This document shows, in pieces, positions 1 to 64,000 of a stretch of 64,000 nucleotides of DNA (position 1 is the stretch's first letter; each line of letters starts with the position of its first letter). The notes beneath the pieces were generated by a model that made no database searches, was not told the origin of the DNA, and was given only the letters and a program-made list of their open reading frames with translations. Made by a program: the position numbers and the translations under genes. The DNA comes from Sphyrna mokarran (taxonomy: Eukaryota): NCBI GenBank assembly GCA_024679065.1, contig JAGIQG010000026.1, positions 22,940,001 to 23,004,000 of the forward strand, written 5' to 3'.

Positions 1-546
1 AATGCAGCCCAAAATGATTTCCATCGAACATTAGCATGGCATTTTGTTCCCACATTCAGTCAGAGTCATGTATTGCAGAGACAGAGTATATCTAGCCGAG
101 CCATTACTTCGCCAACCTTCATGGGCAATGGAGCTTCCAACTCAAATCCCTCCACTCCTGGATTATACATTCCTGCTAATAAAGCGTAATTATGTCCACA
201 GGCCTTTGCATAACTGCCTGGCAATATACATATAATATAGCAAATGGTACAGATCTACAATGAGCTTATTGCTGACCCAGCACACTTGTGGCCCAACCAT
301 GTAATGGGGGATGGGGCGGGATTGTGCATATGTATGTGCATGTGCCCAACTGACACTCCACATAGGGCTCACTCTAGATCCCCAAGCTTGCAAGGCAGTG
401 TTCACCTTGCCCAGTTTAATTGCCAAGGCACCAGTGCTGCCCGCACACTGACTGGGCCAGCATCATTGGGAGGCCAATTGCCATCGGCAATCAATTAGGA
501 AGCCACCTCAGATAAAACTGCTGAGCTGGTCCTGCTGCTAGTGTGT

Positions 547-670
547 TAATGTCAGGAGAATTAGCAGAGTAAATATGTGGGGTTACGGGGATAGGGCCTG
601 GTTGGGATTATTGTCAGTGCAATCTTGATGGGCCCAAATGGCCTCCTTCTGCACTATACAGATTCTATAG
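547..670 (+). mobile_element. HE1-type V-SINE 3' fragment (CR1-type tail)
   Basis: GTAAATATGTGGGGTTACGGGGATAGGGCCTG...ATGGCCTCCTTCTGCACT...GATTCTAT matches the tails of fuller copies at 13781, 16952, 21186 and 61028. Confidence 0.85.
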
Positions 671-844
671 TCTACAGTTCCATTCTAAGTACAAGCTCAT
701 GTTTCAAATTTCATCCCCATGTCAGATCCCAAAGTCCCAGTAAATTCCTGTCTATTAATCCAGCTCTATCTAGGCCAGAGATCTTTTGCATATTAGCTGA
801 TGTTCTGCTATACAGCTATCTAACAGGTAATACAGTGCTTGCTT

Positions 845-1145
845 AGTCCAGGTGGTATTACAATCTCCCTGCAGTCAGAAGGCTGTGGGTTCAAATCCCA
901 ATCCAAGGGTCTCAGTTTAAACTAGACAGATTTTAGTGCAGGACTAATGTCATGTGATATTTTCAGAGTTGCCTTTTGGAAGAGATGTTAAACTAAAACC
1001 TATCAGCCATTTAACAGGCATTCAGTAAATCTCTTGACATATTCAAAGAGCAGTACATTTTCCTGATGTTCTGATCACCATCCCTTCTTCCACACTTAAA
1101 ACAGATGGAAGAATTATTCATCTCACTTGATGCTTGTAAGACCTG
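845..1145 (+). mobile_element. Old tRNA-derived DeuSINE (SacSINE1/AmnSINE1-like)
   Basis: B-box-like GGGTTCAAATCC near 887, then GTTGCCTTTTGGAAGAGATGTTAAAC...TTCAAAGAGCAG...TTCCTGATGTTCTG resembling the recalled Deu domain. Confidence 0.6.
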
Positions 1146-1892
1146 GGTTTATTCACTACATAGTGTAAGTCCCAGAAATGATCAAATATTCTAAGTCCTA
1201 TTCCCAAACTTGTATTTCCCATCTTCTTAGGGAGCGGGAATGGGAGTGGAGTTAGGCAGGGATTTGCACATGTGCACTTTGCGGAGGAAGCTGGCCAATT
1301 AAAGGAGTGTAGAATTCAGAATAAAGCAGTAAAAGGAGGTTGGAATGCTTTTGTTTGTGTTTATTTATTCAAACACAGTGCCAGGATACAGAGGCAAGCC
1401 TTGTGCCCAGCCCATCTCAGCACCCAGCAACCTGCAAATTCATGTCAGGGTGGTCTGCTCTGACTCCTGATTCCTCTTGGCCAAAACTCTGACCTACAGG
1501 CAGACGTTTTTAAAGATTGAGTTTACTGAGCTGGGATATATCTTGACTCAATGCTCGCAACCTGGGATGAAGATTTGGCCCCTTATAAATACAAAACAAT
1601 TATCATTTTTACTTACCTGAAACCAATGACTGTACTTGAATATTTACTGATTATATATTAAATAGTTTGAAAATGCCAGCTATAAATGGCAGCTACAATA
1701 TGTACCATGGTGCAGCACTGCCATTCATAATTTCTGAATAAATACTATACAATGTAAGCAGATTTGTGGTATATCAGCAGTAACTGCAAAAGTTTGATAT
1801 GCAACATTTATGCTGGACTTTGGTAAGCATATACCCAAAGTAATGCATGCAGTTTTGATCTCCATACCTAAGGAAGGATACACATGCTTTGA

Positions 1893-3550
1893 CAGTAAAG
1901 ACTAAAGGCCACAACAGTATTTTAGCAAAAACACTAAAGACTTGTGCTCCAGAACTTGCAGCACCCCTAGCCAAGATCTCTCAGTATAGCTAGAATGATG
2001 GCATCTATCCAGCAAAGTGAAAAATTGCCCAGGTATGTCCTGTACACAAAAAGCAAGACAAATCCATCCCAGGCAATTACTGCTCCATCAAACTACTCTC
2101 AATCATCAGTAAAGTGATAGAAGGGGTCGCCAACAGTGCTACCAAGTGACACTTGCTAAGTAATACTCCACTTACTAATGCTCAGTTTGACTGCATACAG
2201 CATCAAGCAGCCCTAGCAAAAGTGGAGTCAATAGAGATCAAAGGGAAAACTCTGCTGAGTGGAGTCATACCTAGCACAAATGAAGATGTTTGTGGTTGTT
2301 GGAGGTTAATCATCTCACCTTCAGGATACTGTCCTAGGCCCAACCATCTTTAGCTGCTTCATCAATGACCTTCCTTCTATCGTAAGGTCAGAAGTGAGGT
2401 TGTTGGCTGGTGATTGCACGATCTTCAGCACCATTCATGATTCTTCAAATGTCCAAATACAACAAAACTTGGACACTATCCAGTACTGAGCTGTCAAGAG
2501 GCAAGTAACATTCATGCCACACAAATGCCAGGTAAGGACCATTTCCAATAAATGAGAAACTATTGACCAGAAACTGACTTGGACTGGCCATATAAATACT
2601 GGGTGGAAGTCTCCCAAAAAGATTTTTAAGCGCCAAATTCCTGTAAAAATTGGAGTAAATCCAGCTGCTTTTTTTCAGTGAGATTTTCAAAATAAATCTC
2701 CCACATTCTGTGCATCACAGACAGCCTGAACGTGAATCTTGATAAAAAATCTGTGGGCCGGGCCTATTCCCGCTGGACAGGCTGGTAGTGTATCGCTAAG
2801 CAGGCCACTGCATGCGCTGATTTGCCATGGTGGAAATTTCTGGCACAGAGCTGACGATGCCAGAAATTCAGCAGCTGGAGACATGCAGAGGCCGTGGCAC
2901 CCAGCAGGAAGCCCACCGCACAGCCTCCATTTATGCTTCCTGGGAGAATCACCCTTACTATCACTACAAGAGCGGGTCAGAGGTTTGAAATCCTGTGGCG
3001 AGTAACAAGCCCTTTGACTTCCCAAAGTCTGTCAACCAGCCACAAGGCACAAATCAGCTGTGTGATGGAATACTCCCCATTTTCCTGTATGAATGCAATT
3101 CCAGTAACATTCAAGAAGATCAAATCTCTCCAGGAACAAAAAGCCCACCTGATACCACGCCATCTGCAAACATTCACTCCTTCTACTACTCATGTACAAC
3201 AGCAGTGGTTTGTACCATCTACAAAATGCAGTGCAGAAATTCACCAAGGCTTCTTAGAAAGCACCTTTCAAACCCATGGTCACTATCACCTAGAAGAATA
3301 AGTACAGCATCACATTGGAAAACCACTCTTCCAAGCCACTCACCATCCTGACTTGGAAATATATTGCCATTCCTTCACTGTTGTTGAAGTTCTGGAATTC
3401 CCTCCCTAACTGCAGTATGACTGCACCCACAACAAATGGATTCCAGTAGTTCAAGAAGACAGCTCACCACTACCTCCTCAAGTACAATTAGTGCTGGGCA
3501 ATAAATGCTGGCTGAACCAGTGATATCCACATACCTTAAATGAAAAAAAA
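1893..3550 (+). mobile_element. 5'-truncated degenerate CR1/L2-group LINE (RT region plus 3' end), interrupted by a MITE at 2601-2954
   Basis: RT-like remnants (VCPVHKKQDKSIPGNYCSI; CFINDL; QVTFMPHKCQ; VMEYSP) with stops and frameshifts; ends GGGCAATAAATGCTGGC...TGAAAAAAAA. Confidence 0.85.
2601..2954. mobile_element. Non-autonomous DNA transposon (MITE) nested in the LINE
   Basis: Imperfect TIRs GGGTGGAAGTCTCCC / GGGAGAATCACCC; flanks ATACT and TTACT; LINE sequence resumes on both sides. Confidence 0.75.
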
Positions 3551-4059
3551 TCTCTCATCTTCTAATGTTCTCTTAGGTGCCATCTATAGTTGGGTCATCT
3601 TCTTTTGTAGAGTTGTTGTCTAATATTGGCCTTTTTCCTGAGATATATCATTGTCCTACATTTGTTGCTAATTCATATAGATACTATATATAGTCTCTTC
3701 CTTGGTTACTACAACTGCCAGGGACACTGTACTGCTTTATGGTGACATGAAATGCCAAACAGTACATGCACAGTCCTCTGCTTTTGCATGTATCAAATGA
3801 GAAGCTCAGGTGTTATGCCATCCAAACAGTTATTTACAGATTAAATTCCTTTCCTCTATGTTTATTTTGTCTGTCACTGTTTCTTAGCCACTAATTTATT
3901 TGCTCAGTTAATGGCTCTGGGTGTTTGTCAAGGATACGCCATTAGGACAGTCTCAGGAAGTCTCAAGACTTCAACCCAGCAGGACATTATCAAAATTCAC
4001 TGCAATCCTTTGGCACTGGGAACAAGAGAGTTGCCCTCGTATGATGTATTGCACTTGTA

Positions 4060-5070
4060 AAGCTCTAGTAAAGTCTCAGGTTGATGGAAGGCTGTCACAG
4101 AAGGTAAAAGCAGTGAGAATTCAAAAATAAATTGAATTTGATAATCAACTGGCACAGGGAAAGAACACAGTTATTGCTTGTTAGGAGAATAATCTCAGGG
4201 CGAGAGGGAGGTACAGAGTTGAGTGTCCCAAGAATCAGTATTGAAGCCTGTATTATTTCTAAATTGAGTCAGTTGCTTGAATTCAGAAGTTCTGTGTAAT
4301 TGGTTACATTTGTTAATATGGCCTGAACGGGGGAAAGGGTGAAAAATCTGCGGCCAGGTCAGAAGTACGAAAATGGATGCAACAGTGGCAAGTGAAATTT
4401 AATACAGATAATGTAAGGAATACTGCAAGGAAAAATCAGTTCCAAAAGTACTCTGTGGGTGGTGCAGAACTAATTAAAGGTGAAAATGAAAGAAAGCTGG
4501 TGGTAACAACAGATCTGGAACTTAACATCTCAAATAACTCTGCAGCAGGAATAAACAAAGTGAATCAAAAGCTAAACTATATTGCTCACCAGTCAGATAC
4601 AAGCCAGAGAGGGTTTCTTTTGCTGAAAATATTCAGTGATCTATTTCAACTGCACTTTGAGCCTATCTCACGTTCCACTCAATAAGACAGAAAAAAGATA
4701 TTCAACTTCTTGTTAATCGGCAGTGGAGAACTATGAGGGCAGCCCTCACTATCAGGGCAGGCAGAGTCCTCAGACTCTAAGGAGTCTGTAATAAACATAA
4801 GACTGCAGAAACTTGGGATCCTCAGCATTGAATAGTGAGTTCAAGACGCAAAATATTAAATTGTATAGAAGTCAAAAAACTGGGGTTCTACTTTTAAGGT
4901 ATTCCATAGCAGCAGAATGAGTGACATAAGCTAAAGCTGGCACCAGATTCATTTTGAGCCAATTTTTTTTCAGTCTTCCATCTTCCAGCAAAAAGAATGA
5001 CGCCAATAAACTTGTGACATAGGAAATGAAGAATGAAAATTGTTTTAAAAACAAGTATGAGATTTACCAA
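4060..5070 (+). mobile_element. Highly decayed CR1 LINE RT and 3' remnant
   Basis: GTCCCAAGAATCAGTATTG (GVPQGSVL-like) and QWQVKFNTD motif; many stops. Confidence 0.6.
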
Positions 5071-6666
5071 GTAACAGAAACTTTCTCTGAAAAGCCATGA
5101 TTAGCTTCCATGAATTGAGTAACCATGTCTTACATTGAGTTGTAATTAAAAATATTCATCTGATGGAAAATGTTACTAAAAACAGTTTTCATAAAAATTA
5201 ATGAATAATAGAGAACCAGGATGCTTGGAAGGCAGTGTGTGTGTGAAATCAGAAGACTGTGGTGATATCTGTTTATAATTTGCAAAGATAGTCTGACTAA
5301 CCCCATTGAAATAATCCAGAAGTCTTTTTTGTGTTCTCCGTGTTCTAATTAGCAAATCATTCATCTGGATTCTATAGCAAACAGACTTTGCAAGTACATT
5401 TTTAAGCCAATTCCTTCATTGTGGGTAAAATAGCCCCTTGGCCCTGGTGCAGGTACATTTTCCACATTCACAGGGAATATTATAGAAATGGATGGGCAAG
5501 GATTAGTTAATACACCAGCTCTGAAAAGGGTTCTGCTAATTCCTTGCAGGAAAATGTCAGGTGCAAATCCATCAAGAGTTTCCTACTGGAACATCTGGAT
5601 CAGAGGAAAGTTTCCACTTGTGGGGTTGGGGGGAACCCTACTATCAGTCAATAGAGGTAGCCAACAAAGTAAATAGTCTCCCATAGACACTGGTCAGAGC
5701 AGTGTTAAGGAAGAAGTTATATGGCTTCTGAAAGAGCACTAAAATGTGCCAATCCAAATAAATTGCATGCCTTAACCTGTTCAAATACTAAGCATCAATG
5801 GTGACATATCAGCAATGCAATATAGCAAGCTGTTTCAATCTCTCACATCATGCACTTCCAAAACAAGCATGTCTACAAAGTTTTAGCATCAACGTGAGAA
5901 CAGCAAAAGCAAATGGTCTTATACAGCATTCATACAAGCATCTTCTGTCTGCTATTTTTAGCATTAAGCCATTAACTTAAAATAGTCAAGGCTTATTCTG
6001 AAGCAGCAAATTAAATGTCATAGTCTAATATTGGAAATTGTAATTTCAATGCATGAATATATGTGTGGAATCTTATCAGCTCTTGATATTTTCAGGTGTC
6101 GGGACAATTTGTGAGTCCTGACCACACATGGATCAGAGGTGTGCCATGTGCCAACATGGCCCAGAAAGCCAACTCCATATTCATCATTCAATAAAGGATG
6201 GCCGTACTTCTAGGACAGCTTGTGGGAGACTGGGTCTGGGAGTCTCCACTTGTCTTTGCCCCTTTATTTCTTTTGTACGAGTATGCATATTATGACCGTT
6301 GGCCACCAGAAGCAGTTACCATCAAGCATCCACTTTTTCTCCCACGAGCCAATCCCCTGTCCTATGATTGAAATGTCCCTTTATTTAATAACTGTTGGTC
6401 ATCCTGCAAGACACAAGAAGCCCAATGGGAGGGCCTATAAGATTAGGTGGCTGGTAGTCTCACTGAAAGAGACTGGCACAAGCAAAAATGAGACACTTTT
6501 GAAAGGCTGAGAAAGGTTTATTAAAAAATGAAGGCTCAAAATTGTCACAGCTAGAATTATGGAGCAAGAACCTCTGAACAAGAATATTTTGGCCATGTCT
6601 GCCTGTGTTCCAACCAGATGACTTTATGACAGTGGCATACAGACTCCAAGGTATCACTGAACTTGG

Positions 6667-6934
6667 GCTTAGCACTGCTACCTTATAGTGCCAGGGACCC
6701 GGATTCGATGCTCAGCTTGGGTCACTATCTGTATGGAGTCTGCATGTTCTCCTTGTGTCTGCATGTGTTTCCTTGCTCCGAAAAGTGAGCTGGTTAGGTG
6801 CACTGGCCATGAAATTCTCTCTTAGTGTACCCAAATAGGTGGCAGAATGTGGTGACTAGGGGATTTGCACAGTAACTACATTGCAGTGTTAATGTAAGCC
6901 TACTTGTGACACTAATAAATAAACTTTAAACTTT
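6667..6934 (+). mobile_element. V-SINE with alternative tail ('tail B')
   Basis: tRNA head TTAGCACTGCT...CCAGGGACCCGGATTCGAT, partly deleted V core, tail GTAAGCCTACTTGTGACACTAATAAATAAACTTT. Confidence 0.85.
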
Positions 6935-9900
6935 CAAACTTCCACAACAAGATCACGTCTGATGCTCTGCCAGTCTTCTGACAGAGTGTGGAGCACACCC
7001 ACCTACAGAGGATCTCTTGGTGGTGGGAAAAGTCTTGAGCTGACCCAAAGTGTAATGTTCCAAATGTCAACCCCCTCTGTCTCCCTTCCAAACCACCTCT
7101 GTGGGGAAGGTACAAATCTGTCCTTTGTTTCTTTTGATAACGAAGCATAAAAATCTAGAAACAGTACAGTGAATCCAATAGGAAAGGACAGGGTTAAGTT
7201 CCACCTTGTTTGATGTTCAGGAATTCTTAAACAGACAAGAGCTTGTGAGGTATCTTGGCTAGAGATTATCAAATAATACATTGTCTTAAAAATTAATATT
7301 AAAAACAAAAATCAAATTCCTGTTTACTTTGATGTTCAGGTATAAGGGTTTAATAAATAAGATATAAAAAATAGAGTATGTATTTATAGATCACTTCACA
7401 GGATATGACAGAAGAAACCAAGAAAACATCTAATTAACCCGAACCAGAACAAATGAAGCAACTCATTTACTAAAGGAGACAGAGAGACAGAAGTGATCTG
7501 TAAAAGGATTAAAGTTTAATTCCACCATGCAATAACTTCTGGGACTAAAACATTTGTATGACATTTAATTAATACCATAGACTTGAACAGACCTAAGAAT
7601 GTAGCTGAATGCAGCTAAGATTGTGAGACTGCAATGTTTCACTGAGTTGCATCATTTTAAAGTGAAAAACCTTGTGACATCTCCGGCCCTCTTGAAACCT
7701 TTTATTTGTTTGCAAGAGAAAATATTATTGTCAACAGTAGACCCAACCTCCCACGATCAGAAGTTTGCAATCTGACAGGTCTGGTAAAGGGGAGTTATGC
7801 ACGATCTTATCAATATATGGAAAACAAAAGGTTAACACGAGACATCTCTGCTATAGAAAAGGAAAGGCCTATCATACTGACATTTCACAAAAATATGTGA
7901 CACTCTGATCAGAAAGGATTTTTGTCATTAGAGTTATAAGTGACCCATTTACCAAGTTATTTCTTACACCACACACTGCAGACATTCTTGGCTTCTCTGA
8001 ATGACAAAGGATATTAATCATCATAATTCAAGCTAAAACGAGAATCAAACTTATTTGCAAGATCTGTAATTATGCAAACTAGAAGTAAAACAACACTAGT
8101 GCTTAATGCATACAATAACCATTTCACAAACGAGTGCTCAGACTTGGCCTTAATGATCATAATGTTGATGTTTCTTCATTTCAACATGTCACCTCACTTC
8201 TCCATACAGGTCTTTAACATCCAGATCAAAGCAATTCATATCTACCAAGCATGTGACTATTCATTAGATCAATTTTAATTTCTCAGGAAATTACAAGCAT
8301 GAGCTGCAGACTGCTGACATTTGGAAAGGTTTTCTTATCCCTTAAAATCTGACTTGGATGTGAAATAACTTGGCGTCCAGAATATCTTTTAATGACCATT
8401 ATGGGCCTGTTACCTTCACATACACCTTACATTTTAATTTCAGGACAGAATTCCTCTTGCAGTTCAGAAATTACTTCTTTTCAGAAGACCTTTGTGGGAA
8501 TAATTTTCTCCCCTGACGGGTATGGAAATTTTGTGGCAGTGGACCAACTGTTTGTTATACACACTGTTCAATTTGTCTTTCAATTTTAGTCGATCAGTAG
8601 GATATGTAACAACTGCATGATCTGCATCCACCAGATTATCACTCATGCTGAAAGTGAAAATGACCCCCAAATGTCTAGACAGAATTGCTTAGATCACTCA
8701 AAGGCAAAAAAGTCCTTACAGATAAGACTATTATGTTACTTCAAAAGTCTTCTATCCTGGCTAAACTTACATATAAAGGAGATATAGCAAAAAAAGCAGG
8801 GTTTAATTCAAAATGTAACCCAGCTTATGTCACCTTATTTGCTGCTGTGCTCTTGTCAGTCAAAGTTATTGTAATGGTTGTGATATGTCCTTTGTTAACC
8901 ATGTTACCTTTGGCTGTGTAGAGTTTGGAAAATAATTTCAGAGATACGTATTTCTTTCTTCCTGCTAAGCAAAGAATTAAATGATTTCCAACCAAAATTA
9001 CATCCTATTTAGGGTAACTGAAAATATGACTAAAACTGAAATTTTACATGCATTATTCATAGTTGTATCTCGCAGAATTAAAATTAACCCAATGTATGCA
9101 CTCTGAATGATGAGAAGGTGACCTGAAGCTTTACGGATCAGAACTGTTTTTTTATGGGCGATAGGTGACAGAGAAACAAATATTAAAATACCGGTCTCAC
9201 CTCTATCACACACTCTTTCTTCTTATTATTCTGTAGTCTATTTGTATTTTCTCTTAAAATCCCTACAGCTTAGATTTTCAACTTATTAACAACGTCTGCC
9301 AATGTATCACAAATTGAACAGAAATATTCCCAGACATTTGAATAACTTTTTTCTAATTGAACACATTGCACATCTGTTGCAGGTTCACATACATAGGGCT
9401 TTCCTTTAGAAAACAGAGGTTAATTTTCTTTTTTCTTTTGGTATTTTAACTTCTGTTTGATGAATGATTGGGTGGCCCTGCCAGCCAGATTTAAGGTCTG
9501 TTAGTCCCAAGCAATATTCTTTCTCCAGATTCTGCAGTCAGCAAACCTCCTTTATGCCTTGCTGGTCACAGCAAACCAATTCAGAAGATTGATTACCTTA
9601 ATACCGCTGTGGTTTTGACTTTGAACCATGACCTTTCCATATAATCCAAGGTTAGGAGCTACCAACCACGACAAGCATGAGGGAACAGCAATACTCATCA
9701 AAGGAACATAATGATCATTAATTAACACAGACCCATATTTTTTCCACAGAAAGGGCTTTCTAACTAGGACGCAAGTAGCAGGGAAATGTCAGAGGGACCT
9801 TCAGCATATTTATTAATTGATGCTAAAGGCCTTCCACAGTTTTCAACATTGTTCATGCTCTCTCCGTTGCATTTCACAGTGCATTGTGCTGGAATCCCTT

Positions 9901-10699
9901 TCAGCAATCACAGAGCTCAGCATGCTTGGCTTTCTTAGCTATTCTTTTATTAGAATTGCAGAGATAATTTTCTTTCAGACATCACAGACAGGGAACAGTG
10001 ATCCTATTGTCTGAAACTGTGTCCACATAGAGCTTATACTATTAACCCTTCCCATTCATAGAAAGACATGGTTCTAAACAAGTGCTTTATCATGATGCTT
10101 CCATGTTCAAGCCTGAACACCACTCATAACCCAATAGCACTCTGTATCCACCTTATTTTTAGTCTACATGTCATCTGCAGTATTTGTATTTTTGAGTGTA
10201 AGGATAGTGAGGAATTTGCAATCACTGATGGGAGTGTGCAAGCAATTCTGTGATATTAGGACAACAGAATGTGTTTAGTAACAGCCATTTATATTCTCAA
10301 AAAAACTATATAAACATATTCTTTTCATTTACAACAACAGTTTGCAAAAATTTGACTTGTGATAACTGGTCTATAAACCTCACCTTGAGTGCATGATACC
10401 AGAAACATTTACTCTGGAACAACTTATCAATGTATGTTTTGACATTGAGATATTGAGTAAAATGTGTCATTATTGGAAAAATATGCTACTTCTCATACTT
10501 ATTGCCATTCACCCTTAGTGCTCAAACAGTAAAGAGCAAAGCCTCAGCTTAATGGTGCACATTATCTTACTTGCATGACTGAGTTCTAGATCAAGACAAT
10601 GCAAACTTAGACCAAAGGTTTGATATCATAGTGGTTACTATACTAGTGCATAATCTTTTGAATCTGGAACTCAAATATTTGCAGGAATGGATTTAGTCA

Positions 10700-11640
10700 A
10701 AGTGGCACCAGAGCTCCAATAGCTCCTGAACCCAGCATCCACCATAAAATGGGAAGAGAAAGGGGCAAGTTGTACTTTATCTATTTAGCTGGTTCATGGA
10801 GGCAGCTACATTTGGAAAAGTGCAGCCTCTTTCAGACAGATGCAATTTTCATTAGTGGATTGCACAAACATAATTTCTTGGCTTTAAATACTTGAGTAAA
10901 AGATCTAAAGCTGCTGGAGTCATTTGGGGATGTAGGGTATTTTGAAGAGGTAATGTATCCTTTTGGACAAATCCAGGGATCGCTTGGAAGAAGCAAGTTG
11001 CCCTTTGTGAGAGGTGAGTTGCCTTTCGGAGTTGTTAAAAATAGACACGAATGAGTAAAAAAATGAAAAGAAACTCATTGAAATTGTCAAGTGTCAGGCC
11101 AATTAAATATCCTGCCCTTTAAATTAAAAGAAAAGACTGTGACTATTTACAATTTCACTAGCTGTTTGTTGACATTAGCCAGAGGTCATCAATATAGAAT
11201 GAGTGCCGCTAGACTGATTACAGAACCTTTCACTCTAACAGTGGGGAGGTGGAACATTTGTAGTTTGATTGAAACTCCAAGTGGCTATGAAGTCTCAGAT
11301 CTACAGCTCTGAATACAAACAGTTATTTTACGTAGGGATTAAGTATGCCAGTGTATTTAATATGTCATTTTTTAAAATCAATGACATCATTTTACTTAAA
11401 ATAGTGGTCATCAACAGACACATTATTTTAATTTATTTAATCTAAGCATGGCTCCTGAGGTCTACCCTTGGTAGATATGGATAAATTGACATGGAAGGTA
11501 TAATAACAAAAGGTGGCCATGGCGGTGTCAGATGTGACATAGTTGGCATTGGTGGGCCATGGAGAGTGTGGGGAGGTGAGAAGGTGAGATCTGGAGAGGC
11601 TGTTTATTTTATTTTGTTTTATAGCTGGGACAAAATCCTA
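10700..11640 (-). repeat. Old unclassified interspersed repeat, inverted homologue of 52430-53700
   Basis: Colinear reverse-complement blocks, e.g. TTTAATCTAAGCATGGCTCCTGAGGTCTACCCTTGGTAGATA here versus the reverse complement of 52875-52920; AGGGATTAAG and AAAATAGTG blocks also shared. Boundaries approximate. Confidence 0.7.
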
Positions 11641-13132
11641 GAACACCATGTCAGCCCCCTCACACAATCTGCCTCTGAACCCAGTAAGAACAACAACAAC
11701 AACCCCTCCCACTCTGTGTTCCCAACGCGGCATGCAAAGTTCAACCTTGGTTTGTGTTCTACTGCAGGGAAACCTGTTTCTGTCAGACCTATGAACCAGT
11801 GGTAGCTCTAACAAAAATTGAACAACCATGTGTTCGGGGAAATATTCCGAGGAAGAAATTGTCACAGGCAGTCAGAACACAGAAGGGTCAGGCAATCTAT
11901 TACAATCATAACGTCAAACTAATCCTGTCATGAACATTTTACAAAGTCTATGCTATTACTCATCTGTCTACCTCAACTAGACTCCAAGGAAGTAAAGTCA
12001 TTTGAAGCAAATAAAAAAGGGATATATCAGGACTGACAGCAAAAGCTGAAGCAAAACAGGTCTACCAAGACTTCCTCCCCTTTCCAAAGCTGGACAGATC
12101 TTTGCATTCTAAAAACTCCTATCTTGATGTTATTCATGGTTTTTGTTAACCCAGAGCTCCAAAGACCAGAGCTCTTGATTTTCTCATCTGGGTGGCCCTT
12201 AAAATTAAGTCCCTAATCCAGACATACATTCATTTCAAAAAGGCCAATGTCTTGTTTATCAACAGTCTGGATTCCTGCAAGATTTAACTAGCTTCCTTTA
12301 AATGATGGTAAGCTCTATGAGATAGTGAATGAAATGTTTGAAACTCTTCTACATTTTTAGCTGAACAAACTTCGTTTCTACCATTACTGGTAATAATTCA
12401 ATCTATTTTCTTACAATAATGGCAGTGTAGTTATCATACTGAACATACTTGTACACTGTGGTGAGAGCAGTTCGAACTAGCATTAAAAGCTATGCTCATA
12501 AAACATTTCTTCAAGTCAAACACAATAAAACATTCTTGAAAGAGTTCAATGGTGCAGGGGATATGTGAAAGAGCTTATTCGGGTTATTTAATCATTCCTT
12601 CTAAATTAATACTTTCCTGCAAAATAACTAATGTTCTGTTTACCATGCCATCAAATAAATAATGTACAACTCCATTGGACTGTACCCAGGTCAAACTTGC
12701 TAATGGGCAGATATAAAGTAAAACAAAACTGTAGTATATTACTTTCAGAGGGATAAGAGCCACCAAATAACAGCAAGTGGGGAAACTATTCCAACTAAGT
12801 AGCCATGCATGTTTGGAAAAAAATAAAAGACAAAAATAATTCACAAAAGTAGAATAATAATTGTGAAGGTATCTCAAGTTTTATATAAGTAAACCCAGGA
12901 AGAAAGTAGTATATTGGAAACAGTAATGCGTAGGGAACAAAATTGACTTTATGGCTGAAGTGATGCATGGGAAGTATATTTTGTGAGAGTCACAAACTTG
13001 ACTTAGAAAAAGGGTGAGTAAAGATTATACTTGCAGTGATGATGAGTACTTCAGGAAGGAAAGACAAGGGACGGGAGCAATGCTTTGTCAATTGAATGTG
13101 CATTTGCTCCAAAGAATATTGGAAATGACGCC

Positions 13133-13702
13133 TGGGACAGGATTTTCCTTGCAGGCTTCTGAGCCCAACCGTCAAGTTGAAATGTGGGGCAGAACCCACT
13201 CTTGGAAACTGTCACGTTGTGATTTTCCCTTGGGACAGCCAATTAATGACCAGTAGGTGAGCTTGCCATTTAACTAAGGATGGTGGGCTGGCTCTTGAAG
13301 TTGGAGAATAAAACAGAGGCCTAGCAGCTTGAAAGACACAACAGGCTGTAATAGAAGGTAGGGAAATCCTTCTACAGGAGGGAAATCCAGCAGCTGCTGC
13401 AGCACCCAGGCCCATATCAAGGTCTAGATCTACCTGGAGAACTGCACTGCCATCAGCCCCACCTTTCCCCTCAGTAACTCCTCAGGTGTACTGCAAAGAG
13501 ACAACCTTTAAGCACCAAAAATAGCATCTGCCACTATTCCAATTGGCCTAAGTAGTTTTGAACTAGTCATATTACGCGCCCATTCCCGGCATCCAATCCC
13601 ATCTTCGTTACGGGATGGAACCAGAAAACCCGGCCAGTAGGGTTACTTTTAGCTGCCACCTGCTGTAGCCCCGGGCTCCATCAGAGCCTAAAAATCAAAC
13701 CC
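13133..13702. mobile_element. Degenerate MITE-like element
   Basis: GC-richer block bounded by GGGACAGGATTTTC and AAAATCAAACCC, resembling other GGG...CCC-ended elements in the window. Confidence 0.5.
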
Positions 13703-13780
13703 TTGATTTCTTTGGTCGGAAAATATATGTCTGGAAGGAGGAATGGTCAAATATAGAAGAATAGATAAACATACTACACT

Positions 13781-14085
13781 AGGACGGCGTGGTAGTACTG
13801 TGGTTAGCATTGCTGCCTCACAGTGCCAGAGAACCGGGTTCAATTCCGGCCTTGATTGCTTATGTAAGTGGAGTTTGCACACCCTCCCCATGTGTGTGTG
13901 AGTTTCCTCCAGGAGCTTTGATTTCCTCCCACAGTCCAAAGATGTGCAGTTAAGTACCTCTTAGTGTCAGAGGGATTAACAGGGTAAATACATAGGGTTA
14001 TGGAGAAAGGACCTGGGTGGGATTGTTGTCAGTGCAAACTTGACAGTGCAGGAGAAGGCCATTCAGCCTGTCAGGATCCTATGTA
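13781..14085 (+). mobile_element. Near full-length HE1-type V-SINE with a micro-inverted tail
   Basis: Head GTGGTTAGCATTGCTGCCTCACAG, B box GGTTCAATTCC, V core GTTTCCTCC...TTTCCTCCCACAGTCCAAAGATGTG, CR1-type tail. Confidence 0.9.
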
Positions 14086-14111
14086 GCTGGTGATGAAATC
14101 TAGCAATATCA

Positions 14112-14249
14112 GGGCCAGAATTTTCTGACCTTGCATGCAGATGGGATTCTCCTGTCCCACTACAGTGAATGGAGTTTTGGCTGAGTACCAAATTCTCCAT
14201 TCTTACTGGCAGTTATAGTGGGGCAAATGAGGCTGGAGAACCCCAGCCC
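14112..14249. mobile_element. Short MITE
   Basis: Imperfect TIRs GGGCCAGAATTTTC / GAGAACCCCAGCCC; internal hairpin GGAGTTTTGG...CCAAATTCTCC. Confidence 0.6.
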
Positions 14250-14593
14250 AGAGGTCCTTTGCTGTAAGCAGGAAGGATTTCAGTCTTCCCAAAACTGATT
14301 GTTATGCACTATAGGGACAATAAGAATAATGAAAATGCATTGAAATTATAGTGGATTGGGTATTCATTAATGAGGAATGCTGAATAAGTTGAGTGACAGT
14401 AAGGAAGCATTTGGGACTTGGTGACAATGGTGTTATTATTTTCATGGTAGTTGAAAGGTTCGAACATAAAAGGAAACCCATTAATAAGTTACATTTTGGA
14501 CAAATAAAAATTGTGGCCATGAGAGAATTACTAAAAATATTCCAGCCAGAGAAAATATTCAGAGGAAGAATCAATTGTGGAGGGGAGGGATAA

Positions 14594-14834
14594 GTTTAAG
14601 GTACAAGAGGCAAGGTTTAAAGGAAATGTATGAGGCAATTTTTTTTTTTTTACACGGAGAGTGGTGGATGCCAGATATTGGAAGCAGATACGATAGTGAC
14701 TTTTAAGGGACGTCTTGACAAATACATGAATAGAATGGGAATAGAGACAGGGACAGGGGATTTTAGCTCAAATGGGTAGCAGGCTTAGAAGGCCAAAAAG
14801 CCCGTTCCTGTGCTGTCATTTTCTTTGTTCTTTG
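14594..14834 (+). mobile_element. CR1 3' end fragment inside older CR1 remnants (about 14290-16340)
   Basis: TTTTACACGGAGAGTGGTG...TTTAAGGGACGTCTTGACAAATACATGAATAG, tail GTTCCTGTGCTGT...TTCTTTGTTCTTTG. Confidence 0.75.
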
Positions 14835-16951
14835 AAAGGATGCAGCTGAAAATGCAAAATTTAGCTAGATATTTTGTGAGATGGAAAATCAGCTTCTGCT
14901 TCAAATAGGGAGATTGAAGCAAGGTGGGTAACGAAGGAAGTAATGGGTTACGGAAAAAGAGAAAAGGGAACACATTTGAAACGATTTTGAAAGTGAGATC
15001 CACAACAATAGGCTCAGGAATGATAAAAGGTACCAGAAGAGAGCACCAGCGAAACAATTATAAATGTATAGAACTGCAAAGCCTTCTTGAAACATATCAG
15101 AAACAAACAAAGCCCACAGTGACAATGGGGAGGTGGTGACTGACAATAGGAAAATTACTGAAATACCAGACAAATTCTTTGCAACAATGTTAACAAAGGA
15201 AATCAGTGAAAGAATGCCAGATGCGTTATAATGTTGAAAATGTCAAATACAATTTGCCTTTTACACCTTCAAAAACGTTTAAAACCATAAGGGTGATTAC
15301 ACATGGGGGAAGTCGTAGAATTTCAGATGGATAAGACCATGAGCTGTGACAACTGTCGTCCAATCACCCTGAAGTCGCTGGCTGAGGTGCTTGTGAATCC
15401 CTTCACTACCATGCATAACAACTTGCTGCACCAGTGAGACATCACTTCCCACTCACTGCCAGTCTGAGAAACTGCTACTCTTTTTTATTTTCTGTTTCAA
15501 TCCACTGTACCTTAATTCTGTATTCCCCAGCATTTTCCATGTGTCTCTGATCAAAGGACTTCTGGAAGTTCCAGCATTGGTCTTGTTTAGTCTTGTTAAT
15601 TCTTCTAAAAATCAATAAGATTGGTTCAACGTGTCCTTCCTTTTCTATTTCCAGATATTTCATTAGCTGATCATTTAGCGAAAATTCTAAGATCTTTCCT
15701 GCCTCAAGTTATCTGGTCTGTAGTTTTCTGGATTATTTTTACTTTCCTTTTTTGAAAATAAGGATTAAATTCACTGTTAACCAGTTCATGCTTAGAGTGC
15801 AGAGAGATGCCAAGAGAGAATGCCAACTCAGCATACAGGCAAACATAAAGAAAAATAGCAAAGCCCTTTTCCATAGGTCAGTCGAAAGCAAAGTCTACAG
15901 TGGCGGATCTGGACACAATTGCAATGGACTGGTGATGACTCAAGGGCACGAAAATTGCCAAAATACCGCATGAACTTTTTCCATCACAAATTAAATAGGT
16001 GAAAAAGTGTTAGATGCAATGAAAGATACATACAGGAGAAGCCATGGGGTTTGATAATCACCATCCAGAGGGTACTATGGAAGTTGATCAGGAATGTGTT
16101 CATTCTCATTATATTACTTCAAACTGCAGGGATCAGAAAGTGCTGAATGGGACTCCTGATTTAAAAGGATGAATGATGAAATGACAGACTTGGAAGCTTT
16201 CCCTCAACTATGAGGAAATTGTTTGAAACTATAATGAGGAATAGAAATAGGGGTCATCTTGAGTTACAGTGATTAATTTAAAAAAAATAGCCAATGCGGT
16301 TTCAGTGGCACCAGATCATGCTTAACCAGTTCAATGGATTCCTCTGAAACCATGATTTGTGTCCTTTATCTCCAATGTGAGAATCATGGGCCATTATGTA
16401 TGAAAATACTGGGATTGAGTTTCTGCAGTATTCTTTCAATTGTCCACTCTAGCCTTGGCGGGAGATTTGCAGGTACCAGAGAGAAGGAGCATAAACATGA
16501 ATATCCCAAAGTTACAGTAGATAATTAGGAGAATATCTAAAAAAATTCAACCTCACGGTATTGTGGTAAGTACAATGGATCCATAGAAGGACATAACTGT
16601 AATTTCTCCAGCAATAAAAGAAAATTTCATTTCTATGAAAAGAATTACAATTATTTAAACTACAGCACAATGATTACAATGTGTGGTTCTTTTGTTTGAA
16701 TTATGTATTGGAATAGTGCCATTAAGCATTAAATTTATGGCCTCAGACTTAAAACTAAAATGTTTGTTTCAATGTCCTGGGTGCAAGGTTGAAACCAAAT
16801 TTTTCTTCTACCTTTGTTCTTTCTCTATCCCTGATTACTTGGTTCTACTTGCTGCATTGGTGTTCTCAAGTTCCTCCAATGCAACAACACATTGGCATTC
16901 CCTCAAATCCCAGCATCAACAGTTCCATATTCTCCCCCACACCAGCCCCCA

Positions 16952-17275
16952 ATCATACAGTCATAGAAACTCTATAATGCAGAAGGAGGACATTTGTTCC
17001 ATCAAGTCTGCACTAACAAAATCCCACAGAGGCCCTTTCTCCATAACCCCTCATATTTATGCAACTAATCCCCCTGACACTAAGGAGCAATTTAGCATGG
17101 CCAATGCACCTAACCTGCACATCTTTGGAGTGTGGGAGGAAACCGGAACACTCAAAGGAAACCCATGCAGACTTAGAGAGAACAAGCAAACGCCACAGTC
17201 ATCTAACGCCAGATATGAACCTAGGTTCTTGGTGCTGTGAGGCTGCAGTGTTAACCACTCTGTCATGGTGCAGCC
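16952..17275 (-). mobile_element. Full-length HE1-type V-SINE
   Basis: Reverse complement has tRNA head, V core (GGGAGGAAACCGG...GGAAACCCA on +) and CR1-type tail (TCATAGAAA on +). Confidence 0.9.
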
Positions 17276-18029
17276 GTGGTCAATTATACTCATCTCCCAC
17301 TAACTGTAATTTTGACCATAATTTCAGACCCTCTATCTTAAATGCCCTGAACATGAAGCTGCACAACTTATAAAATGAAACTAATGCTGAAAGAGTAAAA
17401 GGTAGTTTCCTAGAAATGTTTTGCACTTCACTTGTGCACTGCTTGTGCTTTACCACTTTCTTATTCGAAAGGTGCTTTCATGAACCAAGGTGATCTAGTT
17501 TGAACAGTTTGATTACCAGTACTATTACTAGCTCAATGAAGCACAGATGAATCATCCAACAGAGGAGCTTCAGAAGGGAGCTGACATGTCATGTGTTTTA
17601 TTTCATCCTCTTTTTTTAAAAGATGCAAAACATGCCAGTAATGTAAGCATTTACCTGTTTTGTAATTAAATTAACAGAGGTAGAGAATGCACAATGGAGA
17701 ACAAGAGTTATCATCAACTCTCTCATAGAGAAAGATAAATATATTAACAGTGTATTTTTAACTGCGTAATTACACTACACAGTCATGTTTAATTGGAAAT
17801 AGTTAAATGACAAATTATATAGTTTTCATAATACTTCATAAAATAATCATGCAGGCATAAAGTTTGACCAAAACAGTTCTGAACTGACTGCACTTCCGAA
17901 GAAGTGAGAGAAGGAGGTGTATATGAGAGAGAAGCTCAATTCAGTGAGCAAACAAACAGTCCCAACTACATCAAAATCGAGATGCTGACTAATGATTGTA
18001 CCGCGTTCAGTACCATTTGTAACTCCTCA

Positions 18030-18840
18030 GATACTGAAGCAGTCTGTGCTCGCAGATAGTTAGATCTGGACAACATTCAAGCTTGAGTTGATAAGGGATA
18101 AGTAACATTCGTGAAACACACATGCCAGGCAATGACTATCGCCAATGCAGGAGAATCTAACAATCCCCCCCTTGGCATTATCATTGCAAAATGCCCCCAG
18201 TATTAAGGTGCTGAGAGTTACCATTGATCAGAAACTTAACTAGAGCAGCTATGTAATTACTGTGGTGACAACAGCACATTAAAGGGTGGGATTCTGCGAT
18301 GAGTAACTCATCTGCTGAATTCCAAAAGCCTGTGCACCATCTACAAGGTTAAACACATGACTGAGGAATATTTTCCATTTGCCCGGATGAGCGCATCTCC
18401 AAGAAACTCAACACCATTCAGGACAAAGCAGCCCACATTACCTCTACAGCATTCATCAATTTAAACAATCACTCCCTCCACCGCCAGCACCATGTGGCAG
18501 CAGAATGGGCCCTGTACTGCAGCAAATCATCAATGCTCCTTTTTCAACCTTCAAAACCCTCCAAATCTTATGACTTCTACCAGGCAAGCAAATGCATGGG
18601 TACACTACAACTTGCAAGTTCCTCTCCAAGGCACTCACCATTCTGACTTGGAATTACATCGCTGGGGCTTCATTGTCACTGAAACAAAACCTGGAACTTC
18701 TTTCCAGACAGCATTATATCAAATGAACTGTAACATTTCAAGAAGACTACTCACTGTCATTTTCTCCCGAGCAGTTAGAGATGGGCAAATAATGCTGGTT
18801 TTGCCAGAAATACTCAGATCTCAGGAATGCATAAAAATAA
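18030..18840 (+). mobile_element. Decayed CR1/L2-group LINE 3' part (family of 1893-3550)
   Basis: GATCTGGACAACATTCAAGCTTG...CAGAAACTTAAC...CACCATTCAGGACAAAGCAGCCCAC; tail GATGGGCAAATAATGCTGG. Confidence 0.75.
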
Positions 18841-19114
18841 ATGATTAGAGCATGCGATAGGGGCTTTCTGGAGATAAGATAGTAAAATTCATCAGCATCG
18901 TGTATCATTCTAGAGTACTTATACGTTATGTCACTAAGCTGTACAAAACACGTCAACGTATATCACAGTGTCAGACCTTTGTTGACCAGCCAAGTACATG
19001 TGCCAGGCAAACACAAAGTTTTGTGTTTGCCTGGCAAACACTCAGCAATTATGGAAAGAAATTCAAAACACAAGTCATGTTAGATCAGTCCTATATATCT
19101 CAGCTTTATTCTTC

Positions 19115-19565
19115 GTAGGGATGTAAGTACCACTGGCTAGGCCACATTTATTTCCCACTCTAGGATGCCATTAAATAGGTTACAGTGAGGTTCCCTCTTA
19201 AACCACTTAAATCCATTTGGAGTAGGTATATGCACAGTGCTGTTAGGTGGGAAGTTCCAGGTTTTTGAGAATTGACAGTGAAAGAATCGAGACAAATCAG
19301 GATGTGGGTTAGGGAGAACTTGTAGGTGGTGATGTTCCCATGTGCCTGCTGCCATGTACTTCCAGGTGATAGAAATTATGGGTTTGAAATATACTGCTGA
19401 AGAAGCTTTGGAGAGTTGCTGCACTGCACCTTGTAGATGCAACACATTGCAGCCACTGTGTATTTGTGGTGGCAGCAGTGAATGTTTAAGGTAATTGGTG
19501 AGGTGTGATCAAGTGGGCTGCTTTGTCCTGGATGGTATCAAGTTTCTTGAGTATTGTTGGAGCAA
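19115..19565 (-). mobile_element. Decayed CR1/L2-group LINE 3' part, tail-to-tail with 18030-18840
   Basis: GTGGGCTGCTTTGTCCTGGATGGT and CACATTTATTTCCCA on + are reverse complements of motifs in the neighbouring copy. Confidence 0.75.
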
Positions 19566-19659
19566 TGGCCAAAGCGAAATCCATGCTATGCACCTCCAAA
19601 TATGCTTTTCCCTGGTTTGCTTGTGTCAATTAGGCACTTTAAGCAACATATGAATGCTA

Positions 19660-19895
19660 CAGAGGATCTGGTTTGCTCAGTTAGCTAGATAGCACATATC
19701 AGATCTGATTAATACCAACACCTCTTACTGAGTTAACACCAACAGCACAGGAATTGGTCCCCATTTCAACTGAGGCAGACCTGGGGCCTGCCTCCTCACT
19801 CTACCCATGGTTAAAAATAAATTCACAGCACTTAGCTGTGGTTGGGTGAATAATCTCTAAAGACTTGTCTTCGGGCAGAGAACTCAAGAAGATGT
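19660..19895 (+). mobile_element. Possible old tRNA-derived SINE
   Basis: A-box-like TGGTTTGCTCAGTTAGCTAG followed by a degenerate B-box region; family not resolved. Confidence 0.4.
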
Positions 19896-21185
19896 ATTTG
19901 TTATTTTATTTCCAAAATAGTTACTTGGAACTGAGAGTAATACCTTTGACCAGTTTGCGTACTTCACAAAAGTATTTTTCAACTTAGGTAAATTACCTAT
20001 CTCCAGAAATATTTTAGTATTTTTCTGATAATTGGCTTGTCAATTTTGAGTGAATTATATACATTTCAAAGTTCCTCTGGTAACCTACGCTCAAAATACC
20101 ACTAAACATCAGAGAATTGAACATCCCAGTTTTCCAGTTCCTGTTACAGTGCAGTATATCAAGCATTGGAAAATTCAACCAAGGCTCTCGCTGCTGGCCA
20201 CTATCCATCAATTTTTTCCAGAAAGTGTTCACCTGTGTGTGCCTGTGCTTCAGGCAAGTTAATTGGTTTCAGCTGTGAGTTTCTAAGCAGCTGAACAGAT
20301 CACAAATACCCACATGCAAAGAACTGAAAACAAACTGCATTTTGTGCAAACAGGTATCAATCTAATATGATACCGTATCCCAATAACTCACCAATATGCT
20401 ATTATCACCGTACTCTAAATATAATTCTACTATTAAAATTAGTTATATTTTCTAGAGTTAAAAAAATGATATCATACTCTATATTTATGAATCAAATGAA
20501 AACTATTTTGAATCCCAACTGGAAGTCTTGTTGACTTGGTTAAGGAGGCAATACCTCAAAATAGACCGTAATGTACCCCAATTCTTCCAAAAGATCCTTT
20601 ATGAAATTCTGCACAGAAGACTTAATGGACAAAGTCATGCAAATTCAAGGGAAGCCTGGAAATGAAAGCAGTTTTATGAAGAGTTTAGCAGCAAAGATAC
20701 ATATTAGGAAAATGATGTTAAATAGAGGAACCCCTATGTGGACTGCCCCATGGACTGTGGTTGTTGATAGGACTTTTATTATTACAACCTAAGTTCAGAA
20801 GTTTAGTGAAAACTGGTCAAATTCACAGATATACTAAACTGATTTGGGGGAAAGTATACTATTAAACTCAAAGGCTGCAAGCACATATAATCCCATAAAT
20901 CTAAATCTTCTCAAATTCCTACCTAACTTCAGGCAGAAGAGCAACAGAATCACTATATCCATATAGCAGTTTGGGGAGGGATGCATTGGAGACACAATTC
21001 CCATTTTTGAATATTATCCATGGTGAAAAGATTTGAGTAGTAATGATGCTGAAAAGATGGTCTGCAAAACATCAGATGAAAATAGGATCAAGTTCAGCTT
21101 TGATGCTCCTTGGACAGTTAGAGTTATTAGTAAACCTATTTAAAATGACCACTTAAATTATCTAGCATGCTGGGGGTTCACAATG

Positions 21186-21491
21186 ATCATAGAATCCCTA
21201 CAGAGCAGAAGGAGGCCATTCAATCCATCAAGACTGTACCAATAATAATCCCACCTAGATCCTATCTCCATATTTACCACATATTTACCATGCTAATCCT
21301 CCTAACACTAAGAGGCAATTTTGCATGGCCAATCAATCTAACTCACACACTTTTGAGCTGTGGGAAGAAACCAAAGTACCCAGAGGAAACCCACGCTGAC
21401 ACAGGGAGAACATGCAAACTCCACACAGAATCAAACCCAGGTCCCTGGCACCGTGAGGAGTAGTGCTAACCACTGTGCCATCATGCTGCCC
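21186..21491 (-). mobile_element. Full-length HE1-type V-SINE
   Basis: TCATAGAATCCCTACAG...AGGAGGCCATT tail, GAGGAAACCCACG V core, GTGCTAACCACTGTGCCA head (all read on +). Confidence 0.9.
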
Positions 21492-22431
21492 ATTTTCTAT
21501 TATTGGTGCCTTAGGAGCGAAGAGGAAAGATGAGAAGCGGGATGAGGAATTGAGAAATCTGAAAACGTGCCCAGAGGTGCTGAGAAATAACAGTTTCGTG
21601 ATAATTTATTACATTACTATTCAACTTAATTTAAACTTAAATTTATGAAAATCTATAGAATGGGCAACCATAGAAAAGGACCAAACAGTGAAGTTAGAAT
21701 ATGAAATTTTATTGATCTTATAAACTTTGAGCAGTTTAATTGGTATTTTCCAAGTATCCTAACTGATTTACGGCTTTATCCAGTATAAATTTGTTCATGC
21801 AATCCATACTAAAAGCAATGAATGGTACAGTGGCAGGAGCAAAAGGACCTAAAGGTTAATATTGATGTTAAACTAGAGAAGTACAGCATTACATGGTGGC
21901 TGATATGAGGCTGTTTTTTTTTAATGGACCATTTACTGGATTAATCCGTATTGCATTATGCAATTATACACTGTGTCCTGAGTGCTCTTTCAGAGAATTT
22001 TATATTTATTACCTTGTGGCCCAAGGCAAAGGGAATTTTCAAATTGAATACAGAAGAATGTCAGGTTAGAACGACTGACCCTCACATGGAGCTGAATTGC
22101 AACCTCAAAAATTAATCTTGAAAGGGGAAATGGATTGGCTGCTATATAACAGCTGGTTCAATCATTTTTATGATTAAGGGCCTGTCTGCTAAAGTCAAGG
22201 TAGAACACAGAGGAAGCACACTGTACATTACGTAATTTAGAATACCTTAAAATTGTTGCCATAGTGACAGCATTAGCTCAGTAATATCAAAGACGATATT
22301 GGTAATGCAACTTAGATTCAAAACTGATCAAAAACTACTCTTCTAAAATGTGAAAGGCAGTCTTATTTATCATATGTTTTATCTCTAAGCAGGTTGCTCG
22401 GTTTATATGTTCATTATTAAATATTTGGAAG

Positions 22432-22575
22432 TCTTGTGGCACAGTGTTGGTGCCCCTAGCTCTGAACCAGAAGCGTTGGGTTCAAGTCCAATGCCAGGAC
22501 TTGCTGGCATGGAAGGAGCATTCATAACACGGTTCAAATTGGCTGTTAATCAACTAGGGAATCCTTCTACCACTT
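22432..22575 (+). mobile_element. tRNA-derived SINE of a further family, 5' part
   Basis: GTGGCACAGTG...CTCTGAACCAGAAG...GGGTTCAAGTCC...GGAAGG...TTCATAAC; homologous to 37108-37425. Confidence 0.7.
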
Positions 22576-25500
22576 CCCCCACTATTCCCCAAAGGGAAAT
22601 ACAGTGTGAGTGTGAAGATGCACTAAAATAAAATAGAATATTTCAGCCTCCTTAAACAAGTTAACCAATTCTGTTCTGGCTTGCATGTGACCACTTAAGT
22701 ATCCTGCTCTTTTCTGGAAGTGCAATGAAGCAACACACTGAAGGGGTGTGGAGCGTAGGACTGGGAACCAACTACACAATCTATTAGACTCAACCAGTCA
22801 GTACTGAAGTAGAAAGCAGACTTCCAACTAAAATCATGCATCAGATCAAGACTAAGATCAGGTGCAATGCCTTTTCCTGTCAGCTTGGATCTTGTTTGTC
22901 TCTCTTGTGAGGATCATGAATTGGGTTCAATTTGAATTTGACTTTTGGAACAAGCAACAAGTTGGATTCAAGTCTGTACAGACCACTTTGTGCATTGGCT
23001 TTGCAACTTTACGAATGAAATAAAAATTAAACCACAATCGTGTTCCATTTCATAAACCTGTTAGGTCAATAAAATGATCTATTAGGCCACAATGCTATGA
23101 GCTTTTTTTGTTTGCAATGGAAATCTGAAGAAGCTATACTAGACGGTACTTGGTTTAAAGAAAATCCTTCATAAAATTCCTTCACAAAATCCAATTTCAT
23201 TTGGTAAGATAACATTTTAGTCATTATTGCACTTGCAATTAAATCCTTGAAGAAAGATCCATTTTATTGAACATTAACTCATCTTATGCATGTCCCTCAA
23301 CAGTCAGTGTGCAAAGTTATGATAATGTGACTATTGCTGTTATAAAATTGTAGAAAAAATATAATTGTAACATGTAATTTCCCATCATTTCCAATTTTCA
23401 CACTGTTGTATCTTAGTTTAGCTTCATGAATTCAACCAGGCAATGCTCTCTTAGCTCAAGGTGACAGAGATGAACAGGTACCTACGTCACAGTTCAAGTC
23501 TTTTCTGATGGAAAAATAGCATGGCAAATAATTGTAGAAATTTACTAGGTGGGTAGTGTGCTTTTAGATCTTTTTTGCAATATATTGTATTGACTTACAA
23601 ACACAGATCCAAAGAAACAAATAACTTAAAGGCATGACATTTAAAAAAAATCAAGCCCCCAGGGTTGAAATAGTTTCAGGAAGAGTAAGCCAGGCTTGTG
23701 TTTAGAGTGAGTTTGTTTGGATTTACTGCCAACTGCATATGGGTGGCCTTTCAATTTGTCTACTTAAGCCAACCCATTAATAAACAAAAGCAACAATGAA
23801 AAGGCACCACTATCTAACCACACCAAATAATTGAGAGGCCGCTTCCAGCCAGCCCAGCCAAGGGGGTGGCCCTGTGACAGTCTGTTCAGCCGAGGCTGCC
23901 AGCATTTCAGCAAGAAAAAGTAAAATCTCCTTGCCTTTGGTCCTGCCACCAGGCAGGCTCCTGCAGAAGTCAGGGTCAAGAACTAAGTCCTGTCCTTTTT
24001 ATCCAGACAACTGGGGTCAAGAGCAGTGAACTGATTTTTGGTTTCACAATATACAGAGACAGCTTAATAGATTGGCTTCTTTTGCAACGTAACACACACA
24101 GTTTAAATAAGTCTGGCTGTCACCTTTTTTTTAAAAGGAGTTTAACTGCCAAAACTTGAAGCCATGCCACTTTATAACACTCAAGACATGCAGCATTTCT
24201 TTCTAGATCTCAAATTAACAATTATTAATTCCATATCTGAAACAACACTTTACCAACATAATGTAACTGTATTTTTGAAACTCTGCGCATGATCGACTGT
24301 AAGATTAAAGTGAAATATATGCAAGAAGTACAAAACTCCATGGTAGCACTGCAGTTTACCTTGAATGTAGTTTCTATTATATTGTCCTGGTCTGGCCCCT
24401 TTCATTCTTGTGTGTTGATTATGAACTCACAAGAAATGAATGTTACTTTGAAAAAGGAATATTGTAACTTTAGCAATTCATAATTAATTTTTTAAAGCAA
24501 ATAAAAACTGAAAATTCTGGAAATCCGAAAGAAAACCAAATACCATACTTGGAATATCTGATAGCCAGTGGAAAAAAAACAAATTCATGCTTCAAGTTTA
24601 GACCTTCCGTCAGAAAACAAAGGGTGGAATTTTCTCTTCCTACCCATGACAACAGCAGAGAATCTAGGAGCCAAAAAGTCAAAAAACTGCCAGTATAAAA
24701 TCTCAGTGCAATTTTTCCATTTATTTGCATCTCATGAATGCTCTTTCAAACCGCCACCTGCCATTAGGCCTTCCAATCCTGTGTCAGTCTATGTTAGAAA
24801 TCACATCCGCATTAAACGCAATTGCTGAAGAGGTGGTATGCACAAGTCAGTTGGCAAGTGATTTTTGAGATGAGTACAACAATACTTTCTGTCATAGTGC
24901 TGCACTGCCCCGGATGCATTGTACACCACTCTGCCAATGAAGACCTCCATATCGAATTTGTCTTCATGGATAGCACTATGCTGCTGGACTCATGAACTCT
25001 CCTGTATCACCGAGTCAGATCAGCACAGCGCTTGGGGCTGAGGCTGTAGGGGCTCCTCCCTGATTGCGCCACATGCCAATGTCTATTTGGATAGCAGTGC
25101 GCTGTGGGAACCATGCAGCCACCACAACAGAGGTCCAAATTTCAACCGGGAATAGAGTGCAACTTGAGGTGTGGGGGGTTTGCTGACAATGACAAAGGGG
25201 GCAATGAAGAAGGAGGGCTGTGCGAGGAGAGAACCAAGTGAAGGGTCATTATGTTAGACACAGGGGCAAAGAGGTGATGCATAAATGTGAATAATGGAAG
25301 ACCAAGGGGAGGGTAGCTGGACCCTGACAAAGCTTCTTGAAAAGCTCACAAACAAGGGGGTCAAAGAGATACCACATCATTTACTGGAAGAGGATGAGTG
25401 AACACTCCAGATGCAGTGAATAGATGTCCCAGTGGTACTATGGCATCTCACAGGTGATGGACATGGAAGTTGGTTAAACCGAGGAACAGATTTCTCTTGT

Positions 25501-27753
25501 GACTGTGAGTCTTTTACCTCTGGGTTACTGACATTCTCTACAATCTGGTTAATACAGCTGGGCAGGACAGAGTGATATGAGTATGCCGGACCGGTGTTAA
25601 AAAATGGTGCTGGGACCATTAAACTTGTCAGCTGAAGGTGGGCAGATGAATCTGTTGCCAGCCCACAAGGTGGTTCAGAGAGGAACTGTCTATGCATAAT
25701 TCATGAAATTCCTAACATAGAATCTGGCATGGTATCAAACCATTCTGATCAGCAGGAAAGATGCTGTCAGAATTGCCCATCACCACACTTAATTCAGCCC
25801 ACTGTGTATTCCTACCATTTACTGCTATGAGTTCATCATCAATATTAACTGTTTACAGAGAGCATCAGCTCAAATCTAAGCGTGCGTGGAGGGGCGAACT
25901 TAACTTCATCCCGCCAGCCCCCACCCAGGAACAAGGTGGGATGTGTTGAGTTGCAGAATCAAGAGGGAAAGCAGGATAATGTTGTGTCCATCACCTTCCC
26001 AACTATCCCCAATTAAGGTAGATTGCAGGAAGATTGAGGATGGCTTTCCACCCAGAGGTAAACTGTGGCCAATTGAGTCATGTGTAAGAAAAAAAGCACA
26101 CTTGAAGAGAGAGGCTAGATATTCCTCCTTGCATTCAAGGTTCAGTCTCTTTATTAAATGATCAGATGGTCTTTTTTACAGCAATAGACTCATATTATTC
26201 TACATCTCGATTTGTATAATAGTTAAGGATGCAATAATGAATTATCCTCATGACCTGGATCGCATATGCACGCACACAGCAAGTTAACATTGGATAAAGC
26301 AAGATCTGATTTGAATCATTAAGCTGCCTTTATAAACAATAAAGTGACAGCGCAAAGCAATAGGTGCAATCAGATTCACTTTGTCCAATTGATAGAACTA
26401 ATCTCCACATAATAACGTAAAAATAATGAACATGCTTTGCTACACCACTTCAGTCAGTTGTCTTGCGTGACTTAAACAGAGAATTCCCCTGCAATCTAAT
26501 TTTTTGAGCTCGTCTTTTTCTGGGGGCTTTCTGCCTCATTAGCTTCTCTACTGACAAAGCTCAACTGCTGTTTAGGTGTCTGACATTCTGCTTTCTTCCT
26601 AGTCACTCAGCCAGAAGAAGTTCAGAAACTTTCTGCAACAATAGATGTAAGGTGCTTTACTTATTATTTATAGCCTATGAAGAAATAACTTCAAAGCTAC
26701 TACTCTGGGTACCACCTAAGACACCCCATTTTTAGAATACGTACTATGCTTTTGAAACATAACTTCTGAAGTAATTCAGTGATAAAATGATCAAAGGATC
26801 CCAAACTGTAACAATAAAGGAGCAATAAAGATTTATCAATCATGGAGTGAACTCTCATCTTCTCCAGAATTGTCGTTGAAAATATATATCAATACTTACA
26901 ATGAAAATAAACTCTGTATTGATTAATCAACTTATCTTCAGTTTGTTCTCTGTTGTGTTTTCTATGTAAGCAAACACAGGGAACTAGACCAGTCAGCGTT
27001 CTTACTTGGGTAGTTTGATATCACAGGCAGATTACAACAATAAATTGATCTAATTGGCTAAGAAAGTGGGCATTAACATGTGATAAAAGGGTATATTGCT
27101 AAACTAGGCTTGATAGATTCAAAGTGTGTTATTAAACAGCCTTTTATGGTTGGCACTTGCTAATGTCCTACCAATCCAGTAACAATTATGTTCCAGTATA
27201 GCTTATGCTTGATTAGGACCTTGGCTCTTGCTTATTGCTCTAATTAACTCTCTGGGCATGAGCAGTATTTTACCCATAGAGTATTATTCCACCTGTGGAA
27301 CCTCTGTGGAACTTCTGGAGAGGCAGGCAGAGGCATAATCTAGCTGCCAAGTATCAGTACACATCATTTATGTTGCCATCCCCAGATAGCTGCATCCTGG
27401 TCAATCACCCCTTTGGTGTTGTGGCCTCTGTTGTTGACTGGCAAGAGCCCTCCTTTTTCACAACTTATCCCCTACTCCTGAGGTTGAAGGAGTATTGAAT
27501 ATATGAGAGCTATTGATATTCCAGCAATTAAACTGTTTGAATAAGGCAGACACTGACATGCACACGTGTCACCATGAGTTCCATCCATTGCACTGATGAG
27601 CAGTGAGATTTTCAACTCCTTCCACCATCCATAATCAAATCTTCACTCACCACATATCAGGCTCCTCATACTTCAAACTTCAATTCTGGAATCACACATG
27701 CTTGTGGCCATTGTAACATTTTCGATAGAAGCTATTATCTCCATCTTTTTCCT

Positions 27754-27754
<1 letters not shown>

Positions 27755-27822
<68 letters not shown>
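27755..27822. repeat. Perfect (AC)34 microsatellite
   Basis: Uninterrupted AC dinucleotide run of 68 bp. Confidence 0.98.
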
Positions 27823-27825
<3 letters not shown>

Positions 27826-28175
27826 AACCATCCATGCACTACTGACTTCATCCTGAAGGTACTACTAAATTACAAAAAGTGTTAATAATAAGATTCATGG
27901 TATGCAAAATTATTACAAGTGGGAACATAGAAGTAGTGTGAGGTCTGACCCACCATTGCCACATTGTTCAATCTCTGCACTTTAACCTGCCACAAGGGAA
28001 CTAAAAGCTTGGTTCCCGCCTAGTTAAATCATCCCGCCTATCACATTATCCACTCTTATGGGCCTCATAAGGTGTTCCACTCTGTCTTCAAATCTACTAT
28101 TAGAATCTCCTGGTACATTTACTATCACACAAAATGTAGCTCTTTGTCTCAGCCAGCTAATTATAGTATTTGAAC

Positions 28176-28248
28176 AAGTTTGAAATTTATTAGTCGCAAG
28201 TAAGGCTTACATTAGCACAACAGTGAAGTTACTGAGAAACGTTCGGGT
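28176..28248 (-). mobile_element. Tail-B V-SINE 3' fragment
   Basis: TTTATTAGTCGCAAGTAAGGCTTACATTAGCACAACAGTGAAGTTACTG is the reverse complement of tail B. Confidence 0.75.
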
Positions 28249-28889
28249 CTGCCAAGTGAAATGGTGGAGGCAGGTACTCTGGAGTTATTTAAGGAATACT
28301 TAGATGGGCACATGAACAGAATGGGAATGGAGGGGTATAGAAAACTGATTTAAAATAGGGATCATGAGCCTTGGGAGTCCCTGGGAAGTGTGTAAATAGA
28401 TGATGATATTGATGTACTTGTTTTTATCCTACAGGTGCTTTGATCCACCTTGTTGTCTAACGAGGGGCATACACGCGATGGGTCGTGAGAGGGCTGCTCT
28501 TGGATTTTTTTCGAGAGTATCCTAGTGCTTCACGTCGTTAGTGTACGCTTGACCTGGACCATTTGATGGGCAACACGACAGCTCAGTGACTATCGCTGTG
28601 CTGTGCAGATACATGGATTTGGGCCTGTGTCTGTGGGAGTTTGCGCATTCTCCCCGTGCTTGCGTGGGTTTTCTCCGGGTGCTCCGGTTTCCTCCCACAT
28701 CCCAAAGATGTGCTCTTAGGCTAATTGGCAAAACAAATTCTCCCTAAATTGTCTCAAATTTGGTTTTTAATCCATAGATCTATAAACATGGACAGGGATC
28801 GCGGGTAGAGGTGGGAATATCGGGGTGGCGGCGCAGGGTCTTTGGGCCGAAGGGCCTGTTTCCCGTGCTGTTTTGTTCTTTGTTCTTTG
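28249..28889 (+). mobile_element. Chimeric CR1 3' end containing a V-SINE core
   Basis: CR1 ORF2 C-terminus (LPSEMVEAGTLELFKEYLDGHMNRMGMEGY), unassigned CpG-rich segment, V core GGGTTTTCTCCGGGTGCTCCGGTTTCCTCCCACA, CR1 terminus GGGCCGAAGGGCCTGTT...GTTCTTTGTTCTTTG. Confidence 0.7.
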
Positions 28890-29214
28890 TTAATAGCAGC
28901 TAGCGTTATCAACATTAAACCAAGTGAAAAGCTTGTGGGTGTTTGGGACACCAGATCAACAGCATGTGAGACAATGACAGCGACATGCCAGCATAAGGTG
29001 AGGATAGATAACTAGTCACAAAAGTTGAGAAGCCTGCTTCTCTGAAAGTCCCCAAATGCAGGCAATAGATACAAAGTGATTACAACGCAGAGTTTTCAAA
29101 GCTGTCAAACGAGAACTGACAATCTGAAGAATACAATGTTAAGCATGTCAAATGCAAAGAGCAATTCCAAATTATTTGCTTCAACTCTCATCAACTGGAT
29201 ACATATATTACTTT

Positions 29215-29510
29215 AAAGTTTATTTATTAGTGTCACAAGTAGATTTGCATTAACGCTGAAATGAAGTTACTTGAAAATTCCCCACTCTGGTGTCCATTCG
29301 GATACACTAGGGCAAAATTTAGTTTCGCCAATGCATCTAACCAGTATGTCTTTCGGTCTGCAGGAGGAAACTGCAGCACTAAGAGGAAATCCACGCAGAC
29401 ACGGGGAGAGCATGCACACTCCGCACAGACAGTGACCCAAGCCAGAAATTGAACCTAGGTCCCTGGCACCGTGAGACAGCAGCGCTCACCATTATGCCAT
29501 CATGCTGCCC
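29215..29510 (-). mobile_element. Full-length tail-B V-SINE
   Basis: AAAGTTTATTTATTAGTGTCACAAGT tail, GAGGAAATCCACGCAGACACGGGGAG core and tRNA head, read on +. Confidence 0.88.
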
Positions 29511-30074
29511 CGGATTCAACAGTCAAAGCCAGCAGAATTGATCAAACTGCCATGTGGACATGCAAACATGCCAGAGAAGGAAAGGATGCTATTTGGTTAA
29601 CTGATACATCAACAACTGTTGCTACCCAAGCTAACTGAAGTATTCTAGTTGTGAGTTACTTAATTTATTCACAGTAAGCCACACACTCAAGATTCTGCAT
29701 CAAATAGATCAATATTTGCAGATATCTTTTTGCAAGAATGCTAATGAAATCCAACAGCAGGTACGAGACTGAAGATTTGATTAATATTGACCACTATGCT
29801 GTGCCAGCTCCGTGTTCCTTTGTTGGCTGGTATCACTATTTTAAGTTCAGGGATTATCATGTTCCTATCATCATTCCTTGGGATACCAGCTAGGAATATA
29901 GGGATTCTTCATATTTTGAAGAATTAAAAACCAGTTTATAATGGAATAGTTATTATAGTCAAATCAGTTTCAAAAATACACAACTATTTTCTCAAATTTA
30001 AGAAGTTTTAATGCAAAATATTACTTTGCAATAAAATTACATTGAACAGAAGATTTTTTTTAAAGTTGTATTTT

Positions 30075-32790
30075 ATCTCTCTTTCTCCCATCTGCCAGCC
30101 CCACTCAGATCCAAGATGACACTGCAGCTTCCTCATCCATCAATCGAATTCAGACCATTCAAATACTAACCCCATTCTGTTCCAAAGCTACTATGAGATC
30201 TTAGTGCTAAAACTCCAGCCTTCATTTTTCTGGCTCTATTCTTATCTAATCATTCTTAACCAGAGAATCACCTGCATTGACTTCCCTTGCAAGGAGTCTC
30301 CCAACATCAGGTTAAAGTCCAACAGATTTACTTGGTAGCACAAGCCACAAGCTTTCAGAGCATTACCCCTTCATGAGGTGAGTGGGATTTCTGTTCTCAA
30401 ACACAGAATACACAAACTCAATGTACAAAATAATAATTGGAAAGCGAGTCTTTACAGGTAATCAAGTCTTAAAGTTACAGACAATAGGAGCGGAGAGAGG
30501 GTTAAACACAGGTTAAAGAGACGTGTATTGTCTCCAGCCAGCACAGTTAATGAGATTTTGCAAGCCCTGGCAAGTTGTGGGGGTTACAGATAGTGTGACA
30601 TGAACGCAACATCCTGGTTGAGGCTGTCCTCATATGTGTGGAACTTGGCCAAGAGTCTCTACCCAGCGACTGTGTTATCATGTGTCATGAAGGCCGCACT
30701 GAAGAACACTTACCCAAAGATCAGAAGTCAAATGCCCCTGACCGCTGAAGTGTTCCCCTGAAGTGAAGAGAACACTTGCCTGGTGATTGTCGAATAGTAT
30801 TCATTCATCCATTGTCATAGCGTCTGTATGGTCTCCCCAATGTACCACTTGGACATCCTTTCCTGTAGCGTATAAGATAGACAACGCTGGTTTAGTTGCA
30901 AGTGTATGTACCACGTACCTGGTGAATGGTATTCACTCGGGAGATGATGGCATCCATGTCAATGATCCAACACACCTTGCAGAGGTTGCTATGGCAGTAT
31001 TGTGTGGTGTTGTGGTCACTGTTCTCCTGAAGACTGGATAGTTTGCTGTGGACAATGGTCTGTTTGAGGTTGTGCAGTTGTTCGAAGGCAAGAAGTGGGG
31101 TTGTGAGGTTGGCCTTGGCGAGATGTTCGTCTTCATCAATGACATGTTGAAGGCTCCAGAGAAGGAAAGGATGTCCTGAGACATGGTACACTGGGGAGAC
31201 CATTCAGATGTTACTAGAACAAATGAATGAACATTGCTCAATAATCACCAGGGAAGAACGTTTTCTTCCTGTTGGGGAACACTTCAGCGGTCACAGGCAT
31301 TTGGCCTCTGATTTCGGGTAAGCATTCTTCAAGATGGTCTCATGACACACAACAGCGCAGAGTCGCTGAGCAGAGACTGATAGCCAAGTTCTGCACACAT
31401 GAGGACGGCCTCAACCAGGATCTTGGGTTCATGTCACATTATCTGTAACCCCCACCACTTGCCAGGGCTTGCAAAATCTCACTGACTGTCCTGGCTGAAG
31501 ACAATACACATCTCTTTAACATGTGCTTAACCCTCTCTCCACCCCCATTGTCTGTACCCTTAAGACTTGATTGCCTGTAAAGACTCGCATTCCAATCATT
31601 ATCTTGTAAATTGAGTTTGTGTCTTGATATACCCTTTTATGAAGAGAACTCCCACTCATCTGATGATAGGGCAGCACTCCAAAAGCTTGTGGGTTGTGCT
31701 ACCAAGTAAACCTGTTGGACTTTAACCTGGTGTTGTGAGACTTCTTGCTGTGCTTACCCCAGTCCAATGCTGGCATCTCCACATCTGAATTCCTTTCCCA
31801 CTCCTGCATAATCCACTGAGTTTTCTCTGGTGTCCCCTGGAGATCTATGCTTACCTGCCTCATATTTCTTACCTGAATACTGCCCCTCAAAGAAACATAT
31901 CAGGTTCAACATGTACACTGGAGACACCCCAACCCTACCTTCCAACAATCTCTCTTGACCCCCTCCACTATCTTTAAATTATCAAACTGCTTCTCTAACA
32001 TCCAATATTGAATAAGTAGAAATTCCTTTCAATTGAACATTGGGAAGACAAAAGACATTGACTTTTGTCCCCATCACAAAGACCATGCCTCTTCTTGGAA
32101 CTGCACAGTCCTAAACCAGACTGTTTTTGATCTTGGTGTTGTATTTTACCCTGAAATGAGGTTCTGATCACAAGGTCCACAGCTACTTCGATTCAGTGCT
32201 GCTCAAACCTTCATCCATATCTCTGTTATCTCTTGGTTTGATGATTTCAACAAACTTCTGGCCAGCCTTACACCTTCCAACCCCATAATCTCTTGGTCTT
32301 CCAAATCTCTGCAAATGCAAACTTGGACCAAGCTGCATTTACTCATCAGCCTTATGCTTGTTAATCTATATTGGTGCTCAGTTAAGTAACTCTTCCATCC
32401 TTGCTTTCAAATCTTTGCTTTCAAATCTCCATAAGACCTCACCCTTCTCTACCTCTGCTACCTCCACCAGCCCAACAATCCTACTAGTCCAACTCCTGGG
32501 TCTTATGCATTCCAAATTTGAACTGCCACACCACTGACAACTGTGCCTTCAGTTACTAATGTCCTAAGCTCAGGAATTCACATCCTAAACATCTCTACTT
32601 CTCTCTTTCTTCCTTAAAGACACTATTTGAAATAGGACCTTTTTTCTAAACTATTAGTTGCTCAGATAACACCTCCTTGGATGACTTGGTGTCAAAATTT
32701 GATTGAAAATACTCCCATGAAGCCCCTTGGGGTGATTTTGCTACATTCAAGATGTTATATAAGTGCAAGAAGTTGTTGTTCACTAAAACG
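30075..32790 (+). mobile_element. Decayed L2 LINE interrupted by the Penelope insertion at 30302-31785
   Basis: TCTTATCTAATC (SYLS-like) before the insertion; CAATTGAACATTGGGAAGAC, CTTGGTGTTGTATTT and AAACCTTCATCCAT after it; L2-like end GTTATATAAGTGCAAG...GTTGTTGTT. Confidence 0.7.
30302..31785. mobile_element. Penelope-like element: two 5'-truncated copies in inverted orientation (GIY-YIG region plus pLTR)
   Basis: Minus arm encodes CHSNLCKVC and VVYLIR...WYIGET (GIY-YIG); 30302-30864 is the reverse complement of 31163-31735; plus arm ends GGCATCTCCACATC; decayed hammerhead cores in both pLTRs. Confidence 0.9.
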
Positions 32791-34901
32791 CAGATGTGAA
32801 TATAATTGTTTTCATGACTACCTAACTACTAAAAGATGCGATGATAAGCAGAATCCGAACCACCCCTCCCTGCCAGCCCTCCTAGCGTGTAGCGGTATAA
32901 GTTTGATCAAGCAAAGGGACGGATCAGTGTTCTACAATAAATCATAAATTTCGTTAAATCTGTTCAAAACTTGCCAATGGAAACAGTGTTTGCAGATAAC
33001 TGGTACTGTAGTCTTACTTCATTTTCTATCTGCCTGAATTGTTTCTGAGGCAAAACTAATTCTCGCTATCCTCATGGCTTCCTGTGCCTAGGATCTGCAA
33101 TATTACTTCTGACGAGACACATCGATACAGCTGAAACATGATCGATATGTTCTGAATCAGTAACTTGATCTAGTACACCCAGTACCTGATGTAAAGCCAG
33201 CAGCTGCTCCTATCATTTACTGTAGCAAAGCCATGTGATTTCTTGTTCAACAATCTACAGTACTTGTCAATTTCATAAACACAAAATAAGCTGAGTGGAG
33301 ATCTAGACAAAGGACCTAAGAAAATAATGGCTGGAGATAATGGAATTTAAAAAACATTGATGAGCATGAATCCAGTATAGAAAACGAAAGGGAAGACAGG
33401 GGCTGAGTTTAACTATTGCTGTTCCGGCATATAGTTCCATTGGAAACCATTAAGTATGAGAAGAACATTGCACCAATGCATTAAGCGATAATGTCAACAT
33501 CACAAATAATCAATTCAGCTAATGCCTCTTCCAGCATACCTGGAAAAGTTGGATATTCTTGTAATTTACACATTACTTAAATCATTCACAGCTTCTCCCT
33601 GTTAAGTAAGCTACAATTTCCCACGATTTGTCCAAAAAGAAATCAATAGACCAGAGACTGCTGTCAGATTAACAGTAAAACTAATGGTACTCATCATTAT
33701 TCCTGTAAAAATGCTACAGCCACTTCAGATAAGGGGCGGATGCATGGATAAACTCAAATTTCCAAACTGCTTCATGCAAATACCATCTTACTTTCTACCT
33801 TATCATTAAGATTAGTCAAATGGTTGAAGTCACTGTATTTGCACAGTAAATACAAGTTGGACCCATGCCAAAAAGTCTCAACCATTTTGTCAACCACTGG
33901 TACAAAATGTAACTATTATAGCTGTGGAGATTCATTCTTCTAAGTTATAATTGTTGTTGGAGATTTTAGAAACATTTGTATACTTTTCTGTTACTTTTAT
34001 TCTTTCATTCCAATTTTTTAAAATTCTCCTTTTGTATCTGATGCGGCACTCAATTCACCCAGTCTCATTTATACCTTCTTTGCTATCCTTGCACTGTTTA
34101 TTTCACAATTCTTCAATCTGATTGGTTCAGGAGACACATAATTCTTTGCCCTGTGAATTCTGATCTCGGTATGCTCCATTTCCCTTGCTGAAACTTTATC
34201 AATTCATATTTTCAGCAACTTGGAATACAAACATTTAAAAACCTGACTATTACAAGCAAGTATAGCTGACAGCAGAACTGGTAAATGCCCTGCTGCAATA
34301 TAATTTGAGTCAATATCTATTAAAATTAATTTCTGTTTAAAGAGCAGTTTTGTCTTTGGTCTTCTACCTTCTGAATATTGAAAAGAATGTTGTGAATGTA
34401 CAGAATATGCCGATAACTTGCATTCTGCTGACAGCTTTCTATTTCTTGTACTCAGAGTTATTTCCAAAGTTCAAACATCCTTTCTATATAAATTCATATC
34501 CTGGCACATACTTGAACAAAGCATGTCTTTTGGACAGCACTTGACATTTTTAAAAATCTTGTGCACCACTGAATTAAACTTAAGTCTCATTTGAAATCAA
34601 ATTCATAAGAGTGAATATTATTATCCCACTACTACTTGCTATTGACAATATGGCCAACTCAAAACTAATATTTGCCATGCACCACTTGTGTAACATTTCA
34701 GATTTTGGAGTGTTGCTCAGTTCTTTTTGCCAAATGAATATATATGTTTTGTAAATGTACTCTTGCCACAATGTTGTACCCCTGCCAACACTTTCATGTT
34801 CTGTTTTTAAGCTGAACACTGATTAACCTTTTCTATCCCTGTTGCAACTCAACCTAATAGCTGAGATGCTGCATTTACATCTGAACTCTCTAACAGATGT
34901 T

Positions 34902-35205
34902 GGCGGCACAGTGGCACACAGTGGATAGCACTGCAGCCTCATAGTACCAGGGACCCGGCTTGATTCCTGGCTTCGCTCAGTGTGTGAAATTTGCACGTTC
35001 TCTCTGTGTCTATGTGGGTTTCCTCTGGGGGCTGCAATTTCCTCCCACAGTCGAAAAATGTGCTCCTTAGGTGCACTGGCCATGCTAAATTTTCCCTCAG
35101 TGTACCTGAACAGGTGCCTAAGTGTAGCAACTAGTGGGGTTTCACAATAACTTCATTGCAATGTTTATGTAAGCCTATTTGTGTCCAATAAATAAACTTT
35201 ACTTT
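34902..35205 (+). mobile_element. Full-length tail-B V-SINE
   Basis: GGCGGCACAGTGGCAC head, GGGTTTCCTC...TTTCCTCCCACAG core, GTAAGCCTATTTGTGTCCAATAAATAAACTTT tail. Confidence 0.9.
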
Positions 35206-36443
35206 ATACTTGTCCAATGAAGTATTGTGTTTAATTGTCTAAATTTACAGATCGAAAACATTCATATTACCCAAATTTGAAACACTGTCAGGAATAGTAT
35301 TTGGGGACTTGATGATCTCAATTACACTGGTTATTCCAAAAGAAAGATCTATGGATTAGCAAAGGCACCATGCAACTCTGACAGTAGTGCCTGCTAACCC
35401 TATAATGGTTTAATAGCAAGGAACAGGATGGCCAGAATTAGATCCAAGGTGCCTGGTAGGGTTTTTGTTGATTTCAGTAGTTCAGTGGTACTTCCAGTGA
35501 ACTATCTGCAGTTGTGGATCAAGTCCCAAGATGGCCTGTCACTCCAATCCATTGCTTGAGTAGAGAATTACTTTTGTCATTTCTCACCAAATGCACCAAA
35601 GTGAAAGCTTATGGCAGGATCCCTTAACGAAGAAGTTAAAGTTGGCTCCCCACACTGTGAGCATTGAGGATTCCAGAGACAAGGCTATCCTTGCTTCCAA
35701 GCTGTGGGAGGCTGCAGGGAAATGAGCTGATCCTGCAAAGGAAGTATTAAAAATAAAGAGTGAAGGAATTTAGGATTAGAATAAAGTAAAACTAAAATGT
35801 ATGCTCAACTCCAGAACCTGCCAGATAATTCATATTTGTCTGAGTCAAAATATTTAACTTTCTTTGAGGAATTGCAGGTGCAGATTAACACTTCTTATTC
35901 TAGGACTGTATCCAATCAATTGCTCCAGCAAAAATACAGTTTCATTTGCCAATGCAATTCAACTCCTTTGTAGGCATTCCTCAGTCTGGAGATTAACTAT
36001 TATCCTGTAGCTGGCATGTTGGAACCAGCTATGCAATATTTGTGATATTCATTTAAATGGAGACCCAATCACACAAAGGGAATTTCACTAAATTAACAAG
36101 CTTGAAATTAAAGATGATTCAAAACTGCAACTCCTGTAATAAAAGTATCTCTTGAAGATGGGAGTGCTAAATTGCCTCCATTGGACCACAGTATAAAGAA
36201 TAAGCTATTCTATTAATGCTTATTTTTTTGTATGGGGAAATATAATAAATTAACTATCATGAATTTATTTCATACTGTTTTAAATGAAAGTGAAAACTAT
36301 ATTCAACTATTGTTTTGCAAACTAATGTAATAACAAATCAAAGTGTTTCTATCTCAAAGAAAGAGCTGAAGAATGCAGAAAATAGTATTGAAGAAAGACA
36401 CACTATTTCCTTTAGAATTTTCTAAATTAAATAGAGAAATGTA

Positions 36444-36551
36444 GGGCAGGTTTTAGGACAGCCACACTCATCCGGAAACTGTAAAATCCCGCCCAAGGTC
36501 AATGAACCTTCCCATGTTCCACCCTTCACCAGCTCCAGTAAAATTCCAGCC
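36444..36551. mobile_element. Short MITE
   Basis: GGGCAGGTTTTA ... TAAAATTCCAGCC termini; internal AAAATCCCGCCC. Confidence 0.5.
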
Positions 36552-37107
36552 ATTAAATTCTGCAGAGGCAAATGCCTTAACAAGGTAAAATTAACCTGTT
36601 TTATTCTTAATCTTTGACAATTCCAAGTTTTGTTTCTAAATATTTCTCTACATCTAAGTAAATATTTTACTTATTTTAGTTTGTCTATAAGCTGCATTTT
36701 CATATTCCCCTTGCCAAGGTAGTTCTAAATACAGTATTAATGCATGTTCAGTGCAGAGGTAACTACTGTTGGATAATTGCTAACTTGGAACATACATCAT
36801 CTGCAAGGATGGCCTACTTAAAAAGGTACAATTACTGAATCGCGAGGATGAAGTCACCTGATTGTAACGGTTGTGAAATCACTGAAAGAGAAAATGAGAT
36901 TAAAAAATACTTTAATCATCTGACTGCTGTACACATGAGGCACTCAACACACACTGACTCTATGGTGGCACTGAAAACTCAGAGCTCTAGCCATCTCAAT
37001 GTCAATACAGCTAATGTTTTGGAACCACACAGAATGTCAAAGGATTGGCTGTAAGTTTTTCCAAAATTTTTATTTTACTTGTAGGCTTTTAGAAAAACAT
37101 GGTTCGT

Positions 37108-37425
37108 AGTCATCATGTGGTGCAGTAGGAAGTGTCCCTGTCTCTAAGCCAGAAGTTTTGGGCTCAAGTCGCACCTCAGGAACTGATGGCCAAGGAAGGT
37201 ACGTTCATAACGTGGTCAAACAGGTTGAACATGTCAACTTATAAATCCTTTCAAAGATGGTTGGCAATAAGAACAGGAGAAACTTCCGGTCAGCCACACT
37301 TTTTGTGTAGTGGTACCCCTCAAGCTATAAGCCCCCATGGTGACAGACTAACCATCTGTTCCAGGAATTACTAGCTACAGAAGAGATAAAAGTCTGTCTT
37401 AAGGCACCACTCGATGTAGAAAGAG
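37108..37425 (+). mobile_element. tRNA-derived SINE (family of 22432-22575)
   Basis: GTGGTGCAGTAGG...CTCTAAGCCAGAAG...GGCTCAAGTC...GGAAGGTACGTTCATAAC shared with the 22432 copy. Confidence 0.65.
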
Positions 37426-39602
37426 AATTGGAATTGGAATGATTCATAGCAAGCCCTATATAGTTTTTAGTATTCTGCTTATTTACTTTCCATTCTGTGT
37501 GTAGCACATGGAACAAAACATGCCAATAACAAGACTCACTATCTTGTTTTGAACAATTCATTGTAAACTCCGAATGACATCCCTTAGGATCAAACTAATT
37601 GCTTTTTGTTTTCTCAAATCCAATCTATACACAAATACAAAAATAAGATTTCTGGTTTCAGGTTTTTATCTTTAATGTAACCTCAAGAAACAGACTGCAA
37701 AATGTACAGGTCTTAATATGTTAGAACATGCAAATTTTGGTACATTGACAGTATAATGAATTCTGCAGTCATCATAATTTGATCTAATGCAATAAGATCT
37801 CCTACCTGAAGATTCTACTGCAGTAAGAAAAAGTAGCTAGAATTGAGAAGTGATTAGCATATAACAGTTTGTGGCAATCATTCATCTTGTACAAAGATAT
37901 CAGCAATGATCAGTATGACCAGAATCTTGAAAATACTTAACATAAATGACTAATCCAAACTAAGCCTTACACAGATACGGATCTTTTAGTTAATTTACTC
38001 ATCTTTTCATAAGTGAACCTGAAGGGCTGTGAAAACACTGTCGAAGGAAAGACTTAGTTTCATTTCAATAAAAGATGCTGAAGGCAGGATGCTCATTATC
38101 AGAGTGCCTAACACTTCAACTCTGCTGCTGTTCTTGCACATTTGCAGGTTGCAAATGGTCACTAATCTTGAGCATGAAGCCAGAGGGCTGCAGAAAAAGA
38201 TGGTCTGAAACCTCTGATGAAACGCCAGCAAAGTTACACAATGACAACTAAAGCATATTGATGTTGAACTGCTGACAGTGGCAATGTGCTGAAGGGAAAC
38301 TCCAGCAATATTATTAAAATACATTATTGATTGATTGCTATTTACTAGCCAACATTACATGGCTGCTACATTGGTCCTGAAAGGAATAGAAACATGGCAG
38401 ATTTCATTTCAAAGAAAAATATTTTCCAAAATGTCACATAAGTTGATCAAGTAAACTGAGCGATTCAACTCTTGCCCTGAATGTGTTGAAAGGGGTGAGA
38501 AAAATGATTTCCTGAGACACTGTGTAGGAGTAGAGACTCCTGCTTCATCTCGCTCAAATACGTCATTACTAACGAAATGACATGTTAATCATACATCAAA
38601 AACCAGCTTCTTCCAGTATGAAGATTTAAAAATAGATCAATTCTTCATGTAGAATTTCCTTTATGCTGTTATATTCTCAAGGTAACATAATTTAGTAATA
38701 ATGTACATAAATACAACTTCTGGATTCATTATCAGGAGCTTCCCCAACTATGAATAATGATAGCTGATTGTGAGCTGATATGTTAAGCAGCTTCTCAACC
38801 AAAATGCTGCCCATTTCTTTTACTATAAAATCTTGTCATAATAAAATAATTTCAATATCTTCTCAATATTTACTGACCTTAAATATTGTAGCTTGTGGAA
38901 TGAGCCCCAGCTTAGATGATCACATTCCTGCCTCCAAGTCAACAAGTAATGCACATAAGTACGATTCCAAACCCAGCCTCTGCAACCCCCCACCTTCACC
39001 ACCACCACCAAATATCTCGCTGAATGTCAGCCCATTAATTAGGGACCAAAGTTTTGGCCAGTAAGCAGAAGGCCAAAACTTCAGCCCCTAAACAATGGGC
39101 TAACATTTAGTGAGATACTCACAATAGGAATGAAGTGTCTGTGTGCACAAACCCCCACCAACTGAGATCAGCTCCCCCATCCAAGTCAGGTTATCTATTA
39201 TTGTAATTAGAGAAATTTCCTAGAGCATGAACTGCTGGATGCGAAAGCATTGGAATCAATATTTTGTCCTCATATGTACCCAGGGGAACGTGCATTTTTA
39301 TCAGTTCCTGGATATTCCTCCCACCTTGAATAATTTTCCATCTCATTTCTCCTTTTCCCCATTGCTATAAAAGAATGCATTTGTCTGATCATCCCCCAAC
39401 TTCAGTAATAATACCCACTCTGTCTTGCCAATTCAAACACCAGTTCTCTCACACCTCTTCTAACAGAGTACAATTAAGAGTCCATAGCAGATACTTGAAC
39501 TATTATTTCACATCACCAAATTTTTTCCACAGGAGGTAACGATTATTTAAAATGTTAAAAAATGAAGTTGTACAACATTTGTTATGGCTGAGATAAATGA
39601 AG

Positions 39603-39797
39603 TGGAGATGCCAGTGCTGGACTGAGTTAAACACAGTAAGAAGTTTCACAACACCAGGTTAAAGTCTAACAGGTTTATGTGGTAGCAAACATCACTAGCT
39701 TTCGGGGCTTTATCCCTTCGTCAGGTGAGTCTCACCTGACGAAGGGGCATAGCCCTGAAAGCCAGTGGCGGCTGCTACCACATAAACCTGTTGGACT
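39603..39797. mobile_element. Palindromic non-autonomous Penelope pLTR derivative with 10-bp TSD
   Basis: ATAAATGAAG at 39593-39602 and 39798-39807; arms 39663-39729 and 39731-39797 are inverted; sequence matches the pLTR of the 30302-31785 element. Confidence 0.9.
39690..39729 (-). ncRNA. Putative minimal type I hammerhead ribozyme motif
   Basis: RNA CUCAC-CUGACGA-A-GGGAUAAAGCCCC-GAAA-GC-UA/GUGAUG: both conserved core boxes, helix II GGG/CCC, helix I UCAC/GUGA, palindromic AGCU in place of helix III. Minimal hammerheads in Penelope pLTRs are an established feature; activity untested. Confidence 0.65.
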
Positions 39798-41467
39798 ATA
39801 AATGAAGCCAACTGTTTCATAAAGAAATAAACTACCTCTTGTTATCGAATTACAAAACCTCTATTGAGATCCAACAGCATTCAGCATGTTTATTTCTTGT
39901 TGTACTGTTGTCTCCTATCTATTCTATATGGGCCGCCAAATAATCCAAAAGCAAATACAGATAAATCATTGCACAAAATATGCTGAGGAAAAGCCTGTTA
40001 TGAGCAAATGACTTGAAACGTGAACCATTCCTGAATGAGACTTGCCAAGTTCAACTGACACCACACCTCAAATTATAAATCCTCAATTAACAATAGAAAA
40101 TATTGTATCTCTTACAGTGTGAAATCCCTTGTTTTTTTTCCAACAGAAAGCAATAAAATAATACCGTGCTGGGAAGAACGTCACAGGGATATTACAACCT
40201 TTGATGTTTTACACAGTGATCCACCCAGAATTTGTGCACTGCATCCCAGAAATTGTGGACTGCATCCTCAAAGAAAGACCTTTTTTCAAGTCTTGGCAAA
40301 TATTTGTTCCCTCAGTATTGCTACAGAACATATAATGGATTAGCAGTTTGATACCAACTAGTGTGTTAGTTGGGGTAGTCCAGAAACGTATGTAAACAAG
40401 AAGATGTCATTTCCAACTCAGATCAGAATGGAAAGTCACCTCATAGAATAAATGGGTCTTTTGATAAGTTCAGATGTGAACAAAATGGATATTGTCTCTA
40501 ACCTCGAAATTTGAAATGTACTTCACTGCAGAACTGAGAAGCTCTTATTTGCATCCAGTTAGTGCAGTCCCGCTGGAATCAAGGATTGCGCAGGAACATG
40601 AAGTTCCAGGAAAGCAAATGTCCATTAAAATAACTTACACATTAAAAAAAATCAAATTTTACATTTCAATGTGAGATAAAAGTGTTAAAATTTCTACTCT
40701 GGAAATTGTTGCTGTCAACATTTGTAGCTGAATTTTAATATACCCAGGTTCAATATTTTAATGTAAACAAGGAGTGGTTTATTTTAAATGGGTTAATACT
40801 TCAGTTAAAATAGCTGACAAAGAAATGTTACTCTGTACTTCACATTTTAACTTTGTTAATATCAATAGCACTAATTTTTCTTTAATTACGTAGTAGAAAT
40901 GGTCACAGGAGATATTTGTAATTTAGCAGACAATTTTTGACAAGAGCATCTGGTTTAACAACTACAAAATTCTGTGAGTTATGAAAATCTGTTCAATAAT
41001 ACTTTTCATTTGTTCTTATAATCTCATCTATTAGTCAGAATAAAAAATGTGCTCAGAAAGTTTTGGCAGATTAAAGATACATTACAAAGCTAGGATTAAA
41101 ATAGTTTTAAATAGCTGACCTGTAAAATCAAAACTTTAGCACCAAAAAGAATATTTCATTATAATAATGAAGTATTCTCCATCAGTTCCTTGACACATTC
41201 AGATAATATATTTCCATGTGAATGTCACTTGCTACAATTCAACAATGGGACCTTGTCAATGGACCTTGCCCATTATTCATGTAAATGTTTTGCAGTCGCA
41301 CAAGTCTAGTGCAGTATAGTGTACATTGTCATTTATTCACATTACCATTTCAAATAAAGCAGAAAACTTTGTTATGAAGAAACTCTGCAAGCTATTCATA
41401 GTGACAACAGGCTAATATGATGTAAAAAAAGGAATAAGTTAAACAATGAAAGCTAATCATGATGTCA

Positions 41468-42025
<558 letters not shown>

Positions 42026-42715
42026 TCAGATACAATCATTAATAAATATTGACATGCTTCTTCTTTTCCTTGAGATCATTATAATACATAAGATTTAAGG
42101 TGGATTTTTGAATAATTTTCCCAAATACCTATCAGTAATTACAGAATTCTTTAGAATCATAGAATAAAATCATAGCATTATAATTGTAATTGTTTGGTAC
42201 AAATACTAAAAACATGTTGTCATGAAAATATAGTTCTCAAATTTTAAGTGCAAGACTTTCTCACCCACTCTTTGCAACACTTCCAATGTCAGAACCTCTT
42301 GTTTTCTTATTAAACAGGTCTTTAACAACTTTATATCTGAATCTAGAAGCAATATGCAGAATGAACTTTAATTAACTTTCCTCAACTTTGATTTTCTCAG
42401 AACTAGAAATTTTCATTAAACAGAGATCTGTGATCATTTCCCTATGTTCGGCTTCTGTCACTTTTCAAAATTTCTGATGAACAGAGCAGATAAACTACAT
42501 TCTTGGAAATAACTTCCTCGCCAATATAACTACTGGCCATCTGGTCATCTTCTGACAAACAACTCTATTTAGCAAAGAAAATGCTTGTTACTGTCTGGTC
42601 TCTTAAGGATGCAGCACACAAATGCAGATTTAAAGACACACACACCATTAAATGTATAGTATGGTTATATTTCATAATAGTTTAAGAAAGTTATCTATTT
42701 GGAGTGATTCAAATT

Positions 42716-42895
42716 TTTGATTTGATTTATTATTGTCATATATTAACATACAGTGAAAAGGATTCTTTTTGGCATGCTATACAACAAAATATACCATTCA
42801 TAGAAAAGGAAATGAAAGAGTGCAGAATGTAGTGTTACAGTCAAAGCTAAGGTGTAGAGAAAGATCAACTTAACACAAGGTAAATCCATTCAAAA
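42716..42895 (-). mobile_element. LINE 3' end, probably Rex1/Babar-like
   Basis: Minus strand ends TTTTCACTGTATGTTAATATATGACAATAATAAATCAAATCAAA; clade assignment from recalled 3'-end motif only. Confidence 0.55.
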
Positions 42896-43039
42896 TATAC
42901 TGCCACCCTTCTGTTTTATAGGAAGGCAGATGGGGTTCAGTGCACATAAGCTTACCTTAGTGCCAGGCAGACTTTCAGTTTTATTGAACAGTTATTTGGA
43001 CATCTAGCGTGAAATGCAGTATTGATAATGTGGGTGTTA

Positions 43040-43690
43040 CACACCAGCTAAAGAGCCAGCGAGAATCTCAAGTCGCCTCTTTTCACATAGACCTGCCACC
43101 TTAACTACCAATCTGGGCAGCTGGTCTTCTTCAGGATTGAGGACCCTGTGGGCAGAGGTCCTGTTCACCGATAGCTGTGAGTCAATTAGAAGTTCGCATT
43201 CCTTTATTGCTCAACAGCACCACTGGGGAGATAGTGGCTACTGCTAGCAATGCACCCACCCAAGGGCCTGGATAGCCAAGGTACTCCAAACAAGGGTGAT
43301 GGAGTGGTGTCAGCAGCAAGGACATCAGGCTAGCACACAGCAGGCCTTATCACCCCTTTCGGATGCTGAGTCACTCAATCACATACTGAGTACTTTTGTA
43401 AAAGGACTACCCACAGAAACCTGCAAGCAACTGCAAAAGAGTTTGATTTTTAGGCTTCCTGCATAGTGCGTTTCCTGGTTGCCATTGGGTAAATACCAGT
43501 GGTGGTGTTAATTAGCCATTTCAGGACCTCAATTGGCAGTGGGCCGGAGGGCTACCATGAATCTCCCCAACCCAGATTTAATTGAGGCAGAAGTATGAAG
43601 GATGCAGAGTCCTTACCCACTCACCCTCCCGCCCATGTATGAGTCTCCCTATCACAAATATTGCCATGAGGAAGGTCATCAAATTTGACG
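43040..43690. mobile_element. Old MITE or DNA-transposon-like GC-richer block
   Basis: Composition shift and TAATT...CTCAATTGGCAGTGGGC motifs resembling blocks near 300-540, 13133 and 25880; termini unclear. Confidence 0.4.
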
Positions 43691-44394
43691 CCACAGTTCT
43701 TTAAAAATGATAAAAAGTTTAAAACTGAAATTTAACACATTTGTTCTGTCACTGAAAAACCAAAGGCACCACCTTATCAAAACACTTTAAATGTCCAGCA
43801 ACATCACTTCTTAGTTAAAGTACAATATTTCTGCTGAGGTTAGGTCAAAAATAAACCCAATCATTTCAAAATCTTGCAAAAAAACCCAGATAACAGAATT
43901 TGCCTAAACCAGTAACCCACTAAAATGACCCAATTTTATTGTAGCTTTTGATGGAATAAGTGTCTGATTTCCATCAGTGTTTTTTGAATAAAAATACACA
44001 AGACAAGAAAATTTTTATTCTGTCACAACTCATCAGTTTGCACTGTGATAACAACGCTTCTAACATTTTGAGAATTTTATCTTTTGAATTTAAGATTGGA
44101 AATGCTGTAAAGTAAGAACAATTTTTTACTCATATTGAACAAAAAAAAACAGAAGTTCATAACAGATTATATACATTTTTCCTCAATTTACAGTTATAAA
44201 TCACTATTTATGTAGAGAACAGTGAAGATATAGTCCTATTGATTACCCAGTCATAACATTTTAAATAATTGACATCCATGATGGCTACATGTGGTTTTCT
44301 TCTTATTTCTTAATGAGAATTATTTGCTCTTTGTAGCATGCATCTAAAACCCACATTTATACAGTACTTCTAATGTCACAAAATGTGCCAAAAC

Positions 44395-44690
44395 CTTTTA
44401 CCAAATTGTAATCAAGCAAAAACTGATTCTAATCTAAACCGAAGGAGATTTTTGAACAGGTGAAAAATACTTTGTCAAAGAGATAGATTTTAAAGGGGGA
44501 GTGAAAGGAGGAAAGACAGAATGGCTTTGGATGCAAATTGAGACGGTCAAGGCATGGCCAACAACAGCAGGTGAAGAGACTGGAGTTGCAAAATTGTCCA
44601 GAATTGAAGGAACACAGAATTCTTGGAGAGCTGTATCACTGGATGATGTTACAGAGAATTGGAAGGGCAACACCATATCAAGAAGATGAA
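44395..44690 (-). mobile_element. L2 3' remnant
   Basis: TTTGTCAAAGAGATAGATTTTAAAGG...AAGGAGGAAAG resembles the reverse complement of the L2 end at 32500-32700 and the copy at 50500. Confidence 0.55.
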
Positions 44691-44707
44691 GCAGATAGTT
44701 CAACAAT

Positions 44708-47105
44708 TCCCAAATATTGATTGGAATCTCCCTAGGGTAACAGGTTTAGATGGGGAGGAGTTTGTTAGATGTGTTCAGGAGAGTTTTTTGACACAGTACG
44801 TGGATAAGCCTACAAGAAGAGAGGCTGTACTTGATTTAGTATTGGGAAATGAACTTGGTTAGGTGTCAGATCTCTCAGTGGGAAAGCATTTTGCAGATAA
44901 TGATCATAATTTATGTCCTTTACAATAACATTAGAGAGAGACAGGATCAGACAAGTTAGAAAAGTGTTTAATTGAGTAAGGGGAATATGAGGCTATCTGG
45001 CGGGAAATTGGAGGCTTAAATTGGAAAGAGGTTTTCTCAAGGAAATGTACGAAAGAAATGTGGCAAATTTTCAGGGAATATTTGTCTGGAGTTCTACATA
45101 GCAACATTCCAATGAGACAAGGAAGTTATGGTAGGTTACAGGAACTATGGTTACAAAGGTTCTAATAAATCTAGTCAAGAAGAAAAGAAAAGCTTACAAA
45201 AGGTTCAGAGAGCTAGGTATTGTCAAAGATCTAGAAGAGTATACGGCTAATAGGAAGCATTATAAGAAGGAAATTAGGAGAGACAGAAGGGATCATGAGA
45301 AGGCCTTGGCAGGCAGGATTAAAGAAAACCCCAAAGCATTCTACAAGCATGTGAAAAGCAAGAGGATAAGACGTGAAAGAATAGGAAATATCAAGTGTGA
45401 CAGTGGGAAAGTTTGTATGGAACTGGAAGAAATAGCAGAGGTACTTTACTTCAGTGTTCACTATAGAAAAAGATCTTGGTGGTTGTAATGCAGACTTGCA
45501 GCAGACTGAAAAGCCTGAGCATGTAGATATTAAGAAAGAGGATATGTTGAAGCTTTTGAAAAGTATTAAGTTAGATAAGTTGCTGTGACCAGATGGGATA
45601 TACCCTAGGCTACTGTGGGAGGTGAAGGAGGAGATTGCTGAGCTCTGGCGATGATCTTTTAATCATCAATGGAGACAGAAGATGGGAGGATTGGAGAATT
45701 GCGCATGTTGTTCCTTTATTCAAGAAAGGGAGTAGAGATAGCCCTGGAAATTATAAACCAGTGAGTCTGAACTCAGTGGTTAGTGAGATGATAGAGAAAA
45801 TCCTGAGAGGCAGGATTTGTGAACATTTGGAGAAGTACAGTATGATTAAGAATAGTCAGCATGGCTTTGTCAAAGGCAGATCATGCCTTACAAGGCTGAC
45901 TGATTTTTTTGAAGATGTGATTAAACACATCGATGAAGGAAGAGCAATAGATGTCATATATAAGGACTTCAGCAAGGCTTTGATACTGTGCCCCATGCAA
46001 GGCTAATTGAGAAAGTGAGGAGGCATGGGATCCAAGGGGGCATTGCTTTGTGGATCCAGAACTGGCTTGACCATAGAAGGCAAAGAGTGACCATTGATGA
46101 GTCATATTCTGCACAGAGGCTGGTCACCAGTGGAGTACCCCAGGGATTTGTTCTGAGACCCTTACTCTTTGTCATTTTTATAAATGATTTGGATGAGGAA
46201 GTGGAGGTATGGGTTGGTAAGTTTGCTGATGACACGAAGGTTGAAGGTGCTGTGGACAGTGTGGAGGGATGTCAGAAGTTGCAGTGAAACATTGACAGGA
46301 TGCAAGACTGGGCAGAGAAGTAGCAGATGGAGTTCAACCCAGATAAGTGTGAAGTAGGTCAAATAGGATGGCAGAATATAATATTAATGGTAGGACTCTT
46401 GGCAGCGTGGAAGATCAAAAGAATCTTCGAGTCCAAGTTCATAGGACACTCAAAACAGTTGCGCAGGTTGAAGCTGTGGTTAAGAAGGTATATGGTATAC
46501 TGGCATTCATCAATTGAGGAATTGAATTTAGGAGTCGAGACATAATGTTGCAGCTATATAGGACCCTGCTCAGACCCCACTTGGAGTACTGTGCTCAGTT
46601 CTGATTGTCTCAATACTGGAAGGACATGGAAAACATAGAAAGGGTGCAGAGGAGATTTACAAAGATATTGCCTGGATTGAGAAGCATGCCTTTTGAAGCT
46701 AGGTTGAGGGAGCTCAGCCTTTTCTCCTTGGAGAGATGAAGAATGAAGAGTGACCTGATAGAGGTGTACAAGATGTTGAGAGGTACTGATCGAGTGGATA
46801 GTGAGAAGCTTTTTCCCAGGGCTAAAACGGTTGCCACAAGACAACATATGTTTAAGGTGCTGGGGAATAGGTACAGAAGAGATGTCAGGGACAAGATTTT
46901 CACTCAGAGAGTGCTGGATGTGTGGAATGGGTTGCTGGCAATGGTTGTGGAGGCGGGTTTGATAGGGTCTTTTAAGAGACTGTTAGATAAGTACGTGGAA
47001 CTTAGTAAGGTAGAGGGTTATAGATAAGCTTGATAATCTTTAAGGTAGGGATATGTTCAGCACAACTTTGTGGGCTGAAGGGCTGAGTTTTTCTATGTTT
47101 CTATG
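44708..47105 (+). mobile_element. 5'-truncated CR1 LINE (HER1-like), disrupted ORF2, 7-bp TSD
   Basis: FPNIDW, VDKPTRREAVLDLVL, WRIAHVVPLFKKGSRDSPGNYKPVSL, QHGFVKGRSCLT, SGVPQGFVLRPLLFVIFINDL, KFADDTK, MEFNPDKC; tail TTCTATGTTTCTATG; CAACAAT at 44701-44707 and 47106-47112. Confidence 0.95.
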
Positions 47106-47185
47106 CAACAATGTACTGAGAATTTTAGCCAATCCAGACCAGACAAGCATCAAAAATGCTAATAGATTTTCATCATCCATGAAAA

Positions 47186-47305
47186 AAAGACCTGCATTTT
47201 TATAATGCTTTTTACAACCACTAGACATCTCAATCTGCTTTACAGCCACTGAAATGCTTTTTAAAATACAGGTACAAATACTTTTGAAATGCAGGAAACA
47301 TGGGT
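47186..47305 (-). mobile_element. 3' tail of an L2-tailed (Deu-type) SINE
   Basis: CCTGCATTTTTATAATGCTTTTTAC...GCTTTACAGCCACTGAA matches the recalled antisense tail of this SINE type. Confidence 0.55.
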
Positions 47306-49879
47306 TTTAACCTTTAGATGTACTGAAATTTGAAGTGTTTTGGTCAACTTTCAGACTGTAACCATTTTTGTTGATGGTACCCTTGAACAGATTAAGTAAA
47401 ATGCTCGATGAACAAACCACACTTAAGTAACGTTTGAAATACTTGTTCCAAATTGGATTATCAAATTTTGTGAACAACAATAGCCAGATTAACAAATGAC
47501 TATCATCATCTCTGGAAGCTAGGTTCATTACCGATATAAAATAGGAGCAATATATTCTCTAAGGCAGGTCTTGCAATTTCTTGTATTAATAGATTTAGTG
47601 TAGGCTTTTGCCAAATAATTAAAATGATTTAATCAAAGCCATGGTTATATTTAAAGTACAGTTATAGTGTTTCCTTAATGCCAACACCCAAGTATCTTTA
47701 ATGACATGAATGTGGCAGTATAACTGAGGAGCTGGATTGGTAGCCTGGATCTAGTTCCTCTGAAACATGAGGTGCAAACCATCTTAGATAAATACTGCCT
47801 CACACTGCCAATACTTTGGCCCAAACAAATCTGGATTTTAAAAAGCAACAAAGGTAGGATTTTATAAACATATTTTCAATCTTTTGACATTATAAGAAAA
47901 CAGATGCTTAGGCCCATTTTCTCCTGATATTAAAAATAAGCACTCTGAGGAGCTGTACTTCTATCCAAGTCAACGTGCACAAAGCTTCATTGTTGTTGAG
48001 TTTGTAACACAAAAGACAGGCAACAAAACCTATCCTGGGTCTGCTGCCTTGACAGTTGCATAGCCACTACTCCAATCAGCAGCAATATTATAACCTTGAC
48101 CTAAATAATTACAAAAATGCTGCTGCTGCTTCTTGCTTAACCCTTTCTAATATGAACCAGCCAAAATTCCAGAGTGGAATTTCCCTGGATATTCAGTGCC
48201 AGATATACAGGAATTGAATACTCAGAGGGGCTGATGCTTGGACAAGTTCAGCTCCTGGGGCAGCTTAGTCTCAAAATTCCAAGGCAATTCCAGCATGTTC
48301 AGCTCACATGACACCATGCCACCACAAATGTGATACCTACCGTAGTGTGAAACTCTACTGTGCCCTTTTTTGTGCATTATTGTAATTGCTCATTTAAAGT
48401 ATGAAATGTACATTTATCACCTTGCAAAGTAACACACTGGTTACAAGCCAATTAGCCTCCGCACATGTGGATTCCATCCTGCAACTAGTATGAATTAACT
48501 GTTTCCTGTCTCATAAATGAACACCAAAAATATACAGCTGTATCCGTTCTATAAGTATTGTGTATTCTATGGAATACTTACAGATTATCAAGTCTCATGT
48601 ACATTCAGTCGACATGATGTTGAATAAATGCAAGGTCAAAACAGGGATTATTTTTGATTGATTAACAGATCTTGAAAGTCTTATGGCTGTTTTTTTTCTT
48701 AATCCAATCAGTTTGGCAGAAGTAAAATGTTGATGGGTCTTTGCATTTTAAATATATAAGTTCAGGCTATTTCAAATTACAACAATAGGAATGTGATCTT
48801 TCCCTTTTGATTCAGATTACTCCCATTAGGATGCTGACGATTACAGGGAGCACATTTCTACCAGTGTGTGGGGAAATTGCCAACTCACACCAACTCCTTC
48901 AAACCTCTTCAGGAGAGCCTGAAATTCAATACTGATAAACAAGAGCGGCCATTAATCACAGTTACTGCCCAGTTAGTGCAATTATTTTTGCTATTAATAG
49001 GACACTTAGCAAGTGTTTCCAAACTAAACTGGTTACAGTTAAAGGTACTAATGATGAGATGATTATCAAATAGAACTAATAGAAGTAGAATGCGTTCTCC
49101 ATAAGACTTTCATTTCTCTTCAGTAGAACCATATGTAGTGGATGAGTATACAGTATATAAATAAATGTACATTCTTACATACATATCTTGTTGAACAGCA
49201 CTGAGGTCTCTTTACAGTGTAGCCACAATAATCACCACAGTGTGGGTGGAGCTTTAGTACATAAAACTGCATTGTCAACTTATAATCTGCTGATTTGAGC
49301 TCTTCCCACAGAACAGCAACCATAGTCAAAGATAATGTTTCTCAGCATTCCTGGTGTCATTCTTTTGTTTAAATTAGATGGCAAGTTTCCCAACCCCAAA
49401 AGTCTAACACTGTCCTAAAGTTCACCCGGGACTTAATTGTTTTCACGCACCATCATGGCCAGTTACAGAGACAAACCAGCAGCCATGCTGTCATAATGAG
49501 TTTGTACAGATCTCACTAAAAATAGCATCCGAGAAAACAAAAAAAAGTCATTTAGGCAAGAGAAAGATCCAGTGCTGTATTCAGACTCTACACAAAACAT
49601 CTGAGCTAATTTTAATTTTATGAGATTCATAGGCTTATACAAGAATTGTGCAGGCAGACAACATGATTCCAGCCACGTGCACTCCAATAACAGATAAAAA
49701 AAAACTTAGTACTCAGTATCTTAATGAATCATTTAGGCAACTATAAATATATCTGTGGGTGCAACACTGTGGATCATTTATTCTTTGGTACTACGCAGAA
49801 CACAATAGCTAAAAACAGAATTAAAGCAGTGTTAATATTTTCATATGCGATTCCACATGTAAAATCCTTAAAGTAGCTT

Positions 49880-50195
49880 TGCAGGGTAAATGTTGCTAGG
49901 ATATTTCCATGGGTGAGCAGCCCAGAACCAGCATTTATAGTTTCAACCACTTAGCATCCAAATGAGGAGCAATTTCTTCACTCAAAGTTTTGTGAATTTT
50001 TGGCATTATCTATCTCAGACAGCTGTGGATGTTCAAACATTCAAGGCAAGAAATCGATATATGTTTGGATACTAAGGTAGTCATTGGGAAATTGGGATAA
50101 GGTGGCAAGTGGAGCTGGGGTGGGTCAGCAATGGTCTTATCAAATAGTAGAGTTGGCGCAAAGGAAATTGCCTATTCTTGCTTTTATTTTTAATG
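49880..50195 (+). mobile_element. Decayed CR1 3' remnant
   Basis: GAGGAGCAATTTCTTCACTCAAAG...GTGAAT...GCTGTGGATG...TTCAAGGCA. Confidence 0.6.
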
Positions 50196-50469
50196 CTCAT
50201 CACCAAAGAAATTCTGCGTTTCATGGCTGAAAAATGGGTTTTCTGCATGAATTTAAAAATGTCAGCAGAAGATAAAAGGGGAATAAACATCCTGTTGTGG
50301 TGATACCATTTTTGTGTCCATACAGACAGAAAGTATGCAATTACAACTTAACTAGTCATCCATAGCTGCTATTCAACCTCATAGGGCCAATCTAATCAGA
50401 CAGGAGCAATCTGCTTGCAAAGCCAATCAAAGCTCGCATTAATATGGTGCATCAAAAATTAAAAACAAA

Positions 50470-52260
50470 ATCCCAAGAGACAAAATCACAGAGACAAAAT
50501 CAGTCAAAAATGGACACAAGGAGCCAAAAATGTAATCGGCAAGGTGGATTTTAAAGGCAGTTTTAAGGAGATGAGAGAGCAGTGGAACCAAACGAGTTTA
50601 GTTGAGGGTATTCTGCAGCAATGGGCTGTGGGTATGGCTGCCAATTGTTGGCAAAGAGACGTGGAATTGCATAATAGGCCATAGTAAGAACAACAGAGAA
50701 TTCAGGATGGCTTGCATAGTTGTAAGGAATAGAAAAAATAAAGAAGGACAAAATGATGAATAGTATGGGGATCAATTTAAATTAAAGTTTGGGAGACCCA
50801 AACGTCACTGAAGGTCAGCAGAGTCAGGAATAGTGGTTGAGAGAAGCTTGATATGGAAGAGATTATGGACAGCAGAGTTCTTGATGAGCTGAAGTTAACA
50901 AGGGGTGAGAGGTCGGGATACCATTTGGAAAAGCATTGGAACAATCAAGTTTAAGTAAACAAAGCAATAAATGAAAGTTTGAATCACAGATGCCGAAGTC
51001 AAGGATAGAGAGGTAGGTGATGCTAAGGAAGAAAAGGTAGGTGTTTTTGTGATGGAATGGCAATGAGATCAGAAGTTTAGATAGGATTGAATAGGATAAT
51101 GAATTTGTGAACAGTCTGATTCAACCAGAAACAACAAACAGGGAGTGATGAAATCAGGGGCAGAAGTACAGTGTTTATGATGGAAGCCAAGTACAATGGA
51201 TTCAATTTTCTTCGTTTCTAACAAGAGAAAATTTTTATTCAACACAGACTAAATATCACACAAGCAAAATTAAAGCATACACACAGCGAAGGATCAATGG
51301 AAATGTAGAGGCATTGTGAATTTCATCAGCATACACATAGAAGCTGCCTCCTTTATTATAACTGATAGCACTTAGGGCCAGTGTGCAGATAGCGGAGCAG
51401 TGGAAGGGGGTCACAAATGAATAATAGGAGAACTCCTATTATTCATAAGGCAAACAAAAACCATTGCTGACTCAGGCAATGAATAAAGAAGTAACAGTGG
51501 AAGGCAATCCCATGAGCTAGACAGCAGGAGTGTTTAAGTCTAAGTTCATTTATTAGTATTACAAGTATGATTACATTAACACTTCAATGAAGCTATTCTT
51601 GAAAATCCCCTAGTCGTCACACTCCAGCACCTGTTCAGGTACACTGCAGGAGAATTTAGTGTGACCAATGCACCTAATCTGTGGTAGGAAGCCAGAGCAC
51701 CCAGAGGAAACCCATGCAGACATCAGGAGAACATACAAATTTCATGTAGAGAGTAACCCAAGCCAAGAATCCAACCAGAGCTTCTCGCGCTGTGATGCCG
51801 CAGTGCTAACCACTGTCCCCAGAAGAACAATAGTCCAGTCAATCAAGTTAAAGCTTCATATGAGGTCTTTGAGAGCAAATACAGCATGATCACAGTTACA
51901 GATGATAGACTTTGAAACATTTCTGAGGGCTGCTTTGGTGCTGTTACAAGAGGGGAACAGATTCCAAAAATTCAAATTTGAAATTGGCTGAAAAATAGGC
52001 ATGGATTTGGGTGGTAACAGTATATCCAAAGACATTAAAAAGGAAAGCGCAGTTAGAAATTAGCAGCATATTGCAAAGACAGAGGGGGCAAGGATGTTTA
52101 TTCTCTGGGGAGTAAGGAGAGGGACCCACAGGCAATGTCAGATGACAGAACAGAAATTTGGTAGCAACAGTTTAATGGCAATGGGGTAAATAGAATAGGT
52201 GAATCTCAGGAAAAAGATGGACTTGGAAAGATGAGTGAGCAGAGAAATAAATAAAAGATA
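50470..52260 (-). mobile_element. Decayed L2 LINE interrupted by a SINE at 51535-51820
   Basis: GGATTTTAAAGGCAGTTTTAAGGAG; GCATTGGAACAATCAAGTTTA (reverse of LDYSN-like); TCATCAGCATACA (YAD-like on minus). Confidence 0.65.
51535..51820 (-). mobile_element. Tail-B V-SINE
   Basis: TTTATTAGTATTACAAGT...CATTAACACTTCAATGAAG tail, GAGCACCCAGAGGAAACCCA core, GTGCTAACCACTG head (read on +). Confidence 0.88.
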
Positions 52261-52429
52261 TAGAATTCGAGCTGGGGCAACTCTAAAGTTATCACTATAG
52301 TTGAATGAGTTATGTATTCAATATGGATAGGGTTGACCATTTTTTTTCAATATTTTGTTCACAGATTATTCCACTTCTGAATTAGTCAAACCTAAATTGA
52401 AGAATATAGCATTTTTGTATTAACTGGTG

Positions 52430-54220
52430 TGAGGGAAATGGAGGGGGAGTTTTTCTGGGAATCGGGCATACCAACTCCAGAACAAGTATGAGGCTGCTGG
52501 GTGCAGAGGTAAGCTAGGTAGAAGGGCTGTTTTTGTGCTCTGGAATTGCATTGAAGTTTTCTGTAAAAAGCAGTAAAATATGAAATAGCTATCCAGCCCT
52601 TATCCCTCACATTTTTACATGCCTTATCCATACAACCAATGGCTCTTCACGTGCTCAATGCCAACTTATGCTCCTTTTCCCACCATCATGGTCCTCATAT
52701 CCTCAGTGCCAAGCTATGCACTCCACTCACCATCATGCCCCTTTATAGTGCCAATGCCATCCCCTGTACCAATACAAACATTCTTTGGCCCTTTATAAAC
52801 CCAAGCCAACTTTGTGCCAACTCATGCCAACTCACCACTCTGTGCCCTTAGGACCTACTATGACAACTTATCCAGTATCCACCATGGGCAGACTTCAGGA
52901 GCCATGATGAGATTAAATTAAATTCAATTTCTTATTGATGAACTCACTATTTTGTAAAAAGTTGCATTCATAAAAATCCATTCACTACATTTAAATTCTG
53001 TCAACTGCATCTAATTAAAACTACCATTTCAGTTAAGTGCTTAATCCCTTATAAAAAGCAAGCATTAGAATTCATAGTCTCACTTCAAAGAGTATATAAC
53101 CACTTGTAACTGTGAATTAGAAGGCACTCTATCTGAAAATGGAAGATTGCAGAAAAAGTCATGCTGTGATTACCTGGCAACAGGTTATCCCAGGCTTATA
53201 TGAACAGATAGAGTTAAATAGCAAGCAGTGTTTATCTTAAACACCTGATATTTCTTAGAAATTTAGAGGATAGGAGTTTTAAATGCCTTGACAGTTTGAC
53301 ATTGCCTTTGACACTTCATCGTGATACTTCTAAGAGCTACAGTGAATTTGCCAGTTACTGAGTTCTTGCACCTTTTACGCATATTCATGTCTAATTTATT
53401 TTAATCCCGAAGTGGCACCCTACCGTTCCCAAGGGGCACTTTTCCAATTCTGAGGGGCACCTGACCTTCCCCAAAAGACACCTGATCCCTCATAAAGGCA
53501 TCCAATGACCAGTTTCAAAGGGGATCTCTACCTTGTCAAAAGGGTACCACATGTCTCTAAAAGACACCACAAACTTCAGATCTGCTCCAACCAAGTCTAA
53601 CTTGGGCACATCATGTTTCACATGCCTGGCTCAACAATATAATACAAGTTGAGTCATGTGCTGATATAAATGAACAGCTGCCTCTGCTCACTTACAGAAG
53701 CTAAGCTTATGGAATACTGACTGGTGTAGATAGAGTGGACGTTGGGGGAATGTTCCCAGTAATGGGAAAGACTACAACACAAGGGCACAACCTCAGAGTG
53801 AAGGGGCACTCTTTTCAAACTGAGATGAGGAAGAATTTCTTCAGTCAGAGGGAGGTGTACCTGTGGAACTCATTGCCACAGAAGGCTGTGGAAACCGGGC
53901 CATTGAATGTCTTTAAGATAGAGATAGATAGGTTCTTGATCAATAAGAGGATCAAGGGATACGGCGAGAAGGCAGGAGAATGGGGATGAGAATCATATCA
54001 GCCTTGATTGAATGATGGAGCAGACTCAATGAGCCTAATTCCGCTTCTATATCTTATAGTCTTATTGTCTGTGGAACATGTCTGTGTGAATCCCCATGTG
54101 GAAACATTCATATTCTGGAGCTCTACAAAAATGGTAGGTGCCATCTTTGGGATGGGACTTCTGGATTTTGGACTCATCTACCATTTTCACAATCATGAAG
54201 ATTCATCTCCAAAAATCTAG
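52430..54220 (+). repeat. Old unclassified interspersed repeat with internal degenerate tandem arrays, interrupted by CR1 at 53725-54063
   Basis: Homology to 10700-11640; TGCCAA-rich array at 52659-52830; about 21-bp degenerate units at 53407-53575. Outer boundaries uncertain. Confidence 0.6.
53725..54063 (+). mobile_element. CR1 3' end fragment
   Basis: MFPVMGKTTTQGHNLRVKG...RKNFFSQREVYLWNSLPQKAVE...FKIEIDRFL; tail TCTTATAGTCTT. Confidence 0.9.
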
Positions 54221-57200
54221 GTTTGTATCACTGAGCTTTGTACAGAAATAACACACAAAATTAAAAATTCAAAGTTGTTTAAAGAATAAAAAAAATTCTT
54301 ATCCTATGCCAAATAAATACTTTGTGCAAAATTTGTTTTGATGTACAAGCAAGTTTTTGAAATGTGAAGGCAGACAGCACAATTGAACTACCAGGCCAGT
54401 AATCAAGGTGGAATGGTTAAGGTTCTCAAATGCAATAAACTAACATCAAAAACCCTGCTACTTACTGTTCATTGTTTCAATCAAAGTTAAGTGCATACAG
54501 GTGGGGAGCTCTCATTTGATAATTACTTAAACATGGATGAAGTGACACTTATTGACAGTAAGTGACACTTATTGATAGCAGTGAAAGATTGTAGAGTTAG
54601 GAGCTATACATTTATAATGTTTCACTTTGTGAATAAATCTGAAATTGATTAAGGATTGATTTCTGGATTTCTCCTTCACCAACTGACTGTCAAAAGTTTA
54701 ACAATGACTTCTACCATCTACTATTTAGAAGTAATTCAAACAAGTATTGATGCTTAAGCCAATTGCATTGAGTCCTACATACTCTTAAAATGTATTGTAA
54801 GAACAAGTCAATACTCTTGTGCTGTACACTGGCAGGCAAGACTAAATGCAGCATCAGAGCACATAGATGTAATTAAGTCCCCATTTTTAGGTGCTTCCTT
54901 ATTTTTTATGATACTGTGACTTGTCATTATTTACAGTAAAAACTCTAAGAAATTTGCGAAATGGGAGTTGATTAGAGCAAAGGGGTTTCTCCGCAAACAG
55001 CCCAAGAAATTGGCAGACATAAAAGAAAGGCATTCAAGGACAAGTGCTGACAAAAAGACCTAATTACAGTGCAACAGGTTTAAGTTTCTATTATCAATGT
55101 GGACACAGGAATTCATAATGGAAGAAAAAGTTGGCATAGAAGTATGATTAAAAAACTAACAGGAAACAACATTTTACGGACAGGAAATATAAACAGATGT
55201 AAGATTATTAATATATTGAAGCTATGCAAATCAAAATGTAGAAATAGTGACTGCCACCAAAGAGCTAAACATGAATGAAGCCCTTCAAATAAACTAACAA
55301 TTCCAGCATTTTAGTACATAAATGGCTACTTTTGAAAAACCACAGTTACTTGCAGTCACTGTAGTCACAATTTGCCTTCTTATCTGGTTGTGCTAATTAT
55401 TTTTTAAAGGCTGTGTTTGCTGCCAGTGTCGTGCGTGCACAATTAAAGATTTTGTTTAGAAAGCCAATACTTCTCCAAGTTGGTAGGGCAGAAGGGCAGA
55501 ATGGAGCCAGGGACCGAGATGAGAAGGGAGGGGAAGCTTCAAACTCATCCAGTAAAGGCTGCAATTCCAGATTACAACTTGCCTATTCAGCCTTTGGAAC
55601 ACTGGGGCTTCTTCTGGTTGGCTCTTATTCAGATCCCAAAGCTGCTCACTCAGTTTCTGAGTAGGCAGGCAGCTGGACAAAGCCTCCCCACATTTCTTCA
55701 TCTCCGATTCCTCCCTCTAACCTGGACCTGTCACTGGAAAGAAGCCCCAGTGCTGCAAACAGGGGATATTGAGGCTGTAATGCGAAAGGGTGGCCATCGC
55801 CGGGTGAGCGAGAAGTCTCATCTCTCTTCTCATCCCAAAACTCCGAAGACTGCTGCAAATGACATCACTGGTTTTCTGGCTCACATGCACATGGATATTG
55901 TCAGCCATCTTGCATTGGCAAGAGACAAGCGTTTTTTAAAATGGTAACATGGTCAAATCAATGAAATCTACCAAGCTGATCTCCAGCAGATGCCAAGTCA
56001 GTCATGGAACATCTGCCAAGAAAATACTGAAATCCCTACCCAGAACATTTGCACCCTATGCCTGAGACAAAATCAGGACCGCTTCTGGGTTTCTTCCATC
56101 CAAAATCGAAACAGGTAACCTCTGCTAAAAATAGCTCTCTTGCCTTAACTGAAAAGAAATTCCGAAGGTGTTCAACGCATTAATTTCCTGTCTTTTTATC
56201 TCATTATCACTTCGGTACAGTACTCCATTTCATTAGTCTTTTAACACACATCTGTATTTCTTCAGAGCTAAAAACTTTGTAAAGCAAAATGATTTCTCAC
56301 ACACCTGCCCAGTTAATCTTTGAACAATTATTGCTTGTAAAATAAATGATGTACATTTAAATGGTATTGTAGCCTAAATGGATCTTGCATTAAAAGTTAA
56401 TAAATTAAAACAAACATAGACATTTCTCTACTTAAAAGAAACGTTGAACCCTTTGGCTTTTTATGTTTTATCCCCTCCCGTGATCTCACGTTACTTGCAG
56501 TCCAGAAGGTGGTCTCTCCTGATATTTGCTTTTTCTCTTAAGGAGACCAGACATTGTGTAGTAGTGAGCCCTTGCCAAATACTTGTGCATTTGTGATCCA
56601 AAGCTGGTAAAGCAAAACATTACAAATTCCCACTACAATAGATTGCCACTTTTATTCTCTGCAAAGGACAATGAAGCATTAATTCTGATGTGGACTTTGC
56701 AATAAGTACACTTAAGTCTTTGTTGCCAAATATGCTCTGAATCACACTGTAAAATAACTAGTAGCAAAACATAGCACCGGGAGAACAAAATTCACCCCTG
56801 GTCAACCATGACACGAGAAATCTTATGGATCAGCTTTGGAGTCTGCATACTTGATGACTAATTGTTCCTCTTCCACCTGGAAAATCAGCATCCATGCAAA
56901 TGCTCTAGAACTCTTTGCCACAATGAAGAATTGAAGACATATCAATACTTCATGGAAAACATAACCCTGCATGGTATTAGTTTCCTCATGAAGGTAACAC
57001 ATCGTGATTTAATCTTCACCAATAGCAATCCCCTTCCAAATCCCCCAAATGCATGTGAAAAAGAACTCCAATAATTTGCCACCTTCTTTCTCTTGTTGGG
57101 AAAAAGATTCCTTAAAATATTACAATTCCTAGCAATTTGATTGCTTCAAGATCAGAAGGGCTTTGTCGTAGTGGAAAGAGACATTAAGAGCTAAGTCTCT

Positions 57201-59039
57201 GTTAATCCCTTCTCCATCCAATAATTTTACAACTCCATTAAATTCCTTAACAACCCAAAGCAGCTAAAGAATTCCTAAAACATATTAGGGTTCAGTCGGA
57301 TACCAAGAATGCCCCCAAGACCTCACACATAACAAAGATGGAGCAGAAATAGCTCAACTTGAACAAGCTCAGGAAACAAAAAAAATGTTCTTTCATATTG
57401 CTGCAGAGAATCTACAAGCACATTGTATGTTTTATGTATTTTTATTCCTCTGCTTTGGTTTTTGCCTTCACACTGCCCATTTTCATGTTTTGACTAGTCC
57501 CAGCTGGCAATTTGCATAACTTGAATTTTCTCTAAAGGGCAATAGCTGCTGTCTCCAATTTACCATTGGATTAGTCCCTGTACTATTTATACTAAACATA
57601 ATTAAGAGAAACTGGGTATTCCTGCTAGTTCCTTGATTAACTCACTCATCCTGGAACTAAAGATATTGGACCATTAAAGCACTTTAAAGATGCTTCTCTC
57701 ATCAACATGTAATTTCTATGAGCCTGAATTTATAAATCTGGAAAAATGTTCAGCTAACAAAGTGAAGAATCTTGTTTTCTTACTTTGTGCCAAATTAGCA
57801 TCATTAGTAATATCTAAATCTATTCACACAGTCAAAGTAAACTCTTTCCTATGTTACTGATTGAATCATATCTGCTTGATATGATTCAACTTGGAACTTA
57901 ATTACAATGATCTGTGTATGTACAGCATTTCTTTGTACTTTTCTAATTGATACATTATTTACACCAATTTGATATAACTTCTATCTGCAATTATTGACTA
58001 TTTAACCCTTTTTCCTTTCTTTGTCATTATTCTAGATTAATCCTCAGAATGTTCAGAGTCCCCACATCTTTAACAGCACAACTGATATGTCACTGACAAG
58101 GGCAGTTCAGCCAGAACAAGTAGTGAGCTATGCAATATGTATTTCTATCATTTGGCTTATATTAGCTTCTGTCTCATTAAAGCTTGCTTGTAACTATTCT
58201 CGCATTTTGTTTGTTGCTATTTTAGTGGCTCAAAGAACTCAAGGATAAGTATACTCACCAGTAGGCCTCAATTATCAACATATGATACTTAAAATCTGTA
58301 TGGTCACCATGACCTATATGCGGATGGGAATATGAATACTAAATCGGTCAGAGGGAATTTAAGATGTTCTCTCCTTCCAAGAAAAAAGAGTGAAATGTGT
58401 GGCATGAAGTGGAAGACCAGATGAAAAGATTTAAAATACACCATTACATATAGCATGTAGGAGTCTGTACAACTAGGAATGAGAAAGATTGTTTGTGCTC
58501 TACTGAAATTGTTCATGTCATACAAAGAAAGGAGAGCAAGGAACTGGAGGTTTTTCAATGAGACTACTTGTGGGTGAGTTAGGAATATGAAGAGTTTATG
58601 AGGACTTTAGAACTTGGGGTTGAAGGTGATAGTCTGCTGGACTATGCAACACCCCTAAGATTCACTTACTTGCTGGGGTTTTGAACAACATACTGAGTGA
58701 AATGTGTGGCCGGCAGGCATGGCCAGTAGATTTCCACCTGGCGTTCAGTGAATGCTGGTCTGCAACCAGGAAGTGTGCGGGGAAGTCCCACTCTCTCATC
58801 AATTTCCTTCCTATCCTCCGTGAAACGAAGCCTTCTATTTTTAGCTCAATTACTAATTATGCAGGGAGTTGCAGTGAGGATTCACATCATGGTATTATCT
58901 AAATGTGATATTACCAAGAAAGTCAGTAAGATCTCAGCAGTCACTGCTTCAAAATCATCCGCAGTATTTCAAAACAGTTCCACCATTCAAAAGTGGAGCA
59001 TTACATGTGCCTGATAATTAGAGGTAATTACAACCTAAC

Positions 59040-60330
59040 ATCTAAAATGGGAAAATGCTTGAGACTATTCTACAGAATACTAGAAATGAACATGTAAATA
59101 CCAAAGGCATCATAAGAAGTAATCAGCATGGTTTTGGAAGGAAGTCACGTCTTACAAACTTACTCAAATTCTTTGAGATGATACCAAGTGAATGAGGACA
59201 ATACAGTAGTTTACCTAGATTTCTAAAAGGCATTTCTCAAAAAACATATTACACAAGGTCAGAAAAAGACTCTTACTTAATAAAATGTCTAAAGAAAATG
59301 AGACCTGACTTGGAAACATGGATGAAAATTGCAGAACTCCCCTAGATCCCCATAATTCAACATTTTCAAATGACATGGAACAGAGTCTCTGTAGTAGTTT
59401 TAACCTGTTGATACAAACCTATCTAGGAAGACGATAAGTAGAAATGTTACTATCTTTAGAGAAATTTGGACCAATTACATAGATAAACTGAGAGATAGAT
59501 AAAAATCTAGATAAAAATAGATTCACACCAGAAAGAACAGATTCTTTTAACATATAGATAGCATGAAAATATCACCAGTAATAAAATAGTGGAGGTGATG
59601 GCCTAGTAGTATTATCACTAGACTATTAATTCAGAAACCTGACTAATGTTTTGGGAATCCAGCCATGGCAGGTGGTGGAATTTGAATTCAATAAAAAGAA
59701 AATCTAGAATTAAGAATCTACTGATGACTGTGAAATCATTGTCAATTGTCGGAAAAATCCATTTGGTTCACTAATGCCCTTCAGGGAACAAAATCTGCCA
59801 TCCTTACCTAGTCTGGCCTACATGTGACTCCAGAGCCATAGCAATGCGGTTGACTCTCTGGCAACTGCCCTCGGGCAACTAGGTATGGGCAATAAATGCT
59901 GGCCAGCCATCAAGACCCATGTTCTACGAATTAATAAAAAAAAGACTGGAAGACAAAGGACTTGAGTAATCATTAGATTAGTCTAAGGTAGCTAATACCA
60001 AGGTAGATCAGATAATAAGCAAATCAGAACAGGTTGTACTGACATGGTATGAATCATTCTTGAGACTATTTCTGGTATTGGGCACGTGGTTTTGATTGCC
60101 CTATCTCAAAGATATACTGAAAAAAGTTCAGAGAACAGTGACCAGGATGATCCCAGGCCTTTGAGGGTTACTTTATGAAGAAACAAAGATGTGGTTCAAC
60201 TGATCTTCACAAGAAAATAAGATGCAGTAATGGATGGCATAGATGACATGGAAATAAACATGAATGAACATAAAGACTAAAGCGACAAAGTGCAAAATCT
60301 CCGAGAGGAGGTTGCTGATTTAGGGGAATG
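59040..60330 (+). mobile_element. Highly decayed CR1 remnant containing a SINE
   Basis: AATCAGCATGGTTTT, CTTACAAACTTACTCAAATTCTTTGAG, TACCTAGATTT, AAAGTTCAGAGAACAGTGACCAGGATGATCCCAGG. Confidence 0.65.
59591..59943 (+). mobile_element. tRNA-derived SINE sharing its tail with the CR1/L2-group LINE
   Basis: Head GATGGCCTAGTAGTATTATCACTAGACT; tail GGGCAACTAGGTATGGGCAATAAATGCTGGC...AAAAAAAA matches 3480-3550. Confidence 0.8.
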
Positions 60331-61027
60331 TGAAATCTATTAAAAAAAGAGCTGGTTTTTGTATGTTTTCTGGTATACGTGCTAACAAACTTCTACATTT
60401 AAAACAAAACTCCAACCATCCCCTTTCATTCTATTGGTGATGCTCTTAAGTTTGCGGCCTCTGGTTTCTGAGTCACCTTAGAAATTTTTAACCACATTGA
60501 TGGATCATTTTTCCAGAGAAAGTTGTGAAAGGAACATAATGTCCCAATAGTAATGGATTAATAGGTGGTGCTGAAGGCCGATCCCAGATGGAATAGTTAG
60601 ACAAGGACTTTAGGAGAGAAAGCTATATGGACTGACTGACCTGATTAGATTTATTTTACAGATAAACATAGTGTGTGTTTCTTTAAAAAAAATTTCAACA
60701 CCATTTCAGCCCAACACTTTGCAGAACTTTGGCAAAGACTAGTGAAACTGTTATGCTACTACAACAAGAAGGTGAGGCCTAGTGCCAAACAAGCAGTTGG
60801 CAGCCATGTTTGTTGGCTGCTGCTTTTCCGTTCCTGCTGGTGAAAGCAGCCCACATACATCGGGTATTTTTCTCAGCAGAAGAGCAGACCCATGGATAAA
60901 TACACAGAGTCACTTTCAGAACAGCTCCATTCAGCAAATTGGGAACTATAACTCGTTACAACACCAACTGAGCTCAGTGAACAAGAAGCTGGCTTCTCTT
61001 TTGGGGAGAACATGCTGTACGGCATAA

Positions 61028-61467
61028 ATCATAGAATCCCTACAGTGCAGAGTACAATGGAAATAGAGGGATACAAATGGATAGTCTGCTTAGGAACACA
61101 TTATTGGCGCAGGCTTGAAAGGGTGAAGGGCCTGCTCCTGTGCTGTACTGTTTTTTGATCTTTGTTCAGAAGGAGGCCATTCAGCCCATCAAATCTGCAC
61201 CGACCAAAATCCCACCCAGGCCCTATATCCATAACCCCACATATTTACCCTGTTAATCCTCTGACACTTGAGTCAATTTATCATGGCCAATCAACATAAT
61301 CCGCACATCTTTGGACAGCGGGAGGAAGCCGGAGCAACCGGAGAAAACCCATGCAGACACAGGCGAAGGTGCATATTCCACACAGACTATGACCTGAGGC
61401 CAGAATTAAACCTGGGTCCCTGGCACTGTGAGGCGGCAGTGCTAACCGCTATGCCATCGTGCCACCC
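61028..61467 (-). mobile_element. Full-length HE1-type V-SINE with a nested CR1 fragment
   Basis: Tail ATCATAGAATCCCTACAGTGCAG|AAGGAGGCCATT is split by the insertion; V core and head intact. Confidence 0.9.
61052..61166 (+). mobile_element. Short CR1 3' end inserted in the SINE tail, 4-bp duplication
   Basis: GGAAATAGAGGGATAC...GAAGGGCCTGCTCCTGTGCTGTACTG...CTTTGTT; CAGA at 61048-61051 and 61167-61170. Confidence 0.8.
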
Positions 61468-61472
61468 ATGCA

Positions 61473-61510
61473 AACGAGGTGGCCGAATGGTTAAGGAGAT
61501 GGACTACTAA
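61473..61510 (+). pseudogene. 5'-half tRNA-Ser(GCT) copy
   Basis: AACGAGGTGGCCGAATGGTTAAGGAGATGGACTACTAA matches 34 of the first 38 nt of vertebrate tRNA-Ser-GCT as I recall it (GACGAGGTGGCCGAGTGGTTAAGGCGATGGACTGCTAA); similarity stops at the anticodon loop. Confidence 0.8.
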
Positions 61511-63361
61511 ATAAGAGCCAACGTAAACTGGAGGCAAAAATTAAGTGAGGCAATTTTGCCTTGAGCATAACTTCTGCCACTTGCAGCAGTGCACTCGTCA
61601 GCTTGTAGCCAACAACAGCAGCAATTCATATATTGTATATACTTCAAACATATCCATTTTTAAAAAATGTATATGGTGAAAGGGACATGTATGAAAGAGC
61701 AGTTGTTTACATTATAGGAAATCCCACTCATGATGCCGAGTTCCTCGCCCACTCATACCTGTGGTGGTTGTGGGTTGTGAGGTTTGATCTCACTCAGTAG
61801 AGTAGTTTTCATAAACCACTGCTCATTATTGAATTGCATGAAGCTTTTTTTTTACTAATGAAGCTAATGACTGAATAAACAGTATTAAAAGGAAATATAA
61901 TTAAAATGCAGAAAAGATTTCAAGTGCTGCTGAATTACTTTTAACCATACCTGGATACTGAAAACAATAGGCATCAAACACAAGAAGTCATGACGAATAA
62001 ACAAAGAATGTTCCGGCAAATTCAGGTTTTGATTTTTTTTCTCAGCAGCGATGTTTAACAATTTCTTAACAATTCCTCAGAAGAAGTACGTTAAAACCAA
62101 CTCATCCACTTCATCAAAATGCATGGCTTGCAACATTAGGCAAGCAATTAGAGAATGATGACTGGGATAATACATCCTTGAATCAATTAAATTGAAAGAA
62201 AATCAGGTTCGAATTAATTTTTTGCTGCTCAGGAGCAACAGCATTTATGGTTCTTAAAGCTATTAAAGCCACTGCACATTCAAATCAGGCCAATGGATAA
62301 TTTGCACACCACCCCAAATGAAAGTATCTAATATCCCTTTCTACAGAATCAAAATCCTGATAACTTGTCGCACGTTCCATCACAAAATTGCCAAATCAAA
62401 GCCATTTTGCAAACTAACCTCTTTTTCTTCAACATTTTACTCACAGTACATTGCACTTAGTTTTAAATGTGGTCTGGCTGCGAAGTATACCTGCCACAAG
62501 CATATTGTGGAGACCATAGCTCCCAATCAGATGTATGCAATGCTAAATAGTAGCAACATGTAATATGCTCCATGCCCTTATTACTCATGGTAACAAATTA
62601 ACTACATTCAGCACACTTCTTTTATAAAAATTACACTAAAAAAAAACACCATCTTGCATGAGTTAATGTAGCTATATACATTTTTTTTAACCTACGGAGG
62701 TTTGGGAGCCTGCTTGTTAATTAACACATTAATCCTCTAATTCTGTTCAGAATTCAGCTCCTGAGGGTCTTTATTTTGCTAGCCAGCAGCAATATTATGC
62801 CTCATGGCGGGTAGTGTTTCATTCCGTGGGACACTGTTAAGGAAATACCAACTCACTCTGTGTCCCAGCAGAGCAATCCAACCTCAGAACGTTAGGTTCA
62901 TGGAGTTGTGACTCAAGATTATTTAATCTATTTTCAATCAAGTTTGCTAGTTTTAGAAACATCAATGAATCAACTTCACAAAGCCTCATGTTATTTCAGG
63001 CATTGGAGAATAAGGTTATAGTGTTCAATAACTTAGTTCAGGTCAGATATCAAAGTATTATTGAAGACACCCAACTAAGTTACAAATGGGTTCTTGGAGT
63101 CCAACATCACAGGTATCTTTCTGTAATTTGAATGCATGCAACAAATAATATTGAACGGTTTTATCCTATAATAATTCACCAAGATACCTGCTGTAGTTGC
63201 ATTTTACTGAAGAGAAATGACTTCCAATTTACCCATACAAAAATTACTGGTTGTTCAAAGCTTCGTTCTGGCAGTCAACACAATAATAAAGAGCATTATT
63301 TGAAAAACAGCAAACAGTTCTCCTTGTGTCAAAGCCAATATTCCTTTCTCAACCAGCACCA

Positions 63362-63975
63362 ACAAAAAAATAGAAGATGCTGAAAATACTCAGCAATATC
63401 TCTGGAGAAAGAAACAAGGTTAACATTTCAAGTCAATTACCTTTTGTCAGAAATGGAATAATGCGACATGTTTTGTGCAATTACAGAAACAAAGGGATAG
63501 AATGGTGGGAAGAAAACAAATGGAAAGGTCTGATTGAAGGTGACAGGTTAAGAGTTACATCTCAAATATTTTCCAGTTCAGGGAATGGCTGTGCTTGAGA
63601 TATCACCCTGTTTGCCATGGGAATAGGAGCGGGCAAGGGGTGGATAATGAGAAGATTCATTGACCCCCGGGCCGGTTTCAGCCCCAGGTAGTATGTTTCC
63701 CGGCAGTGGTGGCAATTCACCATTGGCTGGTGGCCGGCTCTTCTAGTTCCATTGATGTTTACAGCCTTCTACTGCTAGGAGAGGTCTGGGTGGGGGTGGG
63801 GGGGAGGACAGAGAGAGAGAAGGGAGGGTTGCTGCCATCAACAGGACTCGAAAATCCCATCAGCAGAAAGAGCCAGAGAAATTCTGCTTTCTGTTTTTCT
63901 CTCTCCACTAGCTAAGTATTTACAATATTTCTTTTGTGCTTGTTTCAGATTTCCAGCATCTGCAGTGTTCTGCTA
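63362..63975. mobile_element. Older inverted pair of Penelope-like pLTR fragments (second family) with a MITE-like block between them
   Basis: GATGCTGAAAATACTCAGC...GGAGAAAGAAACAAGGTTAACATTTCAAGTC...TTTTGTCAGAA (minus arm) and CTGTTTTTCTCTCTCCAC...GCTAAGTATTT...TTTCAGATTTCCAGCATCTGCAG (plus arm). Confidence 0.6.
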
Positions 63976-64000
63976 TGATTGGTCGCTGCTGTTTGTAGGA

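Follow-up and report, generated by a model that had tools for sequence, protein, structure and literature searches.

The palindrome at 39593..39807 in an NFI intron is a pair of head-to-head copies of the hammerhead-bearing pLTR of a Penelope-like retrotransposon (PLE), apparently of the Neptune type. We consider it, with a probability of about 93%, a dead inverted PLE insertion; it is an ordinary decayed scar of a very abundant PLE and not a new self-copying element. The window, i.e. the whole stretch of 64,000 nucleotides that was analysed, contains a longer insertion of the same family (1.5 kb, 30289..31786) 8 kb away, with the same layout, in which a tail-less minus arm stands head-to-head with a tailed plus arm, and with a frameshifted, stop-containing GIY-YIG 3' fragment.

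The insert is bounded by a perfect 10-bp target-site duplication, ATAAATGAAG, with its left copy at 39593..39602 and its right copy at 39798..39807 on the plus strand, as the first-pass annotation of this DNA had described. The boundaries are blurred because the duplication overlaps the element at both ends: the family's tailed end extends about 6 nt into the left copy, whose last 6 nt (39597-39602) resemble it, and the first 4 nt of the right copy also continue the arm. The same annotation had two 67-bp inverted arms meeting at 39730. The centre and the 16 perfect innermost base pairs stand, with 57 of 67 positions complementary around T39730 and arms of 71 nt (39659-39729 and 39731-39801, 85%) given by a repeat finder, but the minus arm is 133 nt long and not 67, since it continues through the PLE 'tail'. 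This long tailed pLTR arm (133-134 nt, 39597..39730, minus strand) begins 5-6 nt before the hammerhead core and extends as far as the site of the parent's start codon. The tail itself, ~33 nt at 39597..39632 and present on the minus arm only, has approximate limits, with two 3'-end classes among the copies. On the plus strand, the short tail-less arm of 67-71 nt (39731..39801) stops about 25 nt before the usual tail-less end. The inversion centre at 39730 is position -6 of the minus arm (arm positions are counted from the hammerhead C3, negative values being upstream) and lies inside the hot zone of arm starts.

A genome search with the element returned 4,337 first-look candidates, of which 40 were scored, with matches at 77-91%. 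The parent reverse transcriptase matches Pfam PF00078, and a GIY-YIG motif with two internal cysteines could be read by eye in natural parent copies, while a Pfam search of the endonuclease-bearing fragment gave no match. Reverse transcriptase and C-terminal GIY-YIG domain share one ORF, as in EN+ PLEs. Upstream of GIY-YIG the translations contain a linker C-x4-C-x2-C, which agrees with the Neptune/Nematis linker CX2-5CxxC as defined in the available part of PMC8557442, and by this motif the parent is probably of the Neptune type. The near-full-length copies L152 and L158 carry pLTR sequence both 5' and 3' of the ORF. In these young copies the end of the tailed arm is the ATG of the ORF, so that the long arm covers everything between a point shortly upstream of the hammerhead and the start codon; ATG or GATG stands directly before the same start in most of the 28 best genomic matches. 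L152, L158 and L156 are 95-99% alike with long open frames (stretches of 671 and 609 aa), and a 27-nt anchor of this young lineage has 34,277 exact matches in the genome, which together point to recent activity of the family. At the 3' ends of L152-L165, the pLTR around helix II is far more variable than the ORF, with pairing kept. The two longest survey copies, L121:2900-3400 and block B 103425-105515, belong to different lineages and begin within a few bases around the same reverse transcriptase motif, possibly a further truncation hot spot or a chance agreement. Independent insertions (L196/L197 and L200/L227) occupy, on opposite sides, a near-identical target site in another LINE-like repeat, which may point to a target preference.

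The layout of the family was surveyed by a profile search in six hand-placed (non-random) blocks of 1.264 Mb, one of which includes the window. Among 119 profile matches, 113 arms passed a 3'-end filter and formed 38 head-to-head pairs and 37 unpaired arms; the pairing misses partners more than 1.3 kb apart. Exactly one arm carries the 30-40 bp tail in 36 of the 38 pairs and in 38 of 40 twin-core insertions. The 3' ends of the arms lie at +120 or beyond in 55/112 and at +85 to +101 in 44/112. Target-site duplications, mostly of 10-17 nt, were found in 28 of the 38 one-tail twin-core insertions (one of them probably spurious), so that the 10 bp at 39593..39807 belong to a range of variable lengths. 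The lengths of the two arms are coupled, both being short in 24 pairs, both long in 11 and mixed in only 3 (Fisher p 7e-7). Extrapolated from these 1.264 Mb, the genome would hold ~250,000 arms, ~53,000 short palindromes (34,000-78,000) and ~15,000 short palindromes with both cores (6,000-32,000), the ranges being Poisson limits only. A head-to-head, 5'-truncated inverted copy with a 30-40 bp tail at one end only, together with duplications of 8-10 bp and a pLTR that runs into the ORF start and has TATA- and Inr-like motifs, likewise characterizes the inverted-pLTR EN+ PLE insertions in the available parts of PMC3846280 and Craig et al. 2021 (PMC8557442). In comparison with those, both arms of 39593..39807 are reduced to the leader and the ORF is gone, and the concentrated arm starts and coupled arm lengths reported here are new relative to the same parts of these papers.

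The first-pass annotation had left open whether the palindrome is a distinct mobile unit with a ribozyme on both strands or an extreme truncation of the usual inverted Penelope insertion. The one-tailed head-to-head PLE layout supports the second, and the junctions speak against the first. Copies sharing the junction, to which the annotation had attached weight, do exist, the exact 19-nt centre of 39593..39807 occurring 18 times in the genome, but inversion centres differ among the 28 distinct best genomic matches. An exact-pattern search gave 1,866 twin-core junctions genome-wide (control 0), and the centres of the 40 examined measure 5-30 nt. Of nine other copies with the same 19-nt centre, 5 carry the tail on one arm, 3 carry it on the opposite arm and 1 has no tail; copies with this centre belong to several pLTR sub-lineages. 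The commonest centre, of 6 nt (9 of the 40 examined), sits on a mini-palindrome and occurs with the tail on either side (of 7 young copies, 4 one way and 3 the other) and in different pLTR variants. Recurrent centres in both orientations and in differing variants indicate that junctions are made anew at insertion. A short palindrome copied as a whole, as a non-autonomous retrozyme-like unit of its own with ribozymes on both strands plus a hairpin switch, would account for its tens of thousands of copies, for the duplications that individual insertions own (28/38 examined) and for the recurrence of some centres. It does not account for centres that vary among copies, for one and the same centre occurring with the tail on either side and in different sub-lineages, where both arms are of the respective lineage, or for long insertions having the same layout; moreover, only 7 of 24 short pairs keep both cores, and many are without one or both. 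No inherited junction with inherited ends, as in SINE- or MITE-like units, was found among the copies. Non-LTR retrozymes (Li et al. 2026, bioRxiv 10.64898/2026.07.22.740005) are, in the part of that preprint available to us, likewise non-coding, hammerhead-bearing and derived from PLE pLTRs; they consist of head-to-tail repeats with a hammerhead per unit, and this tandem arrangement is absent from 39593..39807, which is a single head-to-head pair without a fixed unit. We consider the mobile-unit explanation largely refuted and its remaining probability very low. A one-off truncation, as the annotation had phrased the opposite outcome, does not fit either, since the starts of arms are strongly concentrated a short way upstream of the hammerhead, which means that insertions of this size arise again and again.

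Arm starts were analysed in 112 block arms, one tandem duplicate having been dropped. In zones chosen after inspection, 42 stops fall in 2,343 nt of exposure at +10..-31 and 18 in 11,823 nt at -32..-440, a rate ratio of 11.8 (p 6e-20, with the zones set post hoc). Per 100 nt the stop rate is 1.79 at +10..-31, 0.15 upstream and 0.51 downstream. The peak at -12..-4 is a broad zone without a single preferred base, and the young lineage has a second cluster at -19..-22. Unpaired survey arms stop in the same zone as paired arms, and the genome-wide counts, binned by the gap between anchors in steps of 30 nt, are 822, 1,465, 3,712, 2,394 and 763. Motifs upstream were compared with the TATA and Inr consensus and spacing. 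In eight long copies of the lineage of 39593..39807, a TATA-like TTTATAT (exact in 5/8, with one change in 3/8) lies about 30 nt upstream of an Inr-like CCCACT, the A of which is at -6, where the arms of 39593..39807 begin. The young lineage shows the pile-up without a good TATA match. In D. virilis the Penelope promoter is internal and TATA-less according to the available part of PMC2377424. An extra cap-derived G at arm starts, looked for by eye, was inconsistent, and the contigs of four runs over the 5' end of a full-length copy showed no start or end places, as far as assembled contigs can reveal them. Our literature search, with subscription journals, Repbase and supplements outside its scope, found no description of such a pile-up.

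We propose, at somewhat better than even odds, that a single parent mRNA, or more exactly its short 5' leader, served as the reverse-transcription template for both arms of the non-coding insertion. The endonuclease would make staggered nicks, giving the 10-17 bp duplication, and both freed 3' ends would prime at two internal sites, about +92 and +125 from the hammerhead C3, on the 5'-terminal pLTR copy of a single mRNA. One strand would prime at the ATG-proximal site and the other ~33 nt upstream, which would make the tail one-sided. Both cDNAs would run off the RNA 5' end where the start site is predicted, 5-25 nt before the core, and their ends would be joined bluntly or via microhomology into a short palindrome, in which the hammerheads would be passengers. 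Priming on the 3' pLTR instead would make both arms long, e.g. at 30289-31786. The minus arm of 39593..39807 would then correspond to the whole 5' leader of the parent mRNA. The single tailed arm, the clustered starts, the tailed end at the ATG and the coupled arm lengths are in favor of this leader model. The in vitro system of a lizard PLE, PAc Poseidon of the green anole, is similar in several steps, as far as the available part of Frangieh et al. 2024 (PMC11167929) describes it: the protein cuts and extends both target strands, reverse transcription starts at two internal sites that bound and define the tail, and ribozyme cleavage is not required. PAc is a Penelope/Poseidon element with its ORF starting inside the hammerhead, whereas the family described here has a Neptune/Nematis linker and the ATG at the tail end. 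The pile-up in the young lineage that lacks a TATA-like box counts against the leader model, as do the breadth of the pile-up zone and the internal, TATA-less Penelope promoter of D. virilis. One-template copying is visible in younger copies: in the 40 twin-core insertions arm identity is 0.88 within and 0.71 between insertions, and an arm's own partner is best or tied in 23/37 (three short-armed cases left out). The arms of 39593..39807 resemble each other no more than they resemble other copies, so the evidence for one template comes from these younger copies. Arm pairs of mixed lineage, expected from two templates, make up a minority and were rejected as a general rule; block A 244709-244932 looks like one such pair, and a handful of pairs with low rank also belong here.

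The main rival to the leader model, which we consider unlikely by comparison, is that tail-primed cDNA stops, snaps back by short microhomology and is copied to the second nick. Such a fold-back explains equally well that the arms of 14/36 one-tail pairs are nearly symmetric (within 8 nt), even where they stop far from the predicted start, and it agrees with variants being shared by the arms of one insertion and with recurrent centres on mini-palindromes (the 6-nt centre in 9/40, and other self-complementary centres). Junction palindromes are read as self-priming by Arkhipova et al. 2013 in the available part of PMC3846280. However, fold-back predicts that the tailed arm is the longer one. In 11 pairs it is instead the tail-less arm that is longer, against 8 pairs with a longer tailed arm, and the 6-nt centre occurs in both orientations (4 and 3 young copies). 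Fold-back would require frequent later inversion of the spacer. More doubtful still is that the pile-up reflects a stall of reverse transcriptase on a long template, at helix I or a nearby structure, and not the RNA 5' end. The stop rate indeed climbs across the hammerhead (0.24, 0.57, 0.87, 1.16 and 2.99 per 100 nt), but a stall alone leaves unexplained why the rate drops sharply farther upstream than -31 (to 0.11-0.20 per 100 nt), why there is a match to promoter-like motifs and why arms are short or long together. A clear pile-up at the ribozyme cut site was not found either, as only 5/98 block arms stop at +27..+35; a pile-up at +29 was rejected since this bin is no higher than its neighbour. 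A few arms start exactly at the cut site (+29) and an 8-nt centre recurs, and such recurrent starts and centres near the cut site can be attributed to self-complementary microhomology.

As the first-pass annotation had noted, a hammerhead core lies 5 nt inside each arm, with C3 at 39724 on the minus and 39736 on the plus strand. The motif in the sense of NFI, a minimal type I hammerhead at 39692..39728 (minus strand; core CUGACGA from 39724, GAAA, GC-UA), keeps the core, helix I (UCAC/GUGA) and the UA site attributed to it, with a predicted cut between 39696 and 39695, but its helix II is eroded to 3 Watson-Crick pairs. The second motif at 39732..39768 (plus strand) is predicted to be inactive: besides the change of U16.1 to C at 39763 that had been recognized, C11.1 is changed to U at 39756, which had been missed. 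An Rfam covariance search, suggested as a check of the hammerhead, found no family at gathering score in the 64-kb window; the identification as a hammerhead is based on the motif and on covariation across copies. In 104 distinct copies with intact cores, pair 2 of helix I is G-C in 57, A-T in 30 and G-T in 11, pair 2 of helix II is A-T in 38, G-C in 37 and G-T in 24, and the pairing of both helices exceeds all 1,000 shuffles, a comparison that ignores kinship among copies. U16.1 is kept in 101/104 and position 17 is not G in 103/104. With core, helices I and II and compensatory changes present, the family's hammerhead appears conserved as a structure, its helix pairs switching between G-C and A-T across lineages. 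It shares the type I fold, the extra nucleotide after A9, G10.1-C11.1 and the palindromic 15.2-16.2 with the minimal hammerheads of PMC4209133. In that study motif pairs lie 100-700 bp apart on opposite strands and a tandem dimer is necessary for (weak) cleavage; the cores of 39593..39807 are only 11 nt apart and, being on opposite strands, cannot form such a dimer. RNA in NFI sense is predicted to fold into a single long hairpin (-110.9 kcal/mol, z -13.2 against 200 shuffles), which follows from the inverted layout produced by the way the insertion forms. Of the self-silencing hairpin switch suggested in the annotation, the long hairpin remains as a prediction and the switch gained no further support. 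In the NFI pre-mRNA the two arms would pair together and block the ribozyme fold. At 39721-39730 (plus strand) the reverse complement of helix I and the core start resembles a 5' splice site (CAG|GTGAGT), and so does 39739-39730 of the minus strand in NFI sense (CAG|GTGAGA); introns could acquire cryptic donors from copies of this lineage.

The host gene is recognized by the NFI DNA-binding-domain exon at 41473..42025 on the minus strand (PF10524 and PF03165; open frame 42025-41467). The GT of its donor site begins at 41472, at a distance of 1,665 nt from the element, in accordance with the ~1.7 kb given in the annotation. Judged from its divergence, 39593..39807 is an old insertion: its identity to the best full-length relatives is 79-85%, complementarity between its arms is 85% (15% divergence), and 19 of 27 other arms are closer to its left arm than its own partner is. 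A contig from a relative, ~91% alike over 39250-39624, spans the left flank together with the element's left end; one DNA-sized run reaches both flanks as well as this left end, and no contig skipping the whole element, i.e. an empty site, was found in a relative. An intact core on the strand that reads in NFI sense, and the apparent presence of the left end at the orthologous site of a relative, could suggest co-option as a regulatory ribozyme or hairpin. We consider this extremely improbable, because the arms have diverged by 15% and helix II is eroded, the hairpin masks the ribozyme motif in the predicted fold, similar copies occur every 10-20 kb, and presence in one relative speaks for age and not for selection. 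There is no sign of function in NFI. A second palindrome, 480 bp upstream of the element at 39013-39117 (47-nt arms, 83% complementary, 11-nt spacer), is unrelated to the PLE arm and may be a MITE-like remnant. Frames at 45134-46003 resemble what we take to be a CR1/L2-type LINE reverse transcriptase fragment.

In L1 twin priming, two target ends prime on one RNA and the segments that they copy do not overlap; in the reaction proposed here the two primers would share one segment, and a palindrome would result. LTR elements form strong-stop cDNA, a short cDNA running off the RNA 5' end. We tentatively suggest, at somewhat less than even odds, that the ~50,000 stump palindromes are the fossil record of a Penelope 'double strong-stop' reaction, in which a dimeric reverse transcriptase-endonuclease would prime both nicked strands on the leader of a single mRNA, from start codon to cap. 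The single copy at 39593..39807, one old insertion among tens of thousands, matters little and the population matters more. Such palindromes are likely mislabelled as MITEs or as new ribozyme elements, and they would place many long RNA hairpins in introns. How PLE inverted repeats form is named as unresolved in the available part of PMC8557442, and coupled arm lengths, one-sided tails and clustered starts are constraints that can be tested in the existing in vitro system. If the double strong-stop reaction is true, the junctions would map the start sites of each sub-lineage, and the origin of the inverted pLTR and the one-sided tail of PLEs would be explained.
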